Positions 1 to 64,000 of a DNA stretch of 64,000 bases are shown piece by piece. The position numbers and the translations under genes are program-made. The notes below the pieces were generated by a model. The model had not been told where the DNA came from. It saw only the letters and a list, made by a program, of their open reading frames with translations, and ran no database searches. Origin of the DNA: Acaryochloridaceae cyanobacterium VAR_48_metabat_390 (lineage in GTDB: Bacteria > Cyanobacteriota > Cyanobacteriia > Thermosynechococcales > Thermosynechococcaceae); NCBI GenBank assembly GCA_031422435.1, contig JANPLU010000020.1:1-64000 (forward strand), given 5' to 3'. Numbering within the stretch: position 1 is the stretch's first letter; each line of letters opens with the position of its first letter.

Positions 1-140
1 GGGAGCACAATGGGCAACCAAGAATGTCCCTCAGGTTCTCAGACATCGGTGTGCTTACCTTAATGGTTATTTCTCGATATCGCTTCAATTAAAAAATGTT
101 GCCTAAGTATTTCTACTCATCGCAAAAGTGAGATGCTCCC
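1..140 (+). mobile_element. 3' end of an ISKra4-family element (transposase C-terminus plus right terminal repeat), cut by the window edge
   Basis: Frame from nt 2 reads GAQWATKNVPQVLRHRCAYLNGYFS...* (stop at 106), the typical cyanobacterial ISKra4 C-terminus; followed by CAAAAGTGAGATGCTCCC ending at 140. Confidence 0.75.
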
Positions 141-242
141 ATTGAAATTGGAGCTTAGATTAAGTAAAAAGTACGGTCGTAAAAAAGTATCTTGAAAAGT
201 GAAACCTTCTGAGAGGGGTGATATGAGCAAAGCAATCAAGGT

Positions 243-791
243 TTAAGCTGCTGCATCAGCCGTTTCTTTTGGCTTAGTAAAGCGTTGTTTGACCGTTGGA
301 CAGAAAGGACGACAGCTTCTCGGTTTTCCTGAAGGCCAACCAGGCGATTTTCCACGAGGTTTCAGGTCAGGAGCAGGTGAACCAATCCTCGCTAAAAGTA
401 GAGCAAAAGTATTCGCGATTCCACCTGGGGTAAGTTTGTTCACGGTTTTTTGCTAAGGTAAGGCAAAGGTGAATCGATCACAACATCACGGGTAAGCTGG
501 AACTGCCAAGTTATCAACGGCATCAGGTCAGACTAAGTTTCCATCTGTTTAGGAGTAACCAGTTGAGAAACGGTCCAATGGAGACGTTGACGAATAAAGC
601 GATACCAATGCTCAGTTGCAAATCGGCGCAGGTACTGTTTCCAGGCTTGACTTAAGCGATAGTTCCACAAAGGACGCAACACTCCGAGTTGTTAACACTG
701 CATCCATTAAGTCGAACAGGGCATCTCTTCCGTTTCCTAATAATAGGTAGGTGCGATGGCGAAAGTTCCCAAGATTCTGTAAACTGGTCAT
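243..791 (-). pseudogene. Internally deleted cyanobacterial DDE transposase remnant (NF041680-like)
   Basis: N-terminus MTSLQNLGNFRHRTYLLLGNGRDALFDLMDAVLTTRSVASFVELSL joins directly to C-terminal segments (YLRRFATEHWYRFIRQRLHW; RIGSPAPDLKPRGKSPGWP) that contain in-frame stops. Confidence 0.75.
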
Positions 792-1194
792 TGTGGAGAC
801 TAGTAGGTTTACAAACTTTTAGCTTCCATCATTAAGTGGTCAATCTTCCATAGCTGACTGCTTTTCCTTACTATTTACTAAAATCCAAATATTATATTCT
901 TTAATTAACTTACTTAGCTCAAGCTAAGCAGGAAGTATCTCAAAGCTAAAAATTTAATACCTTAAAGAGTTTCAGAGTATATAATTTAAAAATTTCAAAA
1001 AATATTCCTAGAGCTTTAGGCTGGACTCAGTTAAACGTGATAGACCAAGATGATAGACTGGATAAAGCACCTTTCTCAATCGACTTATAAATTAGTTTAA
1101 ATTTTGTTGCAATTATATCCTTCAATCTTTAGTGACCTGATAACAAAGATAATACGGAAACAAAAATCTTGGATAAAGACTCTCTAGGTGCACA

Positions 1195-2115
1195 ATGCTT
1201 CCTGTAACTTCAATTAAATGGCGCAACTCATTCTTTTATATAAACCTTTTACCACTTCTTGCCACGGTTGTGTTGGTTGGTGCTGCACTATTGTCTCAGG
1301 CTAAGGCGAGCAGAGCTTCTGAGACTATTAACAATAAGCTATCTATTGGAAGCCGTCCACACCCTAATGTGGCACAGGTGCCTCTAAAGAAAGAGAGTCC
1401 TGCTGCCCCTGCCCCCCCAGAAGTGCCCCCCGCCGCTGCAGAAGAAGTGCCTGATAAACCCAGCGCTGGCGCATTGCCCGGGCCGACGGCTAGCGAAAAG
1501 GAAGTTGTAACTATTCCTCAATCTTCAGCTATTATCGTTTCATTTCCAGCGGAAATAACTCTAGATCCAAAGCGGAAGCATAATATTCCCATCACGCTTC
1601 CGCTTTTACAGCCAATCGTAGACACGGATGGACAAGTTGTAGCACCTGCTAAATCTCTGGTGTTGGCTCGGCTTAAATCCATAAAGGGTGGAGATTTGAT
1701 TGAGGTAACTGCGGTTGTGGTGGGTGGGCGTGTAATTCCCCTTCATTCAGAGGGAATTTTAGTCCCAGCTCAACATAGGTCAGAGGATGTTAGTGCCTTC
1801 TATACTAACGCTAACCCTAGCCGTCTTAATAATATAATTGGGAGTGCACAAACTTGGCAGTTCACACAATCTTTCGGGGGAGACAGTAATAATTCTAGTA
1901 TTAGTAAGTTTGACTTACTAGGTTTAGGTTTGGCAATCGGATTTGGTGCTACTCAGCCGGTCAGTAGGCTGCCGCCCGCTTTTGTTAATATTGCGCAAGG
2001 TTCTGTCTATATTTTGACATTAGCCACCCCAATTATTATTCCTAAGAGATTAGTGGAAACAGGAATTCAGATTCGCGAAAGTCTTGGCGAAGAGGGTACA
2101 ATTTCTCCCAGATAG
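1195..2115 (+). CDS. Secreted or membrane-anchored hypothetical protein with Pro/Ala linker and beta-rich C-terminal domain (TrbI-like annotated cyanobacterial family, tentative)
   Basis: 306-aa ORF, N-terminal hydrophobic segment, PAAPAPPEVPP linker, IPQSSAIIV...ITLPLLQPIVDTDGQVVAPAKS motif. Confidence 0.6.
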   Translation: MLPVTSIKWRNSFFYINLLPLLATVVLVGAALLSQAKASRASETINNKLSIGSRPHPNVAQVPLKKESPAAPAPPEVPPAAAEEVPDKPSAGALPGPTASEKEVVTIPQSSAIIVSFPAEITLDPKRKHNIPITLPLLQPIVDTDGQVVAPAKSLVLARLKSIKGGDLIEVTAVVVGGRVIPLHSEGILVPAQHRSEDVSAFYTNANPSRLNNIIGSAQTWQFTQSFGGDSNNSSISKFDLLGLGLAIGFGATQPVSRLPPAFVNIAQGSVYILTLATPIIIPKRLVETGIQIRESLGEEGTISPR

Positions 2116-2513
2116 ATTGGAATTTTGCGCTTGCCAGCATAGTAACTGACGCAGTTGTTAAGCTTAGCAACTACTTTTGAGCTAGATCTGGCGGGTGCGT
2201 AGGTGCCGTTTGTCTGAGTCGACCAATCTGTGAAAGTATTATCCTCGCCTAATCTCGGCTGTAAAAAATTTAGGATGCTTCTTAATGGGTCCGTCGAGAT
2301 AGGCACGATATCTTGCAATATCTTCGACACGTACTGAATACTCAAGATTCCGTGGCATTGACAGACGAAATGTTTTGTTCCCTGATATGCTTCGGGCTTT
2401 GCGCTTTTATCCAGGACTGTTCTTTAAACTTACCTGCAACGCTATCTTACCAAACATAAACTAACTCAGAACCAGCAACCTTTGACCCTCACCCCCAACC
2501 CCTCTGCCCTTTA

Positions 2514-3299
2514 CTACTTTAGAGACGTATTATTGCGATTGACGACTACTCCTAATAAGTTCTCTAGGCTTTCGATTTGAACCTTGCCCATCAACATTTC
2601 TCCATTCATGATCAAGAAGGGCGTTCCTGAAACTCCGATCTCTTCTGCTAAAGCAATATCTTTCCTAATAGCAGCCTCCGCTGATGTTCCTTGTCGATCT
2701 TGGTTGAACTGATCAAGACTCAGGCTCAACTCTTGGGCGATCGCCACATACAACTTCTCTCCTAGTTGCTCCTGTTTTGCAAATAGTGCATCGTGGTACT
2801 CCCAGAATTTTCCTTGTTGACCTGCTGCCCAGGCTGCTTTAGCTGCAGGCATTGCTTCAGAATGAACTGCGGTGAGCGGTAAGTGCTTATAAACTAATGC
2901 AACATCTTTCTGATGATTTTCCATAAACTTTTTTATGGGTTCTAGGGCTGTTGCACAGTATGGACATTGAAAGTCAGAAAATTCTACAAGTACAATTTTG
3001 CTGCGCACAGAGCCTCTAACAGGCGAATGCCCAATCACGGCTTGGGCATTCGCCCTCATTTTCTGTAAAAATTCCTGTCTTGCCTTCTGCTGTTGTTCTG
3101 ATTTCTGACGTTGGTAAGTTTGAATAGATTCGATGACCGCTTCAGGGTTCTTTCGAATAATTTGTAAAACCTGTTGCTCTAAGTCTGGTGTTTCCGCTTG
3201 ACTGGGCACAGCCCAACTTAGCACAATGGTACCTATCACTTCAAAGATTAGAAAAGAAAGGAAAAATGGACGGCATAACTTCAATAAGATACATCCCAC
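2514..3299 (-). CDS. DsbA family thiol-disulfide oxidoreductase
   Basis: Signal peptide, EFSDFQCPYC active site, YKHLPL, GVSGTP cis-Pro motif. Confidence 0.92.
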   Translation of the reverse strand: MGCILLKLCRPFFLSFLIFEVIGTIVLSWAVPSQAETPDLEQQVLQIIRKNPEAVIESIQTYQRQKSEQQQKARQEFLQKMRANAQAVIGHSPVRGSVRSKIVLVEFSDFQCPYCATALEPIKKFMENHQKDVALVYKHLPLTAVHSEAMPAAKAAWAAGQQGKFWEYHDALFAKQEQLGEKLYVAIAQELSLSLDQFNQDRQGTSAEAAIRKDIALAEEIGVSGTPFLIMNGEMLMGKVQIESLENLLGVVVNRNNTSLK

Positions 3300-3520
3300 G
3301 TGCTTAGATAAACCTACTATTACAAAAAAATAATTTACGCTGACAACCTCAACATATCATTCAGAAAAATCATTGAATGGCATCGAGAGAATTTCTATAG
3401 AGACTCAACCTGATTCTGAAATAGAGATTGAGCACTTCTACTTTAAGTAAAAAGAAAGATATTTTATTGAGAAATTCTTTGTCTCTAGAGATTCAGCTCA
3501 TCTATATAACCTTACTTAGA

Positions 3521-3641
3521 AATAGCCCAGACAGTTTCTGCAAGTCAGCGTCAGAATAAAGTTTCAAGCCTATTCTGGCATGGAACAGCTAACAAGGAAT
3601 CAAGGATTTCAGCCTCTCTTCAGAAAACTGTCCGGGCTATT
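3521..3641. mobile_element. MITE-like element
   Basis: Terminal inverted repeats AATAGCCCAGACAGTTTCTG / CAGAAAACTGTCCGGGCTATT; ACTTAG direct repeat on both flanks (3514-3519, 3643-3648). Confidence 0.65.
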
Positions 3642-3673
3642 GACTTAGATTAATGCCTTACATAGTTGGCGAA

Positions 3674-4015
3674 CTATTTGGTGCAGAGGAAGGGAGTTCT
3701 ATCATTTGCACTGGTACTAATGGAGCCACTACATCCACTACCGTATTCGGAAGCTGCGGATGGAGTGGGTATGACGCCAGCAAATATAGGCCAGTTACCC
3801 CCACAAGTAAAACATAGTGCAGCCGCATTAAGTTTTACTTCGCCGGTACCTACCCCTATCGATGGGGCTACGCCAGGGGCAGGTTTTACACGACTCGTTG
3901 ATGCAGGTGTGTTGGTAATACCCTGACGAGGAATGGTCTTTGTTTGAGCTGTTGCCACTGCCGCGGAGAAAAGGACTGGGGCTAAAGAAAACAGAGCAAT
4001 ATGTTTGATATTCAT
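3674..4015 (-). CDS. Small secreted four-cysteine protein (113 aa)
   Basis: Likely start MNIKHIALFSLAPVLFSAAVATA (signal peptide); C-terminal CFTCGGNWPIFAG...GSGCSG...PFLCTK. Confidence 0.75.
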   Translation of the reverse strand: MNIKHIALFSLAPVLFSAAVATAQTKTIPRQGITNTPASTSRVKPAPGVAPSIGVGTGEVKLNAAALCFTCGGNWPIFAGVIPTPSAASEYGSGCSGSISTSANDRTPFLCTK

Positions 4016-4234
4016 CTTAAAAATCCTCAGATTAATATGTACACATTTTGACATCAAAGGTTTAGGAAACCTTTGATGAAATGGGGACTCACACAGCTTT
4101 TCAAAAAGGAATTCAATAAAATAACCGTGAAATAAAGATTGCTTCGACACTAGAGTAATAAGGTCGAAACAAATATTTCTTGGCTATGCCGAAAACAAAT
4201 ATATCAAAAACTAAATAGGTTAACTTGTTTTAGA

Positions 4235-4368
4235 TTAGGGATGCAGCGTAAAGCGGGACATTTTAGAACATCCTGCTTCTAGCTAAATTACCGGAGTGTA
4301 AGCATCAGAGACTGAAAGGCTCAAACCCAGGCTATATAAGCTGTCCCGCTTTAAGTTGATACCCTTAA
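4235..4368. mobile_element. MITE-like element
   Basis: Imperfect terminal inverted repeats with perfect core TAAAGCGGGACA / TGTCCCGCTTTA. Confidence 0.55.
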
Positions 4369-4622
4369 ATTACATAGGTCAACTACTTAGCTTTGTTAAC
4401 TTGCAATCAACTTCCTAACAAAAAGATATGTCATATATGGAAAGTTTTGTTTGTACGTATGCAATTCTTTACAAAGTTTGCAAGAGGCAATATTTAAGGA
4501 CGTACAGGATTAGATAGGATGCAGTTATGTTCTAGATCCGTTTGATTTTAATCAAACCTCACAACCAAACCCAGAGCGATTAATGAATAATTCAGTCATA
4601 AAATCATGCATCGCAATAGATT

Positions 4623-4723
4623 AGGGCTTACGCAAAGCCTAGCGTAGTAGTGTATTTCGGGATAGTCCAAACGCTATATGTAGCGCATGAGTGAAGTCTT
4701 AAACCTCTTTTTGCGTAAGTCCC
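4623..4723. mobile_element. MITE-like element (GGACTTACGCA-type cyanobacterial repeat)
   Basis: Inverted repeats GGGCTTACGCAAA / TTTGCGTAAGTCC flanked by direct repeat ATAGATT (4616-4622, 4724-4730). Confidence 0.7.
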
Positions 4724-4741
4724 ATAGATTTGGAAACCATT

Positions 4742-4846
4742 TATAGCGGCTCCGTCCCTGGTGTAGTACAGATTCAAATCTGAAAGTCTCTCAATATAAA
4801 GCTTTCAGGATTTCTCTCGTACTTTACGAGTTCAGTAACCGCTATA
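4742..4846. mobile_element. MITE-like element (TATAGCGG...CCGCTATA type)
   Basis: Terminal inverted repeats TATAGCGG / CCGCTATA about 105 bp apart. Confidence 0.5.
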
Positions 4847-4932
4847 GTTTCTTGGGCCAATCGCTTAATCCGTGTACGGAAAGCTAAAAGTTTGTGCTTA
4901 ATTCTTTGGGTGTTGCGCTTGCCCACTTTATG

Positions 4933-5065
4933 GAGAGCATCTCACTTTGGCAAAAGCATTGACTCAAGAGGAGTTGAGAAAACCCCTGATGTAAAGATAC
5001 CTGAGCGCCAGCATCCGATTGATATTTCCAGGCTTCCATTATGCGCCCGTCAACCGTAGCCTTGG
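4933..5065 (-). mobile_element. Degenerate ISKra4 3' end remnant
   Basis: GAGAGCATCTCACTTTGGCA matches the reverse complement of 121-140 at 17/20; minus strand reads RLTGA*WKPGNINRMLALRYLYIRG, similar to the ISKra4 C-terminus. Confidence 0.6.
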
Positions 5066-5165
5066 GTCAACAATCAGCTCAAGAATATCTATCAGGTTGA
5101 CCATTGATGCTATCGCAGTCGCTTCAACTTTCTGCTAAATCTGTCGAATTGTCTTGGCTTGAACC

Positions 5166-5199
5166 AGCTGCCGATAGACTTATAAGTCTATCGGCAGCT
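5166..5199. repeat. Perfect 34-bp palindrome with no loop
   Basis: AGCTGCCGATAGACTTATAAGTCTATCGGCAGCT equals its own reverse complement. Confidence 0.95.
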
Positions 5200-5480
5200 C
5201 ATGATAGTGATCTTTTTTGGAGCGCACTCCACCAGGAACCTTCTAAATTAAGAATTTAGGCATATATTTATTTAAGAGCTTAATACAATAATTTATATTA
5301 TTAAGTTATTTTAACTTACCTAATACCTAGTAAAGTGCTTGAAACGTTTTTTAACAAGGCTTTTACCCTATTTTAATTGCTTTGGTATAAAAGCATACAA
5401 AGCTTTCAGAAATTTAATTGCCTATCGTGAGTTTTTAATCTTATATTAGTTATAAATTGAATTTGACTTCATTAAAAACT

Positions 5481-6737
5481 ATGAAAAGAGATTATTTGCC
5501 ATTAGTGATATTGGCTAGTTTTGCTGGACTTTCACTTTTCTCCTTTTCGGCTCTTGCTCAAACGGCTAATACTCCAGGTGCAGGAACAACTTCTGGAGGG
5601 CCAACTGCCCCGCGTGCAAGCGCTGGTGTAGGGACAATTTCGGGTAATCAAAGCCGAATGGGGAAGGTTTCTGAACGCGAGGTGCAGAGGCTACTTAGCA
5701 CCCAATCCTCCACTACGGGTCAAGCTGGCGGTCGGGTTGCGCCAACCACTAAGGGTAGTTCCTCAAAGATTGAAACCCCTACCGGTGCAGGTACACGCAC
5801 CTACGGCACCGCAGCTCTGCACTTCACCCATGCCAGGGTGGCAAACCTCACTACAGGAGCATCTAATCAGCCTGTAAGCGGCTACCCCTATGTTGCCAGT
5901 GGTCGACTTTGGATGGGATTTCAGACAAGGGAAACATACGATTTTTCCTGCTCCGCTTCCTTGATTGGGCCGGGGGTTATTGTTACTGCCGCGCACTGCA
6001 TTGCAAGTTTTGGGGGGGGGGCTGCGAGTCTTGCCAAACACGTTCGATTTATTCCAGCCAACTTCGGTAACACCCTCACAAGCGGTCCCTACGGATCTTG
6101 GTACTGGTCTGGATCTCGATTGGCGACAGCCTACCTTAATGGTACCGATCCAGATACCGGAACGGGTGTTGTCACCAACAACGATGTTGCAGTGATTGAG
6201 CTACAAAAGCGGAATAGCCTTGGTGCGCTGGTCTACCCGTATGCATATGCTCCCGTTTTTACCTATGGATATGGATGGAACTACAACGCATCTAGCGTTA
6301 CTCCCAATGGTCGACAAGAGATGACTTCATTGGGCTACCCTGGTAATTACGATTCTGGACAGCAGATGCAACGTTTTGACAGCTTGGCAACCCCCACCGG
6401 CTCTGGTGCCGATGGTAACCCTTACCAATGGATTAGGGGCGGCAACATGTCTCCAGGATCAAGTGGTGGACCCTGGTTAGTGAATTTTGGCACTGTTCCA
6501 GTCCAATCCGGAGGAACTTTGGGGACGGGAGGCAGAAACTGGGTTGTAGGTGTCACAAGCTGGTGGACGGGAGACGATGTTAAAAGGAATGGAGCCTCTC
6601 GTTTCGGTCAAAATGCTCAATTCCCAAATGCCAGTTATGTATTTAACGGCATCAATTATGGGGCAGGGAACATCGGTGCCTTGATGCAGGCTATCTGTGG
6701 TGTAGATGGTGGCCGAGTCAGGGGAGCTTGTTTTTAA
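5481..6737 (+). CDS. Secreted trypsin-like (S1, V8-like) serine protease with low-complexity pro-region
   Basis: Signal peptide from MKRDYL; catalytic triad motifs TAAHC, NNDVAVI, PGSSGGP; CSASLIG/AAHC disulfide pair. Confidence 0.9.
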   Translation: MKRDYLPLVILASFAGLSLFSFSALAQTANTPGAGTTSGGPTAPRASAGVGTISGNQSRMGKVSEREVQRLLSTQSSTTGQAGGRVAPTTKGSSSKIETPTGAGTRTYGTAALHFTHARVANLTTGASNQPVSGYPYVASGRLWMGFQTRETYDFSCSASLIGPGVIVTAAHCIASFGGGAASLAKHVRFIPANFGNTLTSGPYGSWYWSGSRLATAYLNGTDPDTGTGVVTNNDVAVIELQKRNSLGALVYPYAYAPVFTYGYGWNYNASSVTPNGRQEMTSLGYPGNYDSGQQMQRFDSLATPTGSGADGNPYQWIRGGNMSPGSSGGPWLVNFGTVPVQSGGTLGTGGRNWVVGVTSWWTGDDVKRNGASRFGQNAQFPNASYVFNGINYGAGNIGALMQAICGVDGGRVRGACF

Positions 6738-6790
6738 GCTTAGTTTGAAGTTTACAACTCCTCAGCGTTCCTTGTTCCTTGATTGACTTT

Positions 6791-6825
6791 AAAGCTCTCT
6801 TGCTTTCCGGTAAGAGAGCTTTTTT
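6791..6825. terminator. Intrinsic terminator between convergent genes
   Basis: AAAGCTCTCTT-loop-AAGAGAGCTTTTTT hairpin. Confidence 0.75.
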
Positions 6826-6889
6826 AGTAGATTTGCCCTAATACTGGGATTAAGTAGCACAATAGTCGTAAAAATTGTTGCCTGAATCC

Positions 6890-7645
6890 TTATTGCGTCG
6901 TGTTCTGTTCAGGTTCGACGCATTGTTCAGGTTGATGCAGCACTTGGTAATGTAGAAATAGCTCACCCTCAATTTGCTTAACGCTGATGAGTGATAAATG
7001 AGGTGCCTGCTCTTGAAGAAAACCAGCTCCCGCCACAGGGGTAGGCGCATCTTTCCCGCCGAGTAAAAAGGGACACACTGTCAAATGCAGTTCATCAATC
7101 AAGTCAGCCTCTAGCAGCGCAGCCACTATTTCACCTCCGCCTAAAACCGCAACACTCTCAATTCCACTCTGGTAAAGTTCAGCAAGAGCATGGTGCCAGT
7201 TAATTTGATGCGCCTGCGCCGAAAGCACCCGATCAAACCCAGCCTGATCTTGCCAGCGCTCAGCGCCTTCTGTAGTCGTTAGTAAATAGCGAGGGATCGG
7301 CTGCTGGAAAAATTTTAGCGTTGGGTCAATATCTCCCGTCCGGGTACACACAATTTGAATGGGCTGCTCTGGTTTGCCGCTTTTGACCCTTTTTGCGATT
7401 CGTTCTGGAGTGATGACTCGCATGGCGGTTCCCCCTGCCTTCAGCGTGGTAGACCCAAACAACACCGCATCAGCTAACGCTACCTGCTGCTCTAGATGGT
7501 CGAAGTCATGTTTTGAACCAAAGGTAGGGTGCGATCGCCCCACATCCGCAATTTTGCCATCCGCACTCATTGCCAATACCACTGTGGTTAGAGGGCGTTG
7601 ATGTACAGAAGCAAAATCTTTGACCTCAGAACTTTGCATTTCCAC
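6890..7645 (-). CDS. RibD C-terminal domain (reductase-like) protein
   Basis: LAMSADGKIA, VLGGGEI, DELHLTVCPFLLGG motifs. Confidence 0.88.
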   Translation of the reverse strand: MEMQSSEVKDFASVHQRPLTTVVLAMSADGKIADVGRSHPTFGSKHDFDHLEQQVALADAVLFGSTTLKAGGTAMRVITPERIAKRVKSGKPEQPIQIVCTRTGDIDPTLKFFQQPIPRYLLTTTEGAERWQDQAGFDRVLSAQAHQINWHHALAELYQSGIESVAVLGGGEIVAALLEADLIDELHLTVCPFLLGGKDAPTPVAGAGFLQEQAPHLSLISVKQIEGELFLHYQVLHQPEQCVEPEQNTTQ

Positions 7646-7786
7646 AATAAAAGTTAGCCCTTTTGAAACCGTTCCATTCGCTATCGTCCAACTCAGTAAG
7701 TGTCCCAGTTGAACGATCTATGACTGTCAATATACGCAATTATCAGAAAGAAACGCATCATCATTTGGGGAGAAAGGAGCCAGCGC

Positions 7787-9175
7787 TTGCCTAACGCGAT
7801 TCGCCAAGTCCAACCGCCGCTAGAGTTTTTGCCCCCTGCCCTCAACCTTAGAGTTTTGGCTGCCAATCGGATGGTGCTACCTCTTTGGATGCGCTACAAA
7901 CTCCACCTTACCGACATTCAGACCGATAATCTAGAGCAGTTAGTCCGGCTCTATCGACAGTTTCAGGATGGGCGGGTGCGACTGCTATTCACCTTCCGCC
8001 ATCCCACCACAGATGATCCCTTTGCAATGGCCTATCTGCTATGGTGCCTTGCCCCTAAAGCTGCGCGGCGCGCTGGAATTAAGCTTAAAAAGCCTGTTCA
8101 TAGCCACTTTATTTATGACAGAGGTATTTCTCTATGGGCAGGGACCTTTGTCAATTGGCTATTTCCACGCCTAGGGGGTACTCCCATCTTACGAGGCAAA
8201 GCTGACCGTCAGGGACTTAAGTCTGCCCGTGATTTATTGGTGAACAGCATCTTTCCCCTCTCTGTTGCCCCAGAAGGCGGCACCAACGACCATAACGAAC
8301 GCATGAATGCTTTAGAGCCAGGTGCAGCGCAATTAGGGTTTTGGTGCGCAGAAGATATCCACAAGGCTGGACGCACAGAAGAGACGCTCATTGTACCCAT
8401 CGGGATTCAGTACAGCTATGTTGAAGCACCCTGGGAAAAACTTGAGGCACTCATGGGCGACATTGAGCGATCGTGCGGCTTTACGCAGCAAAGCTACCCT
8501 GCTGGACTCATCGACGATCCGAAAGCTGACGCACTTTACGGCAGGCTTCTAGGGTTGGGAGAACATTTATTGAACCTCATGGAAGGTTTCTATAGGCGCT
8601 TTTATCAAGAAGTTTGCCCTGCTGCTGCTGTGCCTAAAGATGGACTTGAGCGCAATGAGCATGTAACAGCACGTCTCCAAATTTATTTAGAGGCCGCGCT
8701 CAAGGTGGCAGAAGAGCGCCTAGGCGTTAAGCCGCAGGGTAACTGTATGGATCGCTGTCGTCGTCTAGAGCAGGCAGGGTGGGATCGGATTTTTCGAGAA
8801 GATGTGGTGCACCTCAGTCCCATTGAGCGCGGGATGGCGGACTGGATGGCAGAAGATGCCAGTTTGGCACTATGGCATATGCGTTTAGCTGAGCGACTAA
8901 CGGTTATTACAGGCAATTACATCATTCAAAAACCCAGCGCCGACCGCTTTGCCGAAATGCTGATTATTTTGTGGCGCATTACCGCTTGGCTAGAGGGCAA
9001 AAAGCAGGGACAAACGCCTAACCTAGGGGCTAAAAGGCTGCGGTTAACAGTAGGGGAACCCCTGTCTGTGTCACAGCGATTGCCTCATTATCAAGAAAAT
9101 CGTCGCAGTGCTAGGGTTGCAGTGCAGCAGCTCACAGAAGATTTGCAAACGGCAATGGCGCAAATGATTCGGTGA
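7787..9175 (+). CDS. Phospholipid/glycerol acyltransferase (PlsC-like)
   Basis: FRHPTTDD (HX4D), APEGG, VPIGIQY motifs. Confidence 0.85.
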   Translation: MPNAIRQVQPPLEFLPPALNLRVLAANRMVLPLWMRYKLHLTDIQTDNLEQLVRLYRQFQDGRVRLLFTFRHPTTDDPFAMAYLLWCLAPKAARRAGIKLKKPVHSHFIYDRGISLWAGTFVNWLFPRLGGTPILRGKADRQGLKSARDLLVNSIFPLSVAPEGGTNDHNERMNALEPGAAQLGFWCAEDIHKAGRTEETLIVPIGIQYSYVEAPWEKLEALMGDIERSCGFTQQSYPAGLIDDPKADALYGRLLGLGEHLLNLMEGFYRRFYQEVCPAAAVPKDGLERNEHVTARLQIYLEAALKVAEERLGVKPQGNCMDRCRRLEQAGWDRIFREDVVHLSPIERGMADWMAEDASLALWHMRLAERLTVITGNYIIQKPSADRFAEMLIILWRITAWLEGKKQGQTPNLGAKRLRLTVGEPLSVSQRLPHYQENRRSARVAVQQLTEDLQTAMAQMIR

Positions 9176-9228
9176 TGTTGCGCGTCGCTATATATTCAGA
9201 GAAGACTTACGTTTGAGGTGTTGTTGTT

Positions 9229-9804
9229 ATGGCTCGCACTGAATCTACTATGCTGCCGCTGGGGAGCATAGCGCCAGACTTTGAGTTACCCAATGTAGTG
9301 ACAGGCGAACTTACCTCTCTGAGTAAGGTTGCAGGGGCTAAGGCGCTATTGGTGATGTTTATCTGTCAGCATTGCCCTTTCGTGATACATGTCAAAGATG
9401 AGCTGGCGCGTTTAGGTCATGACTACGTTCCTCAAGGTTTAGGCATTATCGCAATCAGCGCCAATGATGTGAGCAACTATCCCCAGGATTCTCCAGATCA
9501 TCTCAAGACAATGGCTCAAGATCTGAGCCTGAACTACCCCATTCTGTACGATGAAACCCAGGCCGTCGCGCAGTCTTACCAAGCGGCCTGTACCCCAGAC
9601 TTCTTTTTGTTTGATGCAGGCTGCCGCCTTGTGTATCGCGGTCAGTTGGATGACAGTCGCCCTGGTAATGAAAAGCCCGTTACGGGAGCAGATCTACGAG
9701 CAGCGATTGATGCAGCCTTAGTGGGGAGACCCATCGACACAGATCAAAAGCCCAGTATTGGCTGCAATATCAAGTGGAAACCTGGTAACGCCCCTGCCTA
9801 CTAA
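9229..9804 (+). CDS. Thioredoxin-family (AhpC/TSA, redoxin) protein
   Basis: FICQHCPFV, AACTPDFFLF, YRGQLDD, SIGCNIKW. Confidence 0.9.
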   Translation: MARTESTMLPLGSIAPDFELPNVVTGELTSLSKVAGAKALLVMFICQHCPFVIHVKDELARLGHDYVPQGLGIIAISANDVSNYPQDSPDHLKTMAQDLSLNYPILYDETQAVAQSYQAACTPDFFLFDAGCRLVYRGQLDDSRPGNEKPVTGADLRAAIDAALVGRPIDTDQKPSIGCNIKWKPGNAPAY

Positions 9805-9846
9805 CCCAAGCTGTTTAAAATTATCTCTAACGCCCCATCTACCTCT

Positions 9847-10578
9847 ATGACTTTAATCTGGACTGCTTCTGCGTTAATCGGCCTAAACATTGGAGGCATA
9901 GCCCCTATTAGCGTGCCCAGTTTCTCAGCTCTGCCTGCAATTGCTCAAGCCCCCGCCACGTCTTTAAAGCCACTACCACCTTCTGACCGTCAGGCCATTC
10001 AGCGCTGCTTTGTTGCCTACAAACAGGCTTTGCTAGAGAAGGAGGGCGATCGCGCCGTTGAGCAGGTTAGCACGACCACCCTCGCCCACTATGGCAAAAT
10101 GCGTGATTTAGCCCTACGAGGAGATGGGGCTACCGTGCGATCGCGTTCTCTGACAGACCAGTATCTCGTGCTTATTCTGCGACATCGCGTTGGGCTAAAG
10201 GCGCTGCTGCCCATGTCTGACAAAGACGTGATTAGTCTTGCGATTCGCGAAGGTTGGATTGGGGAAAGTGGCCTAAGAGAAACCACCATTGGCACCGTGA
10301 CGGTTAAGGGCGATCGCGGTGAGGCCGTTTTAGTGGTGAGAGGGAAAGCCTATGCCACACCAGATGTGCCCCGCTTTGTGTTTTCAAAAGAGCAAAAGGC
10401 CTGGAAAATAGACATTACAGCACTCTTCCCCGTGGCAGAAAAGTTTTTTCAGGACTGGTATGCCGAGGAAAAAGTATCTGATAATATTTCAACGGATACA
10501 TTTTTAATCAACATTCTGACGCTGATGTCAGACAAACCGATTTCTCCAGACATCTGGAACCCGCTAGTCCGTTCTTAA
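9847..10578 (+). CDS. Secreted hypothetical protein
   Basis: 243-aa ORF with signal-like N-terminus; no family recognised. Confidence 0.65.
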   Translation: MTLIWTASALIGLNIGGIAPISVPSFSALPAIAQAPATSLKPLPPSDRQAIQRCFVAYKQALLEKEGDRAVEQVSTTTLAHYGKMRDLALRGDGATVRSRSLTDQYLVLILRHRVGLKALLPMSDKDVISLAIREGWIGESGLRETTIGTVTVKGDRGEAVLVVRGKAYATPDVPRFVFSKEQKAWKIDITALFPVAEKFFQDWYAEEKVSDNISTDTFLINILTLMSDKPISPDIWNPLVRS

Positions 10579-10588
10579 AGAGCGCGCA

Positions 10589-11692
<1,104 letters not shown>

Positions 11693-12727
11693 CTATACGC
11701 CCACATGGTGGCCTAAGGCCAATCCTGTCACCAGCATCCCCAAGACCAAAAAGGGCTGAGCGCTGGCCTGATACTTCACGTCATTTTTGAGGGGATCTCG
11801 CAGAAAGTACATATCCTGAAACGTAATCTGCGGAATGATAAACAGCAGCAGAATGGTGGCGTACAAATTTTCGTGGATATAGATCAAGTAAGCGCCCATG
11901 CCTGCCTGAAAGATGTCAATCATCAAAACGCAAATCCAGGCTGCTTTTTGCACCCCAAACATCACGGGCATCGACTGAAGGCCAAACTGGCGATCGCCCT
12001 CTACGCTTTTGAAGTCATTTACAATGGCAATGCCCAGACCAGCCAAGCTATAAAACAGCGTCAGCACCACAATGGTTGGAGTCAAGGTACCAAAGAGAGC
12101 CTGCCCTGCCCACCACGGCAGCGCAATATAGCTTGCGCCCAGGGCATAGCTACCCGCCCAGCCATTTTGCTTAAGCTTTAGGGGTGGTGCCGAGTAAATG
12201 TAGGAAATAAACGAACCAAAGGCCGCTAGCGCCAGCAAAATCGGGAATTCATGGCCTGCCCAGAGATCGAGGGCGTAGGCAACCCCTAATCCGGCAATGA
12301 GCAGTACCCAAATTTGAATAATCACCTGAGGTAAGGGAATCGCCCCAGACGGAATGGGGCGATAGGGTTCATTGACCGCATCAATCTCGCGGTCGTAATA
12401 CTCGTTAATGGTTTGGGTGTAGCCCGCCAACAGCGGCCCAGACATGAGCATACAGGCCGCTGAAATCAGCGTATTTTCTAAGCTCCAAGTGTAGTGTCCC
12501 GAAGAAGCCGCACCGCACACCACCCCCCAAATCAGCGGAATCCAGGTGATGGGCTTCATGAGCTGAAGGCGAATTTTCCAGATATTGGTTTCGCCAGCCT
12601 TTGCACCTTTCATGCCCAAAAGTTGACGGGTTGTGCTGCCGCCCTGATCTTCGGTCGTGTCAAGGGGGGCTGGCACAGAGACTGCGGTTGGGTCTTCAGG
12701 AGAGAGAGGGGGATCAGAATGCGTCAT
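11693..12727 (-). CDS. chlG: Chlorophyll synthase
   Basis: KIRLQLMKPITWIPLIWG, YDREIDAVNEPYRPIPSG, NDVKYQASAQPF. Confidence 0.97.
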   Translation of the reverse strand: MTHSDPPLSPEDPTAVSVPAPLDTTEDQGGSTTRQLLGMKGAKAGETNIWKIRLQLMKPITWIPLIWGVVCGAASSGHYTWSLENTLISAACMLMSGPLLAGYTQTINEYYDREIDAVNEPYRPIPSGAIPLPQVIIQIWVLLIAGLGVAYALDLWAGHEFPILLALAAFGSFISYIYSAPPLKLKQNGWAGSYALGASYIALPWWAGQALFGTLTPTIVVLTLFYSLAGLGIAIVNDFKSVEGDRQFGLQSMPVMFGVQKAAWICVLMIDIFQAGMGAYLIYIHENLYATILLLFIIPQITFQDMYFLRDPLKNDVKYQASAQPFLVLGMLVTGLALGHHVGV

Positions 12728-12896
12728 AGCAGTTGGGATGAGAGACCGTTCGGGACATTGTGCCTGTAGCTCTCACCTATTCTGCCAAGTTCTGGCCTAC
12801 TTTCCAAGGGGATTTCAGCTTTAGACTAGGTTTTCTACATTCTGATGCCAAGGGCGATCGCACAGCTAGCCACCACCCCTCAACCTCTCAAGGTCA

Positions 12897-13472
12897 CTAC
12901 CGACAGTTGCGATACTTGATGTGATAGACCAATCCACGGTTAGCCAAATCAAAAGAATCTACCGTCGCCATCCCAGCACCACGGGCTGACATTGATGCAT
13001 TGACGCGCATATTGACGCTATCGCCACAGGCAGACCAAACATCGGCTACCGTCACTAAACTATCGCGGACGTTATAGTCTTTTTCTCCCCGAAACGTGCG
13101 GGAAAAAACGGGGCCGCGATTGCCTGCAAAAAAGTATTCTGCTCGGAGATTTCCCGTTGTTGCAGGTGCAACATAGCCACGATAATCTGCATCATAAAGC
13201 GAAATTTGAAAGCCTTGAGGCACTTTAATCGGAATACTTAAATTGCAGCTTTTACGACTCTGTGTCTGACTATTGCCCAATGCCATAAATTTATCAAACA
13301 AAATACTCAACTCTTGTCCGTCAGGGCTAACGTTGACGCTAGCGGAGTTTTCGGGGCAGCCGCTTCCGCCATAGCTTGCACCCAAAATTTCAACTTTACT
13401 CTGCGCCAAAGCAGGACTTATCGCAGTTGCTGTTAAAAAAGCCGCAGTAAAAAATGCCTTTAGAGAATTCAT
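12897..13472 (-). CDS. DUF4360 family secreted protein
   Basis: Signal peptide; YGGSGCP...SILFD...RKSCNL...ADYRGY...WSACG pattern. Confidence 0.8.
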   Translation of the reverse strand: MNSLKAFFTAAFLTATAISPALAQSKVEILGASYGGSGCPENSASVNVSPDGQELSILFDKFMALGNSQTQSRKSCNLSIPIKVPQGFQISLYDADYRGYVAPATTGNLRAEYFFAGNRGPVFSRTFRGEKDYNVRDSLVTVADVWSACGDSVNMRVNASMSARGAGMATVDSFDLANRGLVYHIKYRNCR

Positions 13473-13760
13473 AAAGGGTCTCCTTAAATAATGAGCGTTA
13501 ATTTGAAAGATAGAAGATGCTGAAATTAAGTTTGAGCAGCAGGTATAAATTCACCTACTTCAATCTTTTTTATCAGATCTAAAAAGCTAAGAGCGAGAAC
13601 TTAAACTCAGCCCTGCAACGTGTCAAATACCAAAATTATTCAGGAACACGTTACTTTTTGCTTATAGCTCTATGAGTCTTGAGCGCTTACAAAAGTTCCT
13701 GACTCTGACAAATGCTTTACGATATTAGGTACAGAAGCCGCGATCACAACCTAAAGTTTC

Positions 13761-14342
13761 ATGGCAAAGCGTAAAAAAAGCAGCAATGGTCTGAAGTGGA
13801 TCAAAGAAACCCTGGAACTTAGTCCCAATCATCGGTGGCACTCTAATCCGGGCTATAAAGTTTTTGTTGCAGGTCGCGGCGCAGTGCGTTTTGACGTGCC
13901 GCAGGACTGGGTATTTGAACCAGATGAAAAGTCTTTTCGATTTTTAGACGCGTCTCCGCCCAACGATAACTGCCGTCTCGAAGTTTCTTTTAACCTACTG
14001 CCCCCCTCAGACTGGGGCCTATTCCCCCTCAAGCGCACCCTTAAAAAGATTGCCGAAGAGGATGAGCGTGACTTAACTGAAGTCGGGGAAGTGGTCACGG
14101 TCAATCGGCAAACGGCACGCATTGTTTGGATTGAAATCAAATTTATGGATCCTGAAGAACATCGAGAGGCATTCTCACGAATTTGTGTTGGCCTAGGCTC
14201 TAACGTCCAGTGTCTGATTACCTTTGACTTTTGGGTCGATGAAGCTGAAAAGCTGGTGCCTGTGTGGGATGAGGTAATGCGATCGCTCACCCTTGGCCTC
14301 TTCATTAGCGACCCCACCACAGGGGCAGCACTCCCAGACTAA
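13761..14342 (+). CDS. Conserved cyanobacterial hypothetical protein
   Basis: 193-aa ORF; GAVRFDVPQDW, LITFDFW; coding-like composition. Confidence 0.75.
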   Translation: MAKRKKSSNGLKWIKETLELSPNHRWHSNPGYKVFVAGRGAVRFDVPQDWVFEPDEKSFRFLDASPPNDNCRLEVSFNLLPPSDWGLFPLKRTLKKIAEEDERDLTEVGEVVTVNRQTARIVWIEIKFMDPEEHREAFSRICVGLGSNVQCLITFDFWVDEAEKLVPVWDEVMRSLTLGLFISDPTTGAALPD

Positions 14343-14381
14343 TAAATCAGATCAATCTATAAATTGACCTGAGCGCCCAAC

Positions 14382-15548
14382 TTAAACGGCCGAACTTTCG
14401 ATTAATTCTGCCATTTCCTCAAGCGGAACTTCTAAACTATTCCACCCATCTTGGCGAGCATCTGTAATGAGCCAATCTAGCGCCGCAGCGCGAACGTCAA
14501 TAGCCGCACCCGTTTTGTCTACGCAGTAGCGACCAAACACCAGCTTATCTACTAGGCGCACATTGGCACCCAGTCGGGAATACTCAAAAATGACGCTGTT
14601 GTCTACTGTTGCGCCACCGCAGATATAGCAGTTGGGGCCAATCATCGAAGGGCCAATAATCTTAGCCCCATCCTCAATGCGGGTCATGCCGCCAATGTAG
14701 ACAGGGCCTTGAATGTCTACCTTATCCCAATTCACCGAGACGTTTAAGCCTGTAAAAATGCCAGGGGAAACCTCTCGACCTGGAATAGAAACATTTTTGA
14801 CTTCGCCCGACAGCACGCTACGAATGGCGTGCCAGTAGTCAGGCACCCGACCAATGTCTACCCATTGAAACTCCATCGGAATGGCGTAAAAGGGTGCCCC
14901 CATTTCAACGAGTTTAGGAAATAGATCGCTCCCAATATCGAACATGCACCCAGAGGGAATGTAGTTCAGCACCTCTGGTTCAAAAATGTAGATTCCCGTA
15001 TTAATGTTGTTGCTAAGCGCCTCTTCCACCGAAGGCTTTTCCTGGAATGCCTGAATTCGGCCTTCGTCATCCGTGACCACTACGCCGTAGCTAGAGACTT
15101 CGCTGGGGTCAACGGTCTTCATGACGACCGTGGCGATCGCTCCTTTTTCACGGTGCCACTTCAGGGCTGCCGTTAGGTCTAGATCAATCAGAGCATCTCC
15201 GCACAGCACCACAAAGGTATCATCAAAAAAGGGCGAAAAATCCTGAATCCGCCGCATCCCACCGGCTGAGCCAATGGCATCTCCCACAAGCTGACCATTT
15301 TCAACACGGCCTTCAAAGGAGTAGGCAATCTCTACACCAAAGCGCTGTCCATCTCGAAAGTAGTTTTCAATTTCTTCAGCCAAGTGGCTGACATTGACCA
15401 TGATTTGATTAAATCCGTGATTCCTCAGTAATTCCACCAAAAATTCCATAACAGGTTTTTGAAGAATGGGAATCATGGGCTTGGGAGTTGTGTAAGTAAT
15501 GGGACGAACGCGAGTCCCCTTCCCCGCCGCTAAAATCATGGCTTTCAT
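14382..15548 (-). CDS. cugP: NDP-sugar pyrophosphorylase (mannose-1-P guanylyltransferase family, CugP-type UDP-glucose pyrophosphorylase)
   Basis: MKAMILAAGKGTRVRPIT, FQEKP, WVDIG, C-terminal hexapeptide repeats, AAALDWLITDARQ. Confidence 0.8.
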   Translation of the reverse strand: MKAMILAAGKGTRVRPITYTTPKPMIPILQKPVMEFLVELLRNHGFNQIMVNVSHLAEEIENYFRDGQRFGVEIAYSFEGRVENGQLVGDAIGSAGGMRRIQDFSPFFDDTFVVLCGDALIDLDLTAALKWHREKGAIATVVMKTVDPSEVSSYGVVVTDDEGRIQAFQEKPSVEEALSNNINTGIYIFEPEVLNYIPSGCMFDIGSDLFPKLVEMGAPFYAIPMEFQWVDIGRVPDYWHAIRSVLSGEVKNVSIPGREVSPGIFTGLNVSVNWDKVDIQGPVYIGGMTRIEDGAKIIGPSMIGPNCYICGGATVDNSVIFEYSRLGANVRLVDKLVFGRYCVDKTGAAIDVRAAALDWLITDARQDGWNSLEVPLEEMAELIESSAV

Positions 15549-15696
15549 AGGCACTTATAATCTCTAATAATACGGAGAGCGAGTCGTATAGAGGCTTAGC
15601 TAAGGCAAAAACCATAGAAACAGCACTTAGCAATCATAGTTTACCCGTTTTAGTTTGTGCTCTATCCCTACAACAAATTTTTTGAAGTACGGTTGG

Positions 15697-16824
15697 CTAT
15701 AGCGCATAGATCTGACCATTAATCAGAAGCCGCGTAATTCCTTTGGCAGAGAGCTGTGTGCAGGCAGACCTCAACATATTTCCGTTGGGGACTTTAATAA
15801 TTCTCTGGGTGCGATGGGAAAAGCGGCGGGCAATTCGATGATTGTCAAAGACGGGCAGCGTGCAGGACTGGCCTTCATGGGTCGGAATCTGACCTAGCTC
15901 TCCAAAATCCTTAAGTGGTCGAGTCACAAGCTCGGCTGTACGGTCTACTACGATATAGCAAATTTTGGGCAACACGGCCTGGGCAAAGGGCATTACTTCC
16001 AGCAGCACTTCTGACTGGATCTGCATGGCTGAGTCGGCTGCAGCAAAGTCTTCGGAGTCATCTTCTTCCGAATCATAGTCCTCTTCGTCAAATTCATCGT
16101 CATCATCTTCGCCGCTTTCTTCGTCGTCGGACGTAGCGGCGATCGTAAATGAAGACGTTAAGTTAGCCCCCAAGTCTTCTAAGATGGCGCTCATTTCATC
16201 TTGGGGTGGCGTGACTGTGCGAAGCAGCGGGGGTGCAGCGGCAGAATTAACGCTTGCCTCAAGTCCCTCTCCAGAAGCTTCTTGGGCACGAAGTGCGGCA
16301 ATCTTATTTAAATTGTCTTCTAGAGAATTACTGCTCCAGCGATGACTGCCGACTACATCCTGATGCTCTTGAAGCTCTTCTCTAACGGGTCGTAGGGTTG
16401 GGGGTGCAATCGACCGAGGTGTTGCGACTTCAGTTATGGCTTCGGTTACAGCAGCGGCAGGGGAAGGCTCTACATCATGTTGTAACGGTGCTGGAGCCAC
16501 TGGAAGGGAGGGCTTAAGAATAAGTTTAGGTTTTTTATCTAAGACGATAACCTTTTCGGGAGCGGGCTGTGGGGGAGCATCTTTTTCTAGAGAGAGTGAC
16601 TCTAAGACCCCATCAGGGAGAGGAAACGGCAGAGCAGCAGCAACCTGGCTGCTCTCTAGCCTCTCTGCCGCAGGAAGTTCTGAAGCAGCCTGCTTCAGTA
16701 AGCGCCGGATGGTCGAAGAACTCACCTGATAGCGCTCTGCTAAACCCAGGATTGTCTCCTGCTGTTGCTCGAAGCAGGAGACAATTTCTTGCTTTTCGAG
16801 ATCTGACAGTTTGCTCCGAGTCAT
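15697..16824 (-). CDS. Conserved cyanobacterial protein: N-terminal HTH, acidic linker, conserved C-terminal domain
   Basis: LAERYQVSSSTIRRLLK HTH; Asp/Glu tract; CYIVVDRTAELVTRPL...LPVFDNHRIARRFS. Confidence 0.8.
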   Translation of the reverse strand: MTRSKLSDLEKQEIVSCFEQQQETILGLAERYQVSSSTIRRLLKQAASELPAAERLESSQVAAALPFPLPDGVLESLSLEKDAPPQPAPEKVIVLDKKPKLILKPSLPVAPAPLQHDVEPSPAAAVTEAITEVATPRSIAPPTLRPVREELQEHQDVVGSHRWSSNSLEDNLNKIAALRAQEASGEGLEASVNSAAAPPLLRTVTPPQDEMSAILEDLGANLTSSFTIAATSDDEESGEDDDDEFDEEDYDSEEDDSEDFAAADSAMQIQSEVLLEVMPFAQAVLPKICYIVVDRTAELVTRPLKDFGELGQIPTHEGQSCTLPVFDNHRIARRFSHRTQRIIKVPNGNMLRSACTQLSAKGITRLLINGQIYAL

Positions 16825-16885
16825 TTGAACCTATCGTTTTTGAAAAATGCGTGACGGGCTTGCCACACCCTATCGTAGCTTTTGT

Positions 16886-17656
16886 TCAGTCGGTTTTTCC
16901 GAGTTCTGGGGCAGTTTTCTGATGGGCTGCCCACTCAACTTGGCGTAAGATGCCCCGCAGCATCGCCAATTCTAGTTGAGACAACTGCGATCGCAGTGCC
17001 ATTTGTCGAAATTTCTGCATCCGGCTAGCCGCAGTATGAGGGTGAAGGTAGCCAATGTTGAGCAAGACGTTCTCTAGATGCGCTACGTACTGGTTAATGG
17101 CATCCATGGGCGCAAGATCTAGATCTTCCTGCACGATAGGCCGTTGTGGCGGCAAAACACAGGGGGCTTGGACACTTTGGTACAGCTCATAGCAGCACAC
17201 CGCAACGGCCTGCGCCAAGTTCAGCGACGCATACTCCGCCGAACTAGGAATGCTCACAAACCGCTGGGCGTAGTTCAGCTCGGCATTGGACAGCCCCCGA
17301 TCTTCTGGGCCAAAGATGAGCGCTGATGGCAGGTCTAGAAGCCAAGGCAGTGCCTGTCGCGGCTGCTCTAGGGGCACAGTCGAGACAACATCGCGGGGTC
17401 TGGCAGTAGTGGCGATCGCCCTAAAGCACCCTTCTAGCGCCAAAGGCAGCGTCGCAACTTGCTGAGCCGCCTCTAAGATATCTGCCGCATGAACCGCCAT
17501 CTGTCGCGCCTCAGCACCCAACGGGTCACAGTGAGGGTTCACTAAAACGAGGTGCCGCAATCCCATGTTTTTCATCACGCGGGCGACAGAACCTACATTT
17601 AGCGGTCCGGCAGGCTCTACCAAAACAATGCGAATATTATGCAGTCCTGCACCCAT
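16886..17656 (-). CDS. trmJ: SPOUT RNA methyltransferase, TrmJ/LasT family
   Basis: IVLVEPAGPLNVGSVARVMKNMG, FGPEDRGL, SLNLAQAV. Confidence 0.88.
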   Translation of the reverse strand: MGAGLHNIRIVLVEPAGPLNVGSVARVMKNMGLRHLVLVNPHCDPLGAEARQMAVHAADILEAAQQVATLPLALEGCFRAIATTARPRDVVSTVPLEQPRQALPWLLDLPSALIFGPEDRGLSNAELNYAQRFVSIPSSAEYASLNLAQAVAVCCYELYQSVQAPCVLPPQRPIVQEDLDLAPMDAINQYVAHLENVLLNIGYLHPHTAASRMQKFRQMALRSQLSQLELAMLRGILRQVEWAAHQKTAPELGKTD

Positions 17657-17722
17657 GAATCTCTATTGCTAAACCTTTCTGCTCGTTGATTCTATAGTGA
17701 TGCAGGTAAGCGATACAAATCG

Positions 17723-19204
17723 CTAAAAGCCGCTGGCTAATGGCTGCAAATCTAATGCTGTCTGCTGTCCCAGAAATTCAGTGAGCCATTCTTTAACGTG
17801 GTAAGTGGCGCGACAGTCATCTTCGTTGTAGAGCACAATGTCGGTTAAGAGCGTTTCATTGCCTGTCTCTAGCCATTCACTGTACCAGCAGATCGCCTGA
17901 GCGCCGTTAGCGGCACTGTTGCGCCATTCAAACCCTAGCCATCGCGCAATCAGCTTTAGGGTATAGCTTTCAATGGGTAAGACTGCCGTGCGAGTCACCC
18001 ATTCATGCAGGTCAAAAAAGCGGGGCAGCATTGACTGTATAAACCCCTCGGGTGCGCCATAAAGCCTTGCCAGTCGCGTGACGGTTTGAACTTCGTAGGC
18101 ACAAAAATGAAAAATAGGTGCATCGGGGTAACGCTGAAATAAAGCCACTAAGTCTTGCCAAGCCTGCATTTCTTCATCGGGCTGTTTGGCTAAAAACGGA
18201 TAAAACTGCTGGTGGTTCTGCTGACGGTCTACCATCAAAACGCCGTGGAGATACACCAAGTCAAGCCCTGGCTCTGCTTCAATATCAAAGTACAGCTCCA
18301 CAGCGGCGGTGGGCAGCGCATCAAAATTATTAAAGGCTCTCGCGCTGGTGAGCAGCACAGGCTGCTGATACACAAATGCCTGTGCCTGAGACACGAGCTT
18401 ACTCGAAATTTCATGGCCTAAACCCGTTTTGGCATGAAGGTGAATCGGGTCGGTTTTGGCTAAAATTTCGGCTGTGGCAAGGTTTTGCGCTTGTAATACC
18501 GGATAGCGTGTAGGAGTAACGCCGGGCAAAAGCGAAAGGTGATTTTGAGACTGGGCGATCGCATAGCAGTGGTCAAACCAAACGCACATGCTGCACCGAT
18601 TGCGCGCAATAAAGACTTCTGGCTCTTGACGATAGAGCAGCATCTGCAATAGCTCATCGCGCAACGCCTCCATTTGAGGCATTACCTTGGGCAAATCAAT
18701 GGCATACCAACCCTTATCTTTGAGATACAGCCAAGCTACCTCGGCTGGCACCTGTTGCACTGTCGCTAGCACATCCGCCCCAAAAGCACTTAGGATTTGA
18801 TATTCCAGCTTAGGGCGCTTGCTCAGCTTTACATCTACAGGTACATAGAGCCAATCCCCCCATACAGAAACCCCAGACCTGCGTATCAACAAATCTGGGG
18901 TACTTACAAAACTGTATTGGTCTGCCCTCGGACTCATCAAAACGCCCTTCCGGATAACGGATACACCTTGGCGCATGAGATCTACCGTTGCAAGACTCCC
19001 AGCGTTCCAGTCATGATAGAGATACTCTGGCTGGGCAATAGTCTGGTCAAACGTAAGGCTGTCCTGAAATCGCTGTTTGTCCTGCCCTAGCTTTAGCAAA
19101 AAGTCATTCACTGAACCGCGAACGCTTTTTTCGCCATACATCTCTAAAAATGCTTGTCGATGGCAGCGTTGAAAATTAAGCAGCAGTTGATCGGTGAGCA
19201 GCAT
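17723..19204 (-). CDS. TM0106 family RecB-like nuclease with RNase H-like C-terminal domain
   Basis: PDLL...VDVKLSK PD-(D/E)xK motif, CSMCVW..HC, YFDIEA, YNEDDCRAT. Confidence 0.88.
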   Translation of the reverse strand: MLLTDQLLLNFQRCHRQAFLEMYGEKSVRGSVNDFLLKLGQDKQRFQDSLTFDQTIAQPEYLYHDWNAGSLATVDLMRQGVSVIRKGVLMSPRADQYSFVSTPDLLIRRSGVSVWGDWLYVPVDVKLSKRPKLEYQILSAFGADVLATVQQVPAEVAWLYLKDKGWYAIDLPKVMPQMEALRDELLQMLLYRQEPEVFIARNRCSMCVWFDHCYAIAQSQNHLSLLPGVTPTRYPVLQAQNLATAEILAKTDPIHLHAKTGLGHEISSKLVSQAQAFVYQQPVLLTSARAFNNFDALPTAAVELYFDIEAEPGLDLVYLHGVLMVDRQQNHQQFYPFLAKQPDEEMQAWQDLVALFQRYPDAPIFHFCAYEVQTVTRLARLYGAPEGFIQSMLPRFFDLHEWVTRTAVLPIESYTLKLIARWLGFEWRNSAANGAQAICWYSEWLETGNETLLTDIVLYNEDDCRATYHVKEWLTEFLGQQTALDLQPLASGF

Positions 19205-19400
19205 GCTGAATCGGTCATAGAACCTACAGGCATCTTAACAAAACATTCCATTGTTCGATCAAGTTGGCGTATCACCGTTGCCCCGTCGTGATAGTGATAT
19301 GCCACTCGTTTGTTTTGCTTAGTAAAGAAATGAGTTGCGTTCAAAGATCAAGGGCACTCTCTAAGCAGTTGTCACCTTCCCCTACGCGCAGGGTATTGGT

Positions 19401-19604
19401 ATGAAATCAATTACGTTACGGAAGCTTTGGTCTATCGTGGAAGAAACTCAAACACCTATTCTGCTTGGGCTAAATGATACAGACTTAATCCAGCAGCTCC
19501 TTCAACAAATTCAGAGTAAGTATCGCCTGAGCACAGAAGAAATGCAGTTGGTGCAGCGCTACTTGGGCGATCGCCTTTCTCTCATCCGCGATATGGCCCA
19601 CTGA
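19401..19604 (+). CDS. Small conserved hypothetical protein, paralog of 19785..20006
   Basis: LWSIVEETQ...LLGLND..LI...Y...RLSLIRDMA aligns with the neighbouring ORF. Confidence 0.8.
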   Translation: MKSITLRKLWSIVEETQTPILLGLNDTDLIQQLLQQIQSKYRLSTEEMQLVQRYLGDRLSLIRDMAH

Positions 19605-19784
19605 ATGGGCGATCCAAGCCTGCGTCACCCCGACAGGAAGCGAGAATCTGCGTAAAGGTTAGTAGACGAAAGTAGAGAAACTTAAGCTTTCTGTAACTTT
19701 TGTTGCATCTTTCTCCAGGACTCTCTGACATAGATATAGATTAAGTATGATTGAAACATAAAGAAAACCTTAAGAGTATTCCCT

Positions 19785-20006
19785 ATGACACCAACCATCC
19801 TTCACCAGTTCTGGGCTTTCATCGAAAACACTCAGGCCACCACACTCTTGAATTTAGATGACGCAACCCTCGTGGGGTGGCTGATTGGACAGTTTCAGCG
19901 GCAAACCGTTTTGAATACTGAAGAAACCCAAAAGCTCAATACCTATATTTCTGGCCGTCTGCCTCTCATTCGTGAATTAGCAGAAGACAGAAGCCCCGCC
20001 TATTAA
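19785..20006 (+). CDS. Small conserved hypothetical protein, paralog of 19401..19604
   Basis: MTPTILHQFWAFIENTQ...LLNLDD..LV...YISGRLPLIRELA. Confidence 0.8.
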   Translation: MTPTILHQFWAFIENTQATTLLNLDDATLVGWLIGQFQRQTVLNTEETQKLNTYISGRLPLIRELAEDRSPAY

Positions 20007-20325
20007 GAATCGTTGTTAGGTCAAGATATTTATAGAGACTGACTTTGAGTACCCAATTGAAAATATTTAGGGTTTTCCTTAGTCTGCCGCCATGGCTGTC
20101 TCACCTCACGTTTTTACATTGCTTTAATGGCTTTGATGGGGCTTGTTTCCCTTCACTAATAGACTGACGCGTCATTTAGGCTGTTACTGATCAAATTTAT
20201 CCTACGGCTCTGATGAATTCTAGACACGGGCGAATCATTTATCTCTACAGTTTTAAGATATCTGTCTAAATCACATCCTAATTTTCACTCAGCGTTCTGA
20301 GCACAAGTTTTTCCATCGTTTTGTT

Positions 20326-20375
20326 ATTAAACCCCCTCGAAATGCTTTTGAAACAGCATTTCGAGGGGGTTTAAT
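20326..20375. terminator. Long hairpin, likely sigA terminator
   Basis: 21-bp perfect stem ATTAAACCCCCTCGAAATGCT / AGCATTTCGAGGGGGTTTAAT about 30 nt after the sigA stop. Confidence 0.8.
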
Positions 20376-20406
20376 TTAAGTCCGCAATTTTTAGCTCGGC
20401 TATACT

Positions 20407-21549
20407 TTAGCGAATATATTCTTTGAGGACGCTGTTGCGGTTAGGATGGCGCAGTTTGCGAAGTGCTTTCGCCTCAATTTGACGGATGCGCTCACGGGTG
20501 ACGTTAAAGATTTGTCCAATTTCTTCTAAGGTTTTCATCCGACCATCATCTAGGCCGTAACGCAGCTTTAGTACGTCGCGTTCGCGGGGACTAAGGGTGT
20601 CTAAAACGCTCTCTAAATCTTCGCGCAAAAGATTTTTAGAAACCTGATCTTCAGGGGTTTCACCATCGGATTCAATAAAGTCGCCGAGGCGTGAATCTTC
20701 TTCTTTCCCAATGGGAGTTTCTAAAGAGATGGGGAGCTGAGCCGATTTTGCAATAAACCGCAGCTTCTCAATGGTCATCTCCATTCGAGTGGCGATTTCT
20801 TCTTCGGTGGGTTTGCGACCCATTTCTTGAGACAGCAGCTTGGTTGTCTTTTTAATGCGAGAGATGGTTTCGTAAAGGTGAACCGGAAGCCGAATGGTGC
20901 GTGACTGATCGGCGATCGCCCGCGTAATGGCCTGACGAATCCACCAGGTGGCGTAGGTCGAAAACTTGTAGCCTTTCTCGTGGTCAAACTTCTCGGCGGC
21001 GCGAATTAGCCCTAAGCTGCCTTCTTGAATGAGATCTTGAAAAGACAGACCTCGGTTCATATACTTCTTGGCGATCGACACCACCAGTCTTAGGTTAGAC
21101 TGCACCATTTTGTCTTTAGCGCGTCGGCCGACGTGAAGACGGTGACGGAACGGGTGAAGCGTCATGCCAACGGCTTCGCCCCATTCGGCATCTAGGGGTT
21201 CGCGGTCTAGCTTCTCAACGAGATCGTCATAAACGCGCTCTAGCTCTAGTAGATCCGCAATTTTACGCGCTAGCTCAATTTCTTCATCGGCGCGAAGAAG
21301 GCGGATTCGACCAATTTCTTGGAGATAGAGCCGAATAGAATCTTCTGTGTAGTGCTTTTTCTTGGCAACACCGCGCTTGCGAGCAGCACCCTTTGTTTTT
21401 TCAGCCTTTTCTTCATCTTCTGTATCGGCATCATCGGGCTGAAAATCTTCGTCCTCGGCATCGTCCTCCGCAACTTCGCCCAACAGCAGCGTTTCTAGTT
21501 CGCTTGGGGGTGCTTTGACAGATTCTAATACAGTACTAGCTTTGGTCAT
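20407..21549 (-). CDS. sigA: Group 1 principal sigma factor RpoD/SigA
   Basis: [68 protein letters not shown]. Confidence 0.97.
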
Positions 21550-21893
21550 GCCGAATTCCTCATACTCCCTGGTAAGTGAAAAGGAGAAGTTTATATGGTC
21601 AAAAAAGGTGTGGCTTTACTTTGGATTAAGCCGGATCGTCTAAAAAGTAGGGCAGATGTGAAGTAGCGCTCTCTAAACAATTTAATGAGTCTAGAGGGTG
21701 TTCACCATCTACTTAAAAAACAGTCATAAAGTAGAGCAGTAACTACCTTTACCCATGACGTAAACGATTGTAGCCTCTCTTACAGATTTTGGCTGTAGAC
21801 TTGCTAGGTTTCATGGACATTATGGCGCAGTCTTTAAAAGTCATGCACCAAAACTCTGGGCAAATGTTAACTTAGCTTAAGCAATGTCAAGAT

Positions 21894-23426
21894 TTACTCT
21901 AAATCTTCTCTTTTTTGGGTGTTTTTAAGCGAACTGGCATTGGCATTCTTGGGCGATGTAGGTAGTGAAACGGAGAAGATGCTGCCTTCGTTTGGCGCTG
22001 ATTGTACTGCTACGGTTCCACCCATCCCCTCGATAAAGGTTTTAACCAGGGCTAAACCGAGTCCGGTGCCCCCGCTGCGATGACGGGATTCATCTACGCG
22101 GTAAAATCGCTCAAAAATGCGGGATTGATGTTTAAGTGCGATGCCAGAGCCGCGATCGCATACATGAATCAGGGCGTAGGGCCGCTGCTGCTCGAGCCGA
22201 ATGGTAATGGGGGACTTGGCGCTGGCATACTTGATGGCATTCTCAACCAAATTGATCAGAACCTGCTTAAGGCGATGCGGATCAGCATAGACCGGAACCA
22301 GTTCTGATGCCTCTAGCGTCACCGTATGATGATTAACCTGCTCCACCAGCTTAATGACGTCTGCCACGATGTCGTTGAGTACAAATAGTTCAGGTTGATA
22401 GGTCATATAGCCATCATCAGCGCGAGCGAGGTCGAGTAAATCTTTTAAGATCCGAATGGTGTGGTCGGTTTCAGAAGAAGCAATGCTGAGCGCTTCTTGC
22501 TGAGTATCAGTTAGGTTTTGTCCCCGTCGTCGCAGGCTATCTAAATAACCCCGCACGATGGTGAGGGGGGTACGCAACTCATGGGAAACGTTGCTCACAA
22601 ACTGCCTTTGCTGCTCAGCGACGGTACGCTGCTGTTGCCAAGCCTCAGAGAGCCGATGCAGCAGCATATTAAAGGTGTTGACCAGCTCCTGCACTTCTTG
22701 AGGGGCGCGAGGTACCGTAATGGGCTGTTCGCCCAAATCTTCTACCGAAATAGCCTGGGTCATTTGGCTGACTTGCCGCAGGGGTAGCAGCAGCCGTCTG
22801 GCTTCATAGGCAATGAGCAGAATGAGTAAAATGAGTGCGGTTAGGTTGCCCCCAATGAGGCTACGAGTGAGCTGATCAAATTTAGTCTGGTCTTCAGTGA
22901 GATCGTGGATTAAATACAGCGTCCCGATGGGCATCTGGCGCACCATCAGCGGACTGGAGCAGGTAATAAAGTCATACCCCTGCACTTGGTAGCTTTGAGG
23001 AATGCTGCTGATTGACAGCTGACTTACTAATTGTTGAAACAGCAGTGCATCAAGCTGGGGTTTTTGAATATCTAGGGGTTCTTTAACCACCAGCTTTTCG
23101 TCTCGGCGCTTCACGCCAATCCAGAGGTTATTGGCCGCACGGTTTTTGAGGGCTTTTTGAATGCTTTCCTCTAGAGGAAACATCTCTCGATACAGGACAA
23201 CATCTTCTTCGATCCGTTTTGCAGTTTCTTGGAGCGCCTGCTTATGGCTGGCGGTCAGAATATCTTGAGTTTTCCAGCAGGTCCAAAGGGTGACGGTGCT
23301 AAGCCCAACGGTAATGATGGCGGCAATGCGAAGGGTAAGGGTAAGCTGAAGCGATTGCGGTTGCGCCAAATTCTTCACCAGTCTGCGAGAGATGGCTTGG
23401 ATTTGGACTGAGGAAGACAACCGCAT
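21894..23426 (-). CDS. Membrane sensor histidine kinase (2 TM, HAMP, HisKA, HATPase)
   Basis: FVSNVSHELRTPLT H-box, NLVENAIKY, GTGLGL; no adjacent response regulator. Confidence 0.93.
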   Translation of the reverse strand: MRLSSSVQIQAISRRLVKNLAQPQSLQLTLTLRIAAIITVGLSTVTLWTCWKTQDILTASHKQALQETAKRIEEDVVLYREMFPLEESIQKALKNRAANNLWIGVKRRDEKLVVKEPLDIQKPQLDALLFQQLVSQLSISSIPQSYQVQGYDFITCSSPLMVRQMPIGTLYLIHDLTEDQTKFDQLTRSLIGGNLTALILLILLIAYEARRLLLPLRQVSQMTQAISVEDLGEQPITVPRAPQEVQELVNTFNMLLHRLSEAWQQQRTVAEQQRQFVSNVSHELRTPLTIVRGYLDSLRRRGQNLTDTQQEALSIASSETDHTIRILKDLLDLARADDGYMTYQPELFVLNDIVADVIKLVEQVNHHTVTLEASELVPVYADPHRLKQVLINLVENAIKYASAKSPITIRLEQQRPYALIHVCDRGSGIALKHQSRIFERFYRVDESRHRSGGTGLGLALVKTFIEGMGGTVAVQSAPNEGSIFSVSLPTSPKNANASSLKNTQKREDLE

Positions 23427-23573
23427 GGTTTAGCTTTAGCTCAAGATGATATGACCCTTCTCTAAAGTTTTAGACGAATTTGTGGGCTTCAGGATGATGA
23501 AGCGCTAACTGCTAGATAAGTTTTAGCTGAGAAGTTCGATCTGCTCAAGCTGTGGTGGCAGTCTCAATCAATG

Positions 23574-24740
23574 CTAGTTTTGCGGTGAGGGCTGTAGAAT
23601 CTGCTGCTGAATTAGCTGATCGATCAGGGTTGTGAGGTGTGAATGCAGATTGTCGCCAGGGTACTGCGGAGATAGCTGGGCGATCGCCGCTTCCAATCCC
23701 TCCATTTTCAAAATTACCCGCCAAAACGCCGCTGCTTTACCGGACAACCCAAAGGTTTCTCCGGTCGGTAGGTGCCCAATCAATATCTGACCATTGAGTT
23801 CTCCAAAAACAATATTTTCAGTGGGCTGTAGCCAGCCCTGCACCGTCGGCTGTACCTGCATGGGTAAAGTCGTGCCGATGGATGGACGGTTTTTGAGGCA
23901 GACCTCAGACGGTAAAATATGCCAGCTTTGCTCTAGGCTCGTCGTTGAAGGGTTCCACAGCAGATGGTCAGGTTCATTCCAGGGGAAGCAGATATAGTCT
24001 GGTAGCCCTAGCCAATACCGATGCCCTGCCAAACGCGCTTGGTTCTGAGTTTGCCAGGTTGTGTAGTTAGCCCCCATTGTTGTAGGGCCGTGGTCATAGA
24101 GGTCTTGACCGCTCAGGCATTGGATGACGGTCGGTTCACGGATGGCGATCGCCGTTCTCAGATCCGGATGGGAATAAAGGGTTGCAAACACTAGTGCCTG
24201 CTGGGGATATTGCTGAAGCACACGGTAAAACCGAGAGCCGCTAAGGGCGCAGTCATCCACAATGACGACAGGCGTATCACTGGGTTCAGACACATTAAGC
24301 TGTTCAGCGCGTAGATCCAGCATGTAAGACAGCATACCTAACACAATCAGTCCACCCCTTGGCACGCCATAGAACTGAAATTCCCGTAGGGCTTTCGACC
24401 CAAACGTGGTCTTTAATTGGTTAGCCAACTGCTCACAGGCCTTAGTTGCTTCGGCATAGGTGATATATCGCAGTCGCCCACAGGCTTGGTTTAGAAACGG
24501 AGCCTGAAGGCTAATTTGCCCTAATACTTTGGCAGAGAACGTTCCTAAGATTGCCAAAACGGGAGTTGGCGCGGCACGAATAATCCCAAGGCACTGGGGA
24601 ACTTCTTGCCAAAGAGGATGAAGGGCGATCGCTGCCGCAACATAATGCAGTGACTGCTCTAGCGTTGCTAGCCCTAGCTGCTGCCCGTAATGGAGCAGCG
24701 CGTCTTTTTCAAAGGGCAGCGTGTAGCAGCGATAGGTCAT
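23574..24740 (-). CDS. Type I phosphoribosyltransferase-like domain fused to a C-terminal PqqD/RiPP-recognition-element-like domain
   Basis: GVPRGG PPi loop and VVIVDDCALSGSR PRPP-binding loop; last ~80 aa (VFGELNGQILIGHLPTGETFGLSGKAAAFW...LIDQLIQQQIL) fit the PqqD pattern. Confidence 0.75.
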   Translation of the reverse strand: MTYRCYTLPFEKDALLHYGQQLGLATLEQSLHYVAAAIALHPLWQEVPQCLGIIRAAPTPVLAILGTFSAKVLGQISLQAPFLNQACGRLRYITYAEATKACEQLANQLKTTFGSKALREFQFYGVPRGGLIVLGMLSYMLDLRAEQLNVSEPSDTPVVIVDDCALSGSRFYRVLQQYPQQALVFATLYSHPDLRTAIAIREPTVIQCLSGQDLYDHGPTTMGANYTTWQTQNQARLAGHRYWLGLPDYICFPWNEPDHLLWNPSTTSLEQSWHILPSEVCLKNRPSIGTTLPMQVQPTVQGWLQPTENIVFGELNGQILIGHLPTGETFGLSGKAAAFWRVILKMEGLEAAIAQLSPQYPGDNLHSHLTTLIDQLIQQQILQPSPQN

Positions 24741-24743
24741 CGG

Positions 24744-25667
24744 TTAAGTAAGACCAACACAGCCTAGATTATGGGGTGCTAAATAAGATTCGATAAACGT
24801 AATCAGTTGAGGGAGTTGTTCAAGAGAACGCGGTCTTTGCAGATAGGCCATAGGGATTTCTTTGGCTAAACGGCTGCACTGATGAAAGTGCTGTACCCGA
24901 CAGTTTTGGTCATAGAGCATTTTAGTGGCACGTGAATGCTGAATGAGTTCTGGAAATGCCTGGGTGCGCGATAAAGGCTGAATCTGGTTAAAGTCCCCCC
25001 CTTGCAGGACAAAGAGATGCTTTAAGGGGACTGGCATTTGGGCAAACCGAGTTTCTAACCGCTGAATTTGTTTATGGCTTAGCGAATGCAGCAGCGGCAT
25101 TGCGTCAGTCTGGGCACCCACTGCCATCATTGCATCGGGCAACAGCTTTACTTCAGGAAAACTCGGCACCACTTGAGGGGTGGCAGTATCTAAACACAGC
25201 GCCATAACGTCATCGGTGATTAGCCGATAGCCCCGCTGGTGAAAAGCCGAGGCCAGAGTAGACTTGCCCCAGCCACTGCCGCCGAGAAAGGCGATAGCTC
25301 CGCACCAAGAGTCCGCTCCGCATTTAGAGTCCGCCATATCCTCACGCGCCACACAGCTTGCATGAAGCACCATCAGCCCTCGCTGCCGCAGCACAAACGC
25401 CATTGCAGTGCCCAAAACGTAGGCTCTCATCACCGCCCGATCCGTTTCTAAAGGTGCATCTATGATCACTTCGCACCCGTCGCGAATGAGTAGCTTTACG
25501 TTGAGCGGCAGGTCAATCAAAATTTGATTGCTGAGGTCAGGCTCTGCTGCAACCTGATGGAGTGAGTCAAACCGAACCACAATATCTGGCGGTTCAGAAT
25601 CTAAGACAGGCTGCAAAAGCGGCAGTTCTGACTGTATGCGTAAACCGTAGGCAAAAGAGGTGTACAT
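24744..25667 (-). CDS. HPr kinase-like P-loop kinase (type found in lasso-peptide clusters)
   Basis: YGLRIQSELPL N-terminus, LHASCV, GGSGWGKSTL Walker A, LITDD. Confidence 0.82.
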   Translation of the reverse strand: MYTSFAYGLRIQSELPLLQPVLDSEPPDIVVRFDSLHQVAAEPDLSNQILIDLPLNVKLLIRDGCEVIIDAPLETDRAVMRAYVLGTAMAFVLRQRGLMVLHASCVAREDMADSKCGADSWCGAIAFLGGSGWGKSTLASAFHQRGYRLITDDVMALCLDTATPQVVPSFPEVKLLPDAMMAVGAQTDAMPLLHSLSHKQIQRLETRFAQMPVPLKHLFVLQGGDFNQIQPLSRTQAFPELIQHSRATKMLYDQNCRVQHFHQCSRLAKEIPMAYLQRPRSLEQLPQLITFIESYLAPHNLGCVGLT

Positions 25668-26214
25668 CCCGACTCAAAAAAGACCAAACTGCTCCAGACA
25701 GTAAATAGGAACTTACCCAAAAGTCAACCACTTTAGGTCTTATTTTTCTAAGAAGGTCAGTTTAGCGACAAAGTAGAAATGCTAAGCTTGGCTTTCGTCT
25801 AGGGGTAAAGTTCTTACCTTTAAGGATGCCCTGTTGTGGTCTAAGAAATATATTTTTTGGGTCAGCCAACCGTTTTGGCTAATTCTAATAGCCCACTAAC
25901 GTACATCCAGACTAAAAATAAGGATGGCTTAAAGGCGAATTTTGCTCCAAATTGGCAGAAGTGGGCAGCGCAATGGGGGCGTGATTCAGTGCCGCAATGT
26001 GCCCGTTGCGAACGTTGACTTCTCCTCGCAGCATTGTCTAAGCGCCAGCGATCGATTGGTATTGGTTAGCCCAAGGCATGGAATTAGCGCACTGCTGTGT
26101 TTTTCAACTAAAAATTGACTGCCGTTGTTGAGCGCCGAATGCGGATACTGCGCAGGCCACTGTCCATTGAAAACAGGAGAGTATCAAAAATGCCCTGCGC
26201 CGATGTCTTCATAC

Positions 26215-26556
26215 TGATGAACAGAACAAACTCTCTCGTCAGGCCATAATAGAGTTAATAGAGACAATGGGGTTTATCAGTTTCCGTTGCTAAGCAGAGA
26301 GGCAATTGAGCAAATGTTAGGACTCAGTGAATTAAAACAGACGCGGGTTTATCAAGATGCTTTGCAAGAAGGTATTGAACGAGGGCGATCGCTAATTTTA
26401 AAGCTATTGACCTGTCGTGTCGGGGGTCTGCCTGCTCAATCTGAAGCTAAGATTATGAAGCTTTCCATCACTCAGCTTGAAGCGTTGGGAGAGGCACTCC
26501 TCAACTTTTCGAGTGCTGCTGATTTACAAAATTGGCTGACTCGAGTATCTCCTTAG
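26215..26556 (+). pseudogene. 5'-truncated, frameshifted Rpn/DUF2887-DUF4351 family fragment
   Basis: RQAIIELIETM [frameshift] VYQFPLLSREAIEQMLGLSELKQTRVYQ...LEALGEALLNF..DL.NWL; nuclease N-terminus absent. Confidence 0.75.
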
Positions 26557-26571
26557 CTGCTGAGGGGAAAT

Positions 26572-27996
26572 GTGATTGCACAACTGCCCATCAACGAATT
26601 AAAGTCACCACCCTCTAATGGGTTTCACCGTACCGTAAAACTTTTGAATTCTCTCTCCGCCCGACAATCTGCATTTATTGCGCTTAAGTCTGTCCATAAA
26701 GGTGCTTTTGCAGACGTTGCCCTTGATCGCGTCTTGGCACATCACACGCTCTCTGATTCCGATCGCCGTTTGCTGACGGAGCTGGTGTATGGGTGCGTCC
26801 GGCGAATGCGATCGCTTGATACGCTCATTGATCAACTGGGTCGTAAACCTGCTCTGAGCCAGCCCCCTGATGTGCGCACTGCGCTGCACTTAGGGCTATA
26901 TCAACTTCGCTATTTAGAACAGATTCCGCCCTCTGCTGCGGTCAACACCACTGTTGACCTGCTCAAGCAAAACCGAATGAGTGGGCTAACGGGTTTTGTG
27001 AATGGTCTACTGCGCCAGTATTTACGACTTAGGGAAGTACAAGACCCGCTGACGTTACCCACAGAGCCTGTCGAGCGTCTGGGCGTTTTGCATAGCTACC
27101 CCGATTGGATTGTTCAAACCTGGATTGACAGTTTGGGGCTAGAAGGTGCTGAGCAGCTTTGCCTTACCCTAAACCATCCCCCCAGCATTGACCTTAGAAT
27201 TAACCCCCTCAAAACTGATCGTGATGCAGTACAGGCGGCTTTTACAGATTACGGCGTGACCACAACGCCTTTACCGCCGTTGCCCCAGGCTCTTAGAATT
27301 GTGGGCAGTTCTGGTCCCATTCATCAGCTCCCTGGCTATAGCGAAGGCTGGTGGACGATTCAAGAAGCCAGCGCTCAACTGGTGGGGCATTTGGTGAATC
27401 CAGAGCCAGAGACGATCGCGATTGATTTATGTGCCGCGCCAGGGGGTAAGACGACTCATCTTGTGGAACTGATGCAGGGGAAGGGGACCGTGTGGGCGTG
27501 CGATCGCACTGCATCTCGTCTCAAACGTCTCCAGCAGAACCTAAATCGGCTGCAAATCAACACCGTTAACCTTTGGGAAGGGGATGGTCGGAGCCTATCT
27601 GCCGAGATCCCACTGGCGGACTACATTTTAATAGATGCACCCTGCTCTGGATTAGGCACCCTAAACCGTCACGCTGATGCTCGTTGGCGACAAACGCCAG
27701 AATCGGTTCAGGAACTATCTAAGTTACAGGGGCAGTTACTGAGTGCGGCAACGCAGCACGTTAAGCCAGGGAGCGGTGTAATTGTGTACGCAACCTGTAC
27801 GCTACATCCCAAAGAGAATGAGGGTGTTATTACCCGTTTTCTAGAGCAGCATCCACAATGGCAGCTTGATGTAGAAAAAGTGGCGGCAAACCCTGTACTT
27901 GCCGCGCTACAAACAGAACCAGGCTGGATTAAGATTTGGCCTCATAAGCAAGCGATGGACGGATTTTTTATGACGCGATTAAGGCAGGTATTCTAG
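26572..27996 (+). CDS. rsmB: 16S rRNA m5C967 methyltransferase
   Basis: NusB-like N-terminus, DLCAAPGGKTTH, IDAPCSGLG, YATCTL; true start may be further downstream. Confidence 0.93.
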   Translation: MIAQLPINELKSPPSNGFHRTVKLLNSLSARQSAFIALKSVHKGAFADVALDRVLAHHTLSDSDRRLLTELVYGCVRRMRSLDTLIDQLGRKPALSQPPDVRTALHLGLYQLRYLEQIPPSAAVNTTVDLLKQNRMSGLTGFVNGLLRQYLRLREVQDPLTLPTEPVERLGVLHSYPDWIVQTWIDSLGLEGAEQLCLTLNHPPSIDLRINPLKTDRDAVQAAFTDYGVTTTPLPPLPQALRIVGSSGPIHQLPGYSEGWWTIQEASAQLVGHLVNPEPETIAIDLCAAPGGKTTHLVELMQGKGTVWACDRTASRLKRLQQNLNRLQINTVNLWEGDGRSLSAEIPLADYILIDAPCSGLGTLNRHADARWRQTPESVQELSKLQGQLLSAATQHVKPGSGVIVYATCTLHPKENEGVITRFLEQHPQWQLDVEKVAANPVLAALQTEPGWIKIWPHKQAMDGFFMTRLRQVF

Positions 27997-28083
27997 GCAA
28001 TTGGGGTGACGATGCTACAAAATTTCATGAGAAAAGGTTGAAATAGTTTCCTTTCCAGGTACCCACCCAACTCCGAAAATGGA

Positions 28084-30225
28084 TTATGGCAACTCCCCTA
28101 ACTTAGGACTCCACCATCGATCCTGAGACCAAAAAAATGCGACATCCTGATGCTGTTTGTCGATTTTAGCCTTTGGGTCGGCGCATCGCAGCATTTTTTT
28201 AGGCTGCCCATCTTTACTATAGTGATATTCCTCTAAGGGCTTGCTGCAAACTGGACACGGGAAAGCCGTTACGATCGCAACCACAGACGCTGTATTTTTC
28301 TGAGCGTGAGGAGCTTGCCACTGTTTATCGTGTTCAGACCAAAACAATACCAAATCAGTGCCTTCTTCAGTCTTACAGCCGTCTTGTTGGCACTTTAAGA
28401 AATATCCTTTTTTTAGTTTTTTGGTCGGCACCTTGAAGAGAGGTTGGCTACAGCTCGGACACTTTGTCCTTGATTTTTCAAGATCTCGTTTGGGGTATGC
28501 TGCGACAGAGGTTGCCGGAAGGTTGCTCTGCGCTAGCTTTAGGGCTGGCTCAAAATAGTCTCGGTTCCATCCCGTCAGGTAGCGTTGCCACTCCTGCTGC
28601 CCAAGGGCGATCGCATCCAGTGCCTGCTCCATCTGTGCCGTAAAGTTGGCCTCAATGAGATCGGGGAGGGCGGTTTTCAAGAAAGCATCCACCTCTAGCC
28701 CCAACGTTGTGGGCTGAAGTTTATCTTTGAGGAGTGCCACATAGCCCCGCTGCTTGAGCGTGGCGATAGTAGGGGCATAGGTGGCGGGTCTTCCAATACC
28801 GCGACGCTCCATGAGCTGCACCAGCTTTGGCTCGGTGTAGCGCGGGGGCGGCTGGGTTTGCTTTTGCTCGTAGGTGGCGTTTTCTACGTTCAAAGTCTGC
28901 CCCTGGTTTAGCGCGGGCAATACCGCATCGGCGCTGAGATCTTTCCAGTATTTTGTATAGCCTGCAAATTCTAGTACCTGTCCTCTGGCCTGCCATTGCA
29001 GCCCACCAGATTGGGTCAAAACCTTGGTTTTACGCAGGAGTGCCGGCTTACACTGAGAGGCGATCGCCCGCATCCAAATCAGCACATACAGCTTAAATTC
29101 ATCGTCTGGGAGCTGAGCTTTGAGAGTGGCTGAAGCCTTGAAAACATCCGTAGGGCGAACGGCTTCGTGAGCCTCCTGAGCATTCTTGACACTCCGCTGT
29201 TTCGCAACCTGCTTAGGCACGTTGGCCTGATCGTGGGTTTCGAGCCACTGCTTCGCGGCTGCACAAAACTCTGGGCTGAGCTGCACAGAATCGGTTCGCA
29301 TATAGGTAATTAGCCCCGCTTCATAAAGCTTTTGGGCAACCTCCATTGTGCGCTCAGGGCTAAACTTGAGGCGAGAACCTGCGGCCTGCTGAAGTGCGGA
29401 GGTTGTGAAAGGCGCTGGGGGCTTTTTGGTCATTTGTTTGCCTTCAATGTGCGTGACGGAATGGGGGTGATTCTGGGCGATCGCCACCAGTCCCTCCGCC
29501 TGCTCCAGGCTTAACACTCGCGTTGATTCTGTTGTCTTCTCAATTACCCCAGCGTCATCTACTGGGTCTTGCTCAGTGGGGTCTTTTTCAATGCCGCCGT
29601 GATAGAACGCGCGAAAACCTTCGGCGTAGTCTATAAACACCGACCAGTAGTCTTGAGGCGTAAAGGCTATAATCTCATGCTCGCGCTGACACACCAAATG
29701 CAGCGTGGCAGACTGTACCCGACCGACGCTTTTAGCTCCATTATTAAGCCGCCACACCAGGGGCGATCCGCGATAGCCCACCAGTTTATCCAGCACATCA
29801 CGGCAGCGGCCTGCCTCGACTAGGTTCATGTCTAGGGCGCGGGAACGGGCGATCGCCGCTTTCACCGCAGCCTCGGTAATTTCTTGATACACGACGCGCT
29901 TTGGCTTTTTTAAGCCTAAAACCTGGGCAAGATGCCAGGCGATCGTTTCTCCTTCACGGTCTGCATCGGAGGCCAAAATGACTTCTTTAGCACTATAAGC
30001 AGCGGACTTGAGCTGAGCAATGGTCTGTTTGGCCCGCTCATCTTTAGGCACGTAGCGACACTGAATGCGATCCGCTTCAAACTCAAATCCCAAAGAATCC
30101 ACACCATCATTGGCAAGCTGTCGGATATGACCTGCGGAGGCTCGAATCTCCCAATCTGCACCCAAAATCGACTTAAGCTTTTTGATTTTTCCAGCCGACT
30201 CTACAATCAGGAGAAACTTGGCCAT
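28084..30225 (-). CDS. topA: Type IA DNA topoisomerase with short zinc-ribbon C-terminus
   Basis: LIVES, ASDADREGE, GRVQS, GLITYMRTD catalytic Tyr, GIGRPATY; CPSC and CPVC ribbons. Confidence 0.9.
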   Translation of the reverse strand: MAKFLLIVESAGKIKKLKSILGADWEIRASAGHIRQLANDGVDSLGFEFEADRIQCRYVPKDERAKQTIAQLKSAAYSAKEVILASDADREGETIAWHLAQVLGLKKPKRVVYQEITEAAVKAAIARSRALDMNLVEAGRCRDVLDKLVGYRGSPLVWRLNNGAKSVGRVQSATLHLVCQREHEIIAFTPQDYWSVFIDYAEGFRAFYHGGIEKDPTEQDPVDDAGVIEKTTESTRVLSLEQAEGLVAIAQNHPHSVTHIEGKQMTKKPPAPFTTSALQQAAGSRLKFSPERTMEVAQKLYEAGLITYMRTDSVQLSPEFCAAAKQWLETHDQANVPKQVAKQRSVKNAQEAHEAVRPTDVFKASATLKAQLPDDEFKLYVLIWMRAIASQCKPALLRKTKVLTQSGGLQWQARGQVLEFAGYTKYWKDLSADAVLPALNQGQTLNVENATYEQKQTQPPPRYTEPKLVQLMERRGIGRPATYAPTIATLKQRGYVALLKDKLQPTTLGLEVDAFLKTALPDLIEANFTAQMEQALDAIALGQQEWQRYLTGWNRDYFEPALKLAQSNLPATSVAAYPKRDLEKSRTKCPSCSQPLFKVPTKKLKKGYFLKCQQDGCKTEEGTDLVLFWSEHDKQWQAPHAQKNTASVVAIVTAFPCPVCSKPLEEYHYSKDGQPKKMLRCADPKAKIDKQHQDVAFFWSQDRWWSPKLGELP

Positions 30226-30351
30226 TTTTGTCTACGTTCAATCGCGGAGAAATTCTACTAATAAAGCTTCCAGTCAAAATCAGCGTCCCAAACAAAAAGG
30301 CTGCACCCATTTGAGTACAGCCTTAAGCCTGTCAATTGTAGACTCAAATCT

Positions 30352-31188
30352 TTAGGCTTCTTGCGGCGAAACTCGACCGTAGAAAACGCCTTGGATTCTG
30401 ACATCCTTGGGCTCATGGGCACCCATATCGCTATCTGAAGGCTGCTCTGCCTCAAAGGTACCCGCAATTTCTCCAGTGCGACCATCAACCTTCGCAACCT
30501 GCATCGAAATCGCACCCTTGCCTACGATGAAGCGCTTCACGTTAGCGCGAGCCACTTCTTCTTCGCCTTCCGCTACAGCAGGCCGAGCGACGGCGTTGTC
30601 GTAACCTGTGGTTAAACCACGACCCTTCGGATCCAAAAAGTTTGAAGTCCGGTAGGACGGTACTTCATATTCTCCTTGAAAATCTGTGGAGGCGTTAATC
30701 GTGGTCAGTCCGCTTTGGGTTTCGGCAACTAACCCCTTGAGGGTAAAGAGCATCGGAACTAGCTCACCATCCGAGAGCTTCACCGTAATGGCCTGAAAGT
30801 CCATCCCGTCTTCTTCATAAAACGTCAAGCCGCCGTCTTTATTGGGCTTGAGCGTTCCATTAACGCCTTCTAGAGAGGTCGTTAAACGAGTCATGACTTT
30901 ACTTGGAACAAACTCGGCTTCACGACGAGAATTTTTAGGTTCTTCTTTAACAAAGAAATTAATTGGCTCAAGACATAATTCAGTCAGCACATATTCTTGC
31001 CCCGACTCCAGCGGAAATGAACCCCGAGTCGTTTGGCCTAAGGTTTGGCATCGGTTTGCTAATCCTGTTCCTCGAATGTCTTCGTAGGTTAGGCTAGTGC
31101 GGCTCTGAGCCAACGCATTGCCGCCACTCAAAGGCAGAGCCGTCAGACAGACGGCGAACAGTGCAATGATGAAAGCGCGGAATCTCAT
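30352..31188 (-). CDS. psbO: Photosystem II manganese-stabilising protein
   Basis: LTYEDIRGTGLANRC, DGMDFQAITV, FLDPKGRG, QPSDSDMG. Confidence 0.97.
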   Translation of the reverse strand: MRFRAFIIALFAVCLTALPLSGGNALAQSRTSLTYEDIRGTGLANRCQTLGQTTRGSFPLESGQEYVLTELCLEPINFFVKEEPKNSRREAEFVPSKVMTRLTTSLEGVNGTLKPNKDGGLTFYEEDGMDFQAITVKLSDGELVPMLFTLKGLVAETQSGLTTINASTDFQGEYEVPSYRTSNFLDPKGRGLTTGYDNAVARPAVAEGEEEVARANVKRFIVGKGAISMQVAKVDGRTGEIAGTFEAEQPSDSDMGAHEPKDVRIQGVFYGRVSPQEA

Positions 31189-31613
31189 TGATCACCCTCG
31201 ATATCAGAAGTATATAAAGACCTGTAGCACAGGAACCTGTAGAACAGGGATGTAAACATTAGCTCTGATGAAACCTAAAGCTAAAGGCGTTTTGATTGAG
31301 AGCTAAGGATGTTAATCGCAGAAGCCTAGCTTGATGATCGCTATGCATTGGAGCAGGAGTTGGTAGGGCAAGCCTAGACTCAAGTATGCATAAGCTGAAA
31401 GCAGGTGCTAAGGCATGTAAATCATCATCTCAGAAATTGCGTGTTAAACCACGGAGTCAATGACTGAGTTGTGATAGCGGATTGCCTTGCGTAGGATGAG
31501 AACATCCAGTTTGAGGCTGTTTCACCAATCTCAGATCATCTCACTCTAAATGTTAAGAGACATCACGTCCCCTCGGATGTTCTGTTGAGCATTGTTCACA
31601 GTTTTTATTATTT

Positions 31614-31868
31614 ATGAACGTGATTAAGGTTTTGTTGCTGATGCTGATTCAGCTTTACCAACGGCTTATTTCGCCACTGCTGCCGCCAAGCTGTCGTTAT
31701 CAGCCCACCTGTTCAGCTTATGCCCTAGAGGCGGTTGAGCAGTACGGGGCGATCGCAGGCAGTTGGCTTGCCCTCAAGCGAATTTTGCGCTGCCACCCTT
31801 GGAGTGCAGGCGGCTACGATCCAGTTCCCCCCTGCGGCTGTTCCGATCATCCCAGGGCTAACCCGTAA
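31614..31868 (+). CDS. yidD: Membrane protein insertion efficiency factor
   Basis: [18 protein letters not shown]...[15 protein letters not shown]. Confidence 0.93.
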
Positions 31869-31958
31869 GCGGAAATATAAAAAACAGATTTATAGCTTCC
31901 CAGAGGAAGAATGTTAGTATGGGAAAGTTGTCAAAATTGATTCAGCGACAAGGTTAAA

Positions 31959-32138
31959 ATGGCTTGCCCTAAAAAGAAAACCTCAAAATCCAAGCGTGAC
32001 AAGCGTCGCGCTAACTGGAACCATCTTGGTAAAGTCCAAGCGACTAAAGCGATGTCTATGGGTAAATCTATCCTGACAGGTCGCGCTCAAGGGTTCTATT
32101 ATCCCGCTACTGACGAAACTGAAGACGAAGAATCATAA
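31959..32138 (+). CDS. rpmF: 50S ribosomal protein L32 (below the ORF-track cutoff)
   Basis: Hand translation [49 protein letters not shown]...*, 59 aa. Confidence 0.93.
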
Positions 32139-32198
32139 GGATACTGCTCCGTCCTGGGGCTAGGGTGCAATCAAGTTCAAATTCGAGAGGGTTGAATC

Positions 32199-33197
32199 AT
32201 GGCACTGCCCCCAGCCCTAATTATTGGCACAGGCCGCTATATCTGGACTTCAATGTGGCATCTAATGATGTCTCGCTTAGCGCCCCGTTCCTCTTCGGGT
32301 GCATATCAGCGGCCTAAAAGCGAGTTTAGAGAGTGGGTGTCAGAAGAAAGCAGCAAATTCCCTCCTGCTTCTGGGCGCTACGTTTTAATTGTTGGTGAAG
32401 GATGCCCTTGGGCGCACCGAACTTTGGTAACTCGGGCGCTAAAGGGATTAGATGAGGCGATCGCCGTTGTCAAAGTTCTTCCTAACGTCAATGCAGGCGG
32501 TTGGAAGTTTGAGGAACCTTATTTAGGCTGTACTACACTGCCAGAGCTGTATCAAAAAGCGCAGCCCAAGTACAGCGGACGATCTACAGTGCCTATGCTG
32601 TGGGATAGCCAAACTGAGGTGATCGTCAATAACGAGAGCGCGGATTTGATTGTGATGCTCAACGCGCAGTTTAATGCGTGGGCGCAACATTCTAAACTCG
32701 ATCTTTATCCCGAGAACCTACGCGACAAAATTGACGTGTGGAACGACAAAATTTACGCGACGGTCAACAATGGGGTGTATCGCTGCGGTTTCGCCCAGAC
32801 CCAAGCGGCCTACGAACAAGCATGCACAGAATTGTTTCAAACCCTAGACGAACTGGATCGGGTGTTAGGCACGCAAAGGTATGTCTGCGGCGATCGCGTC
32901 ACGCTGGCAGATGTGCGATTGTTCACAACGCTATTTCGCTTTGATGCGGTGTATTTTGGTCTGTTTAAGTGTAACTTGCGCCAAATCCAGAACTATTCAA
33001 ATCTTGGCCCCTATCTACGGGATCTGTATCAGCTCCCAGACGTTGCTGCCACCTGTAGCTTAGAAGCCGTCAAAAACGATTACTACGGCAATTTATTTCC
33101 ACTCAACCCTGGACAGATTATTCCGTTAGGACCCGATGCCGACAACTTTAGCTTACCCCATCATCGGGAAGGTCTGGTTATCAAAAAACACGTCTAG
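32199..33197 (+). CDS. Glutathione S-transferase family, glutathionyl-hydroquinone reductase-like
   Basis: CPWAHR, TVPMLWD, VNNES, NNGVYRCGFA, RFDAVY. Confidence 0.9.
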   Translation: MALPPALIIGTGRYIWTSMWHLMMSRLAPRSSSGAYQRPKSEFREWVSEESSKFPPASGRYVLIVGEGCPWAHRTLVTRALKGLDEAIAVVKVLPNVNAGGWKFEEPYLGCTTLPELYQKAQPKYSGRSTVPMLWDSQTEVIVNNESADLIVMLNAQFNAWAQHSKLDLYPENLRDKIDVWNDKIYATVNNGVYRCGFAQTQAAYEQACTELFQTLDELDRVLGTQRYVCGDRVTLADVRLFTTLFRFDAVYFGLFKCNLRQIQNYSNLGPYLRDLYQLPDVAATCSLEAVKNDYYGNLFPLNPGQIIPLGPDADNFSLPHHREGLVIKKHV

Positions 33198-33433
33198 TTT
33201 AAAGAACCCGCAGATGCTAATGGGCAAAATTTGATCACAAATGAATGTGACCTAAGAAGCCAGTCGATTTTCTACCCAAATTCAGCTTTTGCTGAGGTTT
33301 TTAGCATTTTTTAACCAGGAAGCATACAGATTTCAACTGACCGTGATAGTCTGTTGAAAAAAATTGACCTTCTTTATCGATCAATCCTTTCCATTATTAA
33401 GATTTTGCCCCTCTGCCACGAGTTTAGCCATCC

Positions 33434-36400
33434 GTGTACGTTAAGCGCTTAGAGCTATCCTATTTCAAATCCTTTGGCAGCACTGCCACAATTCCGCTGC
33501 TGCCCGGATTTACCGTCATTTCAGGGCCAAATGGGTCGGGTAAGTCTAATTTATTAGACGCCATGCTGTTTGCCCTAGGTCTGACTGGCTCTAAAGGGAT
33601 GCGGGCTGAACGGCTACCGGATTTGGTTAACCAGGCTCAGCTCAAGCGCGGACACTCTAGCGTTGAAACTAAGGTGACTGTTACCTTTGATATTTCTGAC
33701 GTGCCTCCAGAAGATGGCACTCCTCTAGAAGAGCGGCCTGCTGAACGAGAATGGGAAGTCACGCGCAAGCTGCGGGTGACAAAGCAGGGCACCTATACCT
33801 CCACCTACGCCATCAATGGCGAACCCTGCACCCTTACCGATCTTCATGACCAGATGAATCGGCTGCGGATTTATCCTGAAGGCTATAACGTCGTGCTTCA
33901 GGGAGATGTGACGGGCATTATCTCGATGAATGCCCGTCAGCGCCGCGAAATTATTGATGAACTGGCGGGGGTTGCCAATTTTGACCGCAAAATCAACCAG
34001 GCTAAAGAAAAGCTGGATGCCGTTAAAGACCAAGAAGACCGCTTTCGGATTGTGGAGCAGGAGCTGAAAGAGCAGTGCAATCGCCTCGATAAAGATCGCG
34101 TTAAAGCCCAAAAGTACCAGCTCCTTCGCGCCGAATTTAACGAAAAATCTACCTGGGAAAATGTCTTAGCCTATCGTCAGCTTCAGCAGCAGACTGAGAA
34201 ATTGCAGCAGCAAATCCAGGCCGAAGCCCAGCAGCAGACTGCGATTGAGGGACAGCTTGGGGCGATCGCCCTTGAGATTCAGACGCTATCGGCAACTTTG
34301 GCAGAGCTGAATGCTCAGGTCAAGGCATTAGGTGAAGATGAGCAGCTAGCGGTACAGGCGGCGATCGCCACTCAAGATGCAGAACTGCGCCAGCTCGAGC
34401 GCCAGCAGGCAGAACTTAAGGCAACCCAGCAGGTGGCAACAGAGCGAGGACAGCAACTTCAGCGGCAGCTTGCCGAGGAGCAGATGCAGCTTGCCACCCT
34501 CACCCAGCAGCGTCAAGGTTTAGAAGCTGAAACGCTAAAAGGGCTGACCCAGCAGCGAGATCAGGCGCAGGCAGACCTAGAGCAGATTCGGGAACAGTCG
34601 AGGGTGATCGCCAATTCTGCCGATGCCTGGGTGCAGGAGCAGGCCAAGCTCCGTCAGCAAATGGAGACATTGCTGAGTACCCTAGACCCCAAGCGCTCAG
34701 AATTTGCCCAACTGCGAGAGCGGGTTGAGCAGTTAGGCCGTCAGTGCGAACAGCAAACCGAAGAAAGCCAAACCCTCGCCCAAACCATTGCCGAGAAGCA
34801 GATCCAGCTCACCGAATCACAAGCTGAGCTTGAAACCCATCAGCTTTCAGTTCAAACCTTAGCCACCGCCCTCGCCACCGCCGATGAAAGCGTCCGCACC
34901 GAGCAGGACACCCAGACCCGTCTCCAGCGCGAACAGCGCGAAAAACAGCGGCAGCTCGATCAGCTTGAGGCCAAAGAAGAAGCCCAACAGGAAGCTCAAG
35001 GCACTTTTGCCACCAAAATTTTACTCAAATCGAACCTCTCTGGCGTTTACGGCTTAGTTGCTAACCTCGGTCGCGTGGAACCCCAGTACCAAATTGCCCT
35101 AGAAACCGCCGCCGGAGCGCGGATGGGGCATTTGGTTGTAGATAACGATGAAGTTGCCGCCGCTGGCATTGAGCTACTGAAGCGAGAACGGGCAGGACGC
35201 GCCACGTTTTTGCCTCTCAACAAGCTGCGATCAGGGCAAGATTTGCCAAACCTTAAGGTTGAAGGGGCGCTCAACTACGCGGTTTACCTCATCGACTTCG
35301 ACCCCAAGTACGATGCCGTCTTTGCCTATGTCTTCGGCAATACCGTAGTGTTTGAAACCCTAAGCGCGGCACGGCGCTACATTGGACGCTATCGCATTGT
35401 TACCCTAGATGGCGAGCTGCTAGAGCCAACTGGAGCCATGACAGGGGGGAGTCGCTCTAATCAGCAAACCCTTCACTTTGGCAATGCTGAGGCGGGAGAA
35501 TCCGCTGAGATTTTGGCGTTGCGTCAGCGTCTGGGTGAAATTGAGCAAATGTTGAGTCGCATTGAGGCGCGGTTAGGTCAGCATCAGCAGTCTCTCGCCA
35601 CCGAAACCCAGGCGCTAACCGCCGCGCGTCAGCAGCACCGAGATGTACAGTTTCAGGTAGAACAGTTGACCAAAGAGCTTCAGGGCTTAACCCAGCGCCG
35701 TGACTCCTTATTTCAGCAGCTTGCCGCTAGTACCCAAGAGCTATCCTCCGCAAGCACCCGTCTGCAAACCCTAGAAGCAGAACTACCGCAGCAAGAGGCA
35801 GAACTGGCGGGGCTGAGAACGGCGATCGCCACCCAAGAGCAGTCCCAAACCCACGGCGAATGGCAGCGCCTTCAGGCTCAAATCCAAGCTCAAGAAACCC
35901 TTCTCAATGCGCGCGAAGCAGACCTTCGAAGGGCACAGCAGCAGCTTCAGGCACTGGATGTGCAACTGCTAAGGCTTCAAGAAAAACAGCAGCAGAATCA
36001 AACCGAGGTGGAGCGTGGGCAGCAGCAGATTAGCGCCGTTCAACAGCAAGAAGCCGCTAACCTACAACAGCAGCAGCAGATTAGCACTGCGATCACCGAG
36101 ATGCGGGTGGAGCTTCAGCGGCTAGAAGCACATCTAGGAGAAGCAAAGCAAAACCGCGACAATGCCGAACAGCAGCTCCGCGCCCGTGCCACCAATCAAC
36201 AAGAAATGACCTGGCAGATCCAGAAGTTGCAAGAAACCCAACAGCAGCAGACAGAGCAAATCGCACAACTACAAACCCAACTTCAAGAAAAAGCCCAAGA
36301 GCTGCCAACCCCCCGCCCCGAACTACCAGAAGGGTTGACACTAGAGGTATTACGGGAAGAACTGCGATCTTTACAGCGACGCATCCAGGCCATGGAGCCA

Positions 36401-36991
36401 GTCAACATGCTGGCGATCGAGGAATATGATCGCACCATGGCTCGCCTCGAAGAACTGGTGCAAAAGCTTACTACCCTTGAAGATGAGCGCACGGAACTGC
36501 TGCTGAGAATTGAGAACTTCACGACGCTGCGGCGGAATTCTTTCCGAGAAGCCTTTGATGTCGTCAACGACAGTTTTCAGTCTATTTTTGCGGGGCTATC
36601 GGATGGGGACGGCTATCTGGAGTTAGAGGATCCTGAAGATCCGTTCCGAGGAGGGCTGAACTTGGTAGCTCATCCGAAGGGCAAGCAGGTACAGCGGTTG
36701 GCCTCTATGTCGGGGGGTGAAAAATCTCTTACAGCGCTCAGCTTTATTTTTGCGCTTCAACGCTATCGTCCTTCTCCCTTTTACGCTTTGGATGAAGTGG
36801 ATAGTTTTTTAGATGGGGTAAATGTGGAGCGCTTAGCCAAAACTATTCGTCAGCAAACCGAGGGCGCTCAATTTATTGTGGTCAGCCACCGTCGCCCCAT
36901 GATTGAGGCTGCAGACCGCACCATTGGCGTGACCCAGGCACGCGGCACTCATACCCAAGTGATTGGGATGCAGCTTCGACCTCCCGGCTAA
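33434..36991 (+). CDS. smc: Chromosome segregation protein SMC
   Basis: GPNGSGKSN, long coiled coils, hinge GRATFLPL, MSGGEKSL, LDEVD. Confidence 0.97.
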   Translation: MYVKRLELSYFKSFGSTATIPLLPGFTVISGPNGSGKSNLLDAMLFALGLTGSKGMRAERLPDLVNQAQLKRGHSSVETKVTVTFDISDVPPEDGTPLEERPAEREWEVTRKLRVTKQGTYTSTYAINGEPCTLTDLHDQMNRLRIYPEGYNVVLQGDVTGIISMNARQRREIIDELAGVANFDRKINQAKEKLDAVKDQEDRFRIVEQELKEQCNRLDKDRVKAQKYQLLRAEFNEKSTWENVLAYRQLQQQTEKLQQQIQAEAQQQTAIEGQLGAIALEIQTLSATLAELNAQVKALGEDEQLAVQAAIATQDAELRQLERQQAELKATQQVATERGQQLQRQLAEEQMQLATLTQQRQGLEAETLKGLTQQRDQAQADLEQIREQSRVIANSADAWVQEQAKLRQQMETLLSTLDPKRSEFAQLRERVEQLGRQCEQQTEESQTLAQTIAEKQIQLTESQAELETHQLSVQTLATALATADESVRTEQDTQTRLQREQREKQRQLDQLEAKEEAQQEAQGTFATKILLKSNLSGVYGLVANLGRVEPQYQIALETAAGARMGHLVVDNDEVAAAGIELLKRERAGRATFLPLNKLRSGQDLPNLKVEGALNYAVYLIDFDPKYDAVFAYVFGNTVVFETLSAARRYIGRYRIVTLDGELLEPTGAMTGGSRSNQQTLHFGNAEAGESAEILALRQRLGEIEQMLSRIEARLGQHQQSLATETQALTAARQQHRDVQFQVEQLTKELQGLTQRRDSLFQQLAASTQELSSASTRLQTLEAELPQQEAELAGLRTAIATQEQSQTHGEWQRLQAQIQAQETLLNAREADLRRAQQQLQALDVQLLRLQEKQQQNQTEVERGQQQISAVQQQEAANLQQQQQISTAITEMRVELQRLEAHLGEAKQNRDNAEQQLRARATNQQEMTWQIQKLQETQQQQTEQIAQLQTQLQEKAQELPTPRPELPEGLTLEVLREELRSLQRRIQAMEPVNMLAIEEYDRTMARLEELVQKLTTLEDERTELLLRIENFTTLRRNSFREAFDVVNDSFQSIFAGLSDGDGYLELEDPEDPFRGGLNLVAHPKGKQVQRLASMSGGEKSLTALSFIFALQRYRPSPFYALDEVDSFLDGVNVERLAKTIRQQTEGAQFIVVSHRRPMIEAADRTIGVTQARGTHTQVIGMQLRPPG

Positions 36992-37026
36992 TTTTGACTC
37001 TCTATAGTTGATAAAGACCATACGCT

Positions 37027-37488
37027 TTGACAAAGACTCTATATTTAGCCAACCCTTACGGCTTTTCAAAACAGCAGCGATCCTTATTGTTGCCCCCAAT
37101 TATTCAATCGTTACAGAAACTAGGAGTCCAGGTATGGGAGCCTTTTGAGCGCAATAATCAAATTGACCTTTCTCAAGCGGGGTGGGCTTATGAGGTTGCT
37201 CAAGCAGACTGTCAAGATGTTGTGGCTTGTGATGGCATATTTGCCATCGTCAATGGCACCCCGCCCGATGAAGGCGTAATGGTGGAATTAGGCATGGCGA
37301 TCGCCCTCCACAAGGCCATCTTTTTGTTTCGAGATGACTTCCGTCGCTGCACTGACAGCGAAGAATACCCCCTGAACCTGATGGTTTTTGCAGGGCTTCC
37401 TCAAGACACATGGCAAGATTTCTTTTACACCTCCGTAGAAGAAATCAGCTCACCCCAAAAAGCGCTCTTTTCTTGGGCTGATGGTTAA
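37027..37488 (+). CDS. Nucleoside 2-deoxyribosyltransferase family protein
   Basis: YLANPYGF, D.GVMVELGMA, YPLNLM. Confidence 0.85.
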   Translation: MTKTLYLANPYGFSKQQRSLLLPPIIQSLQKLGVQVWEPFERNNQIDLSQAGWAYEVAQADCQDVVACDGIFAIVNGTPPDEGVMVELGMAIALHKAIFLFRDDFRRCTDSEEYPLNLMVFAGLPQDTWQDFFYTSVEEISSPQKALFSWADG

Positions 37489-37509
37489 CTTTTCCTGGCT
37501 CTGACGCCT

Positions 37510-38751
37510 TCACGCGGCACCGCCGCCATCATCGGCTTTATCCAAAACGCTCAGCACCGCCTTCGGTAAAAGCTTATCCTTGAACCAGACCAATGGAGCA
37601 GGCGTATCTCTAAAATCAACCCCCGCCTTTTCAAGGTTTAGTCGCTCCGAGATCGCAAGAATCAAATCGCTACGCCCAGCCTGACGCACCTGAGAAAACT
37701 TTTTCTTAAGGTACTCCGGTCGCCAATAGCCCACAATCTCTAACAGCGCCGTTCGCCCATCAGGATGTACCAAACGAAAATCTGGAATCACTACGCTTCC
37801 AGGAATTGGAATTAAATCCACTTCTCGCTCTAGCTGCCATTCCGTCTTCGTCTTTGCCCATCGCTCAGCAAAGCCTGCCTCAATGAGGCTATCAAACGCT
37901 TTGCCTGGTGGGTAGTGGCTCACCAATCCGCAATCGGTATCTAGAGTAAAGCGACGCAGATTAGTGGTGCCCGTATAGGAATCTTCTACTTTTAGGGTTG
38001 CGGTCAAACTCCACTTGGTGACGTGCAGCAGCGCAGGTAAAAGTTTCGCCAAGGCAAGGCCATAGCGGGTACTTGTCTGAAACAGGCTGGCAGGGCCATC
38101 AATGGTGAGGGTAAACCCGTGTTCCGCATCGCCCTCAATGTAGGTCATGAGGCCAAAGAGCTTCAGATACCGAAACAGCAGCTTATATTCTCCAGGATCG
38201 TTACGGTGGGCGTTGATTACAATATCGCTGGCACGATAAAATACGCCCTGCACTTGAGACAAGTTGTAGCGGTGCAGTAATGCTTCAGGGGTGGGTTCTT
38301 CAAACTGAGTCAGAATTTGATTTTCGTTGAGGTCAGCGTATAGCCCTTGAGTAAGCTGTATGGGCAAAATCTCTTGCCCTAATTCTTGGGTGAGCTGTTG
38401 CGCTAAGGTTTGTAGCGTTTGGGCTGCGCGCAATGGTGTAGGGGCTTGCTGAGCTGAGAGGCTAAACGCCCTCTGACGCAGTAGCTGCGGATCTAAAGGG
38501 CTGCGGGTTTCAAAGGTGCTGTAGTTTTGAGCTAATAGGTGGGCTAAACCACGCTTCGTTCGGTAGTCGGTATCTTCGCCCTCTAGCTCCAGTAGCTGAC
38601 GGTTTACTTCGCCCCGTGTAGTGCCCTGGGCATCGCGGAAGAGCGTGATGAGTTCTGTGGCAATAACGCCATACCCTTGCTCTAATGGCAGTCGTTTGGG
38701 AATCAGCGTTTCGCCGCTATGGCGATGCATGAGAAGATCGCTTGGCAGCAT
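37510..38751 (-). CDS. DUF790 (Bax1-like) predicted endonuclease
   Basis: Start MLPSDLL; LYADL, IDGPASLF..TRYG, IPDF...LEIVGYW..YL.KK. Confidence 0.87.
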   Translation of the reverse strand: MLPSDLLMHRHSGETLIPKRLPLEQGYGVIATELITLFRDAQGTTRGEVNRQLLELEGEDTDYRTKRGLAHLLAQNYSTFETRSPLDPQLLRQRAFSLSAQQAPTPLRAAQTLQTLAQQLTQELGQEILPIQLTQGLYADLNENQILTQFEEPTPEALLHRYNLSQVQGVFYRASDIVINAHRNDPGEYKLLFRYLKLFGLMTYIEGDAEHGFTLTIDGPASLFQTSTRYGLALAKLLPALLHVTKWSLTATLKVEDSYTGTTNLRRFTLDTDCGLVSHYPPGKAFDSLIEAGFAERWAKTKTEWQLEREVDLIPIPGSVVIPDFRLVHPDGRTALLEIVGYWRPEYLKKKFSQVRQAGRSDLILAISERLNLEKAGVDFRDTPAPLVWFKDKLLPKAVLSVLDKADDGGGAA

Positions 38752-38753
38752 GA

Positions 38754-39419
38754 TTAAGCGTTTACCTGCTGCCGCACCCATTGCCGGAAGTCGATTTCTG
38801 CGGCAACTTCATCCAATAACGCCGCTTCAAGAAATTGGTATAGATCTGTTTTTTCAATGAGAGGAAAGGTGGGAGGGCGATCGCACTCTACATACGTCCC
38901 GTCTACTAACTGCAAAATCTTCCACACGCGACCGTTAAAGCGCCAAAACTCCTGCACGCCCATGCTGGCGTAGAGCGTGTTTTTATTGAGATCTGTGTTG
39001 GTAATGTCTACTTCTACAACCAAATCAGGTGCTGGATCGACGTTTAGGTTCACTTCGTGACTGGCAACCAAAGCGTAGTTTTGGATGTAGTACCCATTGT
39101 CTGGCTCAGCACTTTTGAGTAAATCTTCACGGTCTAACGTGGTCGATCCCATCGTCTTGACCTTCATACCTAGTTCCATAACAAGAATCAAGATAAATCG
39201 CTCAATCAGTCTTGCTGAGCGTTCGTGTCCTTCTAGGGGCATGGTAATTTCCAGCACTCCGTTGTCATAGGTGAAGCGGGCGCGGGTGCGCTCCGTTAGC
39301 AAACTTTGAATTTGTTTAAAGGCGTGCCAATCTAGATTGCGAAAGGTTAGACGCTTCTCACCGACAAGCTTGGGAGGGGACTCTATCAACATCTCAATCA
39401 CCGCAATGACAGGAAGCAT
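38754..39419 (-). CDS. Uma2 family endonuclease
   Basis: TYDNGVLEITMPL..HE, EPDNGYY, PDLVVEVDIT, GVQEFWRFNG. Confidence 0.9.
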   Translation of the reverse strand: MLPVIAVIEMLIESPPKLVGEKRLTFRNLDWHAFKQIQSLLTERTRARFTYDNGVLEITMPLEGHERSARLIERFILILVMELGMKVKTMGSTTLDREDLLKSAEPDNGYYIQNYALVASHEVNLNVDPAPDLVVEVDITNTDLNKNTLYASMGVQEFWRFNGRVWKILQLVDGTYVECDRPPTFPLIEKTDLYQFLEAALLDEVAAEIDFRQWVRQQVNA

Positions 39420-39469
39420 TTACTGTGTAGGCTTAATTATAAGAACATCGTGATTAAGTAAACTCTCTT

Positions 39470-39667
39470 TTGCCGAGCAACATGCTTCTAAATTTACCGC
39501 TAATGCCCCTTGGCATCGGCTTAATGACCTTGCACTGCATCATTGGGGTTATGGCGGCGATCGTCGCCCAGCAGCGTGGCTTAAGTTTTCGTCGCTGGAT
39601 TTGGATTGGGTTGTTAGGCGGCACTATTGCTCTTATTGCAGCACTGCGAACTCCTTCTAAACCTTAA
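39470..39667 (+). CDS. Small membrane hypothetical protein
   Basis: Two hydrophobic segments, LHCIIGVMAAIVAQQRG...WIGLLGGT. Confidence 0.65.
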   Translation: MPSNMLLNLPLMPLGIGLMTLHCIIGVMAAIVAQQRGLSFRRWIWIGLLGGTIALIAALRTPSKP

Positions 39668-39671
39668 TTTT

Positions 39672-40199
39672 TTAGGCTTGCACGGCGTAGCCCAAAATCA
39701 GCAAATCTTTTTGCGCCCCGTCCAGTACTGCAACCCCTGGTAAGCCGCCCCAACACTCAAAACCTTGCTTCTCAAAGAGCGCAAGGCTAGGGGTGTTATG
39801 CCCAAAAATAAAGGCCAGCAGTCGATTTACCTTGAGGTGCGGGGCATGGGCGATCGCCTCTTTCAGCAAATATGTCCCCAACCCAGACCGACGCACAGAT
39901 TCCTCCACATACAGACTTAGCTCTGCTGTGTGGCAGTAGGCCGGACGACCATAAAAGCTGGAAAAACTGAGCCAGGCTATCACCTGAGCGTTGGCTTCAA
40001 CCACCCATAACGGACGAGATTCCGGTGGATGGTCATAAAACCACTGAATTCGGCTTTCCACAGTAATGGGATCAAGGTCTGCCGTGACCTGCCGCGAGGA
40101 AACCGTCGCATTATAAATTTCAACAATGCGGGGGAGATCGGCAAAGGTGGCTAAACGGTGCGATCGAGACGATAAAACGCTGTGCATAACCGCTTGCAA
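39672..40199 (-). CDS. GNAT N-acetyltransferase (phosphinothricin/YncA-like)
   Basis: IYNATV..RQVTAD, FYGRPAY..TAELSLY, RRSGLG, HNTPSL. Confidence 0.88.
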   Translation of the reverse strand: MQAVMHSVLSSRSHRLATFADLPRIVEIYNATVSSRQVTADLDPITVESRIQWFYDHPPESRPLWVVEANAQVIAWLSFSSFYGRPAYCHTAELSLYVEESVRRSGLGTYLLKEAIAHAPHLKVNRLLAFIFGHNTPSLALFEKQGFECWGGLPGVAVLDGAQKDLLILGYAVQA

Positions 40200-40363
40200 C
40201 CTTGACGAGTATTAGGTTTCCTCCCGATTATAGAAGTACTTTATCTTTTGGGTTAAACGCTACTCACCTTAGAAGCAGTCGCTTAATGGCAGACCTAAGA
40301 TTACACCCTTCGACTTCGCTTAGAGCGCAATCTCAGACGGTACGACCTTTGCTACAAAGCGCC

Positions 40364-40723
40364 TTAATGAACCACTAAACCTTCAAAAAAAGTAAGCGGC
40401 CCAAATTCTAAATCATGAATCGTTAGCTCATCTTCATAAATGGTGAGTTTTCGAGGCTGGCATAGATGAGTGCGAACAGACACAATGTGTGCGCCTTCAT
40501 CTATTAGATCTTCTAAGTACCCATCTTGAGCCGCAGTAGCAAGGGATGGATTTTCAAACGGGCCAAAGTAATAAATACAGCTTGGATGAGCGGTAAAAAC
40601 CTCAACCCACCAGCTAAATCTTAGGGCAACATAGTTTGGGTCAATGGGGCAACTCATAATCATAACTCCTGAGATAAGGGAGAAGACGTTCAACGTCCGT
40701 CTGGTCTCGATCTCACTCCTCAT
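40364..40723 (-). CDS. DUF1816 family protein (start uncertain)
   Basis: WWVEVFTAHPSCIYYFGPF...GYLEDLIDEGA...CQPRKLTI. Confidence 0.85.
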   Translation of the reverse strand: MRSEIETRRTLNVFSLISGVMIMSCPIDPNYVALRFSWWVEVFTAHPSCIYYFGPFENPSLATAAQDGYLEDLIDEGAHIVSVRTHLCQPRKLTIYEDELTIHDLEFGPLTFFEGLVVH

Positions 40724-40895
40724 CTACATTGGTCAACTACACACACGAGTGAACCAATGGGTTTCAACAGGTCTGAACTGCCGATTAATACTCCAGCCCA
40801 GCAACAGCTTTGCTTGTCTTTCTACCAAGCTACACAAAGAAAGTGAGGAAACGAGAAATGCAGCAAATGTTTTAAGACGACAGCCTCGAGCAGCG

Positions 40896-41270
40896 CTACC
40901 AATTCAACATCTGAGCAACATGATGGGCTAACTTAAGCGGGTCAAAAGGTTTAGCTAACACACCCGCAATATCTAGTTGGGCATATTCGTTTTGATAGGA
41001 AGACTGCATTTTTGCAGTGAGTAAAATTACTGAAATATCTTGAGTTTTAGGGTTTGCTCTAAGCTGGCGTAAAACTGTGAGTCCGTCTAAATCTGGCATC
41101 ATCACATCTAGCAAAATCGCATCTGGCAGAAACGCTTCAGCATGGCGCAAACCCTCCGCCCCTGATGCCGCTGTGAGAACCTTCCATCTCCCCAGCTTTT
41201 GCAGACAGATTTTAATGACTGAAACCAGATTTTCTTCATCATCAATCAACAGAATTTGTTTAGAGGGCAT
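40896..41270 (-). CDS. Single-domain response regulator (receiver only)
   Basis: LLIDDE, LLDVMMPDLDG, LLTAK, KPFDP. Confidence 0.93.
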   Translation of the reverse strand: MPSKQILLIDDEENLVSVIKICLQKLGRWKVLTAASGAEGLRHAEAFLPDAILLDVMMPDLDGLTVLRQLRANPKTQDISVILLTAKMQSSYQNEYAQLDIAGVLAKPFDPLKLAHHVAQMLNW

Positions 41271-43525
41271 TACGGCTGCTCCTCTTCGTCCGAAGGGATA
41301 GGAATGGTGAAGTAGAACGTACTTCCTTTCCCCACGACGCTCTCAACCCAGATTTGCCCCCCGTGCTGCTGGACGATCATTCGGCAAATTGACAACCCTA
41401 AGCCCGTTCCGCCTTCATTGCGCGAGTCAGTAACATCCACCTGCTGAAACCGCCCAAAAATAGTTTCGAGCTTATTTGCCGGAATCCCCCTGCCCTGGTC
41501 TTGGACTTGAAACACCACTTGTTGGGCTTGGACTGGCTGGGTTTGGACTGAGGCCGTCAGCGTTACGGTGCTGCAAGGGGGCGAAAACTTAATGGCGTTA
41601 CTCAATAAATTGACGAGGGTTTGAATAATGCGATCTGGGGCTGCCCAGAGTTGAAATGAGAGAGGTAAACAGGAAAGGGTGATCTGATTTTCGTCAGCGA
41701 GGGGCTGCAATACTTCTATGGCCTGCTGCATTAGGGTGCTTGCACAACACCACTGCTTGTCTAAAATAACCTTGTGAGATTCAAGCCGCTCTAAATCGAG
41801 AATATCGCTGACGAGGCGCACCAGTCGCTCTGTCTCGATCGCCGCAATTTCTAGCATACGTTTGGCTGTATCGGGTTCATCTTTGAGTACATCCGAGGCA
41901 AGTAACCCCAGGGAACCACGGATGGAGGCCAACGGGGTTCGCAGTTCGTGGCTCACAATCGAAATAAACTCATTTTTCATCTGCTCAATCGCACGACTTT
42001 CGGTAATATCTTCAACCGTACCGACGTACCCCAGCAGTTCATGGGTCGTCGATAAAATGGGCGCAGCTTTCACTTGGCAAAGCCGGATGGTGCCATCTTT
42101 ATGGATATGGCGCAGTTCTACAGAGCTTTCTTTTTGGGTTGCCATTATGACAGAGCGCTGGGGCAAAATTTTTTGAAGGTCTTCAGGGTGAATGAATGCC
42201 TGCCATCCATCTCCCAATGTCTCTTCAAAGGTCGCGCCCGTAATTTCTTGACAGCGGGGGTTAGTGTAAGTACATTTACCCGCAGCGTCGTTTCTAAAAA
42301 TGCCGACTGGGGAGGATTCGCTGAGGGAGCGAAAGAGCGCTTCGCTTTGTCTGAGCAATTCCTGAGCTTGTCTACGGTCTTGTAGCTCTTGCTGAAGCTG
42401 CTGGTATAGCTCTGCCTGCTGAAGGGCGATCGCCATCTGATCCCCAATATGCTGGAGCAGTTCTGCCTCGTCTTGCTGCCACTGCCGATGGTAGGCGCAG
42501 GAATGCACAATCAAGAGTCCCCAGACAAAGGTTGAGCCATTTTTTCGATGCTGAATAATGGGCGCAACCATCTTCGACTTAACGTGAATTGACTGCATAA
42601 ATTCGGTAAGACAAGCCGTCCATTCGTCTACTGCCACATCTTGTACAATTCGTGGGTTTCCCTGACAGTAGTAGTCGTAGCACGCTAGAGAGAAGAATTC
42701 ATCGGGGAAGTGGATATCTGTAGTGGCCGGATAGTGTGGCAAGACAGATTCTTGAACCACCGCTCCTGTGCCGTCGGCGGTGAGCTGAAAAATTAAGGCT
42801 CGATCTGCCTGGAGCAGTTGGCGAACCTCATACACGGCAGTGGGCAAAATAGCACTGAGGTCTAAAGACTGACGAACCTTTTGCGTAATGCCTCGCAATA
42901 GCCGCTCACGGGCAACTTGACGCTGTAGCGCCTCTTTTGCGTGTTGACGATACATTAGCTCTTTTTGCAGGTTGCGATTGACCTGGGTTAATTCGGCAGT
43001 GCGAGATTGAACCCTAGACTCTAATTCTTGATTGAGCTGCTGTAGATCTGCTTCTGCCTGTTTGCGGTCGCTAATATCTTTCATAAAGCAATGATGCCCA
43101 GTCAACTGCTTTTGATCGTTATAGGCAGAAACCATGAACAACTGCTTATAAAAAATAGAGCCGTCTTTACGCACGCCTCGCGCCTCTACCTCAACCTTGC
43201 CACTGCTGATCATGACTCGATAAGCCGCTGTCAATTTTGGTAAATCTTCAGGATGAACAGTTGTACGCCAGTCCATCCCTATCATTTCGTTCGGCTGATA
43301 TCCCGCCATCTGGGCATAGGCTTCGTTAACAGAAATGTATCGCCCTTGAGCATCTAGACGTGAGATTCCCTCCACTGCATTACTCAAGGCATCACTCAGT
43401 TCTCGCCGATTTTTTTCGGTGCGCCTGCGCTCCGCTAGCTCAATCTGCGCCACGTTCTTAAGCCAAGCCACTTCAGATCGCAGAGACTCGAGTTCTAGTT
43501 TGAGCTGCTGTTCTTTTTGGCTCAT
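41270..43525 (-). CDS. Soluble PAS-GAF-PAS histidine kinase; GAF is cyanobacteriochrome-like
   Basis: Two PAS domains (VHPEDL, IHPEDL), GAF (LLQADRALIF...ACLTEF...WGLLIVHSC..RQW), HELRTPL, GTGLGL. Confidence 0.9.
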   Translation of the reverse strand: MSQKEQQLKLELESLRSEVAWLKNVAQIELAERRRTEKNRRELSDALSNAVEGISRLDAQGRYISVNEAYAQMAGYQPNEMIGMDWRTTVHPEDLPKLTAAYRVMISSGKVEVEARGVRKDGSIFYKQLFMVSAYNDQKQLTGHHCFMKDISDRKQAEADLQQLNQELESRVQSRTAELTQVNRNLQKELMYRQHAKEALQRQVARERLLRGITQKVRQSLDLSAILPTAVYEVRQLLQADRALIFQLTADGTGAVVQESVLPHYPATTDIHFPDEFFSLACYDYYCQGNPRIVQDVAVDEWTACLTEFMQSIHVKSKMVAPIIQHRKNGSTFVWGLLIVHSCAYHRQWQQDEAELLQHIGDQMAIALQQAELYQQLQQELQDRRQAQELLRQSEALFRSLSESSPVGIFRNDAAGKCTYTNPRCQEITGATFEETLGDGWQAFIHPEDLQKILPQRSVIMATQKESSVELRHIHKDGTIRLCQVKAAPILSTTHELLGYVGTVEDITESRAIEQMKNEFISIVSHELRTPLASIRGSLGLLASDVLKDEPDTAKRMLEIAAIETERLVRLVSDILDLERLESHKVILDKQWCCASTLMQQAIEVLQPLADENQITLSCLPLSFQLWAAPDRIIQTLVNLLSNAIKFSPPCSTVTLTASVQTQPVQAQQVVFQVQDQGRGIPANKLETIFGRFQQVDVTDSRNEGGTGLGLSICRMIVQQHGGQIWVESVVGKGSTFYFTIPIPSDEEEQP

Positions 43526-43542
43526 TGTTTTGTTTTAAGCGC

Positions 43543-44418
43543 TCAATAGGCTACAGAGACAGCGTAATCTTTGGGTTGAATCGTTGCGTCTGATGATGAG
43601 GGTTGATACACCTGCGGTTGAGACTGATAGTCTTGGAATTTTTGACCGTTTCTCTGCTGCGTTACAACCTGTTTGAGTGCTGCTACCCAATCACAAAGCT
43701 GCTGCGCTTCACGCTGATCGAGTAAGGTATTAGCTCGCAATAGCTGCTCAATATTCCGCGCCAGTTCGGAGCCTTCTGGCAACCCAAAAGTCCCTAGATT
43801 TCCGGCTAACCGATGGGCTTCTAACGTGGCAGTTTGAAGCAGCTCAGAGTCTAAGGTCATTGCGCCAGCCGCATAGGGCGCAGCGGACTCTGGGTGCGAA
43901 GCGATCGCCTGTATACAAATCTGGTCAAACAGTGCAAACGTTTTGCTGAAGGTTGCCTTGAGCTTTTGCCAGACCTTTTCAATGGCAGCCTCAACCTCTG
44001 CTTGCGCCTGCTGCTGAGAAGAAGAATGATGAATTTCTGCACTTTGTTCTAAGACTTTGGCGGGTTCTGAGTTGAGACGATAGCCTAGTCCATAGACCGT
44101 TTCTAAACAATCGGCGGTCATGCCAGCAGCCTTCAGTTTTTGGCGTAACCCCTTAATTTGGGTAGTAACAGCCTGCTCCCCTGGAACCTCATCAGCCTTC
44201 CAGACATTCTCTAGTAGGGCACTTCGGTTAAAAATTCTGCGCGGGTTTTTTAAAAACAGCGCTAGCAAACCATATTCTTTGGGTGTGAGGTGTATGGGTG
44301 CTTTATCGTAAATCACCTCGCAGGTATCAAGATCAATCTTTAGCTTTTCCCAAGTCAGTACCGTCTGGAGGGCTGACAGTCTACGGCGCTCATTTTCTTC
44401 AACGAATAGGATTTTCAT
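43543..44418 (-). CDS. RcaC-like regulator with winged-helix DNA-binding domain and Hpt domain; receiver domain deleted
   Basis: MKILFVEENE fused to RRRLSALQTVLTW; LTPKEYGLL...LRQKLK...ETVYGLGYRL wHTH; EAHRLAGNLGTFG Hpt. Confidence 0.8.
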   Translation of the reverse strand: MKILFVEENERRRLSALQTVLTWEKLKIDLDTCEVIYDKAPIHLTPKEYGLLALFLKNPRRIFNRSALLENVWKADEVPGEQAVTTQIKGLRQKLKAAGMTADCLETVYGLGYRLNSEPAKVLEQSAEIHHSSSQQQAQAEVEAAIEKVWQKLKATFSKTFALFDQICIQAIASHPESAAPYAAGAMTLDSELLQTATLEAHRLAGNLGTFGLPEGSELARNIEQLLRANTLLDQREAQQLCDWVAALKQVVTQQRNGQKFQDYQSQPQVYQPSSSDATIQPKDYAVSVAY

Positions 44419-44671
44419 GCTAGATAATCCCTAAGATACACAGAGCTTTATATCAAACAATGATGCTTGTCTGGCTGAGCTAAAGTACTTACCTTCAACT
44501 ATAGGCCAGACCTCTAAAATGCAGATTTATAGTTGATATTTCTATATTTATGCTTCCCCCCACGACCTTTAAATGTGCGGACATAGTAAGCACTCTCTCG
44601 CCGAGGCAAGGGCACTCGCCGATTTAAAGGCATTGGTGCCACAATATTAGGGATAGCACGATGGCAAAAGC

Positions 44672-45460
44672 ATGAATCTGACGTGGTTTGATAGCAACTC
44701 TTGGCTCATTGAAATGGCTGGGGCGCGGGTATTGCTCGATCCTTGGCTTGTGGGCGATTTGATGTTTGGCAATACGCCTTGGTTTTTTAAGGCGACCCAC
44801 CGTCAACCGATTGCAATCCCTGACAACATCAGTTTTGTGCTTCTGTCTCAGGGTCTACCCGATCATGCCCATGTCGAAACGTTACGGCAGCTTGATCGAT
44901 TAATTCCTGTGGTCGGTTCGCCCAATGCGGCAAAGGTTGCTCAATCTTTAGGGTTTGAGTCTGTTACGGCATTAGCGCATACCGAAACCTTTACATGGAA
45001 TCAGGTTCTTGAAGTTCAGGCTTTTCCTGGTTCACTGGTGGGACCCAATTTGGTTGAAAATGCCTACCTCCTTACCGATCTTCAGACTACAACTAAGCTT
45101 TACTACGAACCTCACGGCAATCATTCGCCAACCCTTAAAGCCGCTGCTCCAGTCGATGTGGTCATTGCGCCGCTGGTGAATCTCAAACTGCCGCTCGTGG
45201 GCACTTTTATTCAGGGGGGCGATCGCGCGCTAGAGCTGATGCAGTGGCTTCAGCCCCAAGTGGTGTTGCCTACGACCGTTGAGGGCGATATTGAATATGA
45301 AGGGTTCTTAAACAAGCTGATTGCGGCAGAAGGGACGCTGGAGGACTTTGGCGATCGCCTCCATCAGATCCTTCCGACTGCTCAAGTGCTAGCGCCAAAA
45401 CCCAACCAGCGTATCAGTATCCCTCTAAGCGCCAAGCCTTCAGTTCTTTCAACGACTTAA
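44672..45460 (+). CDS. MBL-fold metallo-hydrolase
   Basis: DSNSWLIE...LLDPWLVG, LSQGLPDHAH, YYEPHG. Confidence 0.87.
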   Translation: MNLTWFDSNSWLIEMAGARVLLDPWLVGDLMFGNTPWFFKATHRQPIAIPDNISFVLLSQGLPDHAHVETLRQLDRLIPVVGSPNAAKVAQSLGFESVTALAHTETFTWNQVLEVQAFPGSLVGPNLVENAYLLTDLQTTTKLYYEPHGNHSPTLKAAAPVDVVIAPLVNLKLPLVGTFIQGGDRALELMQWLQPQVVLPTTVEGDIEYEGFLNKLIAAEGTLEDFGDRLHQILPTAQVLAPKPNQRISIPLSAKPSVLSTT

Positions 45461-45565
45461 ATTAGGTACGGCAGTCCTGTAAAATCTCCACAGAGAGGAG
45501 CGATTGCAGCCTAGAGCCATTTTGTGGCTTGAGGGTGATCGCAGAATTAGCAAGGACTGAAAACT

Positions 45566-46609
45566 GTGAACCTGGGCAAGTGGATTGGTCTAGTGGCACT
45601 TGGTGTATCGCTGTTTATTTTGTGGCAAATTCGACAGGTGATCCTGCTGGTCTTTGGGGCAGTAGTGTTGGCTTCTGCCATGAATGCACTTATTCGCCTG
45701 TTGACTGCCCGTATCAAAATAAAGCGCGGCTTAGCAATCCCCCTGGTGATCGGGCTGCTGTTGGGCATTTCTACGGTATTTGGGCTGCTCGTGATTCCGC
45801 CTTTTGTGGCACAGTCTCAGGAATTAGCAGCCCTTGTTCCTCAAAGCGTTGATCGGCTGGTATCGCTGTTTCATTGGGTCGAGAAACAGGTGCCGGGACA
45901 GACTTTAATTAATGGCAACCTGCTAGAAGATTTTAAGAAGCAGGCTACACCGTTAATGGGGTCGGTGCTAACTAATTTCTTTGCAATTTTTTCAAATTCT
46001 TTGGCGGCTGTGCTTAACATCCTGCTGGTGCTGATTCTAAGCATTATGTTTTTGCTAGAGTCTGATAAATATCGAGGGCTATTAATACGAATATTTCCTT
46101 CGTTTTATCGCCGCCGCGTGGATGAAGTTTTAAAGCTGTGTGAAACGGCTTTAGATAGCTGGATGGCGGGGACGTTGTTCAATATGTTTGTGATTGGACT
46201 GAGCAGCTTTATTGCGCTGCTGGTGCTTCAGGTGAGGCTACCGCTTGCCAACGCGCTGATTGCGGGTGTACTAGAAGCTATTCCTACCATCGGCCCTGCG
46301 TTTAGTGTGCTGCCGCCAATGGCGGTTGCCCTTTTAGACGCGCCTTGGAAGGCTGGAGCAGTTTTGGCGCTGTACTTTTTAATTCAGCAGCTAGAACAAT
46401 ATCTATTAGTGCCGACCGTGATGGCAAAACAGGTGTCTTTGCTGCCTGCGGTGACGCTACTCTCTCAAATTATTTTTGCGATCTTCTTTGGATTTTTAGG
46501 GCTATTGCTGGCTTTGCCCCTTGTTATTGTGGGTCAAATTTGGATTAAGGAAGTCTTAGTCAAAGACGTATTAGACCAATGGAATGAACCTTCTCAAAGG
46601 ATCAGCTAA
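45566..46609 (+). CDS. AI-2E family transporter
   Basis: Multiple TM helices, IPTIGP, IQQLEQYLLVP.VM, FGFLGLLLALPL. Confidence 0.9.
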   Translation: MNLGKWIGLVALGVSLFILWQIRQVILLVFGAVVLASAMNALIRLLTARIKIKRGLAIPLVIGLLLGISTVFGLLVIPPFVAQSQELAALVPQSVDRLVSLFHWVEKQVPGQTLINGNLLEDFKKQATPLMGSVLTNFFAIFSNSLAAVLNILLVLILSIMFLLESDKYRGLLIRIFPSFYRRRVDEVLKLCETALDSWMAGTLFNMFVIGLSSFIALLVLQVRLPLANALIAGVLEAIPTIGPAFSVLPPMAVALLDAPWKAGAVLALYFLIQQLEQYLLVPTVMAKQVSLLPAVTLLSQIIFAIFFGFLGLLLALPLVIVGQIWIKEVLVKDVLDQWNEPSQRIS

Positions 46610-46639
46610 GAAATGAGAATACAATAATATTCAGGTTTT

Positions 46640-46705
46640 GTTGGGGCAGGTTTTGCCGATAAACCTAGGATTTTCCAGCGCGGTATCAGCTAAACCCGTC
46701 CTTAC
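46640..46705. repeat. REP-like imperfect inverted repeat, related to 60260..60325
   Basis: GTTGGGGCAGGTTT ... AAACCCGTCCTTAC between convergent genes. Confidence 0.45.
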
Positions 46706-46713
46706 GGACTTCG

Positions 46714-47165
46714 TTAATCGGGTAGCCATTGCTCATCGAGCGTATCTTTGAGAAGAAATGGGCATTCGTGGGAGAAAATATCTAAGCCTGTCTCAGTCTT
46801 GGCCACAACGACCGACTTGCAATAGCAGCTTTCTAGGGAAGTTGGCAAATATTGCTTGAGGCTAGGATTGTCTTTGAGAAACTGAGCAATTTCAAGGTGT
46901 GAGTACCGAATAGAGCCAGCCCAATTGCCCTTTGGGGTTCCCTCTGCGGTGTATTGCCGTTCGCTAGTTTGATATTTCCACTTCAAGAGATGAGTCAGCA
47001 GCACCGTTAGGTATGAGGCGATCGCACTGCGCTGAGATTTGCCCAATGACTCAATCTCCTCAATTAAGTTGTCAAGGTCAAGCTCAGAAAATTTCTTCTC
47101 TTTTAGAAGTTCAATGGTTTGATCTAACTACTGAGAAAATCTGACTCATAAAGGGTAGACAGCAT
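46714..47165 (-). pseudogene. DUF29 family pseudogene
   Basis: MLSTLYESDF, then a 1-nt frameshift and a TAG where Trp is expected, then LDQTIELLKEKKFSELDLDNLIEEIESLGKSQ...HLLKWKYQ. Confidence 0.82.
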
Positions 47166-47200
47166 GTGCATCATTCTTGAAACCTATTATCAAGGTTTTT

Positions 47201-47656
47201 CTACATTGATTCAGGTGAAATATCTTGCCAGTTCTTAGCTATGGTAAATCGGCTAATATGTTTGACATTGGTGGTAGCAATCACAGTGCTGTGGCCTTGT
47301 TCAGAAATAGTCAGTGCCGTGGCTGCCAGAATAACATCCGCATCTAGGGCTGTATGGCCTGCTGTGGGTTGTCCCTGGTTGCGTACGTTTGCCCACAATT
47401 GAGCAGCTTTCAGCATAATTTGAGTTGTAATCGGTGCATAGCCAGTGATGGCTTGCAGCATATCAAGACGGTTAATGCCCTGCACCTTACCAGAGCGGAT
47501 CAATTCGCGTCTCACTTCATAATCTGAAATTTCGGGAATAATGATTGAGGAATTAGAGCGAATTAGATCATCAAGCCAGGCTTTAATCTGTGGATTCTTT
47601 CGAGGATGAGTGATCATTCCTAGAGGACCAGCATCCAGCAATATCAGTCTACTCAT
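47201..47656 (-). CDS. PIN-domain (VapC-like) toxin
   Basis: MSRLILLDAGPLG, PEISDYEVRREL, DADVILAA, ATTNVKH. Confidence 0.87.
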   Translation of the reverse strand: MSRLILLDAGPLGMITHPRKNPQIKAWLDDLIRSNSSIIIPEISDYEVRRELIRSGKVQGINRLDMLQAITGYAPITTQIMLKAAQLWANVRNQGQPTAGHTALDADVILAATALTISEQGHSTVIATTNVKHISRFTIAKNWQDISPESM

Positions 47657-47855
47657 TGAATAATTGTCTAGCTTCAACCGCATCTCGTTCTCGGTTGAGC
47701 GCTTCTTTTAATTCAGGCCATGCAGCCTCATCGTATCCAGACTCATCGTGCATCCATTCGTTAAGCATTGCGATCGCCCTATCCTTTTGCTCTGCCGTAA
47801 GCGGCTTTAGCAAAGATTTCTGATGATTGCTTGGTTTAATGGGTGTGGTTGTCAT
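47649..47855 (-). CDS. Putative antitoxin overlapping the PIN toxin start
   Basis: 68 aa, acidic C-terminus (LNEWMHDESGYDEAAWPELKEALNRER); 8-nt overlap with the toxin gene. Confidence 0.78.
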   Translation of the reverse strand: MTTTPIKPSNHQKSLLKPLTAEQKDRAIAMLNEWMHDESGYDEAAWPELKEALNRERDAVEARQLFNE

Positions 47856-48104
47856 ACTGCGCTATGTGTACCTTGTATTTCCATACAACACTTATCTTAG
47901 CTATTTTCTCAGCGCTCAATACGTTAAGCCATAGAGTAATGGAGCGGTGATCAAAAACTCTGGCGAAGGAAAAATATATTCATACATCTTGATGTTATTT
48001 CAGCGAAGCGTTAAGGGAACAATACTTACAAACACACCCAGTTACTGACATACAAGCAGAATACTGTCAGAAAGTGTTTATTTCAGAGCCATAAGGAGCA
48101 TATA

Positions 48105-50009
48105 GTGCAAAATCATCCAAAAACAAGCTTTTGGGGCAATGTTCTTGATAATGTACAGGGCGCTGCCAATACAGCAGGAACATTTCTTGACCAGGTAAAA
48201 GGGAATTAGCAGTTTAAGGATCTAGCGAAACAACTTCAGGTCGAGCCTTTCCTATTTGCACTGGAAAAAGTGGATATACAGAGCGCTCAAAAACATGTTC
48301 AGAAAATTATGAGGAAGCATCCTGACTGGAATGCAGAAAAGGTTGCCGACCAGCTCATTCAAGAGAAAGCCATTCTTCTAGGCACTCAAGGGCTGGTATC
48401 TAGTCTTGTGCCAGGATTTGCGGCTGGATTGATGGCGATCGATTTGGCTTCTTCTATGGCTATGCAAGCAGAACTTGTGTACCAGATTGCCTATGCCCAC
48501 GAAATGGATCTCAATGATCAGGCTCGAAAGGCTGAGGCCTTAACCATTTTTGGTCTTGCACTGGGTAGCGGTATGGCGCTCAAGTTTGGCGTAGGTTTTG
48601 CGGCTCGAAATATTCCGGTAGCAGGTGCATTGGTAGGTGCTGGTGGCAATGCCGTCATGACCTATGCGGTTGGTTTTGCTGCCTATAAGTATTACAACGC
48701 GATCGTATCAGGGAAAACTCAGGAACAAGCCCTTGAAGAAAGCCAGCAGGCAACGGAGCTGGTTCTTGAAGAAGCTTCCGTCCAAGAAAGCGCTCTAGAT
48801 GGCATCTTGGCACACATGATTCTGGCGGGTCAGCCAGAATTGAGCATTGAGGATATTGAACGAAACTTAGCTCAGTTACCTGTTGAAGAGGCTTCGCGCA
48901 CCAGCATTTCCAAGCATTTGAAATCGTTACGAGACTTCGATACGTTGCTGACGGAGCTACAACCAGAGTATGGTCTAGTTGCCTTAGCTCAGGCTGAACG
49001 TCTTGCGCGTTCGGATGCCCAAGTTAACCCTCAAGAACAAAAACTGCTGACTCAACTAGAGCAACGATTTCAGGAACAGGCTGAAATGCTAGATACTATG
49101 CTGCCTAGTAACTATATTTTGACCGATGAATTTAAGCAAACCATTCGAGGCGCACAATTTAGCCACGATGGTTCATATTTGTGTGCATGTAGTGATGATC
49201 GCAGCCTAAGAATCTGGAAAACCTATGACCAGTGCAAATCATTTCAATTGATCCATAACCTACAAGGCGTTCATAATGACGAAATTAAAGCACTCAGCAT
49301 TAGCCTAAACGATGAACTCTTGGCTACAGCATCTAAAGACCGAGTACTTACTTTCTGGGATTACCGAAACGGCCAAAAGGTTAGGCAAGTTGAGAGTGGA
49401 CACCAAACAGGAATTTATTCGCTTGCCTTTGGGCAGGATCAAATTCTAGCCAGTGGCAGCGAAGATGGTGAGATTAAACTGTGGAGCGTCAAGAGTGGAG
49501 CAGTGCGACGTTCGCTACTTGGGCATAAAAAGGGCGTATGGTGTCTTGACTTCAATTCTGCCGGAAATGTCTTAGCAAGTGGCTCAAACGACAACACAAT
49601 TCGACTATGGAATCCATCTAATGGGGAAACTATACGGGAACTTAAAGGACACCAACATGGAGTGTATGCTTTAGCCTTCAGTACTGACGGACAAACTTTA
49701 GCTACAGGAAGCTGGGATCAAACCATAATTCTCTGGGATGTCGAAACTGGAGAAAAGCGTACTACCCTAAAGGGTCACAAGGCTGCTGTTTGGCAATTGG
49801 CTTTTACACCCGATCAAAAGTTTTTAGTGAGTGCATCAGATGACAATTCCATCGTTATTTGGGATCTTGCTACGGATAACGTTCGGATTCGTCTTGATGG
49901 TCATCGTAATGGGGTATATGCTCTTGCAGTCTCGCCCATCAGCTCTGCGATCGCTAGTGGCAGTTGGGACAGATCGTTACGAATCTGGAATGTTGACCTG
50001 AGCGAATAG
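48105..50009 (+). CDS. EcsC-like / TerB-like / WD40-repeat protein, with an in-frame TAG at 48207 in the probable N-terminus
   Basis: AAGGAG RBS and GTG at 48105 in frame with ORF 48270..50009; QAELVYQIAYAH...IPVAGALVGAGGN; about 7 GH...WD repeats. Confidence 0.8.
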
Positions 50010-50169
50010 CGCTTAATTAAAGTGAATGTGGACAAAAAGACTTTAATCTTCACATCTTGCAATCCAAAACCTAAATTTCTAGGTGCATTCTTAGTGTATT
50101 AGGGTTTCCAAGACTCATAAAACTTATTTACACCCAAACTTAGATTATTAAAGCTCTGTTACATTGACA

Positions 50170-50607
50170 CTATGGTAAAAATTCCGGCGTAAGAATGTCT
50201 ATTAGCGCATAGAGGCATTCAGTTGGAAATGTGTCTAGGGGTAGCCCTGTTTCAATAGATGCTAGTTCTCGCGCATCACCATAACATTCGCTCAATATTT
50301 CTTCTGGGTAAGATTGGAGGCTAGGGGACTTTTTAACCTGGCGTTTGATCCGCTGTCGATGTTCAACCATTGAAGCTCTCCAACTGTTGGTCTGCTTATG
50401 GGGCTGAAATTGCCACTTCAGCAGGTGCAGTACGATAACTTTGAGGTTGCTATAAAGGGCATCTCGCTCCCGTCTACTCAAGTCTTCAACCTCTTCAATT
50501 AGGTGTTCTAGATCTATTTCTGAAACACGACCGTCTTTGAGCATCTGAGCGGTTTTTTCTGCCCATTGTGCAAAATCTGTGTCATAAAGCGTAGTTGTGT
50601 AGGTCAT
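50170..50607 (-). CDS. DUF29 family protein
   Basis: LYDTDFAQW, DLEHLIEEVEDL, HLLKWQFQP, SPSL, ETGLP..TFP.EC. Confidence 0.92.
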   Translation of the reverse strand: MTYTTTLYDTDFAQWAEKTAQMLKDGRVSEIDLEHLIEEVEDLSRRERDALYSNLKVIVLHLLKWQFQPHKQTNSWRASMVEHRQRIKRQVKKSPSLQSYPEEILSECYGDARELASIETGLPLDTFPTECLYALIDILTPEFLP

Positions 50608-50909
50608 GCCTCATCATCCCTTATTCGTTTTCGCTAGCTCAACGCTTTAGCCTGTTTCAGCTTCATATTTCCGCACCTAGTCGTCATGCTGCGATTCAGC
50701 GGCTGCGATCACTTTTCTCCCATCATGACCTAATGCTGAAGAGCGCCGTTGCCAAGATTGCCACTAAACTCCAAAACCAAGCTTCTTGACCATTGTTGCC
50801 CTGCTCAAGGGAATCAACCCACTTGTTTACAGATTTAGATAAATCTGCAATGCACTGATCGGTTCATTACAGATAGAACCTTAACTTGCATTTTGGTTCT
50901 GATTAATAA

Positions 50910-50991
50910 TGCGGACAAAAGGACTTGAACCTTCACTTCGTGAGAAACTAGAACCTAAATCTAGCGCGTCTACCAATTCCGCCATGTCCGA
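50910..50991 (-). tRNA. trnL: tRNA-Leu (anticodon UAG), CCA not encoded
   Basis: Minus strand TCGGACATGGCGGAATTGGTAGACGCG CTAGA-TTTAGGT-TCTAG, variable arm, GAAGG-TTCAAGT-CCTTT, TGTCCGCA. Confidence 0.92.
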
Positions 50992-51041
50992 AGGAATTTC
51001 ACGATTTCTATCATAGCACCTTGTTAGCAGAAATTAAGTTT

Positions 51042-52769
51042 TTACCAAGTCACGCGAACGCCAATTTTCTCTAAAACCTTCGCCTTAACCCCTGGCACAC
51101 GCTTTAGATCTTCGAGTGCGCTAAACGGCTGCTGCGATCGCGCATCTATGATTCGTTGAGCCAGCTTAGCCCCTACTCCCGGAAGGCTTTCAAGTTCTTT
51201 GCGAGAGGCCGTATTAAGGTTGATCCGCCCAGTGTTTGCGCTTGGGGTCGGAGATTGAGAAACCGAAGCTGTCCCGCAGGTTTGCTCCATCGTCTGCCAA
51301 GCGGAGCGAACCCTTTCAGGCAGACCTAAGCGGCTATTTGCCCAGAGCCTGTCATACTCGCGTTCGTAGTGGGCGGCAACGGTTGGGCTTTCAATCACTA
51401 GAAGGGTTTCGTCGTTATTGCGATCAGCAGCCTCTGTCCAGTTATGAGAACCCACAATGACGGTTGTTGCATCAACCACACCATACTTATGATGCAAAAG
51501 GTCGCCAGGGGGTAGTTTAGGAATGCCTACGGTTTGAATGGGGCGCGACCAAGGACGATTGTTAAGCTCAGTGCGACAAGGTTTCGGGATACTGTTTTGG
51601 TCAGAATTGTTGTCTTGTTGTGCTTCTGAAGAATCAGTTGAGTTTCGAGTACGCGTAGGAAGTGCTGCCCCCAACAAATCGAGGGCTTCGCTGTAGTACT
51701 GAAAAATAAACGATGGCTCAACTAGCACACGCACAGCAGCGCCCTTCTGGGCAGCAGTTTCGAGCTGATCGGCAATTTGCTGAGATGAGAAGACGAATAG
51801 TGCCAGGTCAATCTTTTTACGTCCCTGAGTCAAGGTTTTACCAATTAAGCCATTGGAGCTAAATTCCCAGGGCATCTCTGCGGGGGTGGGCGAAAACTTA
51901 ACCTGCACCACGGCATCGCCGACGTTAATCGCTTGGGCAGGGCGGAAGGGTTTCTTGACTCCAAACAGGCTGTCTGCTTTTGCGCCAGGGCCATCACCCC
52001 AGAGAAGATTGAATTCTTCGGTGAAGAGATTGGCGATCGCCCCATTCTGTATCTGCACCAAAGAATTTGCATTGCCCAAACTCTGTTGAGGCGAAAAGTC
52101 GCCGTGCATATCAGACATGGTGAAGTTGGCAGAGGTCACAATTACCTGCTGACCGTCTACCACCACAAACTTATGGTGCATCAGCCCACTCCCTGCGGAG
52201 CCATCGGCAGTATCGTCAATCCACGGGATACCAGCTTTGGCAATAATCACCAGCGCATCATAGCTGTCGATTTCATTGGCGCTGAGCTGCCCATCACCGT
52301 CGCGGTCAATAAGCCGGATATTTTGGCGGTAGCGCTCTTGTTGGTGCGCGTCCATTTGCTGCACCTCAACGGCAGGGATGCTGCTCAACGGACGGCTATA
52401 GGTATTTTCAAGCACAAGGCGAACGCGGACTCCAGCCGCAACGCGATCGCCTAAAGCTTTGGCAATCAAAGGCGATCGCAGTTCTTGCACTGCCACATCT
52501 ACACTCGTGCGCGCCTGCCCAATCTGATCGACGATAATCTGCTCTAAATTGTCTCCCAGTCGGGTTTGATTCCGGTAAGGCTCCTGGTAGCGGTTGAGGG
52601 GGTTGTGGTTGGTATAGACCTGAATGAAGGAATGTTGGGGGAGGGGCTGCGATCGCTGAGCATTAAGGCTGGGAGCTTGGCACCAGCGAAAAATCAGCGC
52701 TAGCACAAGCCCAATCCCCAGCAGAAACAACCCACGCTGCAATTTCTGAAGGAAGCGATGCCGATTCAT
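51042..52769 (-). CDS. comA: Competence protein: phospholipase D-like nuclease domains plus ComEA helix-hairpin-helix
   Basis: Two HKD motifs (MHHKFVVVD, LHHKYGVVD); INLNTAS..ELESLPGVG.KLA.RII. Confidence 0.85.
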   Translation of the reverse strand: MNRHRFLQKLQRGLFLLGIGLVLALIFRWCQAPSLNAQRSQPLPQHSFIQVYTNHNPLNRYQEPYRNQTRLGDNLEQIIVDQIGQARTSVDVAVQELRSPLIAKALGDRVAAGVRVRLVLENTYSRPLSSIPAVEVQQMDAHQQERYRQNIRLIDRDGDGQLSANEIDSYDALVIIAKAGIPWIDDTADGSAGSGLMHHKFVVVDGQQVIVTSANFTMSDMHGDFSPQQSLGNANSLVQIQNGAIANLFTEEFNLLWGDGPGAKADSLFGVKKPFRPAQAINVGDAVVQVKFSPTPAEMPWEFSSNGLIGKTLTQGRKKIDLALFVFSSQQIADQLETAAQKGAAVRVLVEPSFIFQYYSEALDLLGAALPTRTRNSTDSSEAQQDNNSDQNSIPKPCRTELNNRPWSRPIQTVGIPKLPPGDLLHHKYGVVDATTVIVGSHNWTEAADRNNDETLLVIESPTVAAHYEREYDRLWANSRLGLPERVRSAWQTMEQTCGTASVSQSPTPSANTGRINLNTASRKELESLPGVGAKLAQRIIDARSQQPFSALEDLKRVPGVKAKVLEKIGVRVTW

Positions 52770-52848
52770 GGGTCAATCGTAAGTCAGGACAAGGCGCTTA
52801 GCCGTTATCCTAACAGGTCTATATAAAAGCGAAAGAGATCTTAAAGGG

Positions 52849-53079
52849 CTAATTAATGCACTCAAACTGCTGAGTCTTTAAGCAAACTTCTCCATGATCA
52901 GGCACCCAGGCCAACCATTCATCAAAGGCAACTTGGCACAGTAGAAGCGCTTCATCAAAACAGAACGCAGAGGGCAACTGCCGCAGCCGAACCCAAGTAT
53001 TGGCTTCAATTCTGGGGGCGCAGAGAATTTCTGTCGTGCGCTGATTAGCAGAAGAAGGCAAAGCAACTGCAAAACTCAT
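52849..53079 (-). CDS. Small conserved cyanobacterial hypothetical protein
   Basis: NTWVRL..LP..F.FDEALLLCQ....WLAWVPDHGE; GAGG RBS upstream. Confidence 0.75.
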   Translation of the reverse strand: MSFAVALPSSANQRTTEILCAPRIEANTWVRLRQLPSAFCFDEALLLCQVAFDEWLAWVPDHGEVCLKTQQFECIN

Positions 53080-53095
53080 AATTAGTCCTCAATTC

Positions 53096-53111
53096 TGTAT
53101 CTAATTATACA
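53096..53111. promoter_or_regulatory. Consensus NtcA-binding site overlapping a TATAAT -10 box
   Basis: TGTATCTAATTATACA = TGTA-N8-TACA; minus strand reads TGTATAATTAGATACA. Confidence 0.65.
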
Positions 53112-53259
53112 AAATGTGCAATTCTCTTCGCATTGATTGTCTTAGAACGTTACCAACATGCACAAAAGTCTCAACGTTAAACTGCGATCGCCGCCATCCG
53201 CTCAAAATACTGAAATCCCTTGCCACTTATACTGGTAGAGAAGTAATGCATGGGTCTCT

Positions 53260-54729
53260 ATGATTGCAACCGCACCAACTCGGCACTGGCAGCCTATTAT
53301 CCAGAAGCTAGAGACTATCGTGGGTCGCAACGGCATTATCAGCAGCCGTGAAGAGCGCTCGGTTTACGAATGCGATGGGCTAGCCAGCTATCGAGAATTG
53401 CCGGGTCTGGTGGTGCTGCCTCAAACCACCGAGCAGGTGGTTGAGATTGTGAAAGTTTGCGATCGCCACAATATCCCCTTCGTCGCGCGAGGCTCTGGCA
53501 CAGGGCTGTCGGGTGGTGCCATGCCGACAGAAGACTGTCTGCTCATTGTGACTGCCCGAATGAACTGCATTTTAGAAGTGGATTTTGAAAATCAGCGCGT
53601 TGTTGTACAGCCTGGAGTCATTAACGCATGGGTCACGCAGGCCGTCAGTGGCGAAGGGTTCTACTATGCCCCTGACCCTTCTAGCCAAATTATTTGCTCC
53701 ATTGGCGGCAACATTGCCGAAAATTCTGGTGGGGTTCACTGCCTGAAATACGGCGTAACCACCAATCACGTCTTGGGTATGAAAATAGTGCTGCCCGATG
53801 GTGAACTGATTGAGGTGGGCAGCAAAATTGCCGAAACCCCTGGCTATGACTTAACTGGACTGTTTGTTGGCTCAGAGGGCACTCTTGGTATTGCCACAGA
53901 AATTACCCTCAATATTACGAAAACCCCTGAAGTGGTTGAGGTATTGCTGGCAGATTTCACCAGTGTAGAAGCAGCGGGAACCACGGTGGCTGACATTATT
54001 GCCGCAGGCATTATCCCCGCAGGCATGGAAATTATGGACAAACTCAGCATCAACGCAGTGGAGGACGTGGTAGCAACCAACTGCTACCCCAGAGATGCAG
54101 AAGCTATTCTGCTCATTGAGTTAGATGGGCTAGCTGTGGAAGTAGCGGCCTGTAGCGATCGCGTCCAGGGCATCTGCCTCAAAAATGGCGCTCGTGCTGT
54201 CACCGCAGCCAAAGATTCAGAGGAGCGCCTTAAGTTCTGGAAAGGTCGCAAAGCCGCCTTTGCAGCCGCCGGAAAGCTTAGCCCTAACTACTTTGTGCAA
54301 GATGGCGTGATTCCGCGTACAAAGTTAGTCTCCGTGCTTCAGGAGATTGAGGCTTTAAGCACAAAGTTTGGGTACGCCATTGCAAACGTGTTCCATGCGG
54401 GAGATGGCAACCTACACCCGCTAATTTTGTACGATGAATCGGTGCCAGGTGCCTTTGAAAAGGTAGAGGAACTGGGCGGCGAAATTTTGAGACTGTGCGT
54501 GAGAGCAGGGGGCAGCATTTCTGGCGAACACGGTATTGGAGCCGATAAGCGCTGCTACATGCCGGATATGTTTTCTGCAGCAGATTTAGAAACCATGCAG
54601 TGGGTACGCGCTGCCTTTAACCCTAAAGAACTCGCAAACCCAGGCAAAGTGTTTCCCACTCCACGCACCTGTGGAGAAGCCGCCCACGCGCACCATCACG
54701 AAACTATTGAGGGTATAGACCTCTTTTAG
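53260..54729 (+). CDS. glcD: Glycolate oxidase FAD-linked subunit
   Basis: ARGSGTGLSGGA, APDPSSQ.ICSIGGN.AENSGG.HC.KYG, FHAGDGNLHP, GEHGIG. Confidence 0.92.
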   Translation: MIATAPTRHWQPIIQKLETIVGRNGIISSREERSVYECDGLASYRELPGLVVLPQTTEQVVEIVKVCDRHNIPFVARGSGTGLSGGAMPTEDCLLIVTARMNCILEVDFENQRVVVQPGVINAWVTQAVSGEGFYYAPDPSSQIICSIGGNIAENSGGVHCLKYGVTTNHVLGMKIVLPDGELIEVGSKIAETPGYDLTGLFVGSEGTLGIATEITLNITKTPEVVEVLLADFTSVEAAGTTVADIIAAGIIPAGMEIMDKLSINAVEDVVATNCYPRDAEAILLIELDGLAVEVAACSDRVQGICLKNGARAVTAAKDSEERLKFWKGRKAAFAAAGKLSPNYFVQDGVIPRTKLVSVLQEIEALSTKFGYAIANVFHAGDGNLHPLILYDESVPGAFEKVEELGGEILRLCVRAGGSISGEHGIGADKRCYMPDMFSAADLETMQWVRAAFNPKELANPGKVFPTPRTCGEAAHAHHHETIEGIDLF

Positions 54730-54809
54730 CTCGTGTTCACTCTCTAAATTTCCTACACACATTTTCCCTATCGGTTTACGTTTTAGCCAGGACGGCTGCT
54801 GCTGTTCAC

Positions 54810-55874
54810 CTAAGCGATCGCACTCAGCTCTGGCCAGCGACCCATCGCACGACCAAACACAGACAGTTCTTTCATAAGCTGATCAAACTGATCTGGTGTA
54901 AGAGACTGCGGCCCATCGGACAATGCTTTGGAGGGATTGGGGTGAACTTCAATCATGAGGGAATCGGTTCCGGCGGCGATCGATGCCTTTGCCATAGACG
55001 GCACATAGCTAGACCACCCTGTCCCGTGGCTGGGGTCAATCATGATAGGCAGATGGGTGAGGGTTCGCAGGACAGGAATCACCGCGAGGTCAATGGTGTT
55101 ACGGAGATACTGACGGTCAAAGGTGCGGATGCCCCGCTCACATAGAATGACGTTGGTGTTGCCCTCAGACATGACGTATTCTGCTGCCATCAGCCAGTCG
55201 TCAATGGTCGCTGCCATCCCACGCTTGAGCAGTACGGGCTTATCTTGGGCACCTACCCGCTTGAGGAGCGAAAAGTTTTGCATGTTGCGCGCACCCACCT
55301 GCACTACATCGGCGACTGCCGCAATTTTATCGAGGTCAGCCGCATCCATTACTTCGGTAATAATGCCCAGCCCAGAGGCTTCGCGGGCAGCGGCTAATAG
55401 CTCTAGCCCACTTTCGCCATGGCCTTGAAAATCGTAGGGAGACGTGCGTGGCTTGTAGGCTCCGCCTCTTAAAAACGAAGCGCCTGCTGCCTTTACTCGC
55501 AGCGCTGTTTCAATAATCATCGCTTCGTTTTCTACCGAGCAAGGACCAGCGACCACCACCAGCGGATGATGTTCGCCGATGGTAATGACCCCATTTGGGG
55601 TGGGCACTTTAACTTCACTGGCTTCGCCGTGGTGGAACTCACGGCTAACGCGCTTAAAGGGTTTTTCGACGCGCAATACTTTCTCAATCCAGGGGCTTGC
55701 ATCTTGGATGGCATCTGGATCTAGAGATCGCGTTTCGCCAACTAGTCCAATGACCACCTTATGACTGCCCACAATCTTTTCTGGCGTAAACCCTCGGCTG
55801 ATCATCTCTTGACAAAGGCGCTCAATCTCTTCAGTGGGGGCACCAGTTTTCATGGCTATGATCATTGAGTTCAT
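54810..55874 (-). CDS. aroF: DAHP synthase (type I-beta) with N-terminal regulatory domain
   Basis: AGPCSVE, RGGAYKPRTSPY.FQG, GARNMQN, CERGIRTF, DPSHG; real start MNSMIIAMK, not the ORF-track start. Confidence 0.93.
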   Translation of the reverse strand: MNSMIIAMKTGAPTEEIERLCQEMISRGFTPEKIVGSHKVVIGLVGETRSLDPDAIQDASPWIEKVLRVEKPFKRVSREFHHGEASEVKVPTPNGVITIGEHHPLVVVAGPCSVENEAMIIETALRVKAAGASFLRGGAYKPRTSPYDFQGHGESGLELLAAAREASGLGIITEVMDAADLDKIAAVADVVQVGARNMQNFSLLKRVGAQDKPVLLKRGMAATIDDWLMAAEYVMSEGNTNVILCERGIRTFDRQYLRNTIDLAVIPVLRTLTHLPIMIDPSHGTGWSSYVPSMAKASIAAGTDSLMIEVHPNPSKALSDGPQSLTPDQFDQLMKELSVFGRAMGRWPELSAIA

Positions 55875-55998
55875 CCTTTTGTAATTCGTCAGCGTCTCAA
55901 AGACACAAGTTTTGAAAGGTATCTGTATCCTATTTCTTATAATAGTGTTCTCATCTAAATCTGATGGGCAATTTCTGCTTAACTCAAATAAAACTGCC

Positions 55999-56610
55999 GT
56001 GCCTGCTTCTGCTACCACCGCCACTCTACCTACCATCAAATTCCTCAAACAGCCTACGTCTCAAGCCTGGATAGATCAGGCGATCGCCCATCTTGACATC
56101 ATCTTGTTAGACCACTCCCACTGCGAACGTAAAGCGGTGGGGGTTGCCCTCAACCTGATGTTTCGTTACCCAGCTCACGCAAAACTGGTGCGGCAGCTTA
56201 CGGCGATCGCCCAAGAAGAACTAGAGCATTTTGAATTAGTCAACCAATGGCTAGAACAGCGCAAGATTGCAATGGCGGCACTCCCCGCACCACCCTACGG
56301 CGCCAGTCTCAACGCTCACATCCGCCGAGCAGAACCAGACCGACTGATGGATACGCTGTTAGTTTCAGCACTCATTGAAGCCCGTAGCCACGAACGCTTA
56401 GGGTTATTGGCGCAGCACTGCCCTGATGCTGATCTGGCAAAGTTTTACCACGCGCTGATGGCTTCAGAAGCTAGACATTACGGCATTTACTGGGTGTTAG
56501 CCAATACCTACTGCAATCCGTCTGCCGTGATGATCCGCTTAGAAGCCCTTTCGGTACTTGAGAGCGACATTCTAGCCACCCTTCATCCTGAGCCACGGAT
56601 TCATAGTTGA
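55999..56610 (+). CDS. miaE: tRNA-(ms2io6A) hydroxylase
   Basis: DHSHCERKA, EELEHF, IEARSHERL, SEARHY, PRIHS; likely GTG start at 55999. Confidence 0.9.
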   Translation: MPASATTATLPTIKFLKQPTSQAWIDQAIAHLDIILLDHSHCERKAVGVALNLMFRYPAHAKLVRQLTAIAQEELEHFELVNQWLEQRKIAMAALPAPPYGASLNAHIRRAEPDRLMDTLLVSALIEARSHERLGLLAQHCPDADLAKFYHALMASEARHYGIYWVLANTYCNPSAVMIRLEALSVLESDILATLHPEPRIHS

Positions 56611-57104
56611 TGCACAGCATTTTTAGGCACTACACCCTTCGAGACTGGGAACCCCGCGATCGCCACCCCGCTGCAACGGTCATTGCAGCCGTATTAGAAG
56701 AGTATGGGTTGGGCTGGGATCCTGAAGGCGCAGACCGAGACGTATTGGCAGTCGAAGCCTGCTATCTCGAAGCGGGAGGAGAATTTTGGGTGATTGAAAA
56801 AAGTGGGGAAATCGTGGGCACAGGCGCCTACTACCCCATTTCTCGAGGTAACAACGCCGTAGAAATTCGCAAGATGTATTTACTGCCGACATCGCGAGGG
56901 CAAGGCTTAGGACATTTTTTATTGCAGCAGCTAGAAGGGGCGATCGCCGCCCGTCACTACCGCGAAATCTGGATCGAAACCGCCTCCGTTTTAGCCGAAG
57001 CCGTTCAGCTCTACGAACGTAATGGCTATAGCCCAGCGACAGGGGTTGAAACTGCTCGATGCGATCGCGTTTACTGCAAAGTGCTACATAGCATTCCTGA
57101 GTAA
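56607..57104 (+). CDS. GNAT N-acetyltransferase
   Basis: EIRKMYLLP..RGQGLG, IETASVL.EAV.LYE. Confidence 0.9.
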   Translation: MMHSIFRHYTLRDWEPRDRHPAATVIAAVLEEYGLGWDPEGADRDVLAVEACYLEAGGEFWVIEKSGEIVGTGAYYPISRGNNAVEIRKMYLLPTSRGQGLGHFLLQQLEGAIAARHYREIWIETASVLAEAVQLYERNGYSPATGVETARCDRVYCKVLHSIPE

Positions 57105-57458
57105 TGGTGGGTACCGCCCCAGGGAGCCAGAAGCTCAACCTACTGCTGCTAAATTTTGGCTGCCATAGTGCCCATCATGAGTTAATAAAGTGTCTTTGGC
57201 ATAGTCTTTAGGAGTGAGATCACGAACGCTACACAGGGCAAGAAGTTTACTACATCACCTTGCCAGAGCGACTGTCAAACTATCACCGCCTTCGGGTTTT
57301 CTGCATTTTTTAGGTCAAGGTCAGGTTGTGAATGAGGCAGATGTGTCCTAGCGAGACACGTTTTATAGTGGAACAGAAGTTTCCTTTCTGGGACTGACCT
57401 CTTAAGAGAAGGAGAAAACGATTTTGATAACTCCTAGCCCTTTAAAATTCAATCTTTT

Positions 57459-58361
57459 GTGACTCAACTAAAACCGATATTGAAATCAAGCCCTGCCTCG
57501 CTAGGGGTTGTTTTTGCGATCGCCACGGCATTCTGCTTTGGGCTAAGTACGCCTCTCGCAAAATATTTCTTAAGTGAGGTTCAGCCCTGGACTTTAGCTG
57601 GATTGATGTATTTGGGTGGTGGGTTAGGTCTCATTCCAATCTATTTTGTACGGAACCGCATTCAACGTTCTACTGACTCTCTGAGACGAGAAGACTGGCC
57701 GATTTTACTGGGGTCAATGGTGGCAGGGGGCATGGCTGCTCCTATTTTGCTAATGACGGGTCTAGAGCATACTTCAGCTTCGGTGGCGTCCTTACTCTTA
57801 AACTTTGAGAGCGTTTTTACGGCGTTGGTGGCTTGGACTATCTTTAAAGAAGCTTGGCATTGGCAAGTGCTAGTCGGCATTCTGGTCATTACGACAGGCG
57901 GTATTCTCGTCTCCCATTCGGGTCAATCCTCCGTCGCTCTATCCTGGGGCGCACTGGCAATTTTAGGAACCTGCCTTGCTTGGGCGGTTGACAGTAACTT
58001 CACGGCACAAATATCCCATCGAGACCCCCTTGAGGTGGCAATCTTCAAAAGTGGCGGTGCGGGGTTGCTCAATACGGTGATCGCTTGGCTTATGGGGCAA
58101 CCCTGGCCTCCAATGCCAGTTCTATGGCAGATCTTGGGTGCGGGGTTTGTGGGCTATGGCCTAACCTACTGCTCTTTTGTAATGGCTTTACGAAATATTG
58201 GCGCATCCCGGACGGGCGCTTTTTTTGCGTTGTCTCCTTTGGTAGGGGTGGCGATCGCCATTCTATTTTTAGAAGAGCCGCTGACGACCGCAATCGTTAT
58301 TGCTGCGGGACTAATGACCATTGGAGCAACCCTATGTGCTTTAGCACCCGCACAGGGGTAG
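57459..58361 (+). CDS. DMT/EamA family transporter
   Basis: About 10 TM helices in two repeats; SLLLNFESVFTA, LRNIGASRTGAFF. Confidence 0.9.
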   Translation: MTQLKPILKSSPASLGVVFAIATAFCFGLSTPLAKYFLSEVQPWTLAGLMYLGGGLGLIPIYFVRNRIQRSTDSLRREDWPILLGSMVAGGMAAPILLMTGLEHTSASVASLLLNFESVFTALVAWTIFKEAWHWQVLVGILVITTGGILVSHSGQSSVALSWGALAILGTCLAWAVDSNFTAQISHRDPLEVAIFKSGGAGLLNTVIAWLMGQPWPPMPVLWQILGAGFVGYGLTYCSFVMALRNIGASRTGAFFALSPLVGVAIAILFLEEPLTTAIVIAAGLMTIGATLCALAPAQG

Positions 58362-58591
58362 CTCAAAGTAGGGCGTCAATAGCTAGAGATAACGTAGACC
58401 ATCCCTACGGTAAGGGCGTAGCGGACTCACTGCTGATCGCGATCTCAATAGGTGATCGCGGCCTTGTGCTCACGGCTGTTTGCCTCTATCGCAGAATCGC
58501 TAACATCTCCTGTCTTAAAGCCGCAGACAACCCGATACTATTAGAAAATCAGCAGCAGCTTGCCCATTCGTTGCATCGGAGAACAGCGTAG

Positions 58592-60226
<1,635 letters not shown>

Positions 60227-60259
60227 TCCGCTCAACTAAGCGAGCCATGCGTGGCATTT

Positions 60260-60325
60260 GTAGGGGCAGGTTTCGTTAAAGCCATAGAGGTCACATCCCA
60301 AAAGCTTTTGCAAAGCCTGCCCTTC
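60260..60325. repeat. REP-like imperfect inverted repeat
   Basis: GTAGGGGCAGGTTT ... AAGCCTGCCCTTC between convergent genes. Confidence 0.5.
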
Positions 60326-60330
60326 TTGTC

Positions 60331-61209
60331 TTATGACCAAGCACAAAGCGTAATAATTGTGACCTCTGGAGGACAGAAAAACCGTCCAGGTAGATGGGTT
60401 CCCAAGCCTCGATTCACATACAGCAAATTTTCGCCTACCCGATGTAGACCCTGCGCCCAGTCCCAGTTTTGAACCACCTTATCGCAGTTTTTGGTCAAAG
60501 GCTTCATCCATCGCCTGACAGACGGACTGCTGCGCTTTCGGATCTGTTTTAGACCCGTCACCATTGGTCCAAAGCCTGGTAGAACAACCTCTCCGCCGTG
60601 GGTATGTCCAGAGAGCTGAAGGTCAACACGCCACTGTTTCAATGGTTTGGCGCTGTCAGGGTTATGGGAAAGCACAATGCGCGGGGTTTGCTTGGGCACC
60701 TGATCCATCACAGGCTTCGGGTTAAAGCGCGGCGACCAGTAATCTCGTAAGCCGACGAGAGCAAGCCCCGCGCCAAAGGGGTAAATCGTCTCGTCCCACA
60801 GTACCCGAATGCCAACCTCGGTCATGGCGTGTGTGACCATTTTCTGTGAATGTGGCTGGCAGAGGTCGTGGTTGCCCAGAATTGCGTAGCAACCCCACTC
60901 ACTTTTGAGCGCTTTAAGATGCTGGGCGAGGGGATAAATGGGGCGAGGGTCGTCTGTAACATAGTCGCCTGTCAAAAATATGGCATCTGGATGAGCTGCA
61001 TTGGTAACGGCGATCGCCTCTTCCAAAAGCCGTTCCGAGAGCCGCACCCCATCAAAATGAAAATCTGAAAGCTGTACAACGGTAAGTCCGTCAAGTCCAG
61101 TCGGCAACCCTCGGATGGGAACCTTAACCCGCTCTACGCTCAGCGGCCCAGCGATTCGATCCATTAATTTCAGTTCTCCTGCCCAAGTGAGCAACGGCTG
61201 CGTCTTCAT
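60331..61209 (-). CDS. Calcineurin-like metallophosphoesterase (YkuE-like)
   Basis: SDFH, GDYV, GNHD, LSHNPD, SGHTHGG, YVNRGLG. Confidence 0.92.
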   Translation of the reverse strand: MKTQPLLTWAGELKLMDRIAGPLSVERVKVPIRGLPTGLDGLTVVQLSDFHFDGVRLSERLLEEAIAVTNAAHPDAIFLTGDYVTDDPRPIYPLAQHLKALKSEWGCYAILGNHDLCQPHSQKMVTHAMTEVGIRVLWDETIYPFGAGLALVGLRDYWSPRFNPKPVMDQVPKQTPRIVLSHNPDSAKPLKQWRVDLQLSGHTHGGEVVLPGFGPMVTGLKQIRKRSSPSVRRWMKPLTKNCDKVVQNWDWAQGLHRVGENLLYVNRGLGTHLPGRFFCPPEVTIITLCAWS

Positions 61210-61391
61210 ACAGCCCATAAAAGCTCTATTGAACTGGACAAAGGTTATGACAGCGTGAAGCGGCGTTTATGGATCGTCAGCTTTGAATGTTTTTATTAGT
61301 GTCAGTTTTGTTTGGATGTTGATCGGGTATACCGAAGTCCATCTTTCACATAGGCTACAATAGAGCATTACATATCTTGGAATTCTCAAAC

Positions 61392-61703
61392 ATGTCAATT
61401 TACGTTGGTAATCTCTCCTATGAGGTTACGCAAGAAGACCTCACCACTACTTTTGCTGAATACGGCTCCGTCAAAAGAGTCCAGCTCCCTACCGACCGCG
61501 AAACCGGTCGGCTACGTGGGTTCGCCTTTGTCGAAATGGGCAGCGACGCTGAAGAAGAAAAGGCGATCGCCGAACTCGACGGCGCTGAGTGGATGGGTCG
61601 CAGCCTGAAAGTCAATAAGGCTAAGCCCCGTGAAGATAACCGAGGCGGCGGCGGTGGCGGCGGCAGCTTTGGCGGCGGCGGTGGTGGCGGCCGACGATAC
61701 TAA
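61392..61703 (+). CDS. rbp: RRM RNA-binding protein with Gly-rich tail (Rbp family)
   Basis: MSIYVGNLSY, RGFAFVEM, WMGRSLKVNKAKPR, poly-Gly tail. Confidence 0.95.
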   Translation: MSIYVGNLSYEVTQEDLTTTFAEYGSVKRVQLPTDRETGRLRGFAFVEMGSDAEEEKAIAELDGAEWMGRSLKVNKAKPREDNRGGGGGGGSFGGGGGGGRRY

Positions 61704-61718
61704 GCCCTAAGCTTTTGT

Positions 61719-61774
61719 AAAAAAGGGCGATCGCACTGTTTCAGTTAGTATCTGGCAGTGCGCTCGCTCTTTTT
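61719..61774. terminator. Hairpin between convergent rbp and hisB
   Basis: AAAAAGGGCGATCGCACTG ... CAGTGCGCTCGCTCTTTTT imperfect stem with A and T tracts. Confidence 0.65.
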
Positions 61775-61839
61775 GTATCATCTTTTCCCGCAATCTATTG
61801 AAGAATGCACCTTGCACCTCAGCTCAATTTATCCAAGCT

Positions 61840-62469
61840 TCACAAAATGCCCTTAGAGCTTGGGATTTCATGCTGGCGACGCGGATCAATTTCAACTGCC
61901 ATGCGAACCGATCTCGCAAACGCCTTAAACGTCGCTTCAATAATGTGGTGAGAGTTGATGCCGTCGAGCTGACGGATGTGAAGCGTCATCTGGCTGTGGT
62001 TCACAATCGCCACAAAAAACTCCCGCACCAACTGCGTATCATAGGTGCCCACCCGCTGCGTCGGGATCTCTAGCCCATAGCTCAGATGCGGACGACCCGA
62101 AAAATCGAGCGCCACCTGTACCAAAGACTCATCCAATGGCGCAACAAAGTGACCAAAGCGCTGAATGCCCTTGCGATCGCCCAATGCCCTTGCGATCGCC
62201 TGCCCTAGGGTAATGCCCACATCTTCATTGGTGTGATGGTCATCAATATGCACATCCCCCGTCGCCTGCACCGATAAATCCAGCAGTCCATGAGCCGTAA
62301 TTTGATCCAGCATGTGATCTAAAAACGGAACACCCGTATGGTTATTTGCTTTCCCCGTGCCGTCTAGGTTGATCGACACCGAAACGTCGGTTTCATTGGT
62401 TGCACGACGCACCGAAGCAGTTCGACCAGACGCAACGGAAAAAGCAATGGGGTTCTCTTGGGTTTGCAT
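61840..62469 (-). CDS. hisB: Imidazoleglycerol-phosphate dehydratase
   Basis: [32 protein letters not shown]; start uncertain (62469-62514). Confidence 0.96.
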
Positions 62470-62619
62470 GGTGTTGAGCAGCATAGTGACAATACTGGCT
62501 TTATTATCCTGCAAAAAAGACGGCGATCGCTTTGGCTCTAGAGAGAACGCTCAAACTGTCGCTCAAGATTGTGGGTTAAATAACTTAGAGAAGTGGAGAG
62601 AAGTTATCCACCTTGCACA

Positions 62620-62704
62620 CCCTCATCTCCTAAACCCTTGTCCCGCAGCGGAAGGAGGATCAGACTTTTTCTCCCTCTCTCTGGGGAGAGGGTTGGGGTG
62701 AGGG
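62620..62704. repeat. CCCTCACCCC...GGGGTGAGGG cyanobacterial repeat; half copy near 2487-2510
   Basis: CCCTCATCTCCTAAACCCTTG ... GGGAGAGGGTTGGGGTGAGGG imperfect inverted repeat. Confidence 0.55.
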
Positions 62705-62734
62705 GCAAACGTTGAGGTTATTTAATCCATAATC

Positions 62735-63733
62735 CTAAAGGTCTTTCAAATGTAGCCTTGGGTTATAGCTGCGACTTGCCGCTATTTTTTCATAACACTC
62801 ACGCTCAAGAGTGCTGAGATCCTTCGGCGGCACAATCTGAATTTTGAGGATCTGATCGCCATGACCGCCCTTAGAAAGTGGCCAACCTTTACCGCGTAGC
62901 CGCAGCGACTGACCCGACTTAACCCCTGCCGGAATATTGACCTGTACGATCCCCGTGGGCGTGGGCACATCTATTTTGGTTCCCAGCACGGCTTCATCGG
63001 GTGCGATAGGCAACTCACATACAAGCTGATCGCCCTCAAACTTAAAGAAAGTATGGGGCTGTAGCTTCACATTTAAATAGAGATCGCCACGGGTTTGAGT
63101 CATCGGGTTAAGCTGCCCCTTCCCTCGTAGCCGAATGCGGCTTCCCGCCTTTGCCCCTGCCGGAATTCGCACGGTCAGATTTTCTTGAGTGCTCAGCAAT
63201 AAACGCTTTTCAGTTCCCTTCAGGGCTTCAGCAAACGTGAGCGTAATTTCTGCTTCTGCATCGGCAGAGACATTTCTTGGGGGGAACCCGCCGCCAAACC
63301 CACCAAAGTTTTCAAACCCAAATCCGCCGCCGCCGCCACCAGGCATACCCGTGGTAGTGCGGTAGGATCTGGAGCCGCCGCCACCTCCTGCACCGCCGCT
63401 AAACCGTCCTAGCAGCTCATTAATAAATTCATCAAAGTTACCGTACTGTCCAAAATCTGTATCAAAGCCGCCCGCGCCGCCTGGGAATCCACCGTCCATT
63501 TGCCGCCAGTATTGACCAAACTGATCGTATTTTTTGCGCTTATCGAGATCTGAGAGGACTTCGTAGGCTTCGTTAATTTCCTTAAACTTTGCTTCTGCAA
63601 CCGTGTCATTGGGATGCAGGTCAGGGTGATACTGACGGGCTAGCTTGCGAAATGCTTTTTTAATATCAGACTCACTGGCCGACTTACCTACCCCAAGAAT
63701 TTGGTAATAGTCCTTAAAATCTGTTGCTGGCAT
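62735..63733 (-). CDS. DnaJ-class co-chaperone (J domain, G/F region, C-terminal domain, no zinc finger; CbpA-like)
   Basis: DYYQILGV...YHPD...[21 protein letters not shown]. Confidence 0.93.
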
Positions 63734-63832
63734 GGGTCGAATCTCCCTTGAAAGAAGTCGTTAGAACGGCAGTGAAAATAAGCATATGCGGGGTCGGAGT
63801 CTAGCGCTTTATTTAAGATAGCCCATAGAGAA

Positions 63833-63867
63833 AGCTCTGCACTTCTTATCACGGAAGGTGCAGAGCT
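63833..63867. terminator. Hairpin downstream of the small heat-shock gene
   Basis: AGCTCTGCAC ... GTGCAGAGCT 10-bp perfect stem. Confidence 0.55.
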
Positions 63868-63909
63868 ACGTTGTTCATTGACCGTAAGGAAATATCAATG
63901 GGCTGAAGA

Positions 63910-64000
63910 TTAGTTCAGCTCAACCTTAAAGGTCTTTTGCTTGTCACCTTCTGCTTTAGGCAAGGTTAGGGTTAAGATGCCGTCCTTATATTCAGCCTGG
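63910..64000 (-). CDS. hspA: Hsp20/alpha-crystallin small heat-shock protein, 3' end only
   Basis: Hand translation QAEYKDGILTLTLPKAEGDKQKTFKVELN*. Confidence 0.85.
   Translation of the reverse strand, partial: QAEYKDGILTLTLPKAEGDKQKTFKVELN

Follow-up and report, generated by a model that had tools for sequence, protein, structure and literature searches.

Here we report that two adjacent genes in a 64,000-nucleotide stretch of DNA (the window) from Acaryochloridaceae cyanobacterium VAR_48_metabat_390, encoding an HPr-kinase-like peptide kinase, K2, and a fusion of a type I phosphoribosyltransferase (PRTase) fold with a PqqD-like RRE, form a module detached from the rest of a lasso-type system, whose parts are dispersed over several contigs of the genome. 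The assignment of the pair as a RiPP-tailoring module is well supported, and we are highly confident that it acts on a leader-bearing peptide. A preliminary description of this DNA had called the pair an orphan, which is true of its immediate surroundings alone: the window contains no precursor, cyclase or protease gene, and the lasso precursors, cyclase and protease were all found on other contigs. Lasso machinery dispersed over at least three contigs, together with a leader peptide that is unable to form the canonical lasso ring, would be missed by cluster-based mining.

The pair was described as two co-directional genes separated by 3 nt, and both open reading frames are present as such on the minus strand, with all of the motifs read from the kinase (Table 1) and from the fusion (GVPRGG and VVIVDDCALSG). 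Both genes are under purifying selection, with dN/dS values of 0.09-0.17 for the fusion (three comparisons) and 0.17-0.18 for K2 (two comparisons). Among named relatives, those nearest to the fusion are encoded in metagenome-assembled genomes of Thermosynechococcaceae/Acaryochloridaceae and in Altericista sp. CCNU0014. In these relatives, the position of the pair, behind a CHAT-domain gene, is conserved and has no precursor near, CCNU0014 excepted; since it is an intact CHAT gene that precedes the kinase there, the broken remnant in the window identifies the ancestral location of the pair. The downstream histidine kinase gene was considered as a further conserved neighbor and rejected, as it is not kept in relatives. 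A scan for promoters and terminators gave no signal exceeding that of shuffled sequences. A short DUF4351 open reading frame (window 26287-26556, plus strand) adjoins the CHAT remnant and is probably a gene fragment, and the GC content is 0.41-0.43 at window positions 1-6000 versus about 0.50 over most of the window.

Table 1. Features of the pair, its flank and the peptide A2; coordinates refer to the window unless a contig is named.
Feature	Position	Strand	Remarks
K2, HPr-kinase-like peptide kinase, 307 aa	24744..25667	-	LHAS, GGSGWGKST, ITDD
PRTase-RRE fusion (P0001), 388 aa	23574..24740	-	
Fusion N-terminal alpha/beta domain, residues 1-89	24474..24740	-	poorly conserved; generic ferredoxin-like
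Fusion type I PRTase-fold domain, residues 90-288	23877..24473	-	
PRTase landmarks (fusion residues)			PRGG loop 127-130; DDCxxSGxR loop 162-170; CFPWNE 251-256
Fusion RRE, PqqD fold, residues 302-385	23586..23837	-	nearest are the lasso B1 proteins TfuB1 and TbiB1
CHAT-domain gene, broken 3' remnant	25891..26242	-	frameshifted, stop-containing
A2, 53-residue leader-bearing peptide	C134:29329-29490		

Taken alone in single-sequence searches, the fusion matches PqqD (residues 324-382, E 0.0035) and xanthine PRTase (E 0.04), both below the cut-off. The domain assignment is carried by its 525 homologues: among 48 aligned family members, PqqD is matched by 42 and Pribosyltran by 13 (E<=0.01), and the family profile matches TbiB1 at E 5e-11. 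In an AlphaFold2 model built from 48 homologues (mean pLDDT 94), the C-terminal domain has the three strands followed by three helices of the PqqD fold, and residues 302-385 superimpose on TfuB1 (Z 12.3, rmsd 1.9, 83 aligned) and TbiB1 (Z 11.8, rmsd 1.9, 82 aligned). Residues 90-288 of the same model resemble archaeal HGXPRT (4z1o; Z 11.4, rmsd 3.5, 139 aligned), and Foldseek matches this domain to XGPRT at E 5e-6. Thus, the two domain folds anticipated in the preliminary description, PqqD/RRE at the C-terminus and PRTase in the center, were both recovered. The N-terminal domain folds confidently in the model, yet it matches only generic ferredoxin-like domains; no specific fold was found for it (best Z 6.6, best PDB profile E 0.13, no Foldseek match at E<=0.001), and it is shortened in a minority of homologues. 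Other searches gave little: none of the longer fused forms (745-2125 aa) was scored, which is weak evidence, a plasmid search returned only a PqqD match, and the ESM Atlas returned only leads below 0.9.

In type I PRTases, the ribose diol/Mg is bound by the Asp-Asp pair and the pyrophosphate by the PRGG loop. Both elements are kept in the fusion family, where P127, G129, G130, D162, D163, G168 and W254 are 100% conserved in 197 distinct homologues, and R128, C164, R170 and E256 are conserved in 98-99% of them. Aligned with E. coli XGPRT (Gpt), the fusion retains both loops (E 0.0036, at low probability) and lacks 17 residues between them; the spacing from the PRGG loop to the PRPP loop is 34 residues in 162 of the 197 homologues versus 51 in the E. 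coli enzyme. The missing segment is what we take to be the flexible catalytic loop that closes over small bases in PRTases. The fifth position of the PRPP loop, presumably the Asp that serves as purine base catalyst in Gpt, is L/I/F/M and never Asp in the 197 homologues, and the loop of the fusion has an unusual Cys and, in place of the final Thr of XGPRT, an Arg. By these sequence features the fusion looks to have kept its PRPP site with the acceptor side open, and the shortened loop segment would leave a site suiting a large acceptor. On balance, we lean towards the fusion using PRPP to add phosphoribose.

Two other roles have been weighed for the PRTase domain. That it belongs to an ordinary nucleobase-salvage enzyme with an incidental RRE, a reading the preliminary description had set against its own, is extremely improbable. 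Among solved structures, the fold is nearest to those of purine, uracil and orotate PRTases; however, the deletion of the flexible loop makes salvage unlikely, the fusion reaches 13.5 bits against a cut-off of 138 in the NCBIfam xanthine-guanine PRTase model NF006613, the genome carries seven other PF00156 matches, and the fusion has a near-constant lasso context and occurs in only 2 of 401 sampled cyanobacterial genomes. A non-catalytic ligand sensor, in which a PyrR/PurR-like domain gates leader binding or the kinase by the level of PRPP or nucleotide, would explain the loss of the flexible loop and of the Asp at the catalytic position of XGPRT, and both PyrR and PurR share the fold (ranks 11 and 44 among the structure matches). 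We consider it very unlikely, however, given that Y242, W243, W254, E256, W262, W273 and K283 are conserved outside the PRPP loops in an arrangement that resembles a substrate pocket, and that the fusion has no identifiable DNA- or RNA-binding domain.

The kinase K2 has the complete His-Lys-Asp-Asp catalytic set (LHAS, GKST and TDD). In a single-sequence search it matches the HprK-related kinase A model at E 3.7e-7, below the cut-off, and a PDB search returned weak P-loop matches only, HPrK among them at E 0.23. It shares 34% identity with the kinase of the lasso cluster on contig C84 of the same genome, and in a quick tree the kinases of the type found in the window form one clade among the cyanobacterial lasso kinases. 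All 12 fusion-linked cyanobacterial kinases, and none of 14 others, carry a Trp in the P-loop; as a general mark of linkage to the fusion this residue was rejected, since linked kinases outside cyanobacteria lack it.

The family context was taken from a metagenome scan, in which 124 relatives of the fusion were confirmed and the best 80 of the 124 loci were kept; several loci are near-duplicates, so the locus counts that follow are not independent. The genes usually run B1-B2-cyclase-precursor-fusion-kinase, and in many loci an ABC transporter and a PF14907 nucleotidyltransferase come next. Among these best 80 of 124 loci, a lasso cyclase lies within 4 kb in 46 of the 47 loci whose upstream sequence reaches 1 kb or more, a discrete B1 is also present in 11 of the 18 with at least 5 kb upstream, PF14907 is present in 16 of the 80, and a kinase lies within 300 bp in 49, and anywhere in 52, of the 61 loci with at least 500 bp downstream. 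With cyclases, precursors and PF14907 genes beside them, the homologues adjoin RiPP genes, a point that the preliminary description had set as a check. Two precursor-plus-fusion copies flank a trpF gene at L085:7187-11146, and tandem pairs of cyclase genes occur in four fusion clusters (L037, L053, L068 and L079).

No kinase was seen in 9 of the 61 loci with at least 500 bp downstream (best 80 of 124). Four such loci (L030, L031, L054 and L073) form a clade, together with L039, whose sequence stops at the fusion (FastTree, support 99), and their precursors have T-K-A tails; this kinase-less clade suggests that phosphorylation may not be a prerequisite for the action of the fusion. In these four loci the tails read T-K-A-[VIL] and a large surface protein is encoded downstream (SdrD-B matches in L030 and L073). 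B1 and B2 were not detected in L030 and L031.

The same clade bears on a reading in which the PRTase fold is repurposed: phospho-Ser/Thr would be bound in the 5'-phosphate loop and the phosphate eliminated or moved, giving for instance dehydroalanine, with no ribose transfer. Such chemistry would suit the tight linkage of the fusion to the kinase, the Arg170 of the phosphate loop, the conserved Cys164, Cys208, Cys281 and Lys283 and the loss of the flexible loop, and a dehydroalanine-containing lasso peptide is named in the title of a 2025 paper. We nevertheless judge it unlikely, because the Asp-Asp and PRGG elements, needless for a plain lyase, are 99-100% conserved, and because one clade of loci has no kinase seen nearby.

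Precursor candidates beside the fusion were collected by a motif scan, from which 11 were removed before counting (five false matches, the Altericista A2 peptide, two on the opposite strand, and three with doubtful cleavage sites whose cores have no acidic residue at positions 7-9). The remaining 48 distinct cores all have Asp/Glu at position 8 or 9 (48 of 51 with the three doubtful ones included), and all have Ser/Thr in the tail. A G-[ST] motif occurs in 40 of the 48 cores (mean of 24 and maximum of 33 in shuffled sequences) and in 18 of 20 sequence clusters. Since the precursors of fusion-less cyanobacterial clusters also have G-S, often with a kinase neighbor, the motif follows the kinase rather than the PRTase, and it was rejected as a PRTase signature. 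Likewise, Ser/Thr at core position 14 is found in 23 of the 48 cores, against a mean of 9.6 and a maximum of 20 in shuffled sequences, yet in only 7 of 20 sequence clusters, and is a lead rather than a family-wide site. None of the core features is therefore particular to the PRTase. The preliminary description had pointed to PadeK and ThcoK, which phosphorylate the C-terminal Ser of the precursor; here, only 4 of the 48 cores end in Ser, and neither A1 nor A2, the two leader-bearing peptides of this genome, does so, which makes an internal Ser/Thr the more likely target. Five precursors (L014, L015, L026, L028 and L036) have Cys3 in the core, mostly with a second Cys in the tail, and are possibly disulfide-bridged. 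One cluster, L192 (G417:C1:4624000-4642000), encodes two precursors; besides the kinase, three additional genes lacking annotation separate B2 from the cyclase.

Elsewhere in this genome, contig C84 carries a full lasso cluster with B1, B2, cyclase, precursor A1 at C84:31866-32045, kinase and ABC transporter, and two PF14907 (PsmN-like) nucleotidyltransferase genes are dispersed at C16:74347-75177 (L184) and C128:95108-95800 (L185). A leader profile run over the genome gave two significant peptides, A1 and A2. A1 has a ring from Ala1 to Asp9 and a G-S-Q-D tail, and its final residue is Lys. A2 turned up in 10 of the 11 related genomes that were searched, with dN/dS of 0.07-0.12, and its leader is covered by a weak NF033528 match. 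All 22 A2 peptides have the lasso-type leader WxxPxL...G...T(-2); with the cleavage site set by the conserved Thr, none of the 22 has Asp/Glu at core positions 7-9, and all have it at positions 4-5. The motif [LM][FL][AS]S is present in 22 of 22 A2 peptides, with three to six residues after the Ser, and exactly four in the fusion-bearing clade; in A2 of this genome, which ends in Leu, the corresponding Ser49 stands four residues from the end. Two of the 22 A2 peptides end in Ser. In one genome (G420), A2 is arranged head-to-head with a lasso B1. The main A2 copies lie directly upstream of cyanoexosortase A (TIGR03763, over the cut-off) in 11 of 11 cases (L105, L122-L131). Exopolysaccharide genes are near the A2-exosortase region of this genome (L105, G000:C134:29329-30541).

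Several observations connect A2 with the pair. The sole precursor type found beside the pair in the genus is A2-type, the example being a second A2 copy in Altericista CCNU0014, some 140 bp downstream of the fusion. Among 61 genomes searched, a lasso cyclase and a strong A2 match accompany the fusion in all 10 that carry it, which are close kin; a cyclase match with no fusion detected was obtained in 11 others, and nine without a detected fusion encode weaker A2-like peptides. A profile recheck for the fusion in five of these nine genomes found discrete RREs only. A lone HPr-like kinase directly precedes the A2-like gene in six of the nine (L150-L155, L186-L191); the 9-15 kb around these units contains neither an RRE nor a cyclase, and in the quick tree such kinases fall outside the K2 clade. 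The presence of A2-like peptides in the nine fusion-less genomes indicates that A2 tracks the kinase better than the PRTase. The link between kinase and A2 is thus seen repeatedly across relatives, for which we make no claim of a single origin.

These data lead us to a tentative scheme in which the RRE of the detached module grips the leader, the kinase phosphorylates a Ser and the PRTase adds ribose-5-phosphate, with A2 as the main substrate. The predicted RRE of the fusion would bind a lasso-type [YW]xxPxL leader, the kinase would phosphorylate an internal Ser of the core (Ser49 of A2), and the PRTase would move ribose-5-phosphate from PRPP onto the Ser site, either onto the phosphate (+292 Da in all) or onto the free hydroxyl (+212 Da). 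The order, kinase first and PRTase second, is modelled on PsmK followed by PsmN, and the leader may then be removed in trans by B1/B2 of C84.

The same chemistry could instead be directed in trans at A1 of C84, with A2 served by the kinase only or not at all. The fusion elsewhere adjoins true lasso precursors, including four cyanobacterial loci (L017, L022, L024 and L093) in which it lies inside a lasso cluster whose precursors have G-S-L-[DN] tails; moreover, the cyclase is kept in 10 of 10 fusion genomes and A2-like peptides occur without the fusion. We hold A1 to be an improbable main substrate, however, since C84 has a kinase and an RRE of its own, A1 cores diverge widely across the genus whereas the pair and A2 are conserved, and only the A2-type precursor is found beside the pair in the genus. 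Returning to A2 as the substrate, a bolder proposal would make this peptide, with its core of about 30 residues and no ring acceptor, a new non-lasso class carrying a phosphorylated and phosphoribosylated Ser installed by the first peptide-directed type I PRTase, matured in trans by the protease of the lasso cluster and perhaps anchored at the surface by cyanoexosortase A; we regard this full combination as a speculation with a low chance of being right. If true, a type I PRTase with a peptide acceptor under leader control would represent new enzyme chemistry, and a portable tool to put ribose-phosphate on peptides.

The fusion had been presented as one for which no characterized RiPP enzyme was known. 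We found no characterization either, which upholds that part; the architecture itself, however, is already catalogued, as RREFam048 (Phosphoribosyl_Transferase_RRE) is listed as an HMM in Table S1 of the RRE-Finder update (Bregman et al. 2025, PMC12710340). Because the named homologues carry PF00156 and PF05402, RREFam048 is very probably the same family. The entry is a table row, and substrate, context and chemistry are absent from the parts of PMC12710340 that were available. The string 'ribosyl' has no occurrences in the main text of PMC12710340, PMC13352647, PMC7470986 and PMC10036551. A search combining PRTase with lasso, RRE or RiPP, which covered few subscription journals, found no relevant paper, and no RiPP modified from PRPP was found in the literature reviewed. 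A preprint on NAMPT was rejected as a precedent, since the portion available describes removal of phosphoribose, not its addition. What is new here is that the layout is dispersed and that the candidate substrate is not a lasso peptide.

In comparison with known systems, the fusion shares with the type I purine PRTases (E. coli XGPRT, archaeal HGXPRT) the core fold, the RGG loop, the Asp-Asp PRPP loop and a late P-W motif, and differs from them in the 17-residue loop deletion, the absence of the fifth-position Asp, the replacement of Thr by Arg, and the additional N-terminal domain and RRE. The RRE resembles TbiB1 (5V1U) and TfuB1 (6JX3) in fold and sequence; these, however, are discrete proteins serving a B2 protease, whereas the RRE of the fusion is C-terminal on an enzyme fold. 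The closest functional parallels are paeninodin and pseudomycoidin, where an HPr-like kinase with His-Lys-Asp-Asp acts on a lasso precursor, to which K2 is likened by motif. Such kinases (PadeK, ThcoK, SyanK and PsmK) are described as phosphorylating the C-terminal Ser (PMC9266682), in contrast to the cores of the present family, few of which end so (4/48). PF14907 genes are common to both sides, being found in 16 of 80 fusion loci (best 80 of 124) and twice in this genome, whereas a PRTase-RRE is absent from the paeninodin and pseudomycoidin clusters as described in the available parts of PMC9266682 and PMC6993621. In pseudomycoidin, a PsmN-dependent hexose joins the phospho-Ser and is proposed to lock the thread (PMC6993621). 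By analogy, the fusion may be the second enzyme that decorates the phospho-Ser with a sugar, although PsmN is a nucleotidyltransferase fold adding hexose and the fusion is a PRTase fold.
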